Assembly (NCBI GenBank): GCA_038087875.1
Contig: CM075989.1
Span: 4,278,001-4,342,000, forward strand
Direction of reading: 5' to 3'
Origin: Malacoraja senta
Lineage: Eukaryota
DNA length: 64,000 nucleotides
The notes under the pieces were generated by a model. The model worked only from the letters and a program-made list of their open reading frames with translations, had not been told where the DNA came from and made no database searches. Positions 1 through 64,000 of this stretch are shown piece after piece. Each line of letters opens with the position of its first letter. Position 1 is the stretch's first letter. Both the position numbers and the translations under genes were made by a program.

Positions 1-240
1 CACGCTGACCAGGATCACCTGTACACTAGTTCTACCCTACATGCTAGGGACAATTTACAGAAGCCAATTAACTTACAAACCTGCACGTCTTTGGAAAGTG
101 GGAGGAAGCTGGAGCGCCCGGAGAAACCCTACGCGGTTACATGGAGAACGTTCAAACTCTGTATTGGCAGCACCCATGGTCAGGATCAAACCTAAGTCTC
201 TGGCGGTAAAAGGCAGCAACTCACCTGCTGTGCCACTGTA
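1..240 (-). mobile_element. tRNA-derived V-SINE (HE1-like), partial
   Basis: Reverse complement matches the SINE head and core seen at 54709 and 56922. Confidence 0.8.
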
Positions 241-936
241 CCAGCCTAATCAAACCAAGCAAACTCATCATATTATGACATCTTGGTATGGAAAGTGTGA
301 ATACATTCCCTTTATTTTCTGACTTGAATGGGCAGATTTTCCTTTTTATATGTTTTTATTTTTTATTTTTCACTTGGTTTCTATATCTCCCTGCGAGCTC
401 ACTTTTCATGAACAATCTGACTTCTGAGTCAATGCTCCTTGAATCAGGACCACACACAAGCCACAACTTCATGACATTCATACCAAAAACGTATGACTTG
501 GTAACAGCGATTGCATTTCAAAAAGAATTATTTGACTACACCAGCTTAGACAGCCTGAATATGCGGAAAAGGTAAAGCATATGCAAAATGCTTATCCTAT
601 TTACTGCATATTTTGTCTTGCATTTTTCCTGTTGGTTGTTATTTTTCATTTTGTTCCTCATCTATCTGACCAATACATTGCTACATCTCTGTTCAACACA
701 GGTGTCCTTTTCGCTGTCAACAACATGGCCAATTTTTGAATCACCTGCAAACTTCTTAAATGTGCTCCATAAATTAATTCTAAATGATTTAGGTATACCA
801 CAAAGGGCAAGGGACCTACCGCTAAGCCCTGTGGAACCCCCAAGTAAACATCTTCCCAAACATTAAACATATGTTGATCATTATTCTTTGCATCCTGTCA
901 CTGAGCCAATTTTACATCCACCTTGCCTATTATATT

Positions 937-1206
937 TAAGAAGGAACTGCAGATGCTGCAAAATCGAAGGTAGACAAAAGTGCTGGAGAAACTCAGCGGG
1001 CGCGGCAGCATCTATGAAGGAAATAGGCAAAGTTTCGGGCCGAAACCCTTCTTCAGACTGATGTAGGGTAGGGGGGTGGGGGGGACGGGAAGAAGAAAGG
1101 AAGAGGAGGAGCCAGAGGGCTGAGGGAGAGCTGAGAAGGGGAGGAGACAATAAGGGCTACTGGAAATTGGAGAAGTCAATGTTCATGCCGCTGGGGTATA
1201 GACTCC
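937..1206 (-). mobile_element. Penelope-like element 3' end (ORF end plus pLTR)
   Basis: Reverse complement of the 25330-25597-type sequence, with a hammerhead-like core at about 1027-1060. Confidence 0.85.
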
Positions 1207-1371
1207 TCCAATTTCCTATTTTATTTCAATTTTCTCTTTAGTTGCTAGCCAGGACCTTATTAAACACATTGTGATACCCATGTAGACTAATTAAAATGTG
1301 CTATCCTCATCAGCCTTCCTTGTTACCAACCTAAATATTTCATTCATGTCAATTGGACATGACCTTTTTAG

Positions 1372-1592
1372 AAGATAGACACAAAAAGCTGGAGTAACTC
1401 AGCGGGTCAGACAGCATCTTTGGAGAAAAGGTATCGGTGATGTTTCGGGTCCAGATGTTTCTTCAGACTGAGAATCAGGGGAAAGGCAAATGAGAGATAT
1501 AGACGGTGATACAGAGACATAAAACAAATGAGTGAAAGATATGCAAAAAAGTAATTATGATAAAGGGAACAGCCCATTGTTAGCTGAGGGCG
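1372..1592 (-). mobile_element. Penelope-like pLTR fragment
   Basis: gatagacacaaaaagctggagtaactcagcggg...cttcagactg family motif. Confidence 0.8.
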
Positions 1593-1779
1593 AGTGAGTT
1601 ATTTTCGGAACTAGCCCTTGGTATTCTTGAATCATCTGTGTCTATCAACATGATATTTAATAGTCTCTTGAAAACCTTGATCAAGATTATCATCCATGGA
1701 CAATGTTTGACCTCGCTTCAAGAAAGTTTTTAATAGATATGATAATAGGTGAGAATGGATACATATATTTGAGGTTCTG

Positions 1780-2003
1780 CTCATATCTGTCAAAACCCGT
1801 ATCCATACACCTGTCCAAATGTCTTTTAAATGGAGTTATAGTATCTGCCTCAACTTGCTCCTCAGGTAGTTTGTTCCATTACCCAGCACTGTCTATGTGC
1901 AAAAGTTGCCTCTCAATTTCCTAACAAATCTTTCTCCTCTCAATTTAAACCTTGGTCCTCTGGTTCTTGATTCACCTACTCTGGGTGAAAAGCTGTGCAT
2001 TCA
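1780..2003 (-). mobile_element. CR1 LINE 3' fragment
   Basis: Reverse complement similar to the CR1 3' region at 7700-7900. Confidence 0.75.
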
Positions 2004-2752
2004 AAATTAATTGGCATATATCATATACGTTTAGAAATGTTAATTAGTTGAACAAATGGATCAAATTTGATCTGTGGAAGTGGGTGTCGATTCCAACCCA
2101 GCTCACCAGTTTGTTCGAGAGATTTTTAAAAACATTCTAGTTTGCTCCTGGAAGAGTTAGCAGTGTCTGGGGAGTTGGTCTCTTCCTATTTGGCTACAGT
2201 TGGAACAGATGGTGGAGGGATTTGCAATGTTCAGGGCGGCATGAGGTGTTTTGCAGATTAAGAGGGTGTTGCTCGCAGGGGTTGGGTGCCTTTGTTCCAC
2301 AGTGAAGTGTCCCTCAATTTAGTTCCATGCAATAGAACGTGATAAGCTGGGGAACAAATCTCTGTACCTGATGGACAGGCCTTGAATGGTGTTTAGATAT
2401 CGATGATTCAAATCCTCCTTTCCAAGCTTTGCATTTCAAAGGAAGAGGACAGTCTGTGACTCAAATTTCCTTTTTTTTAAAATCTTATTCCTGCTTGTTA
2501 TTGATTTCACAGGGCCAAAATGGGGGAAGATTGGAGAGTCTGGTTTAGAATATGCTTTCAATGAAACCGGTTAATAAATAGAAACTGATCCCTCCTGTTT
2601 GTGTGGTCTATTGGAATTTTACTTTAAATTAAGAGATGGGAGGGTCATTAGACTTTGCTGTGGTTCGTGGAAGAGCATTTCACTTGTAATGTGCTGTTCA
2701 ATGTACAGAACAATGTGAATTTTGACCTAAGAGCAAGCAAAGACTGATTTTA

Positions 2753-3002
2753 TGTGTAAGAAGGAACTGCAGATGCTGGTTTAAACCGAAGATAGACACA
2801 AAAAGCTGAAGTAACTCAGCGGGCAGGCAGCATCTCTGGAGTAGAGGAATAAGTGACATTTCACGTCGAGACCCATCTTCAGACTGAAAGTCAGGAAAAT
2901 GAGAGATATAGACAGTGATATAGAGAGATATAGAGCAAATGAATGAAAGATATGCAAAAAAGTATCGATATAAAGGTAGAGGACATTGTTAGCAGTGGGC
3001 TA
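2753..3002 (-). mobile_element. Penelope-like pLTR with 10-bp TSD
   Basis: Family motif flanked by actgatttta at 2743-2752 and 3003-3012. Confidence 0.8.
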
Positions 3003-3339
3003 ACTGATTTTAGTTGCTTATTGTTGTACCAAATAGTTGTCTAGTTTAGTTTATTGTCATGTATACCGATGCACAGTGAACAGTTTTGGAATGATGAATT
3101 AGTGTAGATTCTAAAAGGTAAATTACAATGTATGCAAGCATGAATTGGTACAGGTAGGCAAATTACTTGATGGGTTCTGGTGCTGCAATTAAATGTTAAA
3201 TTTAAAAAACTGCCAGGTTTGGATGATTATGATAACTATTCAGGAATGTTGGTTAAAATGATATTCAACTTTAATATCTCGTGGTACTGATCTATATCAG
3301 ATTTCTGCCTGGATCAGGGGATATTAGCTACAAAGAGTG

Positions 3340-3940
3340 CTAATCGTTGGGCAAACTTGGATTGTTTTCTCTGCAAAACGCCAATGGTTGAGGGCAGACC
3401 TGATAGAAATATATGACATTGTGAGAGGCATGGATAGGGTAGACAGTCGGAACCTTTTGCCCCAGAGTAGAAATGTCAAAGACTAGAGGGCATAGCTTTA
3501 AGGTCAGAGGGACAACATTTCCTGGACATGTGTAGGTCAAGTTATTTTAGGCAGAGGGTGGTGGATGCCTGGAACGTGTTGCCAGGGGTGGTGGTGGAGG
3601 CACATACCATAGTGGCGTTTAAGAGGCTTTTACAAGATACATTTATTTGTCACATGTGCCAGTTGGCACCGTGAAATGTGATCACCATACAGCCATACAA
3701 TAAAATAAAGAATACAACACACGATAGAGTTCAACGTAAAACATCCCCACACAGCAGAATCAAAAGTTTCCCACTGTGAGGGAAGGCACCAAAGTCGGTC
3801 AGTTTTTGATAGGCACATAGGTTTGAGGATGTGCAGGCAGAAGAGGTTAGTGTAGCTTGGCATCGTGATCGATGATCATGATCATCAATGCAGTGGGCCG
3901 AAGCGTCTCTTCCTATGCTGTAGTTATCATGTTCTAATAG
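3340..3940 (+). mobile_element. CR1 LINE 3' fragment interrupted by another retroelement tail (about 3632-3803)
   Basis: CR1 C-terminal coding and 3' UTR motifs (agagggtggtggatgcctggaac; gggccgaag). Confidence 0.75.
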
Positions 3941-4309
3941 GTTTATAATGGCTGCTAAACTGCACATCCCAGCAAATTGCAGGAATCATTTTGTTCAATC
4001 CTGGGAGCATCAGAACCATTAAATCCCCCTGTATTTCTTGCACTTTCATTGGTGAAAAGGTGTTGGTGGAATTCCATACACAACTGGGCTCATTTTTTGA
4101 TGTGTGGGTTTCCTGCAGTACAATATCAAAACCGTCTGGTCGTGGATATAGCTTCAATATGTACCTGAACTATATCGTAACTAAGGTGTAACCTAGTCCA
4201 GTCAGGACAATCCTAGTGCCAAATGCCACCCTAACCCCCCCCCCCCCCCCCCCACACACACACACATGATTCTTCTTTAAATATGTTGTGTGGTGAAATT
4301 TGGAAACGT

Positions 4310-4925
4310 CATAGATTCATACAGCACGGTAACAGCTCCTTCGGCCCAACTTGTCCATGATGCCCAAAATGTCCCATCTACACGTCCCGTTTGCTTGCAT
4401 TTGGCCCATGTCCCTCTGAACCTTTCCCCACAATGGACCTACCTCCTCTGGCATGTATCTCATTCCATATACCCACCACTCACTGTGAAATATACTCACA
4501 ATAATCAAGCACTTTTGTCTTTTATGTTAATTATATGGGGTGTTGCTGGCATAGACAACATTTTGTCGCCCTTTCTCAGTAAACTAGATGCAAAATTATA
4601 TTGGATGATGGTCATAGTGTCATACAGCACAGAAACAAGTCCTTTAGCCCATCTCGTCGATACTAAACAAGGTGCCCCATCTAAGCTAGTCCCAATTGCC
4701 TGCATTTGGTCCATATCCCTCTTAACCTTTCCATGTTCTTATTAAATGTATATTGGTCTCTTAAATTTTGTTATTGTACCTGGCTCAACTATCTCCTCTG
4801 GCAGCTCATTCCATTACCCACTACCCATTGAGTGAAAAGGTTGTCCCAAAGGTTGTTATTAAATCTTTCCCCTCTCACCTTAAACCCATATTCTCTGGTT
4901 CTTGATTCCCCAACTCAGGATAAAA
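4310..4925 (-). mobile_element. Two CR1 3' tails
   Basis: Reverse complement of the CR1 tail (ccttcggcccaacttg...; ctctggttcttgattcccc). Confidence 0.7.
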
Positions 4926-5159
4926 AATGATCTGATAGTTGTTGCTGGAGGGGTGATAGCTTCTAGATCACGAAACCTTGATATATATACTCGAGGGAGA
5001 ACACCAGTGATCATTTTTGAGTTGTTTCTATGAAGATGAGTTTATAACTTGTGTGATAATTTGCGCGGAATACAGCGATTATGAAATTGTAATCCAAGGA
5101 GACATTCTCCTTCGTCACTATCAGTGCACTTAGAGATTTCAAATAGTACACAGACAGAA

Positions 5160-5337
5160 GACAGATGCAAAGTGCTGGAGTAAGTCAGTGGGTCAGACAG
5201 CACCTCTGTAGGATCCCGACCTGAAACGTTACCTATTCTTTTTCTCCAGGCATGCTACCTGACCTGCTGAGTTACGCCAGCACTGTGCGTCTATGTTTGG
5301 TATAAACCAGCATCTACAATTCTTTGTTTCTATGTTT
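5160..5337. mobile_element. Inverted pair of Penelope-like pLTRs with 16-bp TSD
   Basis: Fold-back arrangement; tagtacacagacagaa at 5144-5159 and 5338-5353. Confidence 0.8.
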
Positions 5338-6149
5338 TAGTACACAGACAGAAATTGATTTGAGATCTAGCTTCCAATATTAAAAAAATCTTAAGATGTT
5401 GCCTTCCCAGACAAGTCTGCTTTTCACTTCCAATTTCTGATTGTCAATGAGATGATGTGCTGAGCCTTTTTTGCGAACCATTAATCTGTGAAGATGCTCC
5501 CATAATCTTGCGTAGGAACTACCATGTTGGCAGTCCATTGACGACTGAGCACCTTGATTGTTGTGAGACTTGGGGGAAATCCTGGTGCTATTGGACTTTG
5601 TTTATTTCTGCTTCCATGTCCAGAGTGGTGGAGATTGGTTGTTCCAGTGATGCAGTCACAGAGGTCTTACAACAATATTGATCTGCTGCACGACCAGCTG
5701 GCTTGCACACTCGCTGAGAATAAAAGAGAGAACCAACATGAACATTTTATTATCTCCCTGTAGTTTAGTACCAGCTTACATGGTAATGGGCAACATTATG
5801 AGAACAGGATCCATACGAACTTAAAAAGATTGACATTATCTTCAATGTTTTTCCTTAGAATTAAAACGGCCATATTACTCATGTAAGAAATATCACACAG
5901 CAGCAGGAGAATAATGACGTTTGGGTTCACCATGTGAATGTTCAACAAAGTCATTTAGGTTCTGTTTTCCAAATGGTGGGATTCAATGGAAGATATTAGG
6001 AAGATGAAGCACTGCGATTCTACTGTGTGTAGTTATATAAGGCAGTATTTGATATGGAAGGGAAGCGTGATGGTGAAGATAGGATCACTGTCTCCACCTT
6101 CAATAACCCTTTGTAACATAGAACAGAACAGCACATTTTAACCCTGACT

Positions 6150-6422
6150 TGTTACCACAGCCATGTGTGTTTCGCCTTCTTTTATCCCTGTTAGCACTTC
6201 TACCCCAGCCAACAATGGGCCATATGGACCACCCTTCCTAAGGGTCATCTGTTGCTGGCCCTGTTTGTTCTGGCCTTCTCTATCTTGCAGTCTGAGGAAG
6301 GGTTCTGACCTGAAATGCACCTTTTCCTTTTCTCCAGAAATGCTGCCTGACCCGCTGAGTAACTCCAGTATTTTGCGTCTTTCTTCGGTATAAACCAGCA
6401 TCTGCAGATCCTACCTGCACAA
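6150..6422 (+). mobile_element. Penelope-like 3' UTR/pLTR, degenerate
   Basis: gtctgaggaagggttctgacctgaaa...ccagcatctgcag. Confidence 0.75.
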
Positions 6423-6504
6423 GTAAGGGAGGGGTTTAGTGACGGTAACGCTGCACACAATTATTTCACTGTAAATCTGATTCATTTTCAATACATTGGA
6501 TATA

Positions 6505-7996
6505 TCCGAGGACATTGCGGGAACTAGGGAACAAATTGCGGGAGCCCGGGTTGAAATTTATGAGCTGTCCTTAAATACAGGAGAGCTGCCGGAAGACTAG
6601 AGGGTGGCAAATGTTGTGACTCTTTTCAAGAAGGGCTGAAGGGAAAATGCTGAGAACTATAGAGCTTAACATCTGTAGTGGTAACTTACTGGAAAGTATT
6701 ATGAGGGATAGGTTATATAGGCATTTGGATGGGCAAGGGCTGATTCGGGATAGTCAGCATGGTTTTGGACATGGGAGGTCGTGTCTCACAAATCTGATTG
6801 ATATTTTTGAAGACGTGACCAAAAAGTTGATGGGGGCAGAGCTGTAGATGTTGTGACATGGACTTCAGTAAGGCATTCGACAAGGTTCCGCATGGCAGGC
6901 TGCACTGGAAGGTTAGATCTCCTGGTATCCAAGGAGAGATAGCTGAATGAATAGCAAATTGGCTCCATGGAAGGTAGCAGAGGGTGATGGTGGAAGGTTG
7001 CTTCTCGGACTGGAGGCCTATGACTAGTGGTGTGCCTCAGGGTTCGGTGCTGGGCCCGTTACTGTTTGCCAACTATATTAATGATTTGGATGAGAACATA
7101 CAGGGCAAGATTAGCAAGTTTGCTGATGATACAAAAGTTGGTGGTTTTGCAGATAGTGAAGATGGTTGTGAACGATTGCAGCAGGATCTGGATCGATTGG
7201 CTAGGTGGGCAGGGGAATGGTTGATGGAATTTAATACAGAAAAGTGTGAGGAGTTGCGTTTTGGGACGTCGAACAAAGGCACGACCTACACAGTAAATGG
7301 TAGGCCTCTGGGTAGTGTTGTAGAGCAGAGGAATCTAGGAGTACAGGTGCATGGCTCCTTGAAGGTCGAGTCGCAGGTAGATAAGGTGGTCAAAAAGGCT
7401 TTTGGCACTTTGACCTTCATCAGTCAGAGTATTGAGTATAGAAGTTGGGAGGTCATGTTGCAGTTGTATAAGACATTGGTGAGTGCATTTAGAATATTGT
7501 GTTCAGTTCTGGGCACCATGTTATAGGAAAGATATTGTCAGGCTTGAAAGGGTTCAGAAAAGATTTATGAGGATGTTGCCAGGACTAGAGGGTGTGAGCT
7601 ATAGGGAGAGGTTGAGTAGGAGGTGGAGCGCAGGAGGATGAGGGGTGATCTTATAGAGGTGTACAGATCATGAGTGGAATAGTTCGGGTAGATGCACAGT
7701 CTCTTGCCCAGAGTAGGGGAATCGAGGACCAGAGCACATAGGTTCAAGGCGAAGGGGAAAAGGTTTTATAGGAATCCGAGGGGTAACTTTTTCACATAAA
7801 GGGTGGTGGGTGTATGGAACAAGCTGCCAGAGGAGGTAGTTGAGGCTGGGACTATCCCACCATTTAAGAACCAGTTAGACAAGTTTGGAGGGATATGGAC
7901 CAAGCGCAGACAAATAGGACTAGTGTAGCTGGTGTTGGCAAGTTGGGCCGAAGGGCCTGTTTCCACACTGTATCACTATGACTCTATGACTCTATT
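6505..7996 (+). mobile_element. CR1 (HER1-like) LINE, 5'-truncated, RT pseudogene
   Basis: ORF pieces SQHGF..SCLTNL, SGVPQGSVLGPLLF, KFADDTK; frameshifts; (atgactct)n tail. Confidence 0.93.
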
Positions 7997-8287
7997 GGGC
8001 TCAAGACCTTGGTGCAAGACATGTCCAATGGAGCTAAAATAAAATAATTAGACTTTGAAGGTTTCTTCGAAATGGGATCTGATGCAAATCTAACAACAAC
8101 AAAATATTGTTGTCTTCAGTGCGGCTAATTATTTGGAAAAGTTTAGTTTGGAGAAACTGGAGGACAGGATAGGGAGATGTGGAACTTGGAGCGCGTTGCA
8201 TTTTGAGAGAAAGACGCAAAGATAGGATAAATAGGATGCTCTTCTGAACCATCCTAACTACAATTGGTGAGCAGTCCTGAACTACTG

Positions 8288-8510
8288 GAGATAGACACAA
8301 AAGGCTGGAGTAATTCAGCAAACAGGCAGCTTCTCTGAAGATAAGGAATGGGTGACGATTCTGGTCAAGACCCTTCTTCAGACTGGTTAAGGATAAGGGA
8401 AACCAGAGATATAGACGGTGATGTGGAGAGATAAAGAACAATGAATGTAAGATATGCAAAAAAAGTAACGACGATAAAGGAAACAGGCCATTGTCAGCTG
8501 TTTGTAGTGT
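8288..8510 (-). mobile_element. Penelope-like pLTR
   Basis: Family motif with a degenerate hammerhead core at about 8353-8386. Confidence 0.8.
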
Positions 8511-8896
8511 GGGAATATTAAACGGGTTACGGAAAGTGGAGATGACTGCAATATATATTCATGGATCAAGCGCAAAAACAAACCATACTGACGCGCAATA
8601 CTACTTGGACTCTGAATATCTTCAACATGTGACCTATATTTGCATTGTTGTAAAGTATTCACCCTATGAATAGATTCATTGGTAAAGCAGCGGAGAACGA
8701 TCCAGCAGGTTACATTCTGGACTCGGGGATAAAGACTTAATTAACCCGCAAGACGAGATCTTTAATTAGCTCACAGCTCCCCCCGCAAGGATAAATCCTA
8801 GTGGGCAGTTAACGTGTATTGACAGTTGTGAGTCAATCTATTCAATGGAAAATCAATCTCCATTTGCACCAAACGAGAAATCACATCACCGCTTCG

Positions 8897-9028
8897 GTGT
8901 AGGAAGCATCTGCAGATATTGGTTTAAACCGAAGATAGACACAAAAGCTGGAGTAATTTAGCGGGTCAGGCAGCATCTCTGGAGAGAAGGAATAGGTGAC
9001 GTTTCGGGTGGAGACCCTTCTTCAGACC
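8897..9028 (-). mobile_element. Penelope-like pLTR with near-intact hammerhead core
   Basis: gtgacgtttcgggtggagacccttcttcagac at 8997-9028. Confidence 0.8.
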
Positions 9029-9516
9029 GGCCGGGTTGTTAATTCGTAGTAAAGATATGAAGCCAGTGCAGGTGTAAATGAGACTTCATATCGATCGAAA
9101 GACAGCTCATGTTGTCGTCCACTGAGAGATACTAGTCGATTTACCCGACCCAAACTTACCCAATGTCGTACACCTGCATGTATGAGCTGGCCATCTTTAA
9201 GCGGTGATTATACTGGAGTAGGATAGCACTGGAGTAAAATGCTGGAGTAACTCAGCGGGTCAGTCTGGAGAAAAGGGATGGGTGATGTTTAGGGTCGGGA
9301 CCCTTCTTCAGACTATAGCTCCGGAATGGATCTGCGCAACCAGAGTAAGACAGTTTAAATGATCAATTAGGAACAGATTGCCTGCGTCCTCCACGGTCTG
9401 ATTGCACAGTTTGTTTGGTCAATTTGCAGAATACAGTGTCTTTGAGGAAGACTTTGGTCAGACATACATAGATAAATATGTAAAGACGGGTTAAAATCGG
9501 GTACTGGTCTCAGAAG

Positions 9517-9835
9517 TTATAGAGTCATAGAGCCTCTTCGGCCCAACTTGCCCACACTGACCAACATGTCCCATCTACACTAGTCTCGCCTGCTTGCGTT
9601 TGACTCACTATCTCTCTAAAAGAAGGGGTTCGACCCGAAACGTCACCTATTCCTTCTCTCCAGGGATGCTATCTGACCCACGGAAGTTACTGCAGATTTT
9701 TGCGTCTATCCATGTAGCTGTCTAAATGTTTCTTAAACGTTGCGATAGCACCTGCCTCAACCACCTCCTCAGGCAGCTCGTTCCATACACCCATCACCAT
9801 TTGTGTGAAACAGTTATCCCTCAGGTTCCAATTAA
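9517..9835 (-). mobile_element. CR1 3' tail with nested pLTR (about 9620-9710, + strand)
   Basis: CR1 tail reverse complement interrupted by agaaggggttcgacccgaaacgtcacc. Confidence 0.75.
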
Positions 9836-12521
9836 GTACGAACCATCAGAATGGCACGCTGGTTCTATATTGGTGCAATTCTATAGGCGTCATTCGTGAT
9901 TGGGATCGCTTGCTTCGTCTTCCTGTTCACTCGATTCCTTGATATCGTTGTCTTTTCCCTTTTCGATCTCCTAATAAAATCATGCAATTGAAGTTTTCTT
10001 TTAAAAAGAAAATATTGTATCTGTGCCGCAGTTTGGAGAATGAAACGCGAACGCTAACCCCACAGTTTAGTTTTCTAGTCGTATTTACTGCATAACAAAG
10101 TGCTGGAGGAACTTCTTGTGCAATCGTTTCCATCTCAACCATTTCTTCTCCCCAGAGATGCTGCCTGCCCCGCTTAGTTACTCCAGCGTGTTGTGTCTAT
10201 CCAAGCTTACAACGTCCATCTTCCATCAATCCCCTTCCGAAAGTAATAACGAATGATTCGGATTGTTTACACTTTACCACCTTTAGACTTTAGACCCTTT
10301 AAAATTGTGTTTTCAGTTTCATTATACGAACTCAGATATGTCCAGAAACACGCAAAGTGACAGGATAACTCAGCAGGCCAGGCAATGAGCAGACGACGCT
10401 TCAGACTGAGAAAGGGTCCCGACACGAAACCCCATCCATAGATGCTGCCTGGCCGCCGAGTCCATCCAGCACTAGGTATTTTGATCAAGGTTCCAGCATC
10501 AGCAGTTCATTTTGTCTCTTAGAAAATGTCCAGTTTGCGTTGATACCTGGATGTAAAAATATATAGGAAATTATTCCACACGTCATAATACTGCTATGGT
10601 TGACCTAATCTTACGTTCAAATGTGCTCTGAAAACGAAATCGTGACCACCCATTCCTTCAATCCAGAAATGCTGCCCGTCCCGCCGAGTTACGCCCGCAT
10701 TTTGTGTCCATCCAGTTGTGCCAAGATTGTTAACAAACGTCTTTATGCGGATTGTTAATATCAAAAATGCCCAAGTCCTTTGCTATTAAACTTGTAATTA
10801 ATGCGATTTTTAAAATTGTCTTTCATGTGTTATTTTCCAGATTTGGCATGGGAGAGTCAACCGAAGAGTGACCTTATCACGGAGGGCTTGCCTCTAATCG
10901 CAGAGGAACCCCAATAACACCACGACACGAACGTTGCAAGGGCCTGAGTCTTGGAGATAAGATGGAAGACATGACATCTGGGTGAAAGTTGGAATGGATT
11001 ACCAGACTTTGCCTTTTAGGTCCATTGGTCAGAGATAATTTGATGAAGACTTGAAGCATATGACCGGTAATATTGATTTTTGGCCATGGAACTTCGTTAG
11101 GGAAGAACCTCGACTTTCAGTCACTTTGTACTTTATTACTATTGTCACGAGTTACTTCTCCTCAATTTTTATTTTCCACCATCGGATGAGATGCATCGAT
11201 TGTACAGACGAGCGAACAAAGATTTGTGTGTATGATGGGCTGATTTGGAAATGGTCAGACCATGCATTCGCACCAAAAGACACAGAAAAGGACATGATAT
11301 TCGGGCCAAAGCAATGTCTAATGGAAGAGAAGTTCCTATTTGTATTTTTCGATCTCCGATTGGCGTGGATGAATTTCGGAACAACCTCCATAGACGTTCA
11401 TTTTAAATATGAATTGAGATACATGACATGAATTGAGTATGCTTTGAGATTTTTTTAGATACTGATGCTAACTTTTAATCTGCTATAAATTGGTATGGCC
11501 GAAGATAGACTCTGGAGTAACTCAGCGGGATAGGCAGTATCTCTGGATTGAAGGAATTGTCTTGTGATGCTTAATCAGTCGCCCAAAAAAATGATATAGT
11601 AGTAAATATGTATGGGATGAGGTGCGTGCGTTTCTGTTTGTATAATTGCCCCTAGTGATTTTATCCTTGTAAAAAAAAATTGAACTAATAAATTGAAACA
11701 ATATTCCTTTTCTCCAGTGATAATGCTTGTCCCGCTAAGTTACTCCAACATTTTGTGTCTACGGTGTAAACCAGCATCTGCAGTTCCTTCCTTCGTAAAT
11801 AGCTATGGGTAGTCAGGCGTGGCTTATAACAAGCTCCCAATTATGTTGGCTGTTAATATGGCCGATAGTTCAATTCTCCAATGTAAAATATACTTTTTGA
11901 GCGCAAACAGCGACTCTGGTAGAAAGTATGTCCAAATTTGCGTCCAATTTAACCGCGAGAACCTTTTCACCACCCACCCTGATCCATTTATAAACCACTC
12001 ACGTTTAACCTGTCATGAACTGGGGCAATTTTAAGATGTGCTCTTTAGAAAATTATTTTAAAACATCCCCTGTTATTTTTAAGAACATCTTGGTGAAAAA
12101 CAAAATTGATTAATGTAGGTGAAATTGGTTTAAAGTAAGCATCTTAAATCAGTGTCACTCCACCATCTGTGAAATTACAGAACTAAATTATAGATAATGA
12201 CTTTATTAAAAAACTATATAGAATCATTTCTTCGTTGTATTAGGACAGGGTAATCATCTCTTTGATTTTCCTGTTAAGAAAAAGAATGTTGAAACGTGCA
12301 CAAATCCAGTTAATTTTGGAAGCACCTGGAAGCTTGCAATTAGCTGATGATCCCAATGGAGGAACCAACCCCTGGGTACGGCTGCTGTATGGGTGGGGCA
12401 TGATCGAGCTGTTTTGAAAGTCGGATCAAAGAGTCAGTAAGCTCAACGTGCTTTATATCTCGGGATCCATTGCATCATTTACGTCGACACAGACGGGACT
12501 GTAAAACAGTCGCCATGTTCT

Positions 12522-13040
12522 TGTGTAGCAAGGAAATGCAGATGCTGGTTTAAACCGAAGATAGACACAAAATGCTGGAGTAACTCAGCTGGACAGGCAG
12601 CATCTCTGGAGAGAAGGTATGGGTCGAGACCCTTCTTCAGACTGTTGTGACGGACACCATGTTGACGAATGAACATTTTCTCACATGATATGGACTGACT
12701 GGGGTTAGCATTTCCCCGCATGACAACACCCCCACCCCCCTCCCATTTCGATCCTCTTTCCCACCCCACAAAATAAACGCCCTCCCCTAGCTGTGCGAGG
12801 GTGCTTTGAACTCGAGAGAATATGAACATCCGTAAATAGCTGGAGTAACTCAGCGGGTCAAACAGCATCTCTGGAGAGAAGGAATAGGTGATGTTTCGGG
12901 TCGAGACCCAGTCTAAAAAAGGGTGTCGATCCGAAACATCACCTGTTCCTTTCCTCATAGATACTGCCTGTCCCACTGAGTTACCTCGGCATTTTGTGCC
13001 TATCTTCGGTTTAAACCAGCATTTGCAGTTCCTCCCTACA
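12522..13040. mobile_element. Cluster of Penelope-like pLTRs including an inverted pair (12838-13040)
   Basis: Family motifs in both orientations. Confidence 0.8.
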
Positions 13041-15387
13041 CGATATGGACATCTGCGTTCTCTGCGCTAGTCTCCACTGCCTCTTCAACTCCCATTTACC
13101 TTCGAAGGGTGAATGAGTTTGAAATCTGTGATCACTCTCGATATGTGTACCTCGAAGATGAATGAATATTAAAGAAGAACTAAATATTAACAGATTTCTA
13201 TTTTAAACTGATTTTAAATTCTGCGTTGGTCTCATTCGTCTTGAAAGACACCGGTTCTCAATTAAATTGGATTCCTGAGGTATAATCAAATAAAGAACAA
13301 ATTAACAGTTAGACTACCCTGATAATATTTGGAGATAATTTTTATAATGGTATCAATAAATGACTACTAATTAGGCAAGAATTAAAAAGGGCGGTATCTT
13401 TATATCTTCGAGTAAATGCATCGGTTATCGATATCGAGATATCGTTTATATTTTCCTCAGTTTATGATTTAATTTTACTTCCCAATTCTGAAGGAAGTCT
13501 TAATTTTGTTCGTGTGTTTGTAATCTTAATTCCTTCACACGCTTGCACGAGTAAAATACTAATTTTATGGTGTAATTAACAATGCAGAGTGGCAACCGAT
13601 GTCTGGAATTATCACGTTAAGATAATGTTTTTTGTGTGAGGAAATGTGGCTTGGTGTATACGAGTGTGTGCATATTTTGTGGTTATCTTTTGCTGCAATA
13701 CTTCACACACAGGGTAAGGAAGGGTTCAGCAGATTAAGAATATTTGAAGCATGAATTACAATAGTTTGATGTTTTATATGAGGTTTTGACGAAATGTTGG
13801 CCTGGTGCTAGAAACGAGACATGGAAAGGCTCAATCCTGGGATTTACTGATCAATGGACCGTTTCATAAATTCTCGAGGAATATGCACAATTTGTACTTA
13901 TTTAATGACTACATTCATTGTGTGTAATATGATGTGTATTTGGTTAAATATTGAATTCTTGTTGAGGCTATCTGTAATAATCACCCAATAAATTCCTGGT
14001 TCTGCTTAACCTTCGTCTCTCGCTGTTATTTTTGGACTATTCTGTATATACATTTCTTGCAGAAATACGCTGGAGATTAAGGGCTTCCTCTTAGGGGAAG
14101 AGGAAGTTGTAAACGTCTGACACGACTGAACTTCCGTCAGCCCCAGTGGCTATTATATGAAATCTCTTGCAATTAACTCTGAATTGCTAATTGGGTTGGG
14201 TTGGCAGTTCTGCTCGGCGAACGGTCGAGGTGTTTGATGGAGAGATTCGTTATCATTCAATTATATCGAAAGGGAGGTAGACAAAGATGCTGGAGAAACT
14301 CAGCGGGTGAGGCAGCATCTATGGAGCGAAGGAAATAGGCGACGTTTCGGGTCGAGACCCTTCTTCATGGAGAACAGGTTTAATGTTCTAATGGGAACAG
14401 AAAGAACTTCAAAAGTTTTTATTTTCAAAAGTTTCCATATATTTGTTTTTTATTACAAAGATAAAATCACTAGGGGAAATTATAGAAATAATTGTTATTG
14501 CAAATATGTGTTACTGCACACACCTCGTCCCATTACATGTCTTCTAGTATATTACATCTTTGGACAAGACCGATTAAACACCACTAAGACCTAATATCTA
14601 CTACTCAAAATAGCTTTACTTATATAGCAAAGGTGCATTTTCAGATAATTCACCGATTAGCTCAGTTTCGTCTTCGGAAACGATAGCTATTTTGATAAAT
14701 GATATATTACACTTTGCATTGCTCAACATATTTTAAATTGGCATTAAGCATAAAACAGGAGTAAGTCATATTTGGTAATCAAAACTGCGAATTGGATCAA
14801 AATTCATAAATGAATTTAAGAAGTTATTTTACAAGTTAATGAATAACCCTTAAATGTTCCGCCCGTCGTATATTGTGCCTCTATATAAATAACATTTGGG
14901 TCGCCTGATCATAACTATAGCTTCCTTATTCCAAGCTGTTCGGACATTGCTGCCCTGGTCAATAGACAATAGACAATAGACAATAAGTGCAGGTGCAGGT
15001 CAATGGGGGTAACTGAAGTTTTATTTAACATCAAGTTTAGTTAGATTTTCGATTTAAAAGGGGGCTTCCTCTGTAGTTCATTTCCTATTTGTGAAAATAT
15101 CACACGGTTAATGTGCCTTTTTTCTTCTGTTTTGTGAAGTCTAGTTTTCTTTGGATTTGGATTATTTTATTTGCAGTCTTTGAGGTGTATCTCAACTGCC
15201 CTCAATGGACAATAATGAAGCCAAGCAATGAAATGTCATACAACAATGAGTGAAACACTTTGAAATCAAAACGTAAATTATTTTTCGTCATAAGTCAACC
15301 ACTCGAGGTCGGTATATTAATACTCCACACCGTTGCTAAAAACATGAATGTCGCACTTAACCCAATGTTACAGAGAGTGGTGGACAC

Positions 15388-15740
15388 TGCAGGAAACATG
15401 TTCCCGATGTTGGGGGAGTCTAGAACCAGGGGCCACAGTTTAAGAATAAGGAGTAAGCCATTTAGAACGGAGACGAGGAAACACTTTTTCTCACAGAGAG
15501 TGGTGAGTCTGTGGAATTCTCTGCCTCAGAGGGCGGTGGAGGCAGGTTCTCTGGATGCTTTCAAGAGAGAGCTAGATAGGGCTCTTAAAAATAGTGGAGT
15601 CAGGGGATATGGTGAGAAGGCAGGAACGGGGTACTGATTGGGGATGATCAGCCATGATCACATTGAATGGCGGTGCTGGCTTGAAGGGCCGAATGGCCTA
15701 CTCCTGCACCTATTGTCTATTGTCAATTGTCTATTGTCTA
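15388..15740 (+). mobile_element. Young CR1 3' end
   Basis: GESRTRGHSLRI...FFSQRVVSLWNSLP; (ctattgt)n tail; nearly identical to the reverse complement of 60577-60910. Confidence 0.92.
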
Positions 15741-16130
15741 CCCGGTCCATCACAGGTACTGACCTCCCCCAATATCCAAGGGATTTGTTGGAGGCGCTGC
15801 CTCGAAAGGCAGCCAGCATCATCAGAGACCCACACCACCCTGGCCACGCTCTCATTTCACCCCTGCCATCGGGAAACCGTGACTTCCAGGTTCAAGAAAA
15901 GCTCATTCGCGGCAACCATTAGGCGCTTGAACGCTACACAACTCGAACCTCAACTATGAACTATGGACTGTCATTGGTTGCACTGAAGGCCGGGGCTTTG
16001 CACTAAATTGATGGTTTTTGGTTTGATATATTATCTATGAGTGTTGTGTGTACCGGCATATTATGTTGCTCGAAAATAATTTTATTGTTACGTTATCGGC
16101 CCACATGATCATTCAAAACCCTTGACTCAT
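15741..16130 (+). mobile_element. Rex1/Babar-like LINE 3' remnant, host of the CR1 insertion (5' stub at about 15368-15388)
   Basis: LQRVV...SITGTDLP...KAASIIRDPHHPGHALISPLPSG motif. Confidence 0.7.
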
Positions 16131-16527
16131 GAATCTTGAATGTTCAGGGGAAAATACAGAAATGGACATAAACTGGTAAATCTGATCACCTGTGACCCAC
16201 AGGTTAGGGCGCAGAGTCACTGCCCCTACAATGACCGGTTAGAATTATTTATGGAATGTATGTAAACTATTGCCGATGTGTTCGTGAAACACAGAACTCC
16301 CTGCCCGTGGCGCTTTGAACCTTTACCTGTAGGCCAGTCCTGTTCATATCTCCCGAAGTGCATACTCATCGAAAGAATAGAGAATACCGTTTATTTTAGT
16401 TTGTGAATACTTTGGTGCTATTTCCAGATGACTTGTTGGATATTGTGTTTCATACTGCAAAGTAATAACTTTCAATGGTATCGATAAACAGTTGGATACT
16501 AAGCAAGTTTTAGTTTTTAATTTAATA

Positions 16528-16728
16528 TAGACACTGGAGTAGCTCAGCTGGTCAGGCCGCATCTCTGGATAAAAAGAATGGGTGACGTTTCGGATCGAGA
16601 CCCTTCTTCAGACTGAAACGTCACCCATCCTTTTTCTCCGGAGATGCTGCCTGACCCACTGAATTACACCAATAGATTGTGTCTGTCTTTGGCGTAAACC
16701 GGCATCTGCTGTTCTTTGTTTCGACACT
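16528..16728. mobile_element. Inverted pair of Penelope-like pLTRs
   Basis: gtgacgtttc...cttcagactgaaacgtcacc fold-back centre. Confidence 0.8.
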
Positions 16729-17612
16729 TAATTTTACATTTATTGTGTTTGACCGTATCTTCCCCAAACAGTGAATCCGCCCAACTATTGTGTATCAAAC
16801 GGCACTGCCTATGGTCAACCATGCACTGTGGAACAGCCATTTAACAGCCGTTCATGGTGCACAATGCTAGCAGCCCATCACCGCCAATCCCACACTGCAT
16901 AATGGAAACAGCCCACGGACATATTCATTTTCTCTACAGATGCTGCCTGACCCGCTGAGTTACTCCAGCATGTTGTGTCTATCTGCGGTGTAAGCCAGCA
17001 GCTGCAGTTCCTTCCTACACCAAACCTCGCTCTTCTGAACATTAAACCTCCACAACATAGAGACCCCGTCCACTGAGTACTCCATCTTATACAAAACAAA
17101 AAACTCGCCGTTGTCTTTAAGCGACTGCTCTTTTGAATAGCAAAGTGGACATTTGTGCAGTTGTGTCTTATCGCAAACTACCAACGGATTTACGCATTGC
17201 ATAAGCTAATACATTTCCCTGTTTTTTAATCTAAATCGGGTTATTTTCATTTATTGTCTTCTTATAAGAGGATGCTTCACATTTATCGTTGGCTATAAAA
17301 ATATTTATTTTCACTATTTCAATTACTGTTGCGTTAATTGTTTTAATCCCCGTGTTGCTCCCACCTCCAAGGACCCATGTGCCACAGAATCTCACTTATC
17401 CCCTTTTTATAACTCCAGAAGTGCTAATTATTTTGTAACAAAAAGCAAATGTAGCAAGAAAATTGATTAGATTAGGAAAATAAGTTGTAACAGAGAAGGA
17501 TGGAACACAGACATTTGACATGACCTTTTATGCCTTTCATTATTTGGGTTACAGCGGAACCTATTATTTTCCCAGTCTTGTTAACTTCTGGGCATCGACG
17601 CTCCCAGTAAGA

Positions 17613-17812
17613 NNNNNNNNNNNNNNNNNNNNNNNNNNNNNNNNNNNNNNNNNNNNNNNNNNNNNNNNNNNNNNNNNNNNNNNNNNNNNNNNNNNNNNNN
17701 NNNNNNNNNNNNNNNNNNNNNNNNNNNNNNNNNNNNNNNNNNNNNNNNNNNNNNNNNNNNNNNNNNNNNNNNNNNNNNNNNNNNNNNNNNNNNNNNNNNN
17801 NNNNNNNNNNNN
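17613..17812. other. Assembly gap (200 N)
   Basis: Run of N. Confidence 1.
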
Positions 17813-18302
17813 TGGGGGAGGAGGGGCACAGGGGGGAGGGGCAGCAGAGGGGGAGAGAGAGGGGAGGGGGGAAGAGAGGAGGGGGAAAGAGGGAGGTAGA
17901 GGGGGAGAGGGGGGGAGAGTAGTAGAGGGGAGAGAGGAGGGGAGAGGAGGGGTAGAGAGGGGGATATAGTGGGACAGAGGAGAGGGAGGGGAGAAAGAGG
18001 GGAAGGGAGGAGAGTGGGGCAGAAAGAGGGGGAGAGAGGAGGGGGAAGGGGGAGAGAGAGGGGGAGGGGGGAGAGAGGGGTGGGGTGAGGGGGTTAGGGG
18101 GGAGAGGGGGAGGGAGGGGGGGAGAGAGAGTAGAAGGGAGAGAGGAGGGGGGAGAGAGGGAGGGAGGGGGAGAGGAGGGGGAGAGAGGGGGGAGAGAGTG
18201 GGAGAGAGAGGGGGAGAGAGGGAACAGAGGAGAGGGAGGGGAGAGAGGGGGGAGGAGAGGGGAGGGGAGAAGAGGGAGAGGGAGGAGGAGAGAGATGGGG
18301 GG
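17813..18302. repeat. Purine-rich (G/A) low-complexity tract
   Basis: Almost pure G/A with many GGG runs. Confidence 0.95.
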
Positions 18303-18694
18303 AGCGGAGCCGGGCAAGCAGGCTGCGAGCGAGTGAGCTGCGGGACCCACAGCGAGCAGGCGGGCGTCAACCAAATGACTGCAAGTTGGGGGCATGACAT
18401 AACTCGCTGCGCGTGGGAAACAGTGTGCACCGGCCGCGCGAGCGGACACAATGTGACATCATCAGCTCGTTTATTTTCTAAGTTATATGAAATTTTTGAA
18501 CATTTTCATAAATAACGAGATGAAATGCATGAAATTTTCAGATAAGGCGATCTTGGACTACACGGCGTAAATCTCTACCGGAATATGTAAAAATTTCACC
18601 GTTAGTGCATCGTGTTTTTGAGGAGATGTGAATCGCACACGAATATCACACAAATAAATACACATCCAAGATCAGAGTTTTATAAATATAAAGA
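17813..18694 (-). mobile_element. Probable non-autonomous Helitron, 5' portion
   Basis: Minus strand begins A|TCTTTATATTTATAAAAC followed by a tgtgtatttatttgtgtg tract, resembling known Helitron 5' ends; CTRR 3' end not visible (may lie in the gap). Confidence 0.5.
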
Positions 18695-20436
18695 TAGCAA
18701 TGTTTTAAAGCTTTTAAATTGAAGTCCAGCTTATGTAACTTTGAGTGCTGCACTGTTAACCTCAACAAAACCTTCAGCAGAGACTGCACAATTTATGACA
18801 TTGTTATAGAGCAGGTACCATTTAAGACCGCTTTGCCTCAATGCAAAACCAGTAGTATAACAGACCATTAGTTTGTTAAAATCAATTCAGATTTATTGTG
18901 CAATTAAATATTATTTTATGTTACACTTGTGGAGCAGTGGCTTTTGCCTCCATGCTTTGCATTTATCGAGGTACTTGCAGGCTCCATTTCAAAGAAACAA
19001 ATCTTTTAAATGCATTTTTTACTGATTATTTTTTTTTCCAAATCTAACAGAGTTGCCTCAAGGAATGGGTGTGCTCTTGTGGAAGATTGTGGATTTTAAC
19101 TCATTTAATTCCGCACATTCGGGACTGACTCAGGTCCAAGGGACGTAGGAACAATGCCCCTTATCACCTCGAATCCACTGGTGACCCCGATCTTCGTCCC
19201 AACCCCACCGGCCTTTGAATTATGCTGATACAGCGTTGCCAGTGCGGAAGCAGAGAGAACTGTGTCAGACTACAAGCTGCCTTCGCAGTTTGAACCGAAC
19301 ACTGGACCGCGTCTAGTCATCTGGGGAAAGAAAATAGCAGCCGCAACAGTAAAAATAAAATGGGAAATTAGAAATTCCCACATACACGAATAATCATTCC
19401 TTTAGTCAAATTGCCCGCAGCCCTGTGCATTTTTATTCAGGGAGCGCCGCACATGGTGTGACAATTTGTGGGTTACACAAAGAATGGAGACAGGTTTAAT
19501 GACATCTTTGAGGTCCTTCATACCCATGTACAACGGGGACGGAGTTGAGAGAACGTTGGGATGAATTTCAGTTGCCGAAGGACAGCACAATGCTTTAATT
19601 CAGATCCACTCCCATTCTCAATCTACACAGGCTCAGATCGGGCAGGGACAGACATAAAACATTCTGAGCAGCACAAATCAAACTGTGTAATGGGGGGCTC
19701 AGTGGCATTCACGCTGTGTTGGCTTGGGGGTGGTGGTTGTGGGAGAGGGGACAGCTTGGTAGGCTTCAGTAAAGCCGTTTTAAGTTGGTGTCAGCTCTTA
19801 GCAATGATGTACAAGCGATTAGGGAGTGATCGTCTCCACCGAGTGGCTCGGCCATTGTTTATGACAAGTGTCGGCAGAAGGGAGGAGTTAGCTTTCAAAC
19901 CGGGGACGATGAATCTTTCACCAAGTAAGAAAGGAGCCTTTTACCCGTCCCAGACAAGCTCCTTCCATCACGTTTCCTGTTGCTAGGCACTGCCTGAAGT
20001 GTGTGAATACATGTGGTGCTAAAGTTGGTGGAGAAGAGGTGGGGGGGACGTTCATTGAAGAAAGTGGCCAGTTTGGAGCAGACATCTCTTTTTCAGTTTT
20101 GATTGACGTTTAACAGCCAGCCGCGCTGAGTCCAGACACGGAGGCTTCCTGTTGTCTTTGGGTCCGGAGATGAGATGGAGAAACACACAGTGCTAGACTC
20201 TCAGCATCCTCCCCATATTGAATAGGTGACCTTCATTCAAAGCAGAATGTGCGTTGGAGAGGGAGGGGAGATGCCAGCTGATGTCTCTCTTTCTCTCTCT
20301 CACACACACACACTTTCACTTGTACACTCCATCCATTTTCATCCATTTTCTTATTAACACTCATGCTGACTTGCATATGCAATGTAATTCTTTATGTGCT
20401 TTTGAAATCCAATTACCAGTTGTGTGTTTTACTTGC

Positions 20437-20712
20437 AAATTCTTTACTTATTTTTTACTAACTTAATTATTGACATAAAACTAACTTAAATCTTTACTTA
20501 TAAAATTAACTTAATTCTTTACTTATAAAACTAACTTAATTATTGACATAAAACAAACTTAATTCTTTACATGAAACCTAAATTAATTATTTACTTATAA
20601 AACTAACTTCAATCTTTACCTATAAAATAAACTTATTTCTTTTCTTATAAAGACAACATAAATCTTTACTAATAAAACTAACTTAATTCTTTACTAACTT
20701 AACAATTGACAA
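20437..20712. repeat. AT-rich minisatellite, unit of about 22-24 bp (ttctttacttataaaactaacttaa variants)
   Basis: About 11 degenerate tandem units. Confidence 0.85.
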
Positions 20713-21041
20713 AAGGTAAAACCATTTTGAGACTTCATTTTCTTTAGTGAAGCATTGAGTGGATGATTTTGCATCAGTTTATCATTATGTGTATCACCAA
20801 GAGAACATCTCACCCATTTCAAACTGTGCCACTATGAGATTCTATTTAAAATATCCATTAACCTAGTGACCTACAAAACTTCAGTTATAATCAAAATACA
20901 AAATAACATTGATTTCCTTCCGCTCCTCTGGGAACAGTATTGTCATTGTCCACCTACAGTATAACCCTGTACTAGGTAATGTGGAATTCTGCTAAAGAGA
21001 TAAATATATGTGGAAAGCTGGTATTAATAAAAGTGACCATA

Positions 21042-22475
21042 CATTGCATTCAGAAAGTATTCAGACCACTTTTTCCATATTTTGTTACGTTACAGCCTTA
21101 TTTTTAAATGGATTAAATTTTTTTTTTTTTAATCATCAAAACTACACACAATACCCCAGAATGACAAAGTGAAAACGGGTGTTTAGAAATGTTTGCAAAG
21201 TAATAAAAAGAAATAACTGAAATATCACATTTACATAAGTATTCACGCCCTTTGCTATGACACTCTAAACTGAGCAAAATTGTCCGTAGACCTCCGAGAC
21301 AGGATTGTGTCGAGACACAGATCTGGGGAAGGGTATAAAACTATTTCTGCAGCATTGCAGGTCTCGAAGAGCACAGTGGTCTCCGTCATTCTTAAATGGA
21401 AGAACTTTGGAACCACCAGGACTTCATAAAGCTGGCCGCCCGGCCAAACTGAGCAATTGGGGGAGAAGGGCCTTGGTCAGGGAGGTGACCATGAACCCGA
21501 TTGTCACTCTGACAGAGCTCCAGAGTTCCTCTGTGGAGATGGTAGAAACTTCCAGAAGGACAACTATATCTGCAGCACTCCATCAATCAGGCCTTTATGG
21601 AAGAGTGGCCAGACGGAAGCCAATCCTCAGTAATAGGCAAATGACAACCCGCTTGGAGTTTGCCAAAAGGACTCTCAGACCATGAGAAACAAGATTCTAT
21701 GATGAAACCAAGATTGAACTCTTTGGCCTGAATGCCAAGGCGTCACGTCTGGAGGAAACCAGGCACCGCTCATCACCTGGCCAATACCATACCTACGGTA
21801 AAGCATGGTGATGGCAGCATCATGCTGTGGGTATGTTTTTCAGCAGCAGGAAATGGTGATAGGGGGAATTGAGGAAAGATGAACGGAGCAAAGTACAGAG
21901 AGATCCTTAATGAAAACCTGCTCCAGAGAGTTCTGGACCTCAGAGACTGGGGCAGAGGTTCACCTTCCAACAAGACAATGACCCTAAGCACACAGCCAAG
22001 ACAACGCAGGAGTGGCTTTGTGACAAGTCTGTGAAAGTCCTTGCGTGGCCCAGCCAGAGCCCGGACTTGAACCCGATCGAACATCTCTGGAGGGACCTGA
22101 AAATAGCTGTGCATCGACGCTCCCCATCCAACCTGACAGAGCTTGAGAGGATCTGCAGAGAAGAATGGGAGAAATTACCCAAATACAGGAGTGCCAAGCT
22201 TGTAGCGGCATACCCAAGAAGACGTGGCTGTAATAGCTGCCAAAGGTGCCTCAACAAAGTACTGAGTAAAGGGTCTGAATACTTATGTAAATGTGATATT
22301 TCAGTTATTTCTTATTAATTACTTTGCAAAAAATTCTAAACACCTGTTTTCACTTTTTTATTATGGGGTATTGTGTGTAGATTGATGATATTAAAAAAAA
22401 TTAATCCATTTTAGAATAAGGCTGTAACGTAACAAAATGTAGAAAAAGTGGTCTGAATACTTTCTGAATGCACTG
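21042..22475 (+). mobile_element. Tc1-family IR/DR DNA transposon, decayed
   Basis: About 210-bp TIRs (CA(T/G)TGCATTCAGAAAGTATTCAGACC), TA at 21040-41 and 22476-77, inner direct repeats aagtattca. Confidence 0.95.
21275..22266 (+). pseudogene. Tc1 DD34E transposase, frameshifted
   Basis: GRPAKLS HTH region, [26 protein letters not shown]-(34 aa)-E in [15 protein letters not shown]. Confidence 0.92.
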
Positions 22476-22721
22476 TAAATCCATAGGATATTTCATATAG
22501 AAACAAGGAACTGCAGATGTTGGTTTATACAAAAAAACACAAAGTGCTGGAGTAGCTCAGGCAGCATTTCGTGTGAATGTGGATAGGTGACGTTTCAGGT
22601 CAGGGCCGTTCTTCAGACTGATTGTGGGGCAGGGGAGGGGAAGAAAATGTGGTGTGTTTATGTGCAAATGAGTCATATGTGCATTTTCTAAAATGAAATC
22701 ATATATCATATATCATAATGG

Positions 22722-22934
22722 AAGATAGACACAAAATGTTGGAGTAACTCAGCAGGGCAGACAGCAACTCTGGAGAAAAGGAATGGGTGACGTTTCGGGT
22801 AGAGACCATTCTTCAGACCCTGGAGAAGGGTCTCAACGTGAAATGTCACCCATTCCTCTCCACAGATGCTGCCTGTACCGCTGAGTTTGTGCCTATCTTC
22901 AGTATAAACCAGCATCTGTAGCTCCTTCCTACAT
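22722..22934. mobile_element. Inverted pair of Penelope-like pLTRs (another solo copy at about 22497-22625)
   Basis: Family motif in fold-back arrangement. Confidence 0.8.
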
Positions 22935-24118
22935 ATGATGTAATAGAACGTAAACCATAGAACGTGTGTGTTGTTTTCCATTAAGATGATTAAAACGCAC
23001 GTTTCAAAGTCCCTGATATCTCCTGGAGATTATTACACTATTGTTATTGAGAATTACTACTAATATCACCCATGGACCATATTCCAATGAATTACAACTG
23101 GTGACAAGAATCGTCACAACAACAGACACATCTCCAGAGAAAGAAAAGACATTTGATGAGCAATGACACTGACTTGTAACTCCATAGTGGAGAGATTAAA
23201 TCTCTTGGTAGTCAGAGTTTTCTTGGGTATGCAGTGAGTTGATGAACCTGTTCAGGAGGTGACAATAGAAATCAATAGACAGGTCCAGTCCGTCTTTGCT
23301 GATAGCAAGAGAACTCAGCCGAGATCATTGAGAAGCCTTGATGTCAACAGCAACGGCTATTTGGTGGGAAATGGGACAAATATGTTTCATCAACAGCCGA
23401 GCCATGTCCAATCAAGCATGCACGTTCTACACAGATGTTCTTTATGGCTGATTGTAATCCTCAAATCAAAGTACATACCAAAAATACTTAAGCACTGAAT
23501 ATTGCTACAAGACAGTGAGAGATGACTGCTCCATAGACTGTGTATTGCTCTGAGATCTATCACATGTTTACTAACCTGGTCGCCCTATACTCGCAGGAGA
23601 AGTTTACTTTAATTTAGTTTAGTTTAGTTTAGTTTATTGACCCAAGTACCGAGGTACAGTGAGAAACTTTTGTTGCGTAGGAGGATGAGGAGTGTAACCA
23701 GTCAGCGGAAAGACTCCACATGAGTAGGCTGGGACTCCATCCCTTGGAGCGCAGGAGGATGAGGAGTGATCTTACTGAGGTGTATAAAATCATGAGAGGA
23801 ATAGATGAGGTAGATGCACAGAGACTCTTACCCAGTAGGTGAATCGAGAACCAGAGGACATAGGTTTAAGGTGAAGGGGAAAAGATTTAATAGGAATCTG
23901 AGGGATAACCTTTTCACACAAAGGGTGGTGGGTGTATGGAACAAGCTTCCAGAGGATGTAGCGGAGGCAGGGACTAACCCAACATTTAGTAAATTGTTAG
24001 GCAGGTACATGGATAGGACAAAGTGTTAAAGAAGGAACTGCAGATGCTGGAAAATCGAAGGTACACAAAAATGCTGGAGAAACTCAGCGGGTGCAGCAGC
24101 ATCTATGGAGCGAAGGAA

Positions 24119-25390
24119 ACCCCGGCCACTGACACCCTCCTCCGCCTAGCGGAGCTGGTACTTACACTTAATAACTTTTCATTTGACTCCTCCCATTTCC
24201 TCCAAATACAAGGCGTAGCTATGGGCACACGCATGGGCCCCAGCTACGCCTGCCTCTTTGTCGGGTACGTAGAACAATCCCTGTTCAATGCGTACCAGGG
24301 CCCCATCCCCGACCTCTACCTCCGCTACATCGATGATTGTTTTGGTGCCACATCCTGCACCCACACACAACTGACTGACTTCATCCGCTTCACCACCAAC
24401 TTCCATCCGGCACTCAAATACACCTGGACCATTTCCGACACTTCCCTACCATTCCTTGACCTCACTATCTCCATCGCAGGTGATAGACTCCTTACCGACA
24501 TCCACTACAAACCTACCGACTCCCATGGCTATCTGGACTACACTTCTTCCCACCCTGCTTCCTGTAAGGACTCCATCCCCCACTCCCAATTCCTCCGTCT
24601 ACGCCGCATCTGCTCCCAGGATGAGGCGTTCCACACCAGGGCATCTGAAATGTCCTCATTCTTCAGGGAACGGGGGTTCCCCTCCTCCACCATAGATGAG
24701 GCTCGCACCAGGGTCTCTGCCATACCCCGCAACACTGCTCTCTCTCCCCATCCCCCCACTCACAACAAAGGCAGAGTCCCCCTAGTCCTCACCTTTCACC
24801 CCACCAGCCGTCACATACAACAAGTGATCCTCCGTCAGTTCCGCCACCTCCAACGTGACCCCACCACTCGCCACATCTTCCCATCTCCCCCTATGTCTGC
24901 CTTCCGCAAAGACCGCTCCCTCCGTAACTCCCTTGTCAATTCTTCCCTTCCCTCCCATACCACCCCCTCCCCTGGTACTTTCCCTTGCAACCGCAAGAGA
25001 TGCAACACTTGTCCCTTCACTTCCCCCCTCCACTCCATTCCAGGACCCAAGCAGTCGTTCCAGGTGCGACAGAGGTTCACCTGCATCTCCTCCAACCTCA
25101 TCTATTGCATTCGCTGCTCTAGATGCCAGCTGATCTACATCGGTGAGACCAAGCGGAGGCTTGGCGATCGTTTCGCCGAACACCTCCGGTCGGTCCGTAA
25201 TAACCAACCTGAACTCCCGGTGGCTCAGCACTTCAACTCCCCCTCCCATTCCGTATCTGACCTCTCTGTCCTGGGTCTCCTCCATGGCCACAGCGAGCAA
25301 CACCGTAAATTGGAGGAAATGCACCTCATATTCCGCTTGGGCAGTCTACATCCTGGTGGCCTGAACGTTGAATTCTCCCAATTCTGCTAG
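24119..25390 (+). CDS. Penelope-like RT (C-terminal part) plus GIY-YIG endonuclease, 5'-truncated but uninterrupted
   Basis: QGVAMGTRMGPSYA, YLRYIDD, LPFLD, CxxxxCxxC linker, NLIYCIRC..C..IYIGETKR, RFAEH, GLN. Confidence 0.93.
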   Translation, partial: TPATDTLLRLAELVLTLNNFSFDSSHFLQIQGVAMGTRMGPSYACLFVGYVEQSLFNAYQGPIPDLYLRYIDDCFGATSCTHTQLTDFIRFTTNFHPALKYTWTISDTSLPFLDLTISIAGDRLLTDIHYKPTDSHGYLDYTSSHPASCKDSIPHSQFLRLRRICSQDEAFHTRASEMSSFFRERGFPSSTIDEARTRVSAIPRNTALSPHPPTHNKGRVPLVLTFHPTSRHIQQVILRQFRHLQRDPTTRHIFPSPPMSAFRKDRSLRNSLVNSSLPSHTTPSPGTFPCNRKRCNTCPFTSPLHSIPGPKQSFQVRQRFTCISSNLIYCIRCSRCQLIYIGETKRRLGDRFAEHLRSVRNNQPELPVAQHFNSPSHSVSDLSVLGLLHGHSEQHRKLEEMHLIFRLGSLHPGGLNVEFSQFC

Positions 25391-25503
25391 CCCTGGCTGT
25401 CCCCTCCCCTTCATCAGCCATCTGGTTGTCTCCGCCCCTCCCCCAGCCCTCGGGCTCCTCCTCCTCCTTTTCCTTTTTTCCTTTCTTCTCCCCACCCCCT
25501 ATC

Positions 25504-25537
25504 AGTCTGAAGAAGGGTTTCGGCCCGAAACGTTACC
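25504..25537 (+). ncRNA. Minimal type I hammerhead ribozyme motif
   Basis: CUGAAGA, stem II GGGU-UUCG-GCCC, GAAA, loopless stem III, GUU cleavage triplet. Confidence 0.8.
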
Positions 25538-25744
25538 TATTTCCTTCGCTCCATAGATGCTGCTGCACCCGCTGAGTTTCTCCAGCATTTTTGTGTAACA
25601 TGGATAGGACAGGTTTGGAGGGATAAGGACCAAACATGGGCAGGTGGGACTAGTGTAGCTGGAACACATTGGCTGGTGTGGGCAAGTTGGGTTGAAGTGC
25701 CTGTTTCCACACAGTATCACTCCATGACTCTATAACTCTCTATC

Positions 25745-26010
25745 TATGATTACAATTGAGCCATCTGCAGTGTACAGATACATGATAAAGGGAATAACGT
25801 TTAGTGCAAGACTAAGTCTAGTAAAGTCCAATTAAAGATAATCCTAGATTCTCCAGTGAGTTACATAGTAGCTCAGGACCACTCTTAAGTTGTTGATAGG
25901 ATGGTTCAGCTGCCTGATAGCAGCTGGGAAGAAACTGTCCCTGAATCTGGAGGTGTGGGTTTCACACTTCGATACCTCTTGCCTGATGGGAGAGGGGAGA
26001 AGAGGAAGTG
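25745..26010 (-). mobile_element. Rex1-like LINE tail
   Basis: Minus-strand LFSPLPSGKRYRSV...FF motif. Confidence 0.6.
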
Positions 26011-26156
26011 GCTAGGGTGAGGAGGATGACAGAAAATGAAGAATTCAATTAAATTCATTCGAAATAACAGTGAATTTACAAATTGGCTACGAGAAACCAA
26101 AGAGTAGAAGAAGCAGTCCCAGATTTATCTGGACATTGCAACTTTGGTGCAAGATG

Positions 26157-26400
26157 GTTTAGTTTGGTTTAGTTTAGTTTAGAGATACAGCATGGAAACA
26201 GGCCCTTCAGTCCATCGAGTCCACAACATCCATCAACCACCCATTCACACTAGTTCAATGTTATCCCACTTTCTCATCGACCTCAAAGGTATATGGAAGA
26301 GAGACACAAAATACTACTGTTATTCAGCGGGACAGCCAGCATAAGTGGAGAGAAGGAATGGGTGACATTTCGGATCGAGACCCTTCTTGAGTCAGGGGAG
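26157..26400 (-). mobile_element. SINE tail plus pLTR fragment
   Basis: (tttag)n agatacagcatggaaacaggcccttc; later gtgacatttcggatcgagaccc. Confidence 0.7.
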
Positions 26401-26690
26401 AGGGCTGCGGTGTTTGGTTTGCCTGAAGAAGGGATGGCATGTAGCTCCAAATCCAAGTCAACTAACTAACGAAGTGTTATTATGTATCTAGGCTTTGCAG
26501 CGAGAAAAGTTGTACAACAGGAAATTAGAAAGCTGGAGTTAACATATCATCAAAGGCAGAGTCAGAATGAAATGAGGCCGCTATGGCATCTTTTGCATCA
26601 GCAGAAAAGGTAGAAGCAGCAGGATTTCCAGACAAAACTGCCAACAGATGATCAGCTTGTCAAAATGAAAGTCAAGACAACAGTGGATGT

Positions 26691-27150
26691 CACAGGTTGG
26701 TGACCTGTTTTTCTGGGGCTCCCGCAACTACAGCTGCGTCCGCTGGACTGGAGGGCGGCAGCTTCGGCAGCTTCGACCACCCCGGGCCGCGGAGTTTGAG
26801 CCGGCCCGTCGCGGAGCACGGATTCGGGCCGCGGAGTTTGAGCCGGCCCGTCGCGGAGCACGGATTCGGCCGCGGGACTGGCTTACCGTCGCCCGGCGGG
26901 GTCACAGCATCAGAAGCCTGGATCGCCTCAGCGCAGAGGGAGAACAAAGCGGGAAGAGACAGAGACTTTAAGACTTTTTGCCTCCATCACAGTGAGGAGG
27001 TGCCTGGTGAACTCACTGTGGTGGATGTTAATTTGTGTTTATTGTGTGTTTTGTCATTTATTATTATATGTATGACTGCAGGCAACGAAATTTCGTTCAG
27101 ACCGAAAGGTCTGAATGACAAATAAAGGAATCTCTAATCTCTAATCTCTA
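26691..27150 (+). mobile_element. Young GC-rich retroelement (SINE or LINE tail) with a 45-bp internal tandem duplication
   Basis: cgggccgcggagtttgagccggcccgtcgcggagcacggatt twice; AATAAA then (aatctct)n tail; atgt on both flanks. Confidence 0.65.
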
Positions 27151-27791
27151 ATGTTTCTATCGTGGAGATATCTACAGACGGAAAATCAGCCATTGACTTT
27201 GACAGAAACATCCTTAAGTTAAGACATAATTTTGGTGAAATATTGATGGTACCAGGTTAAATGTGAAGTGTCATGTGCCATGCTTAATAGTAAGATTAAA
27301 TGAGCTTACCAGTTTGAAGTTTGATCTTTATTTTATGAGGAGTTATGTTGAGGGATTACGTGAAGAACCCGCCAGCCCGCATGCGCGTCAATCTTCAAAG
27401 CAGCGGTGTGAAATCACAGATAACAGTTGTTGAACTAAACATAGTAAGATTAGAGAAAACTAGAATACCAGCTGACCTTTATGATAGAGGGTTGGAAGTG
27501 GAGGGCACGTAATCCCTCAACGTAACTCCTCATAAAATAAAGATCAAACTTCAAACTGGTAAGTTCTCGTTTAATCTTACCATTTTACTTCGGAGTCACG
27601 TGAGTGACTACGTGAAGATTTCAAAGCTCTGTGATTTTATGCCATGGAAACGAGTCCATGCGTCACACAGTGTGTTAATGGACCAAGGAGGAGTGAAACT
27701 ACAATGCATTCAGACATGACATAGTTTTAAAGCAGGCTGATGCTTTTATTTACAAAAATAAATAATAATGACCCCTAACACTCGGGGTAAA

Positions 27792-28694
27792 TTATAAGAC
27801 AGAATTTAAAATAGAATCCGCAAACACCCCTGGCTTGGCAATGGGTTTGTCATAGAATATCTGAAAAGTTCTTTCATTAGACCATCCTGCCGCCACAAGG
27901 ATGTGGTCCGTAGGAACTTCCAACCCTTTCGCTGCCGATGTCGATGCAGCACTAGTGGAGTGAGATTTAAAAACATCAGTGTCCACACCTGCACAAGCCA
28001 ACACCTGTCTTAGCCACCTTGAGATGGTTTGCACTGACACCCCTCTGTGAGGTTTCTTATGACTGATAAATAAAGCCAATTCAGTGCCTCTGAGGTTTTT
28101 TGTGACCTTGATATATTGTAGCAAATGGGTGACTACACATAAACGAAGGTCCACGGGATATGCTACGAATTCCAATCTGAGACCTGACGCCCCTGGTCTG
28201 CTCTGCTTAATTAATTCATACACGTTAAAAGTTATTTTATTGGCAGATGTTATCATTGTGTCCAGTCGCAATTTATGTAGTGACTGGACCCGTTGTGCGG
28301 AAACTAGCACCATAAGCATAACTACTTTAAAAGTCAGCTTGACCAGTGACAGGGATGTTGCTGGAGCCCACCCCCGAAGCAGCGTCAGTACAATGCTTAC
28401 ATCCCAAATCTTGGAGTACCTAGACCTGGGAGGATTGGTGTTAAAAATACCCTTCATTAGTCTTGACACCAGTGGGTGAGACCCAACAGCGTGGTGTCCC
28501 AACCCTAGCCATAAATATGATGATAGTGCACTTCTGGCACAATTGATGGCACTGTAACTCAGTCCTTCATCAAAATAAAGACTGGACGAAAACTCTAACA
28601 CATCTGTCACACGTGCTGTGTTATACATGATGTTAGACCATGAGCAGAACTGGAGCATGTCATGCTGGAGCATTTTCTCCATTAAACGCTCCAT
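27792..28694 (-). CDS. DIRS tyrosine recombinase (HxxR arginine altered to Ser)
   Basis: SAINCARSALS, HPLVSRLMKG, WDVSIVL, SAQRVQSL, LCVV, HSTSAAS, AGWS...FQIFY. Confidence 0.9.
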   Translation of the reverse strand: MERLMEKMLQHDMLQFCSWSNIMYNTARVTDVLEFSSSLYFDEGLSYSAINCARSALSSYLWLGLGHHAVGSHPLVSRLMKGIFNTNPPRSRYSKIWDVSIVLTLLRGWAPATSLSLVKLTFKVVMLMVLVSAQRVQSLHKLRLDTMITSANKITFNVYELIKQSRPGASGLRLEFVAYPVDLRLCVVTHLLQYIKVTKNLRGTELALFISHKKPHRGVSVQTISRWLRQVLACAGVDTDVFKSHSTSAASTSAAKGLEVPTDHILVAAGWSNERTFQIFYDKPIAKPGVFADSILNSVL

Positions 28695-28967
28695 TCAAGA
28701 TAACCGCCCTAGGGCGCTATCTGCCGAGGGAGATGAGTCTTCCCAGCCTGACTCACCCGAGTCCACAGGCCTATCCGATTTGTGTTTGGATTTACCCCCT
28801 TTCTGGGAAACCACCGCTGATTCTAAAGGGACCAAGTCGGAGGTCACTGACCATATTGTCAGCGACTCAGGTGGAGAATTCGACCGCCGCTGGCTGCCCG
28901 CACTCCTGCGGTCCTCCGTAGCCTGTTTTGCCGCGGTCCGTTTGGACTTAGCCCTTAATTTTTCCAT
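28695..28967 (-). pseudogene. Gag-like N-terminal segment, same frame as the YR ORF, separated by one TGA
   Basis: Basic Ser-rich 90 aa; minus strand reads TCT TGA ATG GAG. Confidence 0.6.
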
Positions 28968-30279
28968 AGAGACTGGAAATCCAATGTTCTGTAAATGAAA
29001 TTGCAGAACAAAACGACCTCAGAATAAGTGAAACTTACCTGGAGGGCCTTTTTAAACTTACCGCTGTATGAGCAACGCGCCTACCAGCCGGTTGCTGCGC
29101 CATGCGTTAGACGATATGACGTGCATGCGGGCTGGTGGGTTCTTCACGTAGTCACTCACGTGACTCCGAAGTAAAACAGTGTTTAGAATTGCTTATGATT
29201 GCTGCCGGCTACACAGTGTAACCACCATTACTGTGGCCACCATTACTGCGCTAGGGTTGGTGGGGAAAACCAAGGGTCTATAAGCAGCCTTGTTTACTGT
29301 TCAAGCAGAATTTTCATTGAAGCTACAACATAAAGATTCTGAAGTCATTAAATGAAAAACTGATCTTTACCTTCTAGTAGACAGACACAAAATGCTGGAG
29401 TCACTCAGCGGGTCAGGCAGAATCTCTGGAGAGAAGAAATGGGTGTAGGTAAGGTTTTGGGTCAGACTGAAGAAGGTCTGAAGAAGGGTCTCGACCTGAA
29501 ACATCACCATCCTTCTATCCAGAGATGCTGCCTGTGCCGTTGAGACCTGGGACACTATGCACATTATTACTAAATTCTTTATAATCCTTAAAAAGCTTGT
29601 CATTACTTGGTCAATATACAAAGCTACAGCCTTCGTATTGACCATGTTGGTTGCATGTCCATGCTTACTCCAACCACTGAGACACGTGCGGTCAAGATCA
29701 AGCTCGGGCCTCTGGCACTGTGAGGCAGCAACTCTACCAGCTGTGCCTCTGTGCCATCCTTAACTGCTGGAGGTTGAAACCACTGGATGACTCGCCACAT
29801 TTTGCAAGTTGTGCACAGCTCCAGAATGTAACACCCCCACAGTATCTTAGCAAATACTTAAATTTAAAGTATTATCCAATTACTTTCTCTGTCCTTACTT
29901 ACATTGAGCTCCTAATTACTTCCTCTGTTTTATTTTGTCCATATTAACAGAGCAGGCTTATCCTCTAGACTTATCCAATTGCAATGTAAATTCTCAAGTT
30001 TATCGGTTAATCTTTTAAGCCTGTCTTTAATAGATCCACACCACAAAGCAGTCCCTCTCTCTTCCATCCCACTAATTGCCTGTTGCTACCTGTCTAAACA
30101 TCCCTGCAACATTAAAGAGAATTAAACACAAACTACAACTTGAAAAGACAATATGTTCTTATGCTCTCCCTGTCTCTCAAAAGAGTTTCAGTTTAGCTTA
30201 TTGTCACGTGTACCGAGGTACAGGGAAAAGCTTTTGTGGCGTGCTATCCAGTCAGCGGAAAGACAATACATTGATTATT

Positions 30280-30785
30280 AGTTTAGTTTAGAGATACAGC
30301 GCGGAAACAGGTCCTTCGGCCCACCGAATCCGCACCGACCAGTGATCCCCACACATTAAACACCATCCTACACACACTAGGGATAATGTTTTTACATTTA
30401 TGTCAAACCAATTAACCTACAAACCTGAGGTACACAAAAATGCTGGAGAAACTCAGCGGGTGCAGCAGCATCTATGGAGCGAAGGAAATAGGCGACGTTT
30501 CGGGCCCCGAAACGTTGCCTATTTCCTTCGCTCCATAGATGCTGCTGCACCCGCTGAGTTTCTCCAGCATTTTTGTATACCTTCGATTTTCCAGCATCTG
30601 CAGTTCCTTCTTTAACACAACCTACAAACCTGCACGTCTTTTGAGTGTGGGAGGAAATCAAAGGTGTTGGAGAAAACCCACGCGGTCACGGGGAGAACGT
30701 ACCATCTCTGTACAGACAGCACCCGTAGTCAGGATGGAACACGAGTTGTAATAGGCTTCAACTCTACCGCTACGCCACCGCACCG
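30280..30785 (-). mobile_element. V-SINE (HE1-like) interrupted by a pLTR pair
   Basis: SINE tail, core and head in reverse complement. Confidence 0.85.
30428..30618. mobile_element. Young near-perfect palindromic pLTR pair with 14-bp TSD
   Basis: aacctacaaacctg at 30414-30427 and 30619-30632. Confidence 0.9.
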
Positions 30786-31451
30786 CTCTTCAATACTTTT
30801 GCATGACCACTTTAAAACAAACAGCACATAGGATAAATGCAGAACTCTTTTCCCATGGTGGATATGTCTGAGATTAGAGGGGATCGATTTAAGGTGAATG
30901 GAGCAAATGTTGAAGGAGGTGGGCAGGGCAAGTTAGTTGCCACTGGGGGGATGACTTGCCACAGTCTGCAAGTTGTGCGCAGCTCCTGAATATAACTCTG
31001 TAACAGGTGGATGCCCAGTTGGCCAAAGTTGGATTATTTTCGCTGGAGAGTTTCACTTTTTGCTGAGGGGGAGAAGTATATCTAATTATGAGTAGGTAGA
31101 CAAAAATGCTGGAGAAACTCAGCGGGTGAGGCAGCATCTATGGAGCGAAGGGATAGGTGATGTTTCGGGTCGAGACCCTTCTTCAGACTCAATTATAAGA
31201 GGCATGGATGAGGTAGACAATCAGAACATTTTTCCGAGGGAGGAAAAGTGGACATGTCTTTAAATTGGGATGGAGTAAAGTTTAAAGGAGATGTGCAGGG
31301 CATGTTTTTTTATACAGAGGGTGGTGGGTGCCTGACCCTGCCAGGGTGGCAAATACAATAGTGGCATTTAAAAGGCTTCTGGATAGGTACATAGATATGC
31401 AGGAAATGGATGAATATGGATCTCATGCAAGGGATTACTTTATCTTGTCAT

Positions 31452-32605
31452 CATGCTGGAGTAACTCAGCGGGTGAGGCAGCGTCTCTGGGGACAAGGAA
31501 TGGGCGACGTTTTGGGTTGAGACCCTTCTTCAGACTGATGTCAGGGGTGGGGACGGGACAACGACAGAATGTAGGTGGAGACAGTAAGACTTGTGGGCGA
31601 CCTGGGAAGGGGAATGGGATGGAGAGAGAGGTCTATGTTCATACCGCTGGGGTGTAAACTACCCAAGCGAAATATGAGGTGCTGTTCCTCCAATTTGCGC
31701 TGGGCTGCACTCTGACAATGGAGGAGGGAAATGGGTCAGATTGGGAATGGGAGGTAGAGTTGAAGTGCTGAGCCACCGGGAGATCAGGGAGGTTAAGACA
31801 GACTGAGCAGAGGTGTTCAGCAAAACGATCGGCGAGCCTGCGCTTGGTCTCACCGATGTGGTCTCAGGAGAAGTTGACACCTGGAACAGCGGATACAGTA
31901 GATGAGGTTGGAGGAGGTGCAAGTGAACCTCTGCCTTACCTGGAAAGATTGTTTGGATCTTGGATGGAGTCGAGGGGGGAGGTAAAGGGACAGGTGTTGC
32001 ATCTCCTGCGGTTGCAGGGGAAAGTACCTGGGGAGGGGGTGGTGTGGGTGGGAAGGGATGAGTTGTCCAGGGAGTTTTGGAGGAACAGTCTCTGTGGAAA
32101 GCAGAAAGGGGTGGAGATGGGAAAATGTGGCCAGTAGTGGGATCCCGTTGGAGGTGGCAAAAGTGTTGGAGGATTATATGTTGTATGCGACGGCTGATGG
32201 GGTGGAAGGTGAGGACAAGGAGGACTCTGTCCTTGTTATGAATGGGGGGAGGGGTAGTAAGAACGGAGATGCGGGATATCGAGGAGACCCTGGTGAGAGC
32301 CTCATCTATAATGGAAGAGGGAACCCCCGTTTCCTAAAGAATGAGGACATCACCGATGCCTTGGTATAGAACACCTCATCCTGAGCGCAGATGCGGCGTA
32401 GACAGAGAAATTGGGAGTAGGGGTAGAGTCTTTACAGGAAGCAGGGTGGGAAGAAGTGTAGTCAAGATAGCCATGGTGAGTCAGTAGGTTTGTAGAAGAT
32501 GTCGGTGAAAAGTCTGTTTCCTGTGATGGAGACGGTGAGATCTAGAAACAGTAGGGAGATGTCGGCGATGATCCAAGTGAATTTGAGTGTCGGATGGAAA
32601 TTAGT
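31452..32605 (-). mobile_element. Older degenerate Penelope-like element (RT end, GIY-YIG, pLTR)
   Basis: SSLPTHTTPSPGTFPCNRRRCNTCPFTSP matches the 24119-25390 ORF; frameshifted. Confidence 0.9.
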
Positions 32606-33049
32606 TTCAGTTTTGATCGTGCCACGACATCTTCCTCACCATTCATGTTACAGGTGCAAGTAGAAAGAAAGAAGGTACCATTACTAATGGCCCATTCCTG
32701 ATCAGAACAGAGTGCAGGTGCAGCCAGGTCCCATCCCTACACTGCACCCCAATAGCAATCAAATCCCAAGAGCAGTCGAGTTCCTGGAAGACTGGAGAGA
32801 ATAGCAGTCGGAAAAAGCCAGGAAGCAACGGACCAGTGAACCCTAAGTCTGTAGTGGGTGGGGGAAAGGGACTGTTTCTGTTCTGTATGACTATGATTTA
32901 TGCAAGTCCATTTCTGGCAGTCATTAAAAATATAAATGAGTGCTTCCGCTAGATTCAGGTCTAAATCTAGCTCAAGGGAAACATGCTATTGGTTTTGTGT
33001 TGAACACCATTCTTCACATTGCCCCAAAGAATGGAACCATAAAGAATGG

Positions 33050-33790
33050 TTCGGCTGGGCTTGTATTCACAGGAATTTTGAAGGATGAGGGGGGATCTTA
33101 TAGAAACATATAAAATTCTTAAGGGATTGGACAGGCTAGATGCAGGAAAAATGTTCCCCATGTTGGGCGAGTCCAGAACCGGGGGTCACAGTTTAAGAAT
33201 AAGGGTTAGGTCATTTAAGACTGACAATAGACAATAGACAATAGGGGCAGGAGTAGGCCATTCAACCCTTCGAGCCAGCACCACCATTCAATGTGATCAT
33301 GGTTGATCACCCCAATCAGTACCCCGTTCCTGCCTTCTCCCCATATCCCCTGACTCTGCTATCTTTAAGAGCCCTATCTAGCTCTCTCTTGAAAGTATCC
33401 AGAGAACCAGCCTCCACCGCCCTCTGAGGCAGAGAATTCCACAGACTCACAACTCTCCGTGTGAAAAAGTGTTTCCTCATCTCCGTTCTAACTGGCTTAC
33501 CCCTTATTCTTAAACTGTGGCCCCTGGTTCTGGAACATGTTTCCTTAAACTGAGATGAGGAAAAACGTTTTCAGCCAGAGAGTTGTGAATTTGTGGAATT
33601 CTCTACCACAGAAAGTGGTGGAGGCCAATTGACTGGTAGTATTCAAGAGAAAGTTAGATATAGCTCTTTGGGCTAATGGAGAAAGCAGGAATGGGATACT
33701 GATTCTGGATGATCTGCCATGATCATATTGAATGGCGGTGCTGGCTCGAAGGACCGAATGGCCTACTCCTGCACCTATTGTCTATGTTTC
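33050..33790. mobile_element. CR1 tail (+) with a nested CR1 tail (-, about 33224-33545)
   Basis: Both tails match the 15388-15740 family. Confidence 0.85.
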
Positions 33791-33824
33791 TAATTCCTGA
33801 ATTTTATACCAGCTTTGGTCTAGA

Positions 33825-34240
33825 GTTAGACACAAAATGCTGGAGCAACAGGCAGCATCTCTGGGAGAGTCAGTCTGAGAGTCAGGGGAGAGGGAAACTA
33901 GAGATATAGAAGGTACAAAGGGAACGTAAGGTGCGAAAAGGACAGATCAAAGCAGATGGTGATCGAGGAAATGTAGAATGGTTCATTGTACGAAGCATAA
34001 AAATAGTAAAATTAATCAGGACAGTGAAACTAGTAGGAGAACTAGGGTGGGGAGGGACAGAGAGAGAGGGAAAGCAAGGGTTAATTGAAGTTAGAGAAAT
34101 CAATGTCATACCGCTGGGGTGAAAGCTGCCCAAGCAAAATATGAGGTGCTGCTCCTCCAATTTGCATTTGGCCTCACTCTGACAGTGGTGGAGGCCCAGG
34201 ACAGAAAGGTCAGTGTGGGAATGGGAGGGGGAGTTACCAA
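33825..34240 (-). mobile_element. Penelope-like 3' fragment
   Basis: SPSHSHTDLSVLGLHHCQSEAKCKLEEQHLIFCLG, the GIY-YIG C-terminus. Confidence 0.85.
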
Positions 34241-34867
34241 ACAAGTCAAGACTGTGTAATAGTCAAATGTCCCAACAACGGAAAAATGAAATTCTTACTT
34301 GCAGCAGCATTACAGGCTTGCAAACACATTATACATAGATCATATAGGATATCAATTTGGGCTTTGATGTTGACTCTACTTTGTCACCTTTCTCCCTTAT
34401 AGAGTCATAGTCATGGGCACAGAAACAGGCCCTTCGGCCCAACGTGCCCATGCTGAATAAAATGCCCATCCACGCTAGTCCCACCTTTGAGTTTTCCTCA
34501 TATGCCTCTAAACCTTTCCTATTCCTGTGTCTGTCCTACTGTCTCTTAAATGGTGTTATCCCATGTCTAAAATCCTATTTCCTTCATCCCGAAAGTATTC
34601 TTTTACAAAACTCCAACATCCCTCTGAGGTAGAAATCTAGATCAATTATAACTGTCGAGTGAGAACATTTGTCCTCATCTTGGAGCTAAAAGACAACTGC
34701 GTTTGTTGGAACTGGAAACACTTCAGCCAAGAAAACACCTCCCCATCAAACCCACCGAGCGGGCCAAGTGACTCGATGAGATCGACTTTCGTTATTCTAA
34801 ACTCTAACGTGAATCCATTGCGCTTCATCTTCCTCCTAAGAACCCTCTCATTCCTGAATCAATTAAG

Positions 34868-35178
34868 GGGCTGCATGGTGGGGCAGCGGTAGAGTTGCTG
34901 CTTTGCAGCGCCAGGGACCCCGGGTTCGATCCTGACTACGGGTGCTGCCTGTACAGAGTTTGTACATTCTCCCTGTGACTGCAAGGGTTTTCTTCCGGGT
35001 GATCCGGTTCCCTCCCACATTGCAAAGATGTACAGCTTTGTAGGTAAATTGGCGTTGGTAAAATTGTAAATTGTCCCTAGTGTGTAGGATAGTGCGAGTG
35101 TACGGGGATCGCTGGTCGGCGTGGACTCGTCAGGCCGAAGGGCCTGTTTCCGCGCTGTTTCTCTAAACCTAAACTAAA
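34868..35178 (+). mobile_element. V-SINE (HE1-like), full length
   Basis: tRNA-like head with B box GGTTCGATCC, V-domain-like core, CR1-like tail. Confidence 0.88.
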
Positions 35179-35444
35179 GTGAATCTTTTTTTGCACTCCT
35201 TGCAAATATACCCTACCACTGGTAAGGTGACAAATCCTATACACATCCTCCAGATGCATTTTTATTTAACCATTATACGGCAGCAACCTTGCAATAAAGG
35301 TCACTGGACCAATGCTTTTCTAACGCTCGCTGTGCATGTGTGTTAGCTTACCGTGATGCATATACAAGGACTCCCAAACACTCTGAGTCAGGATAGCATG
35401 AGAAATCTTTAAAGGCTAATAAAAAGGGCAGTTATTGAGATCCA

Positions 35445-35955
35445 AATGTGTGGAAGGACATTCTTGCTATTGAGGGAGTGAAGCGTAGGTTCACAAGGTT
35501 AATTTCCGGGATGGCGGGACTGTCAAACGTTGACAGAATGGAGCAGCTGGGCTTGTATACTCTGGAATTTAGAAGGATGAGAGGGAATCTTATTGAAACA
35601 TGTAAGATTATTAAGGGTTTGGACACGCTAGAGGCAGGAAGCATGTTCCCGATGTTGGGGGAGTCCAGAACCAGGGGTAAGCCATTTAGAACGGAGATGA
35701 GGAAAAACTTTTTCACATAGAGGGTTGTGAATCTGTGGAATTCTCTGCCTTAGAAGGTACTGGAGGCCAATTATCTGTCTGTTTTCAAGAGAGAGTTGGA
35801 TAGATCTCTTAAAGATAGCGGTCAAGGGATATGGGGAAAAGGCAGGAACGGGGTACTGAGTGTGGATGATCAGCCATGATCACAGTGAATGGCGGTGCTG
35901 GTTCGAAGGGCCGAATGGCCTATGCCTGCACCTATTGTCTATTGTCTATTGTCTA
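35445..35955 (+). mobile_element. CR1 3' end
   Basis: KDILAIEGVKRRFTRLISGM...LEFRRMRG; (ctattgt)n tail. Confidence 0.9.
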
Positions 35956-36472
35956 ATATTAAAAATGTGATTGATTGAAGTGCGATTAAAGACATAACAG
36001 ATGGACTGTTGAAGTGGTGGCAGTGAAGCAGAGATAGAAACAAGACTAAACAGCGGCTAATGAAGAATGACCTGGGGTTAAAAAAAAGACAAGAAGTACT
36101 GGAGTAATTCAGCGGATCAAGCAGCATCTCGGAGAGTATGGGTAGGTGATGTTTCGGGTCAGGACCCTTCTTCAGACTGTGTGGGATGGAGGTGAAGAAT
36201 GCTGGAAGTGCCTCGACAATCTTTGAGGACCACATCTGCTGTCAGATAGTCTTTTTCTTTGCCAATTAAACATCTTTTCTCTTCCTGATCAATTTCTGGG
36301 TTACTCTCCAGCTAAACCTTAAAATGCTCCCAATTATCAGTCTTGCTATTTTTTCCAGCAAGTTTACATGCTTTTTCCTTAGATGGAATGCTTTCTTTAT
36401 ATTTATCTTGTATTCCATTGTCGGGCCCCTTTTCATGTTGTAGTTTGTGTCTTGAAAGAAGATATATTCAGT

Positions 36473-36652
36473 TTAACTCAGCGGGACAGGCAGCATCTCT
36501 GGAGGAGGAATGAGTGACGTTTCGGGTCGAGACCCTTCTTCAAACCCAAAAGCTCTCAACCTGAAACGTCGCCCATTCCTTCTCTCCAGAGATGCTGCCT
36601 GACCCACTGAGTTACTCCAGCATTTTCCGTCTATCGTTGGTTTAAACCAGCA
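36473..36652. mobile_element. Inverted pLTR pair (similar pair at 37148-37292)
   Basis: Family motif fold-back. Confidence 0.8.
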
Positions 36653-37464
36653 AATGTGGATGTATGAAACAAACAACCCTATCGTGTGATGAATATACAT
36701 CCACAACTTGCTGGTATTGATATTGTTATTGGTTTATTAATTATTGAATAGGGAGGGTGTCAAGGGTTATAGGGAGAAGGCAGGAGAATGGGGTTGAGAG
36801 GGAATGATAGATCAGCCATGATTGAATGGCGGAGTAGACTTGATGGGCCGAATAGCCTAATTCTGCTCTTACAACTTATGAACTTAAGTATGAACTGATT
36901 ATTGTCACCTGTACATTGAAAAGCTTTTGTTTGCATGCAACCTAATTAAATCAGATAATACTTCACATGAACACGTGCAACAGGTAGATTTACAAATGGA
37001 TCTTAACAAGATTTTAAAAAGTGGAATGAATGTATTGGATGATAGTCGATCCACTTCTGGGGCCAGTACACAAAGAGTCTCCACTCTGCATCGCCATCTT
37101 GCCATTAAGGAGCCATTACATATTCGAGCACAGAAGAAAGCCATAATATGTTGGAGTAACTCAGCGGGACAGGCAGCATCTCTGGAGAGAAGGAACGGGT
37201 GACGTTTCGGGTCGAGACCTCAAACGTCACCTATTCCTTTTCTTCGAAGATGCTGCCTGACCTGTTGAGTTACTCCAACTTTTTGTATTTATCATCTGAA
37301 GCTTGCAGGTGTTGGTCCCCATAAGCACCTGCGGCCTTTATTTTTTTTTCTTGGTGGAGGTTGGAGGCGTTAATGGAGTGGATGAGCAAATGCTCACACT
37401 GCAGGCATTGTTCACCAGTGGGGCAGTGAATAAATATTCACCATGGTGGATGGGATGCCAATTA

Positions 37465-37735
37465 AATTAGTAGTAGGCCCCCCTCAGTCATGGCTGACCA
37501 TGGGTGATGCATCCTAGTTGTTGGCTGCTTGCTCCAAACCTCGGCTGGAGCAGCGTCGCTTGTGGCTGAAGAGACCAATGCAGGAATGACAGTCTCTGTG
37601 GCAAAGGTCACATTTGTGTGTGGTCTCTGGTCTGTTGAAGTTGCTGCGCTCCTTTCCGCGTGCCCGCTTGCCTGCCGCTGCGTTCAACAGTTTCTCTTGC
37701 CCCGTTTTGAGATGTTGGTTCAGAGTACCTCTGCC
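37465..37735 (-). mobile_element. RTE-clade LINE 3' end
   Basis: HKCDLCHRDCHSCIGLFSHKRRC C-terminal motif; short 3' UTR ending in a (tac)n-like repeat. Confidence 0.75.
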
Positions 37736-37899
37736 AATTAAATGGGTTGATCTGATCTGATCTGGATGTCGTTCAGTTCCCTGAACATTGATGAACAGGT
37801 GGGCAGTAGAGCATCCTCTTGACTTGTACATGATGGGTTGTCTTTGAGATACTCACTTTATTTTGTTCAGGAAGTACTGTTGGTTTTGTTGGTAAGGAT

Positions 37900-38300
37900 G
37901 GCTTTAGACTTTTAGAATTTAGAGATACAGCATGGAAACAGGCCCTTCGGCCCACCGAGTCCACGCTGACCAGGATCACCCCATACACTAGCACCATCCT
38001 ACACACTAAAGATGGTTGCAGGGCTAAGTACCTGGGGAGGGGGTGGTTTGGGTGGGTTGCGGTCACAGTGAGAACGTACAAACTCCGTACAGCAGCACCT
38101 GTAGCCAGGATCAACCCCGATCTCTAGTGCTGAAAAGCAGCAACTCAGTTTAGTTTAGTTTAGAGATACAGTGCGGAAATAGGCCCTTCGGCCCACTGAG
38201 TCCGTGCCGACCCCATACACTAGCACTATCCTCTACACTAGGCACAATGTAAATTTTTTTATCGAGGCCAATTAACCTACAAACCTGGACATCTTTGGAC
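37900..38300 (-). mobile_element. Two V-SINE copies in tandem
   Basis: agatacagc..ggaaa(c/t)aggcccttcggccc tails and gagaacgtacaaactccgtac core. Confidence 0.8.
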
Positions 38301-38730
38301 ATTACCTGCTGAGTTTCTCCAGCATTTTTGTCTACCTGAGTTACTCCAGCTTTTTATGTCTATCTTCCATTTAAATAAGTATCTGCAGTTTCTTTCTACT
38401 CAATACAGTCTGTGAATGAAGCCCATAACCTGGATGGTTTCATTGAATAAACACCAATTTAAAAATAAATTGAGCCGCTCGGCATAATATTTTATGTCCA
38501 CAGGCTACCCTGGTACAGCCACAATTAAATATTGTTCACGATTCTACGCAGGCAAATCTACACAAAATAAAATCATTCTTGTCTTTCCAGATTTCTTCGG
38601 GACTTTGTTACAATGTGTTTGAGATCTTCAACTGATACTTTATAGATACGAGACACCGCGGAGATAGGTCCTTCGGTCCACCGAGGTTGCACCAACCAGT
38701 AATCACCCCGTACACTAGCCCTATCCTATT

Positions 38731-38985
38731 GAAGGTACACAAAAATGCTGGAGAAACTCAGCGGGTGCAGCAGCATCTATGGAGCGAAGGAAATAGGCAA
38801 CGTTTCGGGCCGAAACCCTTCTTCAGACTTAAGGTCTCAAAGACCTCGACTTCTGTCTGAAGAAGGGTCTCGACCCGAAACGTCACCTATTCCTTTTCTC
38901 CAGAGATGCTGTCTGATCCACTGAGTTACTCCAGCTTTTTGTGTCTATCTTCGATTAAAGCCAGCATCTGCAGTTCCTGCCTATG
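38731..38985. mobile_element. Two pLTRs of different subfamilies in opposite orientation
   Basis: Minus copy with GGGTTTCGGCCC stem; plus copy with GGGTCTCGACCC stem. Confidence 0.85.
38855..38887 (+). ncRNA. Minimal hammerhead ribozyme motif (GUC triplet)
   Basis: GU-CUGAAGA-A-GGGU(CUCG)ACCC-GAAA-C-GUC-AC. Confidence 0.8.
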
Positions 38986-39734
38986 CTAACTGTTTGTTCC
39001 AACGTAGATGTGGAAAAGTAGCAGGCCTGACCCAGTTCTGCAGGGGTTTGGAGCTGCTCACCTACTATCACGTGGGCAGTCTTTTCAGCAGCAGCCTGTC
39101 TGACAAGAAATTGATCTCATAAACTGCGCTTGACTAAACAGTGTTGTGTTATTCCATCGCTCGGCCCTTCAAACAGCTGCTGAAGTTCGGGGCATTGTTT
39201 ACAGAGTACACAGCTTCCACGAATGATAGAAGGCCGGTGGCCCCAATGGTATATGAGCAGTCCGCCCCTCCAGCTTGGCTGTTGCAACCTGAGCTCACTA
39301 ACAGCTCAGGTGAGAGAGTGCCGCACAAAAGGGACAATTGGAGGTAATGATGAGGTTTTGATAGCGACCCTAATTAACAAGCTGTGGGACATTTGTTCAA
39401 CCACTAATGCTGTCAAATTATATTGATTGTTAGGCCCTGCTGGGCTTGCACAATCAGAAGGTAGGCAACGTCTTTCCATTACAATCTTTCACTCACATTA
39501 ATAAATCATAATATTCTTGTGTAGGAAGAAACTGCCGATGCTGGATTAGACTGAAGATAGACACAAAGTGCTGGAGTAAAGCGATTTTTTGGGGCGACTA
39601 CAGGCGACAAATTTCAAAATGTTGAAAATTTTTCGCCGACCGTGGCAACAATTTTTGCTGTCGTGGGTTGTCGCTAGGTGTCGTAGGTGAATTCCGTTGA
39701 GTCACCCCAGCGCTTTGTGTCTATCCAAGCAGCT

Positions 39735-40030
39735 GAACATTGACTTTCGAAGGGGAAAGCTGAGAACCCACAACCTGTCTTCATCGATGGGTTGGCAGAG
39801 GATAGAATCACCAAGCTCAAGTTCCTGAGTATGATTATCTCTGAAGATCTATCCTGTGCCCAGCAAATTGATTCAATCATAAAGAAATCCCATCAACACC
39901 TCTACTTCCTTGGAAGATTGAGGAGATTCTGAATGTCGCTGTATACTCTCTGACAATCTACAGGTGTATGGTAGAGAGCATATTGACTGGTTGCTTCACA
40001 GCCTGATTCTGCAACTTGAATACTCAGGAA
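39735..40030 (+). mobile_element. Rex1-like LINE RT C-terminal remnant
   Basis: FKFLG-like, QRLYFLRRLRRF-like and YRC..ESILTGC motifs, degenerate. Confidence 0.7.
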
Positions 40031-40204
40031 CATTGTTGCCGCTAGGAATAAAATCCTTGTCAGAATTTTTAACAGAAATCACAACGACCTCCCAATAAAA
40101 GCAGGATCATTCCTTTGTGGAAAACACAACGAGTGAAGGTTGATTAGATAAATTCATGTGCATTAAATCAATATCAGTCACTTAAACAACGAGGTCACCA
40201 GCCT

Positions 40205-40680
40205 TGCGTAGAAGAAACTGCAGATGCTGGTTTATACTGATGTTAGACACAAAATGCTGGAGTAACTCAGCGGGTCATGCAGCATCTCTGGAGAAAAGGA
40301 ATAGGTGCCGTTTCGGATCGGAACCTTACGGCAGCTTGCAAGATAGAGAAGTCCAGAGCATACAGACCTCAGGAAGGGTGGTCGATAATAATAACAATAG
40401 GGATACAAGGATGTGAACAGTGGAACTAGCAGAACGACTAGGGTGGGGGAGGGGTGAGGGGGGAGAGAGGAGGGGAAAGAATGTAGGAGTTCCTTGAAAT
40501 TAGAACATTCAACGTTCATGCTGCTGGCTTGTAAGCTGTCCAAGCCAAATATGAGGTGCTCTTTCTTCTAATTTGCATTTGGTTTCACTCTGACAGTGGT
40601 GGAGGCCAAGGACAGAAAGGTTGGTGTGGGAATGGGAAGGGGAGTGAAAAGGTTTGGCAACCGGCAGATTGCGTAGACCA
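40205..40680 (-). mobile_element. Penelope-like 3' fragment
   Basis: pLTR plus GIY-YIG tail similar to 33825-34240. Confidence 0.82.
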
Positions 40681-41279
40681 TCAGGTCAGAGAAAGTAACC
40701 AATGAATCGTACCCAGTCTAAGAACAGCCATGGCCTCAATATTTAACAATATTAATAGTTAATCCCTTAAACAATTAGCCCTCCATAAGTAATCCATCCT
40801 GTAGTTTTCACAGGGAGGTAGTGCATTCAAGAATAAGATTCAGATACTATAGTAAATGAATATTGCAATCATCTTTGGGCTCAGTATTCTGTTACACCAT
40901 CATGTTCATTAGTCGGATGTACTAAGACCTTGATATCATTTTGTTCGTCAAAGGGAATAACCTGACCACACAATTAGCCATAGTTGTATTAATCACATTA
41001 CACTGGATTACCTTTCTTATCCCCTTCATGAACATTGCTGCAAACTGATTATCTGCTGATGATCACAGCACTGATAGTTGGAGCCCACTGTGCTGGCAAT
41101 GTGTCTGCACAACAACAGCAACGACATTTCAGGAGAGTTTCACTGGCTGCAAAGCACCTTGCACTATACTGAAAGGGGATGTGCATGACGCTATGTAAGT
41201 GCAAGCCAATGTTGGTCAACTTATTTGATGACAGTTACAAGGCTGGCTGATCGATTGTCCGATCTACTGGCTGATCGAT

Positions 41280-42555
41280 TCCTTGCATATCCATGTGCCT
41301 TTCCAAAAGCCTCTTCAGTACTCCTATCATATCTGCCTCCACCACCACCCCTGGCAATGCGTTCCAGGCACCTGCCATCCTCTGTGTAAAAAAACCTGTC
41401 CTGCATATCTCCTTTAAACTTTGCCCCGTTCACCTTAAAGCTGTGCCTCTTTGATATTAATATTTGATATTTCCATCCTGGGGAAAAAAATGTTCTGACT
41501 ATCTATCCCGACTATGCTAAACTGGTGACTCTGTACAAACTATCTCAGTGTACTTCTGCTATACACTTGTACTGTATCTGAGGTGCTTATCTAATATGTA
41601 TCTAAGTGTATAATGACACTTCTACTGAACTGTATACAAACATGAATTTCACTGTAGCTCGGTACATGTGACAAATAAAGTCCCAATACCAATAATTTTA
41701 TATACTTCTGTCAGGTTTTTCCTCAACCTCCGCCGTTCCTGAGAAAACAATACAAGCCTATCCAATCTCTCCCTGAAGCTAAAACGCTCTAATCCAGGCA
41801 TCATTCTGGATAATAGACACAAAATGCTGGAATTACTCGGCGGGTCAGGCAGCATCTCAGAAGAAAAGGAATAGGTGACGTTTCTGGTTCAGACCCCACT
41901 TCAGGGTTTCCACCCGAAACATCACCTATTCCTTTTCTCCAGAGATGCTGCATGACCTGTTGAGTTATTCCAGCAGTTTGTGTCTATCTTTGGTATAAAC
42001 CAGCATCTCCAGTTCATTCCTACATAATCATTCTGGTAGACCTCCTCTACACCCTTTCCAAAGTCTCCACACCCTTCCTGTTTTGGGCAACCAGAACTCT
42101 ACGCAATACTCCAAATGCGGCCAAACCAAATTCCTATAAAGCTGCATCATGACTTCCTGACCCTTATACTCAAATCATTAAGTTTTACCAGATTAATATC
42201 TTAATATTTAATTATCTTAAAATATTAATATTTTACCAGAGGTTGAGCAGGCTGGGAGGATAATGGGCGATCTTATAGAGGTAATATATAAAGGTGAGGG
42301 GGAAAGATTTTATAGGAATCTGAGGGGTAACTTTTTCACACAAAGGGTGGTGGGCATATGGAACAAGCTGCCAGAGGAGGTAGGTGAGACAGGGACATTT
42401 AAGAAGCAATTAGACAGGTACATGGATAGGACAGGTTTGGAGGGATATGGGCCAAATGCAGGCAAGTGGGACTAATGTAGATGGGACATGTTGGTTGGTG
42501 TGGGCAAGTTGTGCTGAAGGGCCTGTTTCCACACTGTATCACTCTATGACTCTAT
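41280..42555. mobile_element. Cluster of CR1 fragments (- 41280-42175, + 42240-42555) with an inverted pLTR pair at 41810-42026
   Basis: CR1 motifs; TSD atcattctgg at 41800-41809 and 42027-42036. Confidence 0.8.
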
Positions 42556-44656
42556 TAGGTATAAAGTCAATCGAATGCCATATGGCTGGAACTGTTGACA
42601 AATGAAAAAGGATTCAAATCAGCTCATGGAAGATTGGCATTTATCTCAAGGGACTAAATCAAAAATGGGGAAGTTATATCACAATAGTCCATCAGGACTA
42701 CCGTATTCATGTGTGAGCACCTTGGGAGGGGAATTCAGGAGGGAATTCTTGATTTTGGAGTTGATTTACCAGAAAGTTACATCCCTGTTCATTCATTAGC
42801 GACATATATTCAGTCTGTTTGGGGGTGGCTTTTTGATCTACCAGTTACAAAATTCCAAATAATTTGCTGAGCTATTTATTATGTTGTTCTATATTTTATT
42901 AACCAACCCAGTATCAACATCTCAGCAACCAGAAGACTTAAATTGTGAGAGCAATTTATAGTCCCTGAACATGGAGCTAAAAAAGATTAAATGGTTCAAA
43001 AGTTTGTTATCTTTAGTTTAGTTTAGAGATACGACGCGGAAACAGGCCCTTCGGCCCACCGCCGACCAGCAATCCCCGCATTTTATCCTACACACTCTAG
43101 GGACAATTTTTACATTTACCAATCAACCAAGAAGGTTGCAATAGCTGGCTATTCATCTCATTGCTATCTGTCAGATTCTTCACCATGTTTGACAACACAA
43201 GTGAGGTAATTTTTGATCTTTGAAGCAAGCAGGTCAAGTTGAAGTGAATTCGAAAAGAAGAACGTGAGGGCAGTTTCTTTTCTTCCTTTCTTTCTTTAAA
43301 TGATCTCATTTGTGGCATTTTGTAAAATTACTGCAAATGGGGGATTTATTAATGGCTTGCATGAGAGGGAAAGGCAAACTTTATCCAAGTTCTCATTCCT
43401 GACTCTTCTTCCAGCAACGTTTGCTAGGAAGTGTGTATGTTTTTTTGAGGGGCGAAAACAGCACTGGGATCCAATGAGATTGCTTGGTTTTGCTCACTAT
43501 CTCAACCCAATGTGTGAAGATTGGTGAGGTGGACAACGTTAGCAGAGGGCTGCAAAGACTTCACAAATGGCGGCATGGCAAGTGGAACTGCCTTGGGGAG
43601 AGGAGGTCGGTTGGAAAACCAGGGGTGAATTGAACAAAGCTTTTGCATCTTGTGGATTTGCTCATTTTCCAGATGTCTGAGCTATTTTCTCCTTGATTGG
43701 AAGGCAATTAACAACTTTGGGCGGTCGACAATTAGTGAGAGGGGAGCAGACAGTGTAAGATCCCCTTTCAAGTGTTGGCACAGTTCCTGCACTGACTCCC
43801 TTTGTCAATCTGTTTGGATTTTTTTTCCCTTATTAAGCTCCGTCTATTTTGTTGTTTGACTTTCTTATTCATTCCTGGCAATGAACCCTGTGAATCTTGT
43901 AATATTCCACTTGGTTTTCTTTTGTCATCTCATCGATGTCAGATGAGGGGTGGGTGCTAATCACCAGTGGATTATGATAGCAAGTCATTAATTCTGCACT
44001 TTTTTGATTGGTTCGTCCTAATTTCCATGGAGTCAGTTCATCACGCTGAGGGCAGGGGTTAACCAATCAAAAATAATTGGGGTTGTTGTTCTTGTACATC
44101 GTGCCTTTTGTCTATTGTTTGCAGCCTTGCTTCAAACCATCTGTGTTTCTCCCACTCACTCGTAGCTAAATTTGAGATTCCTCCATTCAGAATATAAATG
44201 AGCCTTTCTTTTATGTGTTAACCACAGAGCAACTTCATAGCACGTCCAGAACTTGCCCAGTACTTTTATTGCTTTCTATTCTTGAAATGCACACCCCATC
44301 TCAACGACAGAGCAGTCCTGAACTACTATCTACCTCATTGGAGACCTCGGGCTGTCATTGATCGGACTTTACTGGCTTTATCTGTCACTAAACGTTATTC
44401 CCTTGTCATGTATCCGTACACTGTGCAATGGTCGATCGTAATCATGTATTGTCTTTCCGCTGACTGGTTAGCACGCAACAAAAGCTTTTCACTGTACCTC
44501 CGTGCAGGTGACAATAAATTAAACTAAACTGAACTAAACTAAAGACCGTTCAATGATAGCCTGCGGGGCTCCACTGATGTAGATAGTAGTTCAGGACTGC
44601 TCTCTAGTTGAGATGGGGTGTGCATTTCAAGAATAGAACTAGGCTCAGTACCTTAC

Positions 44657-45113
44657 AGGGCCTGTCCCACCAGCATGCGATTGCATGCGTCTAGCGCGAC
44701 CAAACGTGGTCGCTTGAGGCGTACGGCCTCGCGGGGCCGGTCCCACTTCCAAGCGCGGAGGAGTATGGAGTTGTGCGGGGCTGGTCCCGACATCGCGCGG
44801 GGCTCCGAAAATCCCGCTCGCCAACGCCCTATCAGCCCGCAGGCGCATTGAGGGCGTACGCAGCGTCTTGACGGCGTACGCCTAGTGCGTGCCGTTGTGT
44901 GATGACGTCACTGCCCGACACCGTGCGACGTCCAAATTCAGTCGGCCCGCCTCCTGCCCAGCTGATTGGTGAGTATGATGTCGGGACCAGCCCCGCACAA
45001 CTCCATACGCCTCCGCGGTTTGAATTGGGACAGGCCCCGCGAGGCCGTACGCCTCAAGCCACCACGTTTGGTCCCGCTAGACGCATGCAATCGCATGCTG
45101 GTGGGACAGGCTG
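44657..45113. mobile_element. PIF/Harbinger-like MITE with about 135-bp TIRs
   Basis: gggcctgtcccac...gtgggacaggc termini; long near-perfect inverted arms; CpG-rich. Confidence 0.8.
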
Positions 45114-45654
45114 TAAATTTCAATGGCCAGGCATCATGGCTGGCTGCGGATTTGTGAGACATGATCCTTTTCTACTGATAGCGTCTATGGAAGCCCATTG
45201 AACAATCCTGCTCCTACTAATTTTCCTTGTGCCCGATTATTCCCCAATAACCAAGGGGTATTTCGCAGTGGCCATTAACTTGTTAATCTGCACGTTGACA
45301 ATAGATTTCATGGTGATATACGAGCGACATGCACTTACCCTGCAGTGGTGGTGGAGGCAGATACGACAGCGGCATTCAAGAGGCTTTTAGATAGCATCTG
45401 GAATGAAGGGACATGGAGCACGTGCAGGCAGATGCGATTAGTTTATCTTGGCTTCATGCTTGGTGTAGACATTGTGGGCCGAAGGGCCTGTTCCAATGCT
45501 GTACTGTTCCATGTTCTATATTTTATGTATAATAAAGCCTATGTACCTGGAGAGATCTCACACGGTCACAAGGAGAAAGTACCTTTGAAATATCCACAGG
45601 TCACTTGTCACCTGAAGTCCTGAAATCATTTTGATTGTCAGAACCAACAAAAGT

Positions 45655-45980
45655 GCGGCATGGTGTCGCAGGGGTAGAGTTGCTGCGTTACAGCGCTTGC
45701 AGCGCCGGAGATGTGGGTTTGATCCCAACTACGGGTGCTCTCTGTAAGGAATTTGGGCATTCTCCCCGTGACCTGCGTGGATTTTCTCCGAGAACTTCTG
45801 TTTCATCCAACACTCCAAAGACATACAGGTTTGTCGGTAAATTGGCTTGGGTTTGTACACTTGCTATGCATGTAAATTGTCCCTAGTGTGTGTAGGGTAA
45901 TGCTAGTGTGCGGGGTTCGCTGGTCGGCACGAACTCAGTGGGCTGAAGGGCCTGTTTCTACGCTGAATCTCTGTATCTAT
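45655..45980 (+). mobile_element. V-SINE (HE1-like)
   Basis: Head, core and tail present. Confidence 0.85.
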
Positions 45981-47383
45981 AAACATGATAAGGGAATGTG
46001 TAGGAAGGAACTGCAGATGCTGGTTTAAACCAAAGATAGACACAAAATGCTGGAGTCATTCAGCAGGTCAGGCAGCATATCTGGAGAGAAGGAATGGGTG
46101 ACTTTTCGGGTCATGACCCTTCTTCAGACTGACCTTGCACTAAACCTTATAAGGGAATAATGTTTGGTACAATGTAAAGCCAGCAAAGTCTCTCATCTAA
46201 TGGGAAGATTTATTCAGCTTTACTGCTGGTCTCATCCTCATCTCACTTTCACAAGATCCACCTTCTCTTTATCAGCTTCTCAGCTTCCACCCCTGGGCAT
46301 GCGCCGATGACCAATGTCTATCACTAGCTCTTTTACCAAGGCAGAGGAGTCCAGAATGAGAGGGCACAGATTTAAGGTGAGGAGCAATTGAGACCTGAAT
46401 GGCAATTCCTTCCTGCAGAAGGTGGTTGGTGTATGGATCAAACTGCCAGAGGAAGTTGTGCAGGTGGCCACAATGGCAGCATACAAGATACATTTACACA
46501 TGTACATGAAAAGGAAAGGCTTGGCGGGATATGGGCTAAATGCAGGCAGATGGGACTAGGTCAGTCATTTAGCCGACTAGCCAACCAAAACTTGTTTGGC
46601 ATGAACAAGGGCCTGCTTTCATGCTGTCCGACTCTGTGACCACAACTCAGACTATTTAAGTCGAATGCCTTACTCTTTGCTCCCTGTGGTGTACATTGTG
46701 TTTACAGACAAGTTATGCTGCTGCAAATAAGCATTCAAGTGCTGGAGTAACTCAACAGGTTTGGCAGCATCTCTGGAGAACATGGATAGGCGAACATTTC
46801 AAGTTGAGACATTCCTTCACATTGAGGTCCTTCCTCTGTAAGGACTCTGTTCCCTTCTATCAAATATTAATTTCATCATTACAGCTCTTCCAAAGATCGT
46901 ATATTTCTGGTGAAAAGTCATCAACCTAAAATATTCATTTTATTACTTCAACTTAATTTAAAAATCAAAGTTAAAAAACATTTTGACTATTTCCCTCCAC
47001 AGATGCTACCTGCCCAGCTGAACAAATTATACTTCAAAAAGACTAGGGTCTATTCCAAAAATATCAGTAAATATATTTGCAAATCATTCAAGGAACAAAG
47101 TTCTGGAGTAACAATGGTTCTGGAGAACATGGATAGGTGATGTTTTAGGTCACAACACTTATTCAGGCCCTGACTACATCAGACGCAAATGCTGCCTGAT
47201 CCGCTGAGTTACTCCAGCACTTTGTGTATTTTTATAAGGCAGCATCTGCTGTTCCTTCTATTTACTAATCAATTTACTTAGTCTCAGAAAGATATTTTTC
47301 TGCCATCAGCTGTCAGAACATCCTTGCTACAAACCCTCCACCCACTCATTTTGCAGGCCCAAGTCTTGCCTCAATAAAGGATT

Positions 47384-47852
47384 GTGTAGGAAGGAACTGC
47401 AGATGCTGGTTTAAACCAAAGATAAACACATAAAGCTGGAGTAACTCAGCGGGACAGGCAGCATCTCTGGAGAGGAATGGGTGACGTTTTGGGTCGAGAC
47501 CCTTCTTCAGTCTGAAACGTCGCCCATTCATTCTTTCCAGAGATGCTGCCTGTCCTGCTGAGTTACTGCAGCTTTTTGTGTCTATCTCAGAAAAGGATTC
47601 ACTGGATTTGTCTGTGCTGTCTGTGTGGAGTTTGTACGGTTTCCCTGTGACCACGTGGGTTTTCTCCAGGTGCTCTGGCTTCTTCCACATTTCAAAGATG
47701 TGCAGGTTTGTTGGTTAATTGCGTCTGTAAACTGCCCCGAGGTGTGTAGAATGCGAAAGTGGGATAGCATAAAGCTGGTGTACGGGTGATCAATGATCAG
47801 CGTAAACACGGTGGGCCGAAGGGCCTGTTTCCACGCTGTATCTCTAAACTAA
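47384..47852. mobile_element. Inverted pLTR pair (47384-47586) followed by a 5'-truncated V-SINE (+)
   Basis: Family motifs. Confidence 0.8.
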
Positions 47853-48924
47853 AATATGTTACTCAGATGCATCGTAATGTGACCATCTTAAATGCCCACT
47901 GAAATGGCAATGCAATATATTCAGTTCCAGGGCAATAGGGATGAGCAATAAACACTGGCCAGTTGCAGCTAGGTTAAATGAATAAATTGCAATTAAGCAA
48001 AAACCTGAATGGGTTCTTGTTAAAAAAAAAAGTCAATATTTTAACCTAAGAAATAAAATGGCACCAGTTATGCTGCATGTGATAACATTGGTGCACCCAC
48101 TTTGGCCGTCGCTGTGTCTGTTCAGTGCTACCATTGTCCGTTCACATTTCCTCTTACAGTACGTGACGAGCTGCAGTCAAATCTAAAATGGTCTCCAGTC
48201 CCGACAGTATGGGACGCACAAACACACACACAAGGGGAGCATCGCTGAATGTGCTCTGATGCAGGATTGCGCTGAGAAAGGGTTAAAGGTGGAGAGGAAG
48301 GATCCATCTGAGTTACGAGGCGATCAGATGGAATTCTATGCTGCGGTATCATAAAGAATATGAACTCGACATAACGAATGGCACGCGGGACTGTGCGGCT
48401 GCAGTTTCACTCCTCTGTGTGCGTGTCCCCCTTTGATGTACAATTGTCTTGGCTCAGCCTCACTGTCCAGTCTCCCCAGCTTGTAAATGGAAGTGCGTTG
48501 TTCCCACGATCCCCTGTATTATATATCTGCAGCTCTCCAAGTGGGGAATGATGTCATCACAGCCCTGTGAGAACTCCATTGTTCGGGCTGAAATGAAGAA
48601 ATCTTCATTGATGCATTGAGGAGTCAAACCCGAGGAATAAAGGAAGAAAAAAAGTACAGGATTTGTTTTCAATCTGTCATTTTAACTCAAGGATTACAAT
48701 GGACTACATGTAATTGCAGCTGGCATGTTGCCAGTAGGGACAGATTCCACGGAGGCACCTTCTGCCACGATTCCAGGTCACAGTTCCCTCTCATCAGCTC
48801 TGCGCCTGCAGAGAGAGTCTTCTGCATCTCTTCAAGCTGCGGTTATTTTAGCTCCACTCAAACGAGCCAATTTATGGGCTCACTAGGCTTCTTGTATGTC
48901 ATTTAAAAAAACTTTTTAGTTTTG

Positions 48925-49220
48925 TTTTGAGATACAGCGTGGAAACAGGCCCTTCGACCCACCGAGTCCGTGCCGACCAGCAATTACCCCGTACACTAAC
49001 ACTATCCTATACATTAGGAACAAGTTACAATTTTACCAAAGTTTTACCAACCTACAGACCTGTACGTCTTTGGAATGTGGGAGGAAACCAGAGCACCCGG
49101 AGAAAAACCACGCGGTCATGGGGAGAACGTACAAACTCCGTACAGACAGTACCCGTAGTCAGGATCAAATCCAGGTCTCCGGCGCTGTAAGGCAGCAACT
49201 CTACCGCTGTGCCACCGTGC
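48925..49220 (-). mobile_element. V-SINE (HE1-like), full length
   Basis: Reverse complement of the head, core and tail. Confidence 0.9.
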
Positions 49221-49974
49221 AGTTCTGTTAGCTTCTCAATGTTATGCTCAGAAAGCGGGGGATACAGTGGAACACTCTTCATTTCCAGGCACCAGTTGTC
49301 AGCATAAAATACTGTAGCATCAGCTCTCTACACCTATGTTTAGAGCCCTTGGAAAGCTTACAGCTCCTCTCCTGCCTTCAACTGCAGCTCAGATGTACCA
49401 TTACTATTGTACCAGCTTTCCTGTACATTTTCTGATGGAATCTACCAATTAATGCCACGCTGAAACTACACAGCACAGGAGAAGCCACATGGTGCCTGTA
49501 TCCCTTTGTAAAAGGGATTGGCAATTACCCCATTCTCGCATCCCTTTCCACATTGCCCCAAAATGTTTTGCTTTCAAGTATGAGTTTAGTTCCCTTTGTA
49601 AAGTTGCAGCCGTCTTTTTAAGCTGTGAATTCCACATCATAATTGAGTGCCATATGTTTAAAAAAAAAATCTTCTCATCTCCCTTCTTCTGATCGTGCCA
49701 TGTAATAGTAAATCAGTCTCCTCTGGTTATTAATATTCCAATCAGTGGGAACATTTCTCACCGTCCCGGAGCCTAGCAACACGACCCGACTTTAACAGAG
49801 CCTAACCCGACCAGTTACATATGTTCAGTTCAGATCAGATGGATATACTGCTACCACATTTAGCCAGATCATCTCATGCCATCTGCACTCAGTACATTAC
49901 CCAGGTCAGAATGATTTGCTTAGTGTGGCTTTGACATAGTAACACATATCAGGAAGTCAGTTGATTATTTGTAC

Positions 49975-50270
49975 GACATGGTGGCGCAGAGGTAGAGTCG
50001 CTGCCTTACAGCGCCGGAGATCCGGGTTCGATCCCGACTATGGGTGCTGTCTATATGGAATTTGTACATTCTCCCCATGACCTGCATGGGTTTTCTCTGG
50101 TTTTTCCACACTCCAAAGATGTACAGGTTTGCAGGTTAATTGGCTTGGCGTATGTATAAATACTCCCTGGTTTGTGTAAGATAGTGTTAATGTGCGGGGA
50201 TCGCCGGTCGGCGCGGACTCAGTGGGCCGAAGGGCCTGTTTCCGCACTGTGTCTCTAAATTAAACTAAAT
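49975..50270 (+). mobile_element. V-SINE (HE1-like), full length
   Basis: A box tggcgcagagg, B box ggttcgatcc, (aaact)n-like tail. Confidence 0.9.
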
Positions 50271-50527
50271 TAGACATGAACAATTTGTATGTGAGTTTAG
50301 GTGGCCGGTTAGTAGGTTTGCAGATGACATTAAAATGAGTGGCAGCTTGGACAGTGGAGGAGGTTGTCCTTGATTGCAACTGGATCGTGATCAAATGGGC
50401 CAATGGGCCGAGGAATGGCAAATGGAGTTTAACTCAAATAAATGTGTTACACATTGGCAGGAATACTGGGAATATGAGAGGCATGTAGCAATCTAACGGT
50501 CTTTCAACGATGCTTTCTAGATTACAG

Positions 50528-50958
50528 TCTAATATCAGCAAAAAAAAGTATACTTAAATTCTAGAAAAAGACTGCAGTCCCTCCAGTGAAGATGTGGATT
50601 ACAGAAATGACGGACACATTACATCTAGAGAGAATTAGATTTGTCTTGAATGATAAACCCGAACAATTTTTTAAAATATGGTCTCCTTTTATTGAATTTC
50701 TTGAGCAACACAATAGTTGAACACAAATTCGAAACTGATCGTAGGGCTGGGTGAGCGGGCGTATGAGTGGGTCAACGGATATATCTCCTCTCTTTTCTTC
50801 TTTCTTTCTTTTCTCTCTCTCTTCTCTTTCTTCGCTTTTTAATGTTCTGTTTGTAAAATGTTTAAAATCGAAGCTGCTCACAAAGTTGTAACATTGTCAG
50901 GTTTTTTGTACAATTGCTTCCAATAAAATAAATATTAAAAAATATATTTGAAAAAAAC
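50528..50958 (+). mobile_element. L1-clade LINE 3' end
   Basis: KKSILKF.KK...PPVKMWITEM...LHLERIRF...FFKIWSPFI motif; pyrimidine-rich UTR; AATAAA and A-rich tail. Confidence 0.75.
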
Positions 50959-51587
50959 AGGGTTATGGGTATACACGACATTGGCAAGGTTACATTTCGA
51001 GTAATATGTTGGGGTGGAAGATTGCAACCTTCACGTGGTCCGTCCTGTTTCGACAAATGCAATCAACCCAGTGTGCACAATCAAATAAGATCAAATAGAA
51101 CAAGTTGTCCTCCAACTAGGCTGTGCACGCCATACACAAGAAGAAGTTTAGGAAGGAACTGCAGATGCTGGTTTAAACCGACGATTTACAGTGGCAACCA
51201 AACCTCAGATTAGAATGGGTCAGTTGATTGTCATATACATAAGGGTGCATTAAATTGCTTGTTTGCATGAATAAACAGCGTAATATTGATAAATATAATA
51301 ACATGATATTGATAAATATAATAATAAATATGGGTGCAAATAGAAGATTGGTACAAAATTGTAGAACAATCTGAAGTAGTGCAAAAATACACTGAAATGG
51401 AACCACAGAATAACCAAATGAGGTAGAGTTAAAAGTTAGAGTTTGTGGTAACATTTCTGGAAAATGGGTGTGAAAGAGGAAATTTGTTTAGGAGATAGAC
51501 ACAAAAAGCTGGAGTAACTCAGCGGGACAGGCAGCTATTGTGTCTATCTTTGGGTTAAACCAGTATCTGCAGTTCCTTCCTACATAA

Positions 51588-51952
51588 TGTGTTCAGGAGC
51601 TGGATAGCCATGGGAAAGAAGCTGTTCTTAAGCCTTTACAAGCTCCTGTATCTTCTCCCCGAAGGTAGAAGAGATAAAAAGGAGTGGCCAGGGTGGCAGG
51701 CATCTTTGACGATACTTCCAGCCTTCCTGATCCAACGTGCCATGAAGATGGATTGGATGGAGGGAAGTGAGGAGCCTGTGATGGACTGGGCTGAATTCAC
51801 CACTCTCTGCAGGTTCAGGCAGTCAAGAGCAGAGCAGTTTGCGTACCTGGCTGAGATGCCTCCCATCACAATACTTTCTAAAGCGCATCGGTAGAAATTC
51901 ATGATAATCCTTGTGGATATGTCAAATCTTCTCAAATGCCTAAGAAAGTAAA
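51588..51952 (-). mobile_element. Rex1/Babar-like LINE fragment
   Basis: NFYRCALESI...LQRVVNSAQSITGSSLP...HPGHSFLSLLPSGRRYRSL. Confidence 0.8.
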
Positions 51953-51954
51953 TA

Positions 51955-52228
51955 TGTGTAGGAGGGATCTGCAGATGCTGGTTTACATCAAAGAAAGACT
52001 CAAAATGTTGGAGTAACTCAGCAGGTCAGGCAGCATCTCTGGAATAGGTGATGTTTCGGGTCGACACCCTTCTTCAGACTGAGAAAGCAAATATATTGTT
52101 AAAGAAGGAACTGCAGATGCTGGAAAATCGAAGGTACACAAAAATGCTGGAGAAACTCAGCGGGTGCAGCAGCATCTATGGAGCGAAGGAAATAGGTAAC
52201 GTTTCGGGCCGAAACCCTTCTTCAGACA
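51955..52228 (-). mobile_element. Two tandem pLTRs (old subfamily, then young subfamily)
   Basis: 52098-52191 is identical to 24025-24118. Confidence 0.85.
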
Positions 52229-52351
52229 TAATATAATTGATGAGCTTTCTTGATCTCTGCATGAAGGGACCAGGTTAGGTTGGTGGGGATATGGATGGCG
52301 AGGAGTTTGAAGCAATTGAGCATCTCTGCAGAAGCTGCTTTGATGAGGACA

Positions 52352-53450
52352 GTTTAGTTTAGTTTTACATTTAGTGTAGAGACACAGCACAGAAACAGGT
52401 CCTTCGGCCCATCGAGTCTGTGCCAACCAGCAACAAGCGACCGAACCCCCACACTAACACTATCCCACAAACACTAGGGACAATTTACAAGTTTACCAAG
52501 TCAATTAGCCTACATACCTGTACATCTTTGGAGTGTGAGGGGAAACCGGAGCACCCGGTGAAAACCCATGCAGGTCACGGGGAGAATGTACAAACTCCGT
52601 ACAGATGGCACCCGTAGACAGGATCGATCTCGGGTCTGTAATGGGCCTGTCCCACTTAGGTGATTTTTCAGGCAACTGCCGGTGACTGTCAAGTTGCCGG
52701 CAGTCGCCTGAAAAAATGGCAACTGGAACGGCGACTGTCAGAGTGGAACACACACACACACATCACTTACTTCACCAGACCGTTATGCAGTTGGGGGACA
52801 GGGCAAGCGGGGGGAGCGCTGTCTGAGTGAAATTCACACGGTGCAAAGCCAAGGTGATACAGACACACACCGCGATGAACAGGAAGGTTGGCGCTGTAAT
52901 TAAGACGGCTAAAGTAAGTTCTTTAAAAGAGGTGGGGAGACGAGGGGTGGGAGAGGGGGGAGAAGGAGTGGAGACAACTTTTTAAGAAGCCAGAGATACA
53001 CGGCTGTGAAGCTCGGCCGACATTCAACATTATCCTTGGTTATCCTTGGTTCTGAAAACTACTGCTTACGTTTTTTTTCCCCAATGAGCCAATGAAATTC
53101 ACCGGTCAGCACCGGCTACAACATATGAGAACCTACGAGAACCTTCGACCTCTTGGCAACCCACTAGGATCTCCTGGCGACCCACCTACGGAACGAGAAT
53201 TCTCGGTACTCTCCATGGCGGCTTCATTCTGGTCGCCGCTAATTTTTCAACATGTTGAAAAATTCGCGGCGACCATAATGAGGCCACGACTAGTTCCCAG
53301 AAAGCGGGAGTCGGGACCATGAAGGCGACTCCCCGGTAACCACCCGCGAACATGTGGCGACCATGTGGCGACTGCGTAGTCTCCTGCAGTCGCCTAAAAA
53401 ATCGCCTAAGTGGGACAGGCCCATAAGGCAGCAACTCTATCGCTGTGACA
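52352..53450 (-). mobile_element. V-SINE interrupted by a MITE
   Basis: SINE ctgtaa|ggcagcaactc split by the insertion. Confidence 0.8.
52642..53423. mobile_element. PIF/Harbinger-like non-autonomous element, TAA TSD
   Basis: TAA-tgggcctgtcccacttagg...cctaagtgggacaggccca-TAA. Confidence 0.85.
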
Positions 53451-53590
53451 CTTCTCCCCACCCACACTCACACCTCTGTAGGTCAACGATTAACTCTTTA
53501 GCTTGCTGATGTTGAGGGCTAGTTTGTGGTTCTGCCAGAGCTTACATCTCTGGATCTTCAACACAAAGCTCTGGCTAACTTACCCAGTTA

Positions 53591-53891
53591 AGGACCTGTC
53601 CCACTTACACGACATTTACAGGCTACTGCCGGCATCCGGCGACCAGAAAGACGCTACGACTCTTTGGAGACGGTCGTGAGAGGTCTCCTATATTCGTGAG
53701 AGGTTACCCGCGACATGTTGCCTGTATCGTTGTGAGAGGTCTCCTATGGTCGTGAGAGGTCTCCAAAGGGTCTCCAAAGGGTCGTAACGTCTTTCTGCTC
53801 GCCGCTGAATTTTCAACATGTTGAAAATTTCGGCGACCTATCACGGGTGCCGGCAGTCGCCTGTAAAGGTCGCGAAAGTGGGACAGGCCCT
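53591..53891. mobile_element. Related Harbinger-like MITE
   Basis: aggacctgtcccactt...aagtgggacaggccct with ttaa context at both ends; internal gtcgtgagagg repeats. Confidence 0.8.
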
Positions 53892-54708
53892 TAAGTTTAC
53901 TACCAATCGCAAGGAACCACACTGGTTAAACCACACTGAAAGTAAAAAGGACGAGATGAAAGTGTTTTGTGGCATAGCAATGTAGGAACTTTGAAGAGTC
54001 TGGATATTAGAGAATCTGCATGTTAATAAAATTGCAGCAGATAGCCCTAACATTATCTGTTAGTTTGAGCAGTAGATGGAACAGAGAAAAGACAAGCAGT
54101 AAAATAATACATTTTGTAGACTGTAAGCCAGTTTTCTTCTGTGTAATCTGTCTCTGTGTAATGTAAATCTTTACATTTTTAATATTAAACAGAAAAGGCC
54201 CTCACATAAAGGAGAAATGATTGGGAATTGATTCCCGCTGCTTTACACGTTAGAGTTCTTTGGATGACTGGGAACGATGTTAATGTTGGTTGTCTCTTCC
54301 TTTAAGTATTGCAGCTGAGGGCTCTTGAGGAGATACCTGATTAGTGCCTATTCTGCTTGATGCTGAGCTTAAAGAAGAGACAAGCAGGAATGATGACAGG
54401 ATAAGTGGCAAGAGGAGGCGATTTACTGAAAATTGCGCTACACATGTGGCACTCCTGTCATGTGTTTATTCGCAACGGGTTGTTTTTCTAAGCCCAGAAG
54501 TTCCTGAATTGATGAGTGATGAGGAGGACTCACTGACAATTAGATCGCTGCAATGTCTGGAGTGCTGGTGATACAGCAGCCCTTTCCCATCATGTGGATT
54601 GGTGGAAGAGGGTTGGGTGACGCACTGCAGGAAGGATACACAGACCTTGGAACAAATTTTGTTTGTATTCATCATTCGATGAGGAAGGGAGGTGAGTTAC
54701 AATTAAGG

Positions 54709-55020
54709 GGCGGCACGGTGGCACAGCGGTAGAGTTGCTGCCTTACAGCTCCAGAGACCTGGGTTCGATCCTGACTATGGGTGCTGTCTGTATGGAGTTT
54801 GTACGTTCTGCCCTTGACCTATGTGGGTTTTCTCCGGGTGCTCTGATTTCCTCCCACAATCCAAGGACGGACAGGTTTGTAGGTAATTGGCTTCAGTAAA
54901 ATTGTAAATTGTCTCTAATGTACAGTTAGATACAATGTACCTAGGAAAGCATGAGCATACAGAGTGATCGCTGGTCAACATAGAATCTGTGGGCAAAAGA
55001 GCTTGTTTCTGCATTGTATG
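54709..55020 (+). mobile_element. V-SINE (HE1-like)
   Basis: ggcggcacggtggcacagcgg (A box), ggttcgatcc (B box). Confidence 0.88.
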
Positions 55021-55021
55021 T

Positions 55022-55498
55022 CTCCCAGTGCGGTACAGAATCAATTTCAAGCTCCTCCTATATGTATACAAAACCCTTAACGGGCTTGCCACCACCTACA
55101 TCAAAAATCTGCCAACCCACCACTCTACCTCCAGGTCCCTCAAGGTCGGCCGACTTGGGGCTACTGAATATCCCGCGGTCCAGGTTTAAGCTCAGGGTCG
55201 ACCGCGCTTTTGTGGTTGCAGCACCTAGACTGTGGAACAGCATCCCTCTTCTCATCAGAACTGCCCCCTCCGTCGACTCCTTTAAATCTAGACTTAAAAC
55301 CTATTTCTACACACAAGCGTTTCTTGAGGTCCTCTGAGGGAGCGCTGTATGTATGTATTTATGTATGTATTGTTAGATCTATGTACCACTGTATGTAGCA
55401 TGTTAGTACCTGCACTGATGTAAAGCACTTTGGTCAACGAGAGTTGTTTTTAAATGTGCTATAGAAATAAAATTGACATGACTTGACTTGACTTGACT
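55022..55498 (+). mobile_element. L2-clade LINE 3' end
   Basis: LPVRYRINFKLLLYVYK...RAFVVAAPRLWNSIP...FKSRLKTY; AATAAA and (gactt)n tail. Confidence 0.88.
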
Positions 55499-55597
55499 AA
55501 AGTCCAAAGTCTAAAGATGGGCCAAATTTAGATTATATTCTTTCAAATGAACAAAGACCATAGAACATTGAACAGTACAGCACCAGAACAGTCCTTC

Positions 55598-55632
55598 AGT
55601 CTGAAGAAGGGTCTTGACCCGAAACGTCACCC
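55598..55632 (+). ncRNA. Hammerhead motif in pLTR
   Basis: agtctgaagaagggtcttgacccgaaacgtcacc. Confidence 0.72.
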
Positions 55633-56921
55633 ATTCCTTCTCTCCAGAGATGCTGCCTGTACCGCTGAATTACTCCAGCATTTTGTGTCTACTTTCAGCC
55701 CATAATGCCTGTGCTGAACAGGATGCCAAGACCAACTCTTATCTGCCTTCACATAATCAATATCCATCCATGCCCTGCATGCCATATGCCTATCCAAAAC
55801 TCTCTTAAATGCCACTAACACATCTGCTTCAACCACCATATCCCGTCAGCATGTTTCAGACACTCATCATTTTCTGTTTTTAAAAAAATGACCGAACAAT
55901 TTCTGAAGTGCCACTATCATATCTGCCTCCACCCACCGCTCTCTGTGTAATAAAACTTGTCCCGCACATTTCCTTCAAACATTGTCTCTCTCATCTTAAA
56001 TCTATGCGCGTTAGTATTTGATTTTTCCATCCTGGGAAAAAGGTTCTGATTGTCTACCCTCTCTATAATCTCTTGTAATCCTGCTAGATTAGGGGCATGA
56101 AGGGCGTCCATCCCGCGGCGGCCGATCTGATCCCTGTCACTGGCTGACCATCCACTGCATCATTGGTAATGGCTGGGCCCAATTACCTGACATTAGTTTG
56201 GCCATCTGCACCTTGAGCCCCAATGACAAGGGACAACGCTGTCTTGACCAGCAACGTCACCCGTTCCTTCTCTCCAGAGATGCTGCCTGAGTTACTCCAG
56301 CATTTTGTGTCTATCTTCGGTTTAAGCCAGCATCTGCAGTTCCTTCCTACACAAAATAACCTGGTGCATATCCTTCTCAGAGGGTGAGGAGGTCATGTTT
56401 TGTGATTCCCACTACTGCTCACAGCTAATTCACTTGGGATGACCAAATACAGAGGTATGAAGAATGGTCCCGAACTATAATATTGACTTTCCATGTCTTC
56501 CGGAGATGCTGCCTGATCCGTTGAGTTACCCCAGTACAGTGTGTTCTACTCAAGATTCTAGTATCTGCAGTTCTTCGTGCCTACAAATACTGAGGTTCAG
56601 TGCCGCATGGTGGTGCAGGCAATCCCACCTATGGTGGTTGTGGTCACTGCCGCTCCCACTGTCGTGCCCGACACCATGGGGGGGATTAGCCATCAGGGGG
56701 AGGTTCGGCAAAATTGGATTGTCCTCTCTGGAATGCCGGAGGCTGGGGAGAGATGTGATTGAGTGCACAAAATAATGAGAGACGTAGCAAGAAACTGCCG
56801 ACGCTGGAATCTTGAGGAATCCAGTGGGTCAGGCAGCATCCGGAGAGGGAATAGACAGGCAATGTTTCCGTTTGTTACCCTTCTTCATACTGAAGTGTCC
56901 TGAAATATTGCCTGTCCATGT

Positions 56922-57212
56922 GGGCGGCACGTTGGCGCAGCGCTAGAGTTGCTGCCTTACAGCGCCAGAGATCCGGGTTCGATCCTGACTTTGGGTACTG
57001 TCTGTACGGAGTTTGTACGTTCTCCCTGTGAACTGCACACAATTTCTCTGGGAGCTCTGGTTTCCTCCCACACTCCAAAGAAGTACAGGTTTGTAGGCTA
57101 ATTGACTTGGTTAAATTGTGTTTGCAGGATAGTATTAGCGTGCGGGGATCGCTGGTCGGCACGGACCTGAGAGGCCGAAGGGCCTGTTTCCGCATTGTAT
57201 CTCTGAACTAAA
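56922..57212 (+). mobile_element. V-SINE (HE1-like)
   Basis: Head, core and tail present. Confidence 0.88.
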
Positions 57213-58584
57213 CATTCCCTCCCCAGATGCTGCCTGACCCTCTGAGTTTCTCCAACGCTTTGTTTTTCGCACAATATGGGTGAGTAGTTACTCCAGCATT
57301 TTGTGGCCCCCTTCTGTTCCTCAAAGAAATTTGAAAAAGGTTCTTCCTCATACGCTCCTTGAACCTTTTGGTTTAAATTTTTAATTTGCAGCTCCTGATC
57401 TTTGAATGGTTTTCTATTCCCTTTGGCCATGGGGTGGAAGCCAAGACTATCCTGACAGATAATCTCTGTTGGACAGTCTCAGTCTAACGCTAATGACATC
57501 GATCCTCAGCATAAAACCGTTCTTGCAGCTCATGATTCACAGCTGGCACAGCAGTCCACAGTACATTTGCTCGGATACTGGTGAATACAAATAAACTCTC
57601 GACAGACGAGGATTGAGAGAACGGCTCTACTCCAACTGTTTAGGGAGGAATGACCAACATTTATTTCCTTGCAGAACACAATAATCTTCTGCATAACGAA
57701 TGGCAAGAATTCTTCATTAGTAGGGGTGTCAGGGGTTATGGAGAGAAGGCAGGAGAATGGGGTCGAGAGGGACAGATAGATCAACCATCATTGAATTGAG
57801 TAGACTTGATGGGCCGAATGGCCTAATTCTGCTCCTAAAACGTGCGAACTTGTGAAGTGGTCAACTCTCACCTCACCTCAATCAATATGGATACTTGTGA
57901 ATAAACAAAACACCTAATGATCAGCTGAAGCGCAGGCAAGTTTAAAAATCTAATCGATGTTCATTTGCAATATTTCCTCACATTGTGCCTCAAAAAGGCA
58001 GCCGGTTTCATCAAAGACCAACATGCTTTAATTTCACTCCGACCACCGGGAAGAAAGTACAGAAGTCTGAAAACTATGATCACCAGTTTCAACAACAGCT
58101 TCTTCCCAACAACCATCAGGCTCTTGAACACTACACAACACTAACCTCATCTGTAAACTATGGACTGTCTTTGTTTGTATTTCAGATTCTTTTGCACTTA
58201 TGGACAATAGACAATCGGCGCAGGAGTAGGCCATTCGGCCCTCCGAGCCAGCACCGCCATTCAATGTGATAATGGCTGATCATTGTATTGGGATTATTAA
58301 TTCAGTGAATTTTTTTAAATATATTCTCTGTGTGTATTTTGTTTACGGGCCTGTTATGATGCTGAGAATTTCATTGTTCCATTGTTCCATTTGACACAAT
58401 TAAACAATATGAACTCTCTTGACATTATTATTGAGAGGCCACACTTAAGTGCAGGGTGACTGATTTTGGCATAGAGGGAGGGCAGTAATCATACAGCCAC
58501 AGAGAGATACTGCATGCAATCAGGCCCTTCGGTTCACCAAGTCTGTGGCAAACAACCAGCATCCCTTATTTCACTATTCTTTAA

Positions 58585-58880
58585 ACTTTAGAGATATAGT
58601 GCAGAAACCGGCCCTTTGACCCACTGAGTCCGCGCCAACCAGTGATCACCCCGAACACAAACACTTTCCTACACACTGGGAACAATTAACTATTTTTTTT
58701 ACCGAAGCCAATTAACCTACAAACCTTTGAAGCGTGGGTGGAAACCGGAGCATCCGGGGAAATTCCACGTTGTCAAAGGGAGAACGTACACACTGCGTAC
58801 AGACAGCACCCACTAGTCAGGGTCGAACCCGTGTCTCTGGGGCTATGTCAGCAACTCTATCACTGCACCACTGTGCAGCC
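58585..58880 (-). mobile_element. V-SINE (HE1-like)
   Basis: Reverse complement of the family sequence. Confidence 0.82.
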
Positions 58881-59801
58881 CACACATGATAAATGGATCC
58901 AGATAAGGAGGCGTTGATTCGCAGAGGAGTCCTTACCACATGCAGGCTTTTAGGTTATTTGACCTCTGTAACAAAACTTCCCATTTATGCATAGGGAGTG
59001 GAATAACATTGAATGAATGTGAACGGGTGATCTAGGGCCGGCATGGACATGGCAGGCCAAAGGGCCTGTTTCCATGCCGTATCTCTCAACTAAACTAAAC
59101 TAAATGAAATACTGAGGAGTAGAGAATGGATGCATTTTATTTTATTTTATTTTATTACCAAAATGGGAATGTTAATGAACAAACTTTGACAATAGATTTT
59201 GACGCTAGACCTGATTTAATGAGAAGCCATGGACATTTTCAATCACATATCAAAGTTGTCGTGTTTACATTGAAAAAGCAATGGTGTGATAATTCAGGGT
59301 TGATATCCTGCTCTCAGCCAACATTGCTGCCTGGCATTGCAGGCAGATTGTTCCCACCAGAGATAGACACAAAGTGCTGGAGTAACTCAGTGGGTGAGGC
59401 TGCATCTCTGGAGAACATGGATGGGTGATGTTTCAGGTTGGGACCCTTCTTATTTCCACCAGATTGCTTCCACCTCGGGTTTCAAATTTATTTCAATCCT
59501 GACTCGTTTTGTAGGTCTTCCTTCCGTGTATCTGCAGACAAGAATATTAGGTTGAGTTTGGCTGACAGTGTGCTATGAAGCATAATTTATCAATTTATCA
59601 AGGAAATAGACAAATGATGTATTGGGTCAGGTCCCTTCTTCAGACTGATGGAATAGGGGGGAGAAAGCTAGAAAAGAGGAGAGAGGCCCAGGCCAAGCTG
59701 GAAACAGGACTGGGAGAGAGGTTTATTGGCAGAGCAAGTAAGAAGGTGATATTCAGTCAAACATCCAGGCAAACTCTGCACTCAGCAGAATGTTCCTATC
59801 C

Positions 59802-60190
59802 TACAGTAATCTTCAGGAAGTACCGGTCTATCAACGATTTTTCCGTACCCTTGGTTCCAGAGCATTTCTGAATTTATCCATTTTGCCACCCCAACAGAGG
59901 TCGTGGACTCCGAGAGGAGTTGAACGGTACCGGAGCGGTCCGCCTAGGTGCCAAGGGGCCGAAGCCTCGGAAGTCGGCTGTGGGAACGGATCCGCCGACT
60001 CTGGCCTGGCCGGAGTTCCGGAACCTCGGCCGCAGGTTCAGCCGCCTCACCTGGCCTGTGCACCACATTTTCAGGGGGACTTCCGGGGTGGGGGGGGAGG
60101 GGGGAGTGTTCAATTGTGCTCTCGTAATTTTCTCCGGATTAAAGGAGGTGCCGGGCAAAACCAGTGGTTGGAAAATCAGACGTGGACGTA
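59802..60190. mobile_element. Possible degenerate pogo/Tigger-like MITE
   Basis: TA-CAGTA start, TA end, CpG-rich interior; TIRs match poorly. Confidence 0.3.
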
Positions 60191-60574
60191 TACTTCATTT
60201 GTACGGAAGCATTTCAGGAAAACCATAATTTAAAAGTTGCTTTCGAAATGGAAGATTTGTTTTTGTGGTAGCGAAAATTGGTCTTCCTTCTATCGGCCCC
60301 CTTTGCCAAAGAGAACTGCTCACTCCAACACTAAACTAAAGCACAATGCCGTCATTAGAATTGGAACTGCGTTTTACCACAACCATCAGGCTCTTGAACA
60401 CTACACAACACTAACCTCATCTATATGATCTATGGAACCTCTTGAGTTGAACTAAAGACTTCATGCTTTTTTACACTGGTATTGGAGTTATTGATTTATT
60501 GAATATTTGTGTATTATATGTGTGCATTGTGGTTACAGGCCTGTTATGCTGCTACAACTAAGAAATTCACAGTT

Positions 60575-60956
60575 CAATAGACAATAGACAATAGGTGCAG
60601 GAGTAGGTCATTCGGCCCTTCGGGCCAGCACCGCCATTCAATGTGATCATGGCTGATCATCCCCAATCAGTACCCCGTTCCTACCTTCTCCCCATATCCC
60701 CTGACTCCGCTATTTTTAAGAGCCCTATCTAGCTCTCTCTTGAAAGCATCCAGAGAACCCGCCTCCACCGCCCTCTGAGGCAGAGAATTCCACAGACTCA
60801 CAACTCTCTGTGAGAAAAAGTGTTTCCTCGTCTCCGTTCTAAATGGCTTACTCCTTATTCTTAAACTGTGGCCCCTGGTTCTGGACTCCCCCAACATTGG
60901 GAACATGTTTCCTGCCTCTAGCTTGTCCAAGCCCTTGACAATCTTATATGTTTCAA
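60575..60956 (-). mobile_element. Young CR1 3' end
   Basis: Near-identical to 15388-15740 in reverse. Confidence 0.92.
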
Positions 60957-61059
60957 TTCAGTTGTTGGTACACATGAGAATGAGACACTCTTGACTCTCG
61001 ACCTGAATAAAATTGGTCAGAGAACCAGCATCAAGAGTGAGGGATTGGTTAGATTTCAG

Positions 61060-62562
61060 CTGGATAGTTAGCGATCTTGTTGTGCAAGGCCCCTTGGGCA
61101 ACAGTGACCATAAAATGGTGGAATTCTGCATTAGGATGGAGAGTGACACGGTTAATTCAGAGACTACGGTCCTGAACTTGAATAAAGGAGACTTTGAAGG
61201 TACGAGATGGGAATTGGCTAGGATAGACTGGCAGATTATACTTAAAGGGTCGACAGTGGAGATGCAATGGCGAAGATTTCAAGATCGCATGGATGAACTC
61301 CAGAAATTGTTCATCCCTGTCTGGTGAAAACATAAAACTGGGAAGGCAGCTCAACCATGGCTGATGAGAGAAATCAAGGATAGTGTTAAATCCAAGTAAG
61401 CGGCATGTAAGTTGGCTAGAAGAAGCGGCAAAACTGGGAGAAATTTAGAACTCAACAGAGGAAGACAAATGGGTTAATTAAGAGGGGGGAAAAAAGAGCA
61501 TGAAAGAAAGCTTGAGGGGAATAATAAAAACTGGATGTAAAAGTTTCTTTAGATATGTAAAAAGGAAAAGATTATTGAAGACAAATGAACGTCCTTTACA
61601 ATCAGAGACGGGTGAATTTATAATGGGAAACAAGGAAATGGCAGAACAGTTAAACAAGTACTTTGGTTCTGTCATCACTAAGGAAGACACAAACAATCTC
61701 CCGGAAATACTAGGGGACCGAGGATCTAGTGGGAGGGAGGAACTGAAGGGAATCCACATTAGTCAGAAAATGGTGTTAGGTGAACTGTTGGGACTGAAGG
61801 CAGATAAATCCCCAGGGCCTGATGGTCTGCATCCCAGAGTACTCAAGGAGGTGCCCCAGAAATCGTGGATGCATTAGTGATCATTTTCCAATATTCTCTC
61901 GACCCTGTATCAGTTCCTGTGGACTGGAGGGTAGTCAATTTAAATCCACTTTTTAAGAAAGGAGGGAGAGAGAAAACAGGGAATTACAGTTTAGACCAGT
62001 TAGCCTTTTATCAGTAGTGGGTAAGATGCTGGAGTCGATTATTAAAGATGTTATAGCAGCGCATTTGGAAAGCAGTGACGGGATCGGTCAAAGTCAGCAT
62101 GGATTTATGAAGGGGAAATCATGCTTGACTAATCTTCTGGAAGTTTTGAGGATGTAACAAGTAGAATGGATAAGGGAGAGCCAGTGGATGTGGTGTATCT
62201 GGAATCTCAAAAATCTTTGACAAGGTCCCACACAAGAGATTAGTATGCAAAATTAGAGCACATGGTATTTGGGGTTAGGGTATTGACATGGATTGGCAGA
62301 TAGGAAGCAAAGAGAAGGAATTAACGGGTCCTTTTCAGAATGGCAGGTACTGACTAGTGGGGTGCCGCAAGGCTCGGTACTGAGACCCCAGTTGCTTACA
62401 ATATATATTAACGATTTAGATGAGGGAATTAAATGTAACATCTATAAGTTTGCAGATGACACAAAGCTGGGTGGCAGTGTGAGCTGCGAGGAGGATGCTA
62501 TGAGGCTGCAGGGTGACTTGGATAGGTTGGGTGAGTGGGCTGAAGCATGGCCAATGCAGTAT
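61060..62562 (+). mobile_element. CR1 LINE ORF2 pseudogene (endonuclease end to RT), cut by a DIRS insertion
   Basis: LGNSDH, KSPGPDGLHPRVLKE, SGVPQGSV, KFADDTK; stops and frameshifts. Confidence 0.93.
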
Positions 62563-64000
62563 AATAGTAAGATTAAACGAGAACTTACCAGTTTGAAGTT
62601 TGAACATTATTTTGTGTGGAGTTACGATGAGGGATTACGTGAAGAAGGCCGTCCCCACGCGTGCGCGCCAATCTTCAAAGCAGCGGTGTGAAATCACAGA
62701 TAACAGTGTTGAACTAACATAGTAAGATTAGAGTTGACTAGAACTTACAGAAAGATGGTTATGTTACGAGGGACTGGAGCAGAGGGCACGTAATCCCTCA
62801 TCGTAACTCCTCATGAAATAATGATCAAACTTCAAACTGGTAAGTTCTCGTTTAATCTTACTATTTTACTTCGGAGTCACGTGAGTGACTACGTGAAGAT
62901 TTTGAAGCTCTGTGATTTCATGCCGTGGAAAACGAGTCCACACAAGCACAACTGCATGAGTTGACCACAGATATAGGAAAACATTCATAATGCATACAGA
63001 CATGACATAGATTTAAAACATGCTGATGCTGATAAATGAACAAATAACAATAATAAAAGTAACCCCTCTCATCCGAGGGGGGAAACTATGAAATAGAACC
63101 TAAAATAGAGTTGGCAAATACCCCTGGTCTGGCAATGGGTTAAAATAAAATGTTTGGAAACCTCGTACGTTAGACCATCCTGCATTCGGCAGGATGTGGT
63201 CCAGAGGACCGTACATAACCCTTGCTGCTGATGTAGTAGCAGCCCTGGTGGAGTGAGATTAGAAATGAGCATCTACTCCTGTATGAGCCATCACCCCGTT
63301 TTATCCACCTGGAGGTAGTCTAAACTGATACCTTCTTATGAGGTTATTAGTAACTAACTACATAGGTAGTATGAGAGCCTCTAAGGCTCTAGGTGACCTT
63401 GACGTAATGTTGTAAACGTGTGACCACACATAACTAAAGGTGCATGGGGTATGCCCCGAGAACTAGTTTGAGACCTGACACCCCTCGGCTACCCTGCATA
63501 AATAAATAGTAAACATGACATATTATATAAGTAGGTATAATGATCCTGTCCAGTCACAATTTATGTAATGACAGGACCCGTTGTGCTGAGAACAGCAGCA
63601 ATGGTATACCTTATGAGCCCCGAGCCCAAGGTAGGGATATAGCTGGAGCCCCCTGGTGAAGCAGTGTCAACACAATCTCAATATCCCACACTCCGTGTAC
63701 TTGGGTCTGGGAGAACAGGTGTAAAGATATCCTTAATAAACTAGAATCAGAGGGCGAGACCCAACAGAGCTGGGTCCCACTCGCTGCAGCATATATGATG
63801 AGAAAGCACGTTAAGAATCAGAGGGCAAGACCCGACAGAGCTGGGTCCCACTCGCTGCAGCATATATGATGAGAAAACACGTTAAGCACAGTTAATGGGA
63901 CTGTAACTTAATTTATTGTCAAGGGCCCATAGAAAATGAACACTAAGACGTCGGTGTCCGTGCCGTATGATATGTAACATAACACTTAAGCAGAACGTTT
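62563..64000 (-). mobile_element. Second DIRS-type element (3' part), diverged subfamily, degraded YR
   Basis: Terminus and ICR (62787-62899) homologous to 27286-27618; SHSTRAATT motif at about 63230-63258. Confidence 0.9.
63743..63885. repeat. 71-bp tandem duplication inside the YR pseudogene
   Basis: agaatcagagggc...cacgtta occurs twice. Confidence 0.9.

Follow-up and report, generated by a model that had tools for sequence, protein, structure and literature searches.

Is a 1,891-bp DIRS1-like element without a reverse transcriptase (RT) a member of a family that spreads in this short form, or a single copy that lost its interior? The question is raised by a locus in a 64,000-nt stretch of Malacoraja senta DNA (hereafter the window), where the element runs from 29176 to 27286 on the minus strand. 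A preliminary description of the same DNA had suggested that it may be a non-autonomous family that keeps its own recombinase while borrowing RT in trans, rather than a one-off deletion.

DIRS elements occur in vertebrates including chondrichthyans (PMC4350176, in part; here and below, these words mark sources available as partial text), can account for more than a quarter of the genome in an amphibian (PMC8498967, in part), and form degenerate families that are common in Xenopus (PMC9210276, in part). For DIRS-1, the transcript is converted into mostly linear single-stranded cDNA, completion of the cycle requires the internal complementary region (ICR), the RT can work in trans, and integration by the recombinase has been proposed to take place where a short sequence matches (PMC7192593, in part). 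DIRS derivatives that lack RT have been described from Chlamydomonas, namely TOC1 and INT1 (PMC9940879, in part). Neither a recombinase-retaining RT-less DIRS family nor a skate DIRS element was described in the literature searched, as far as its text was available and with Repbase, Dfam, subscription journals and supplements outside the search.

Element boundaries, termini and internal complementary region

The boundaries, the inverted terminal repeat (ITR) and the ICR of this 1.89-kb element were found at the coordinates proposed earlier (Table 1). The ITR core pairs at 32 of 34 bases, and complementarity over the 42-nt arm is 90%. The ICR is the complement of the right terminus joined to the left terminus, with both halves meeting at a TTTT, as had been described. 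In alignments of the element's own repeats, positions 29141-29176 match the ICR at 36/36 bases, while the comparison of the ICR with the right terminus (79 columns) contains three substitutions and one 2-nt gap; as read from these alignments, CpG transitions account for 4 of the 5 substitutions by which these repeats differ. An inverted copy within the element exists for 78 of its 20-mers, and none of 200 mononucleotide shuffles contained any.

No target-site duplication was found in a comparison of the flanks, which are unrelated to each other. The start with TTT and the end with ATT, without target duplication, agree with the definition of DIRS1-like elements in PMC3266345 (in part). Together with the members of this group (XtDIRS, TnDIRS1, AcDIRS; PMC3266345, in part), the element has ITRs, a right extension and a two-part ICR (about 36 + 79 nt) at a T-run, as well as NTT-type termini, no target duplication, gag followed by a recombinase on one strand, and a Cre-like recombinase of the HSTR type. 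It differs from them in size (1.89 kb vs. 4-6 kb), in having no RT, RNase H or methylase, in the deletion of the gag core and of the first recombinase helix, in a stop within gag, and in a Ser that replaces a catalytic Arg. Intact cis signals (ITRs and ICR) are thus combined with the absence of RT, as in a non-autonomous DIRS family.

Very high-copy short repeats flank the element at about 26950-27140 and 29379-29544 of the window, and the second of these carries 33-nt inverted arms. The leader contains GTAAGT donor-like motifs at 29061 and 29038 (minus strand), followed by a pyrimidine-rich stretch that ends in TTTACAG near 28990; judging by the GTAAGT motifs, a 5' UTR intron is possible. Leader motifs resembling GTAAGT donors were also seen in 4 of the 8 full-length relatives checked.

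Table 1. Features of the DIRS1-like element, in the order of its own 5' to 3' direction (window coordinates)
Feature	Position	Strand	Basis or remark
Left (5') terminus and left ITR	29117..29176	-	TTTT at element start
Gag N-terminal 106 codons	28650..28967	-	Basic, low-complexity stretch and short helix; conserved gag core absent
Premature TGA in gag fragment, codon 91	28695..28697	-	CpG-type change; contig comparison
Deletion seam, gag meets recombinase in frame	28647..28652	-	Homology borders
Cre-like tyrosine recombinase without first conserved core-binding helix	27792..28649	-	Homologs, fold match
ICR (internal complementary region)	27506..27618	-	Circle junction TTTT at 27583-27586
Right ITR core	27357..27390	-	Pairs with 29117-29150, 32/34
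Divergent ITR part and right extension	27286..27356	-	Complementary to ICR; element end ATT

Coding content and position of the fusion

The open reading frames 28967-28695 and 28694-27792 lie in one frame with a single TGA between them, as reported before, and read through (TGA as X) they give 391 codons without a frameshift. The reported lack of RT, RNase H and methylase was likewise borne out, as tblastn found no match to them anywhere in the window at E <= 0.05 when the pol ORF of L001, a full-length element whose pol was confirmed by Pfam RVT_1, and the RNase H/methylase part of the Leucoraja erinacea gene model P0016 were used as queries.

The first ORF had been called gag-like, and its homologs indicate that it is derived from gag. 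A phmmer search with 28967-28650 retrieved three proteins (P0137, P0138, and P0139; E 3.5e-11 to 5.1e-07), which align up to residue 105-106, going past the TGA position by 15 codons, and then, unlike the element, continue as gag. Since a later part of P0139 (residues 176-297) is similar (E 7e-21) to the ORF that precedes pol in L001, we take the first ORF to be the N-terminal part of a DIRS gag. This gag is incomplete: only its first 106 codons are left, with a stop among them, and the core common to P0139 and L001 is missing.

Homology to gag reaches 28650-28653 and homology to recombinases sets in at 28652, and these borders place the true fusion point at about 28650, with the TGA inside gag. 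At the seam, codon 106 of gag is followed by the recombinase from a point just behind the first core-binding helix of the latter, and roughly the first quarter of gag is left. The gag/recombinase fusion of the preliminary description is therefore retained as an in-frame join of two parts, but its junction is moved from the TGA to the seam; similarly, the second ORF (300 aa) is a recombinase as proposed, although its first 15 codons are gag and the N-terminus of the recombinase is cut. Contigs spanning the TGA were considered as proof of a common junction and rejected, because the seam maps downstream of the TGA.

Compared with full-length relatives from metagenomes (n = 5; 4.8-5.1 kb), about 3 kb are missing from the element. 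Where all three ORFs of a long locus could be read, gag, pol, and recombinase mostly occupy three different frames; L018 and L028 have broken recombinase frames. By chance, an in-frame join is expected for one in three deletions.

The nearest named relatives are gene models of Leucoraja erinacea. The element matches LOC129695459 (gag-like, P0139) and LOC129695449 (RNase H/methylase/recombinase-like, P0016) at 62-66% over the last ~50 gag residues and at 63% over the recombinase part, respectively. Unlike the element, LOC129695459 goes on as gag past the seam, and LOC129695449, which has weak RVT_3 and Dam matches ahead of its recombinase, keeps the RNase H/methylase region and the QY..W helix.

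State of the recombinase

Tyrosine recombinases use the catalytic set R-K-H-R-W-Y. In read-through numbering, the element keeps R226, K254, H336, W362, and Y372, whereas its HxxR motif reads HSTS, with Ser339 (27951-27953) in the place of the arginine, as had been noticed earlier. This arginine is invariant in the homologs (77/77). Across DIRS1-like elements generally, HSTR is variable (13/28; PMC3266345, in part), which weighs against the reading as a dead copy given below.

The QY..W helix motif, present in 61 of the 63 homologs that are long enough upstream to test (among the best 120 of 416 matches), is absent from the element, and in a 78-row alignment the element has E and M where Y and W occupy 36/36 and 37/38 of the aligned rows. 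Pfam Phage_integrase scored above its cut-off on five of six homologs scanned, the sixth (P0016) being cut short at its C-terminus, and gave no match on the read-through protein. A PDB sequence search returned 0 matches. The structural model of an intact homolog (P0123; pLDDT 89.4) contains a helix at residues 10-30 and has Cre as its best fold match (Foldseek E 1.2e-09; Z 21.3, rmsd 5.1, 286 aligned, from Cre residue 30). From range offsets, this helix would fall on the Cre region with K43, and by this model the helix lost from the element matches the start of the DNA-binding domain of Cre. K43, in helix B of Cre, is a major-groove specificity residue (PMC7438526, in part).

In the AlphaFold model of the read-through protein, a gag-derived helix (93-110, pLDDT 82-94) is predicted where the lost helix would sit, which is also where the input alignment placed the helix of the homologs. 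The match of this model to Cre (Z 18.7, rmsd 5.4, 271 aligned) was obtained with the same alignment, which is biased towards a helix. The gag substitute has 2 basic and 3 acidic residues, vs. 5 and 2 in the recombinase helix.

The recombinase is therefore not intact, as its first helix is lost and a Ser stands at the otherwise invariant Arg. The idea that the element keeps its own recombinase is undercut by the seam, which removes this core-binding helix in addition to the conserved gag core. The earlier suspicion that the copy is probably inactive is strengthened by the stop in gag, the catalytic Arg to Ser change and the loss of the first recombinase helix taken together.

Stop codon, HSTR site and substitutions in other copies

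Contigs of four public runs from three studies, two of which are referred to as X1 and X2, were aligned to the element. The TGA is a change private to this copy, or nearly so. In the other contigs of the four runs, the base giving CGA at 28697 accounted for 221/221, 2503.6/2543.6, 66.9/66.9, and 4.76/4.76 of the summed depth, as expected if the TGA is a CGA decayed at a CpG, and gag homologs have R or K at this position. Site 27951 behaved in the same way, with the base giving HSTR making up >99% of the depth in other contigs, so the guess that other copies carry HSTR was right as well. What had been expected to follow from the two sites, namely support for a fused RT-less family, does not: the stop lies in the gag part and HSTR in the recombinase part, both outside the seam, so full-length elements should also carry CGA and HSTR, and neither site can show such a family.

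One X1 contig has 0 differences from the flank of the element over 257 bases, and run X1 therefore probably holds the locus itself. The 40 rows listed of 815 difference rows include 25 coding rows, 11 of which were near-private (at least 90% of depth differing in both X1 and X2), while the other 14 were omitted as shared variation. All 11 change the amino acid; this count, which is biased towards constrained sites, gives no sign of selection on the copy.

The seam and the relatives of the element

None of the 32 contig pieces listed (of 230,083) bridges the seam at 28650. The match of a piece from X1 (record 4) breaks off at 28633, and the remaining 155 bases are unlike the element; in X2, one piece (record 14) ends at 28650 with 47 bases left (on a side deduced from the record coordinates), and for another (record 15) the match sets in at 28656. 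With 82-85% identity, these neighbours of the seam are relatives that belong to a different subfamily from the element. They indicate that uninterrupted parents probably exist but do not show the seam to be unique; in combination with the skate models P0016 and P0139, such pieces, which leave the element at the seam, suggest RT-bearing partners. The indirect evidence leans towards a unique seam, although the negative results from contigs and proteins are weak.

Two features of the depth profile were considered and set aside. A dip in the bin 28629-28719 (216.6 vs. 1147 and 977 in X1) was rejected as a sign of the seam because single gag sites drop to 138-155. The roughly 1000-fold higher depth on the ICR and termini was not accepted as evidence of tiny derivatives, which is unproven given that diverged families share such ends.

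At the protein level, the best 120 of 416 matches cover 51-75% of the query; none of them was a chimera of gag and recombinase or was seen to include the first ORF. In a BLASTP search with the 300-aa ORF, matches lay on the recombinase side. A word-based search with the gag part yielded 0 matches from 138 candidates, the three phmmer matches to gag were all gag-only, and the seam region compared with short proteins gave 1/6 matches, a plain recombinase fragment and no chimera. The best identity in the protein database was 68%, and as the database holds no closer copy, the absence of a chimera there says little. A cluster of ~390-aa homologs was examined as a set of ready-made fusions and dismissed, since it does not cover the first ORF. 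Methylase-type sequence lies upstream of the recombinase in both P0078 and P0016, and we therefore take the two to be ordinary recombinase ORFs that presumably overlap pol. No relative was found in viral contigs, nor was the terminal motif found in prokaryote genomes.

A second, older DIRS1-like copy is located at 62563-64000 of the window (minus strand) and is 74.5% identical to the first over 1,241 columns. The two share the end CTTACTATT, near 62563 in the second copy, and their ICRs are nearly identical. The recombinase of the second copy is frameshifted with HSTR kept, and a tandem duplication of about 70 nt is present near 63750-63890. The end of the window cuts this copy and leaves five bases upstream of the position equivalent to the seam; 4/5 of these bases differ, a slight hint that its recombinase may have a normal N-terminus.

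The ICR and right end of L001 (4114-4451), which comes from a metagenome, are 70.6% identical to the window over 360 columns and 88.5% over 61, and its recombinase is only 53% identical to that of the element at the protein level. These alignments point to strong conservation of the cis core across distant hosts.

Origin of the element

We consider the locus to be a dead DIRS1-like copy with a one-off internal deletion of about 3 kb, and give this reading a probability of roughly 0.58. The parent would have been a DIRS1-like tyrosine-recombinase retrotransposon of cartilaginous fish, which, following the DIRS model, would have been transcribed and reverse-transcribed and had its ends rebuilt on the ICR. 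The ~3 kb could have been lost in one event either during reverse transcription or after insertion, and the recombinase would accordingly have integrated either an RT product already deleted or the full-length parent, in both cases at a short T-run without target duplication. Neutral decay under methylation would have followed. The in-frame join would then be due to chance (1 in 3) and the chimera would never have worked, leaving a coding-dead copy whose RNA might, by virtue of the cis signals, still be copied by partner proteins. As neither gag, pol nor recombinase is in the state of an autonomous member, the element is classified as a deletion derivative of a known kind. Nothing was seen to support a spread of the short form as a family. 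Against a one-off deletion counts the general experience that shortened transposable elements which keep both ends are often members of amplified families.

The most serious competitor, which we still regard as unlikely, is a passively copied non-autonomous DIRS family, founded by a single deletion, with the short element then copied many times wholly in trans, by the gag, RT and recombinase of partners, and the chimeric ORF carried as a passenger. Every cis signal that such copying would need is intact, and RT-bearing relatives exist in skates (e.g., P0016 of Leucoraja erinacea). There are precedents as well, since in Dictyostelium the ICR is essential, the RNA of a truncated DIRS-1 is accepted by RT in trans, and endogenous proteins bring about the integration of transformed cDNA (PMC7192593, in part), and since the non-autonomous DIRS element TOC1 is known (PMC9940879, in part). 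In the Dictyostelium assay, however, the truncated DIRS-1 completed no scorable cycle, though its marker stayed unspliced (PMC7192593, in part). The comparison with TOC1 (Chlamydomonas) and the engineered trDIRS-1 (Dictyostelium) extends to the lack of RT and the use of partner proteins in trans (PMC9940879, PMC7192593, both in part). The contig comparison speaks against this alternative, as 0 of the 32 pieces listed cross the seam. TOC1, which has a split-direct-repeat structure, is a multi-copy mobile family, whereas no second copy with the seam of the element occurs among these pieces.

It is considerably more doubtful that the chimera itself works, in which case the gag helix would replace the core-binding helix and only RT would be borrowed. 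The locus would then be a decayed member of a multi-copy RT-less skate DIRS lineage equipped with a natural helix-swapped Cre-like enzyme. The in-frame seam with its 391 codons free of frameshifts fits this possibility, as do the stop and the Ser, which are near-private to the copy. The predicted gag helix, with 14 residues vs. 16, is of similar length to the lost one, and the model keeps the Cre fold; however, the helix in the model is partly borrowed from the alignment, and the substitute is without the invariant Q, Y, and W and has the deviating basic and acidic residue counts given above. Moreover, no chimera or seam-bridging contig was found among the rows listed, and an in-frame join has 1-in-3 odds of arising by chance.

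It is very improbable that the element is the retrocopy of a subgenomic DIRS RNA in which splicing normally connects gag with the recombinase. On the gag side the last three bases are CAG, a frequent exon ending, and the donor-like GTAAGT motifs in the element make splicing conceivable, but the residue before the F/Y-C pair varies in homologs (Q, M, K) and the second copy has ACG at this place, so there is no conserved AG acceptor. In addition, the donor-like sites in the 5' UTR (29061 and 29038) are unspliced in this copy, and the join removes a conserved DNA-binding helix.

Least credible of all is a Crypton-like DNA transposon coding for a recombinase only, which shares with the element a recombinase without RT, since a gag fragment and an ICR are present here, neither of which Cryptons are known to have, and since the closest relatives are DIRS elements with gag, pol, and recombinase, including L001 with its 70.6% identical ICR region.

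If the locus is a one-off deletion copy, its importance is minor, being one further indication that DIRS1-like elements, a group with few descriptions in the literature searched, are numerous in skates and rays. Should the seam prove to be shared, a vertebrate DIRS would need only its ends and the ICR to spread, a point that the Dictyostelium assay left undecided; selection on the chimera as well would make it a retroelement of an unusual, half-autonomous type and an example of natural domain swapping in a Cre-like recombinase.

Other features of the window

Further putative mobile element sequences lie outside the two DIRS1-like copies. A 182-codon frame at 6978-7526 (plus strand) resembles a fragment of a CR1/L2-type LINE RT. 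A run of N at about 18100-18300 marks an assembly gap and adjoins a low-complexity purine tract. A 457-codon open frame spans 24017-25390 (plus strand), with a fragment at 31659-32333 (minus strand), and the longer frame may encode a Penelope-like RT with a GIY-YIG endonuclease.
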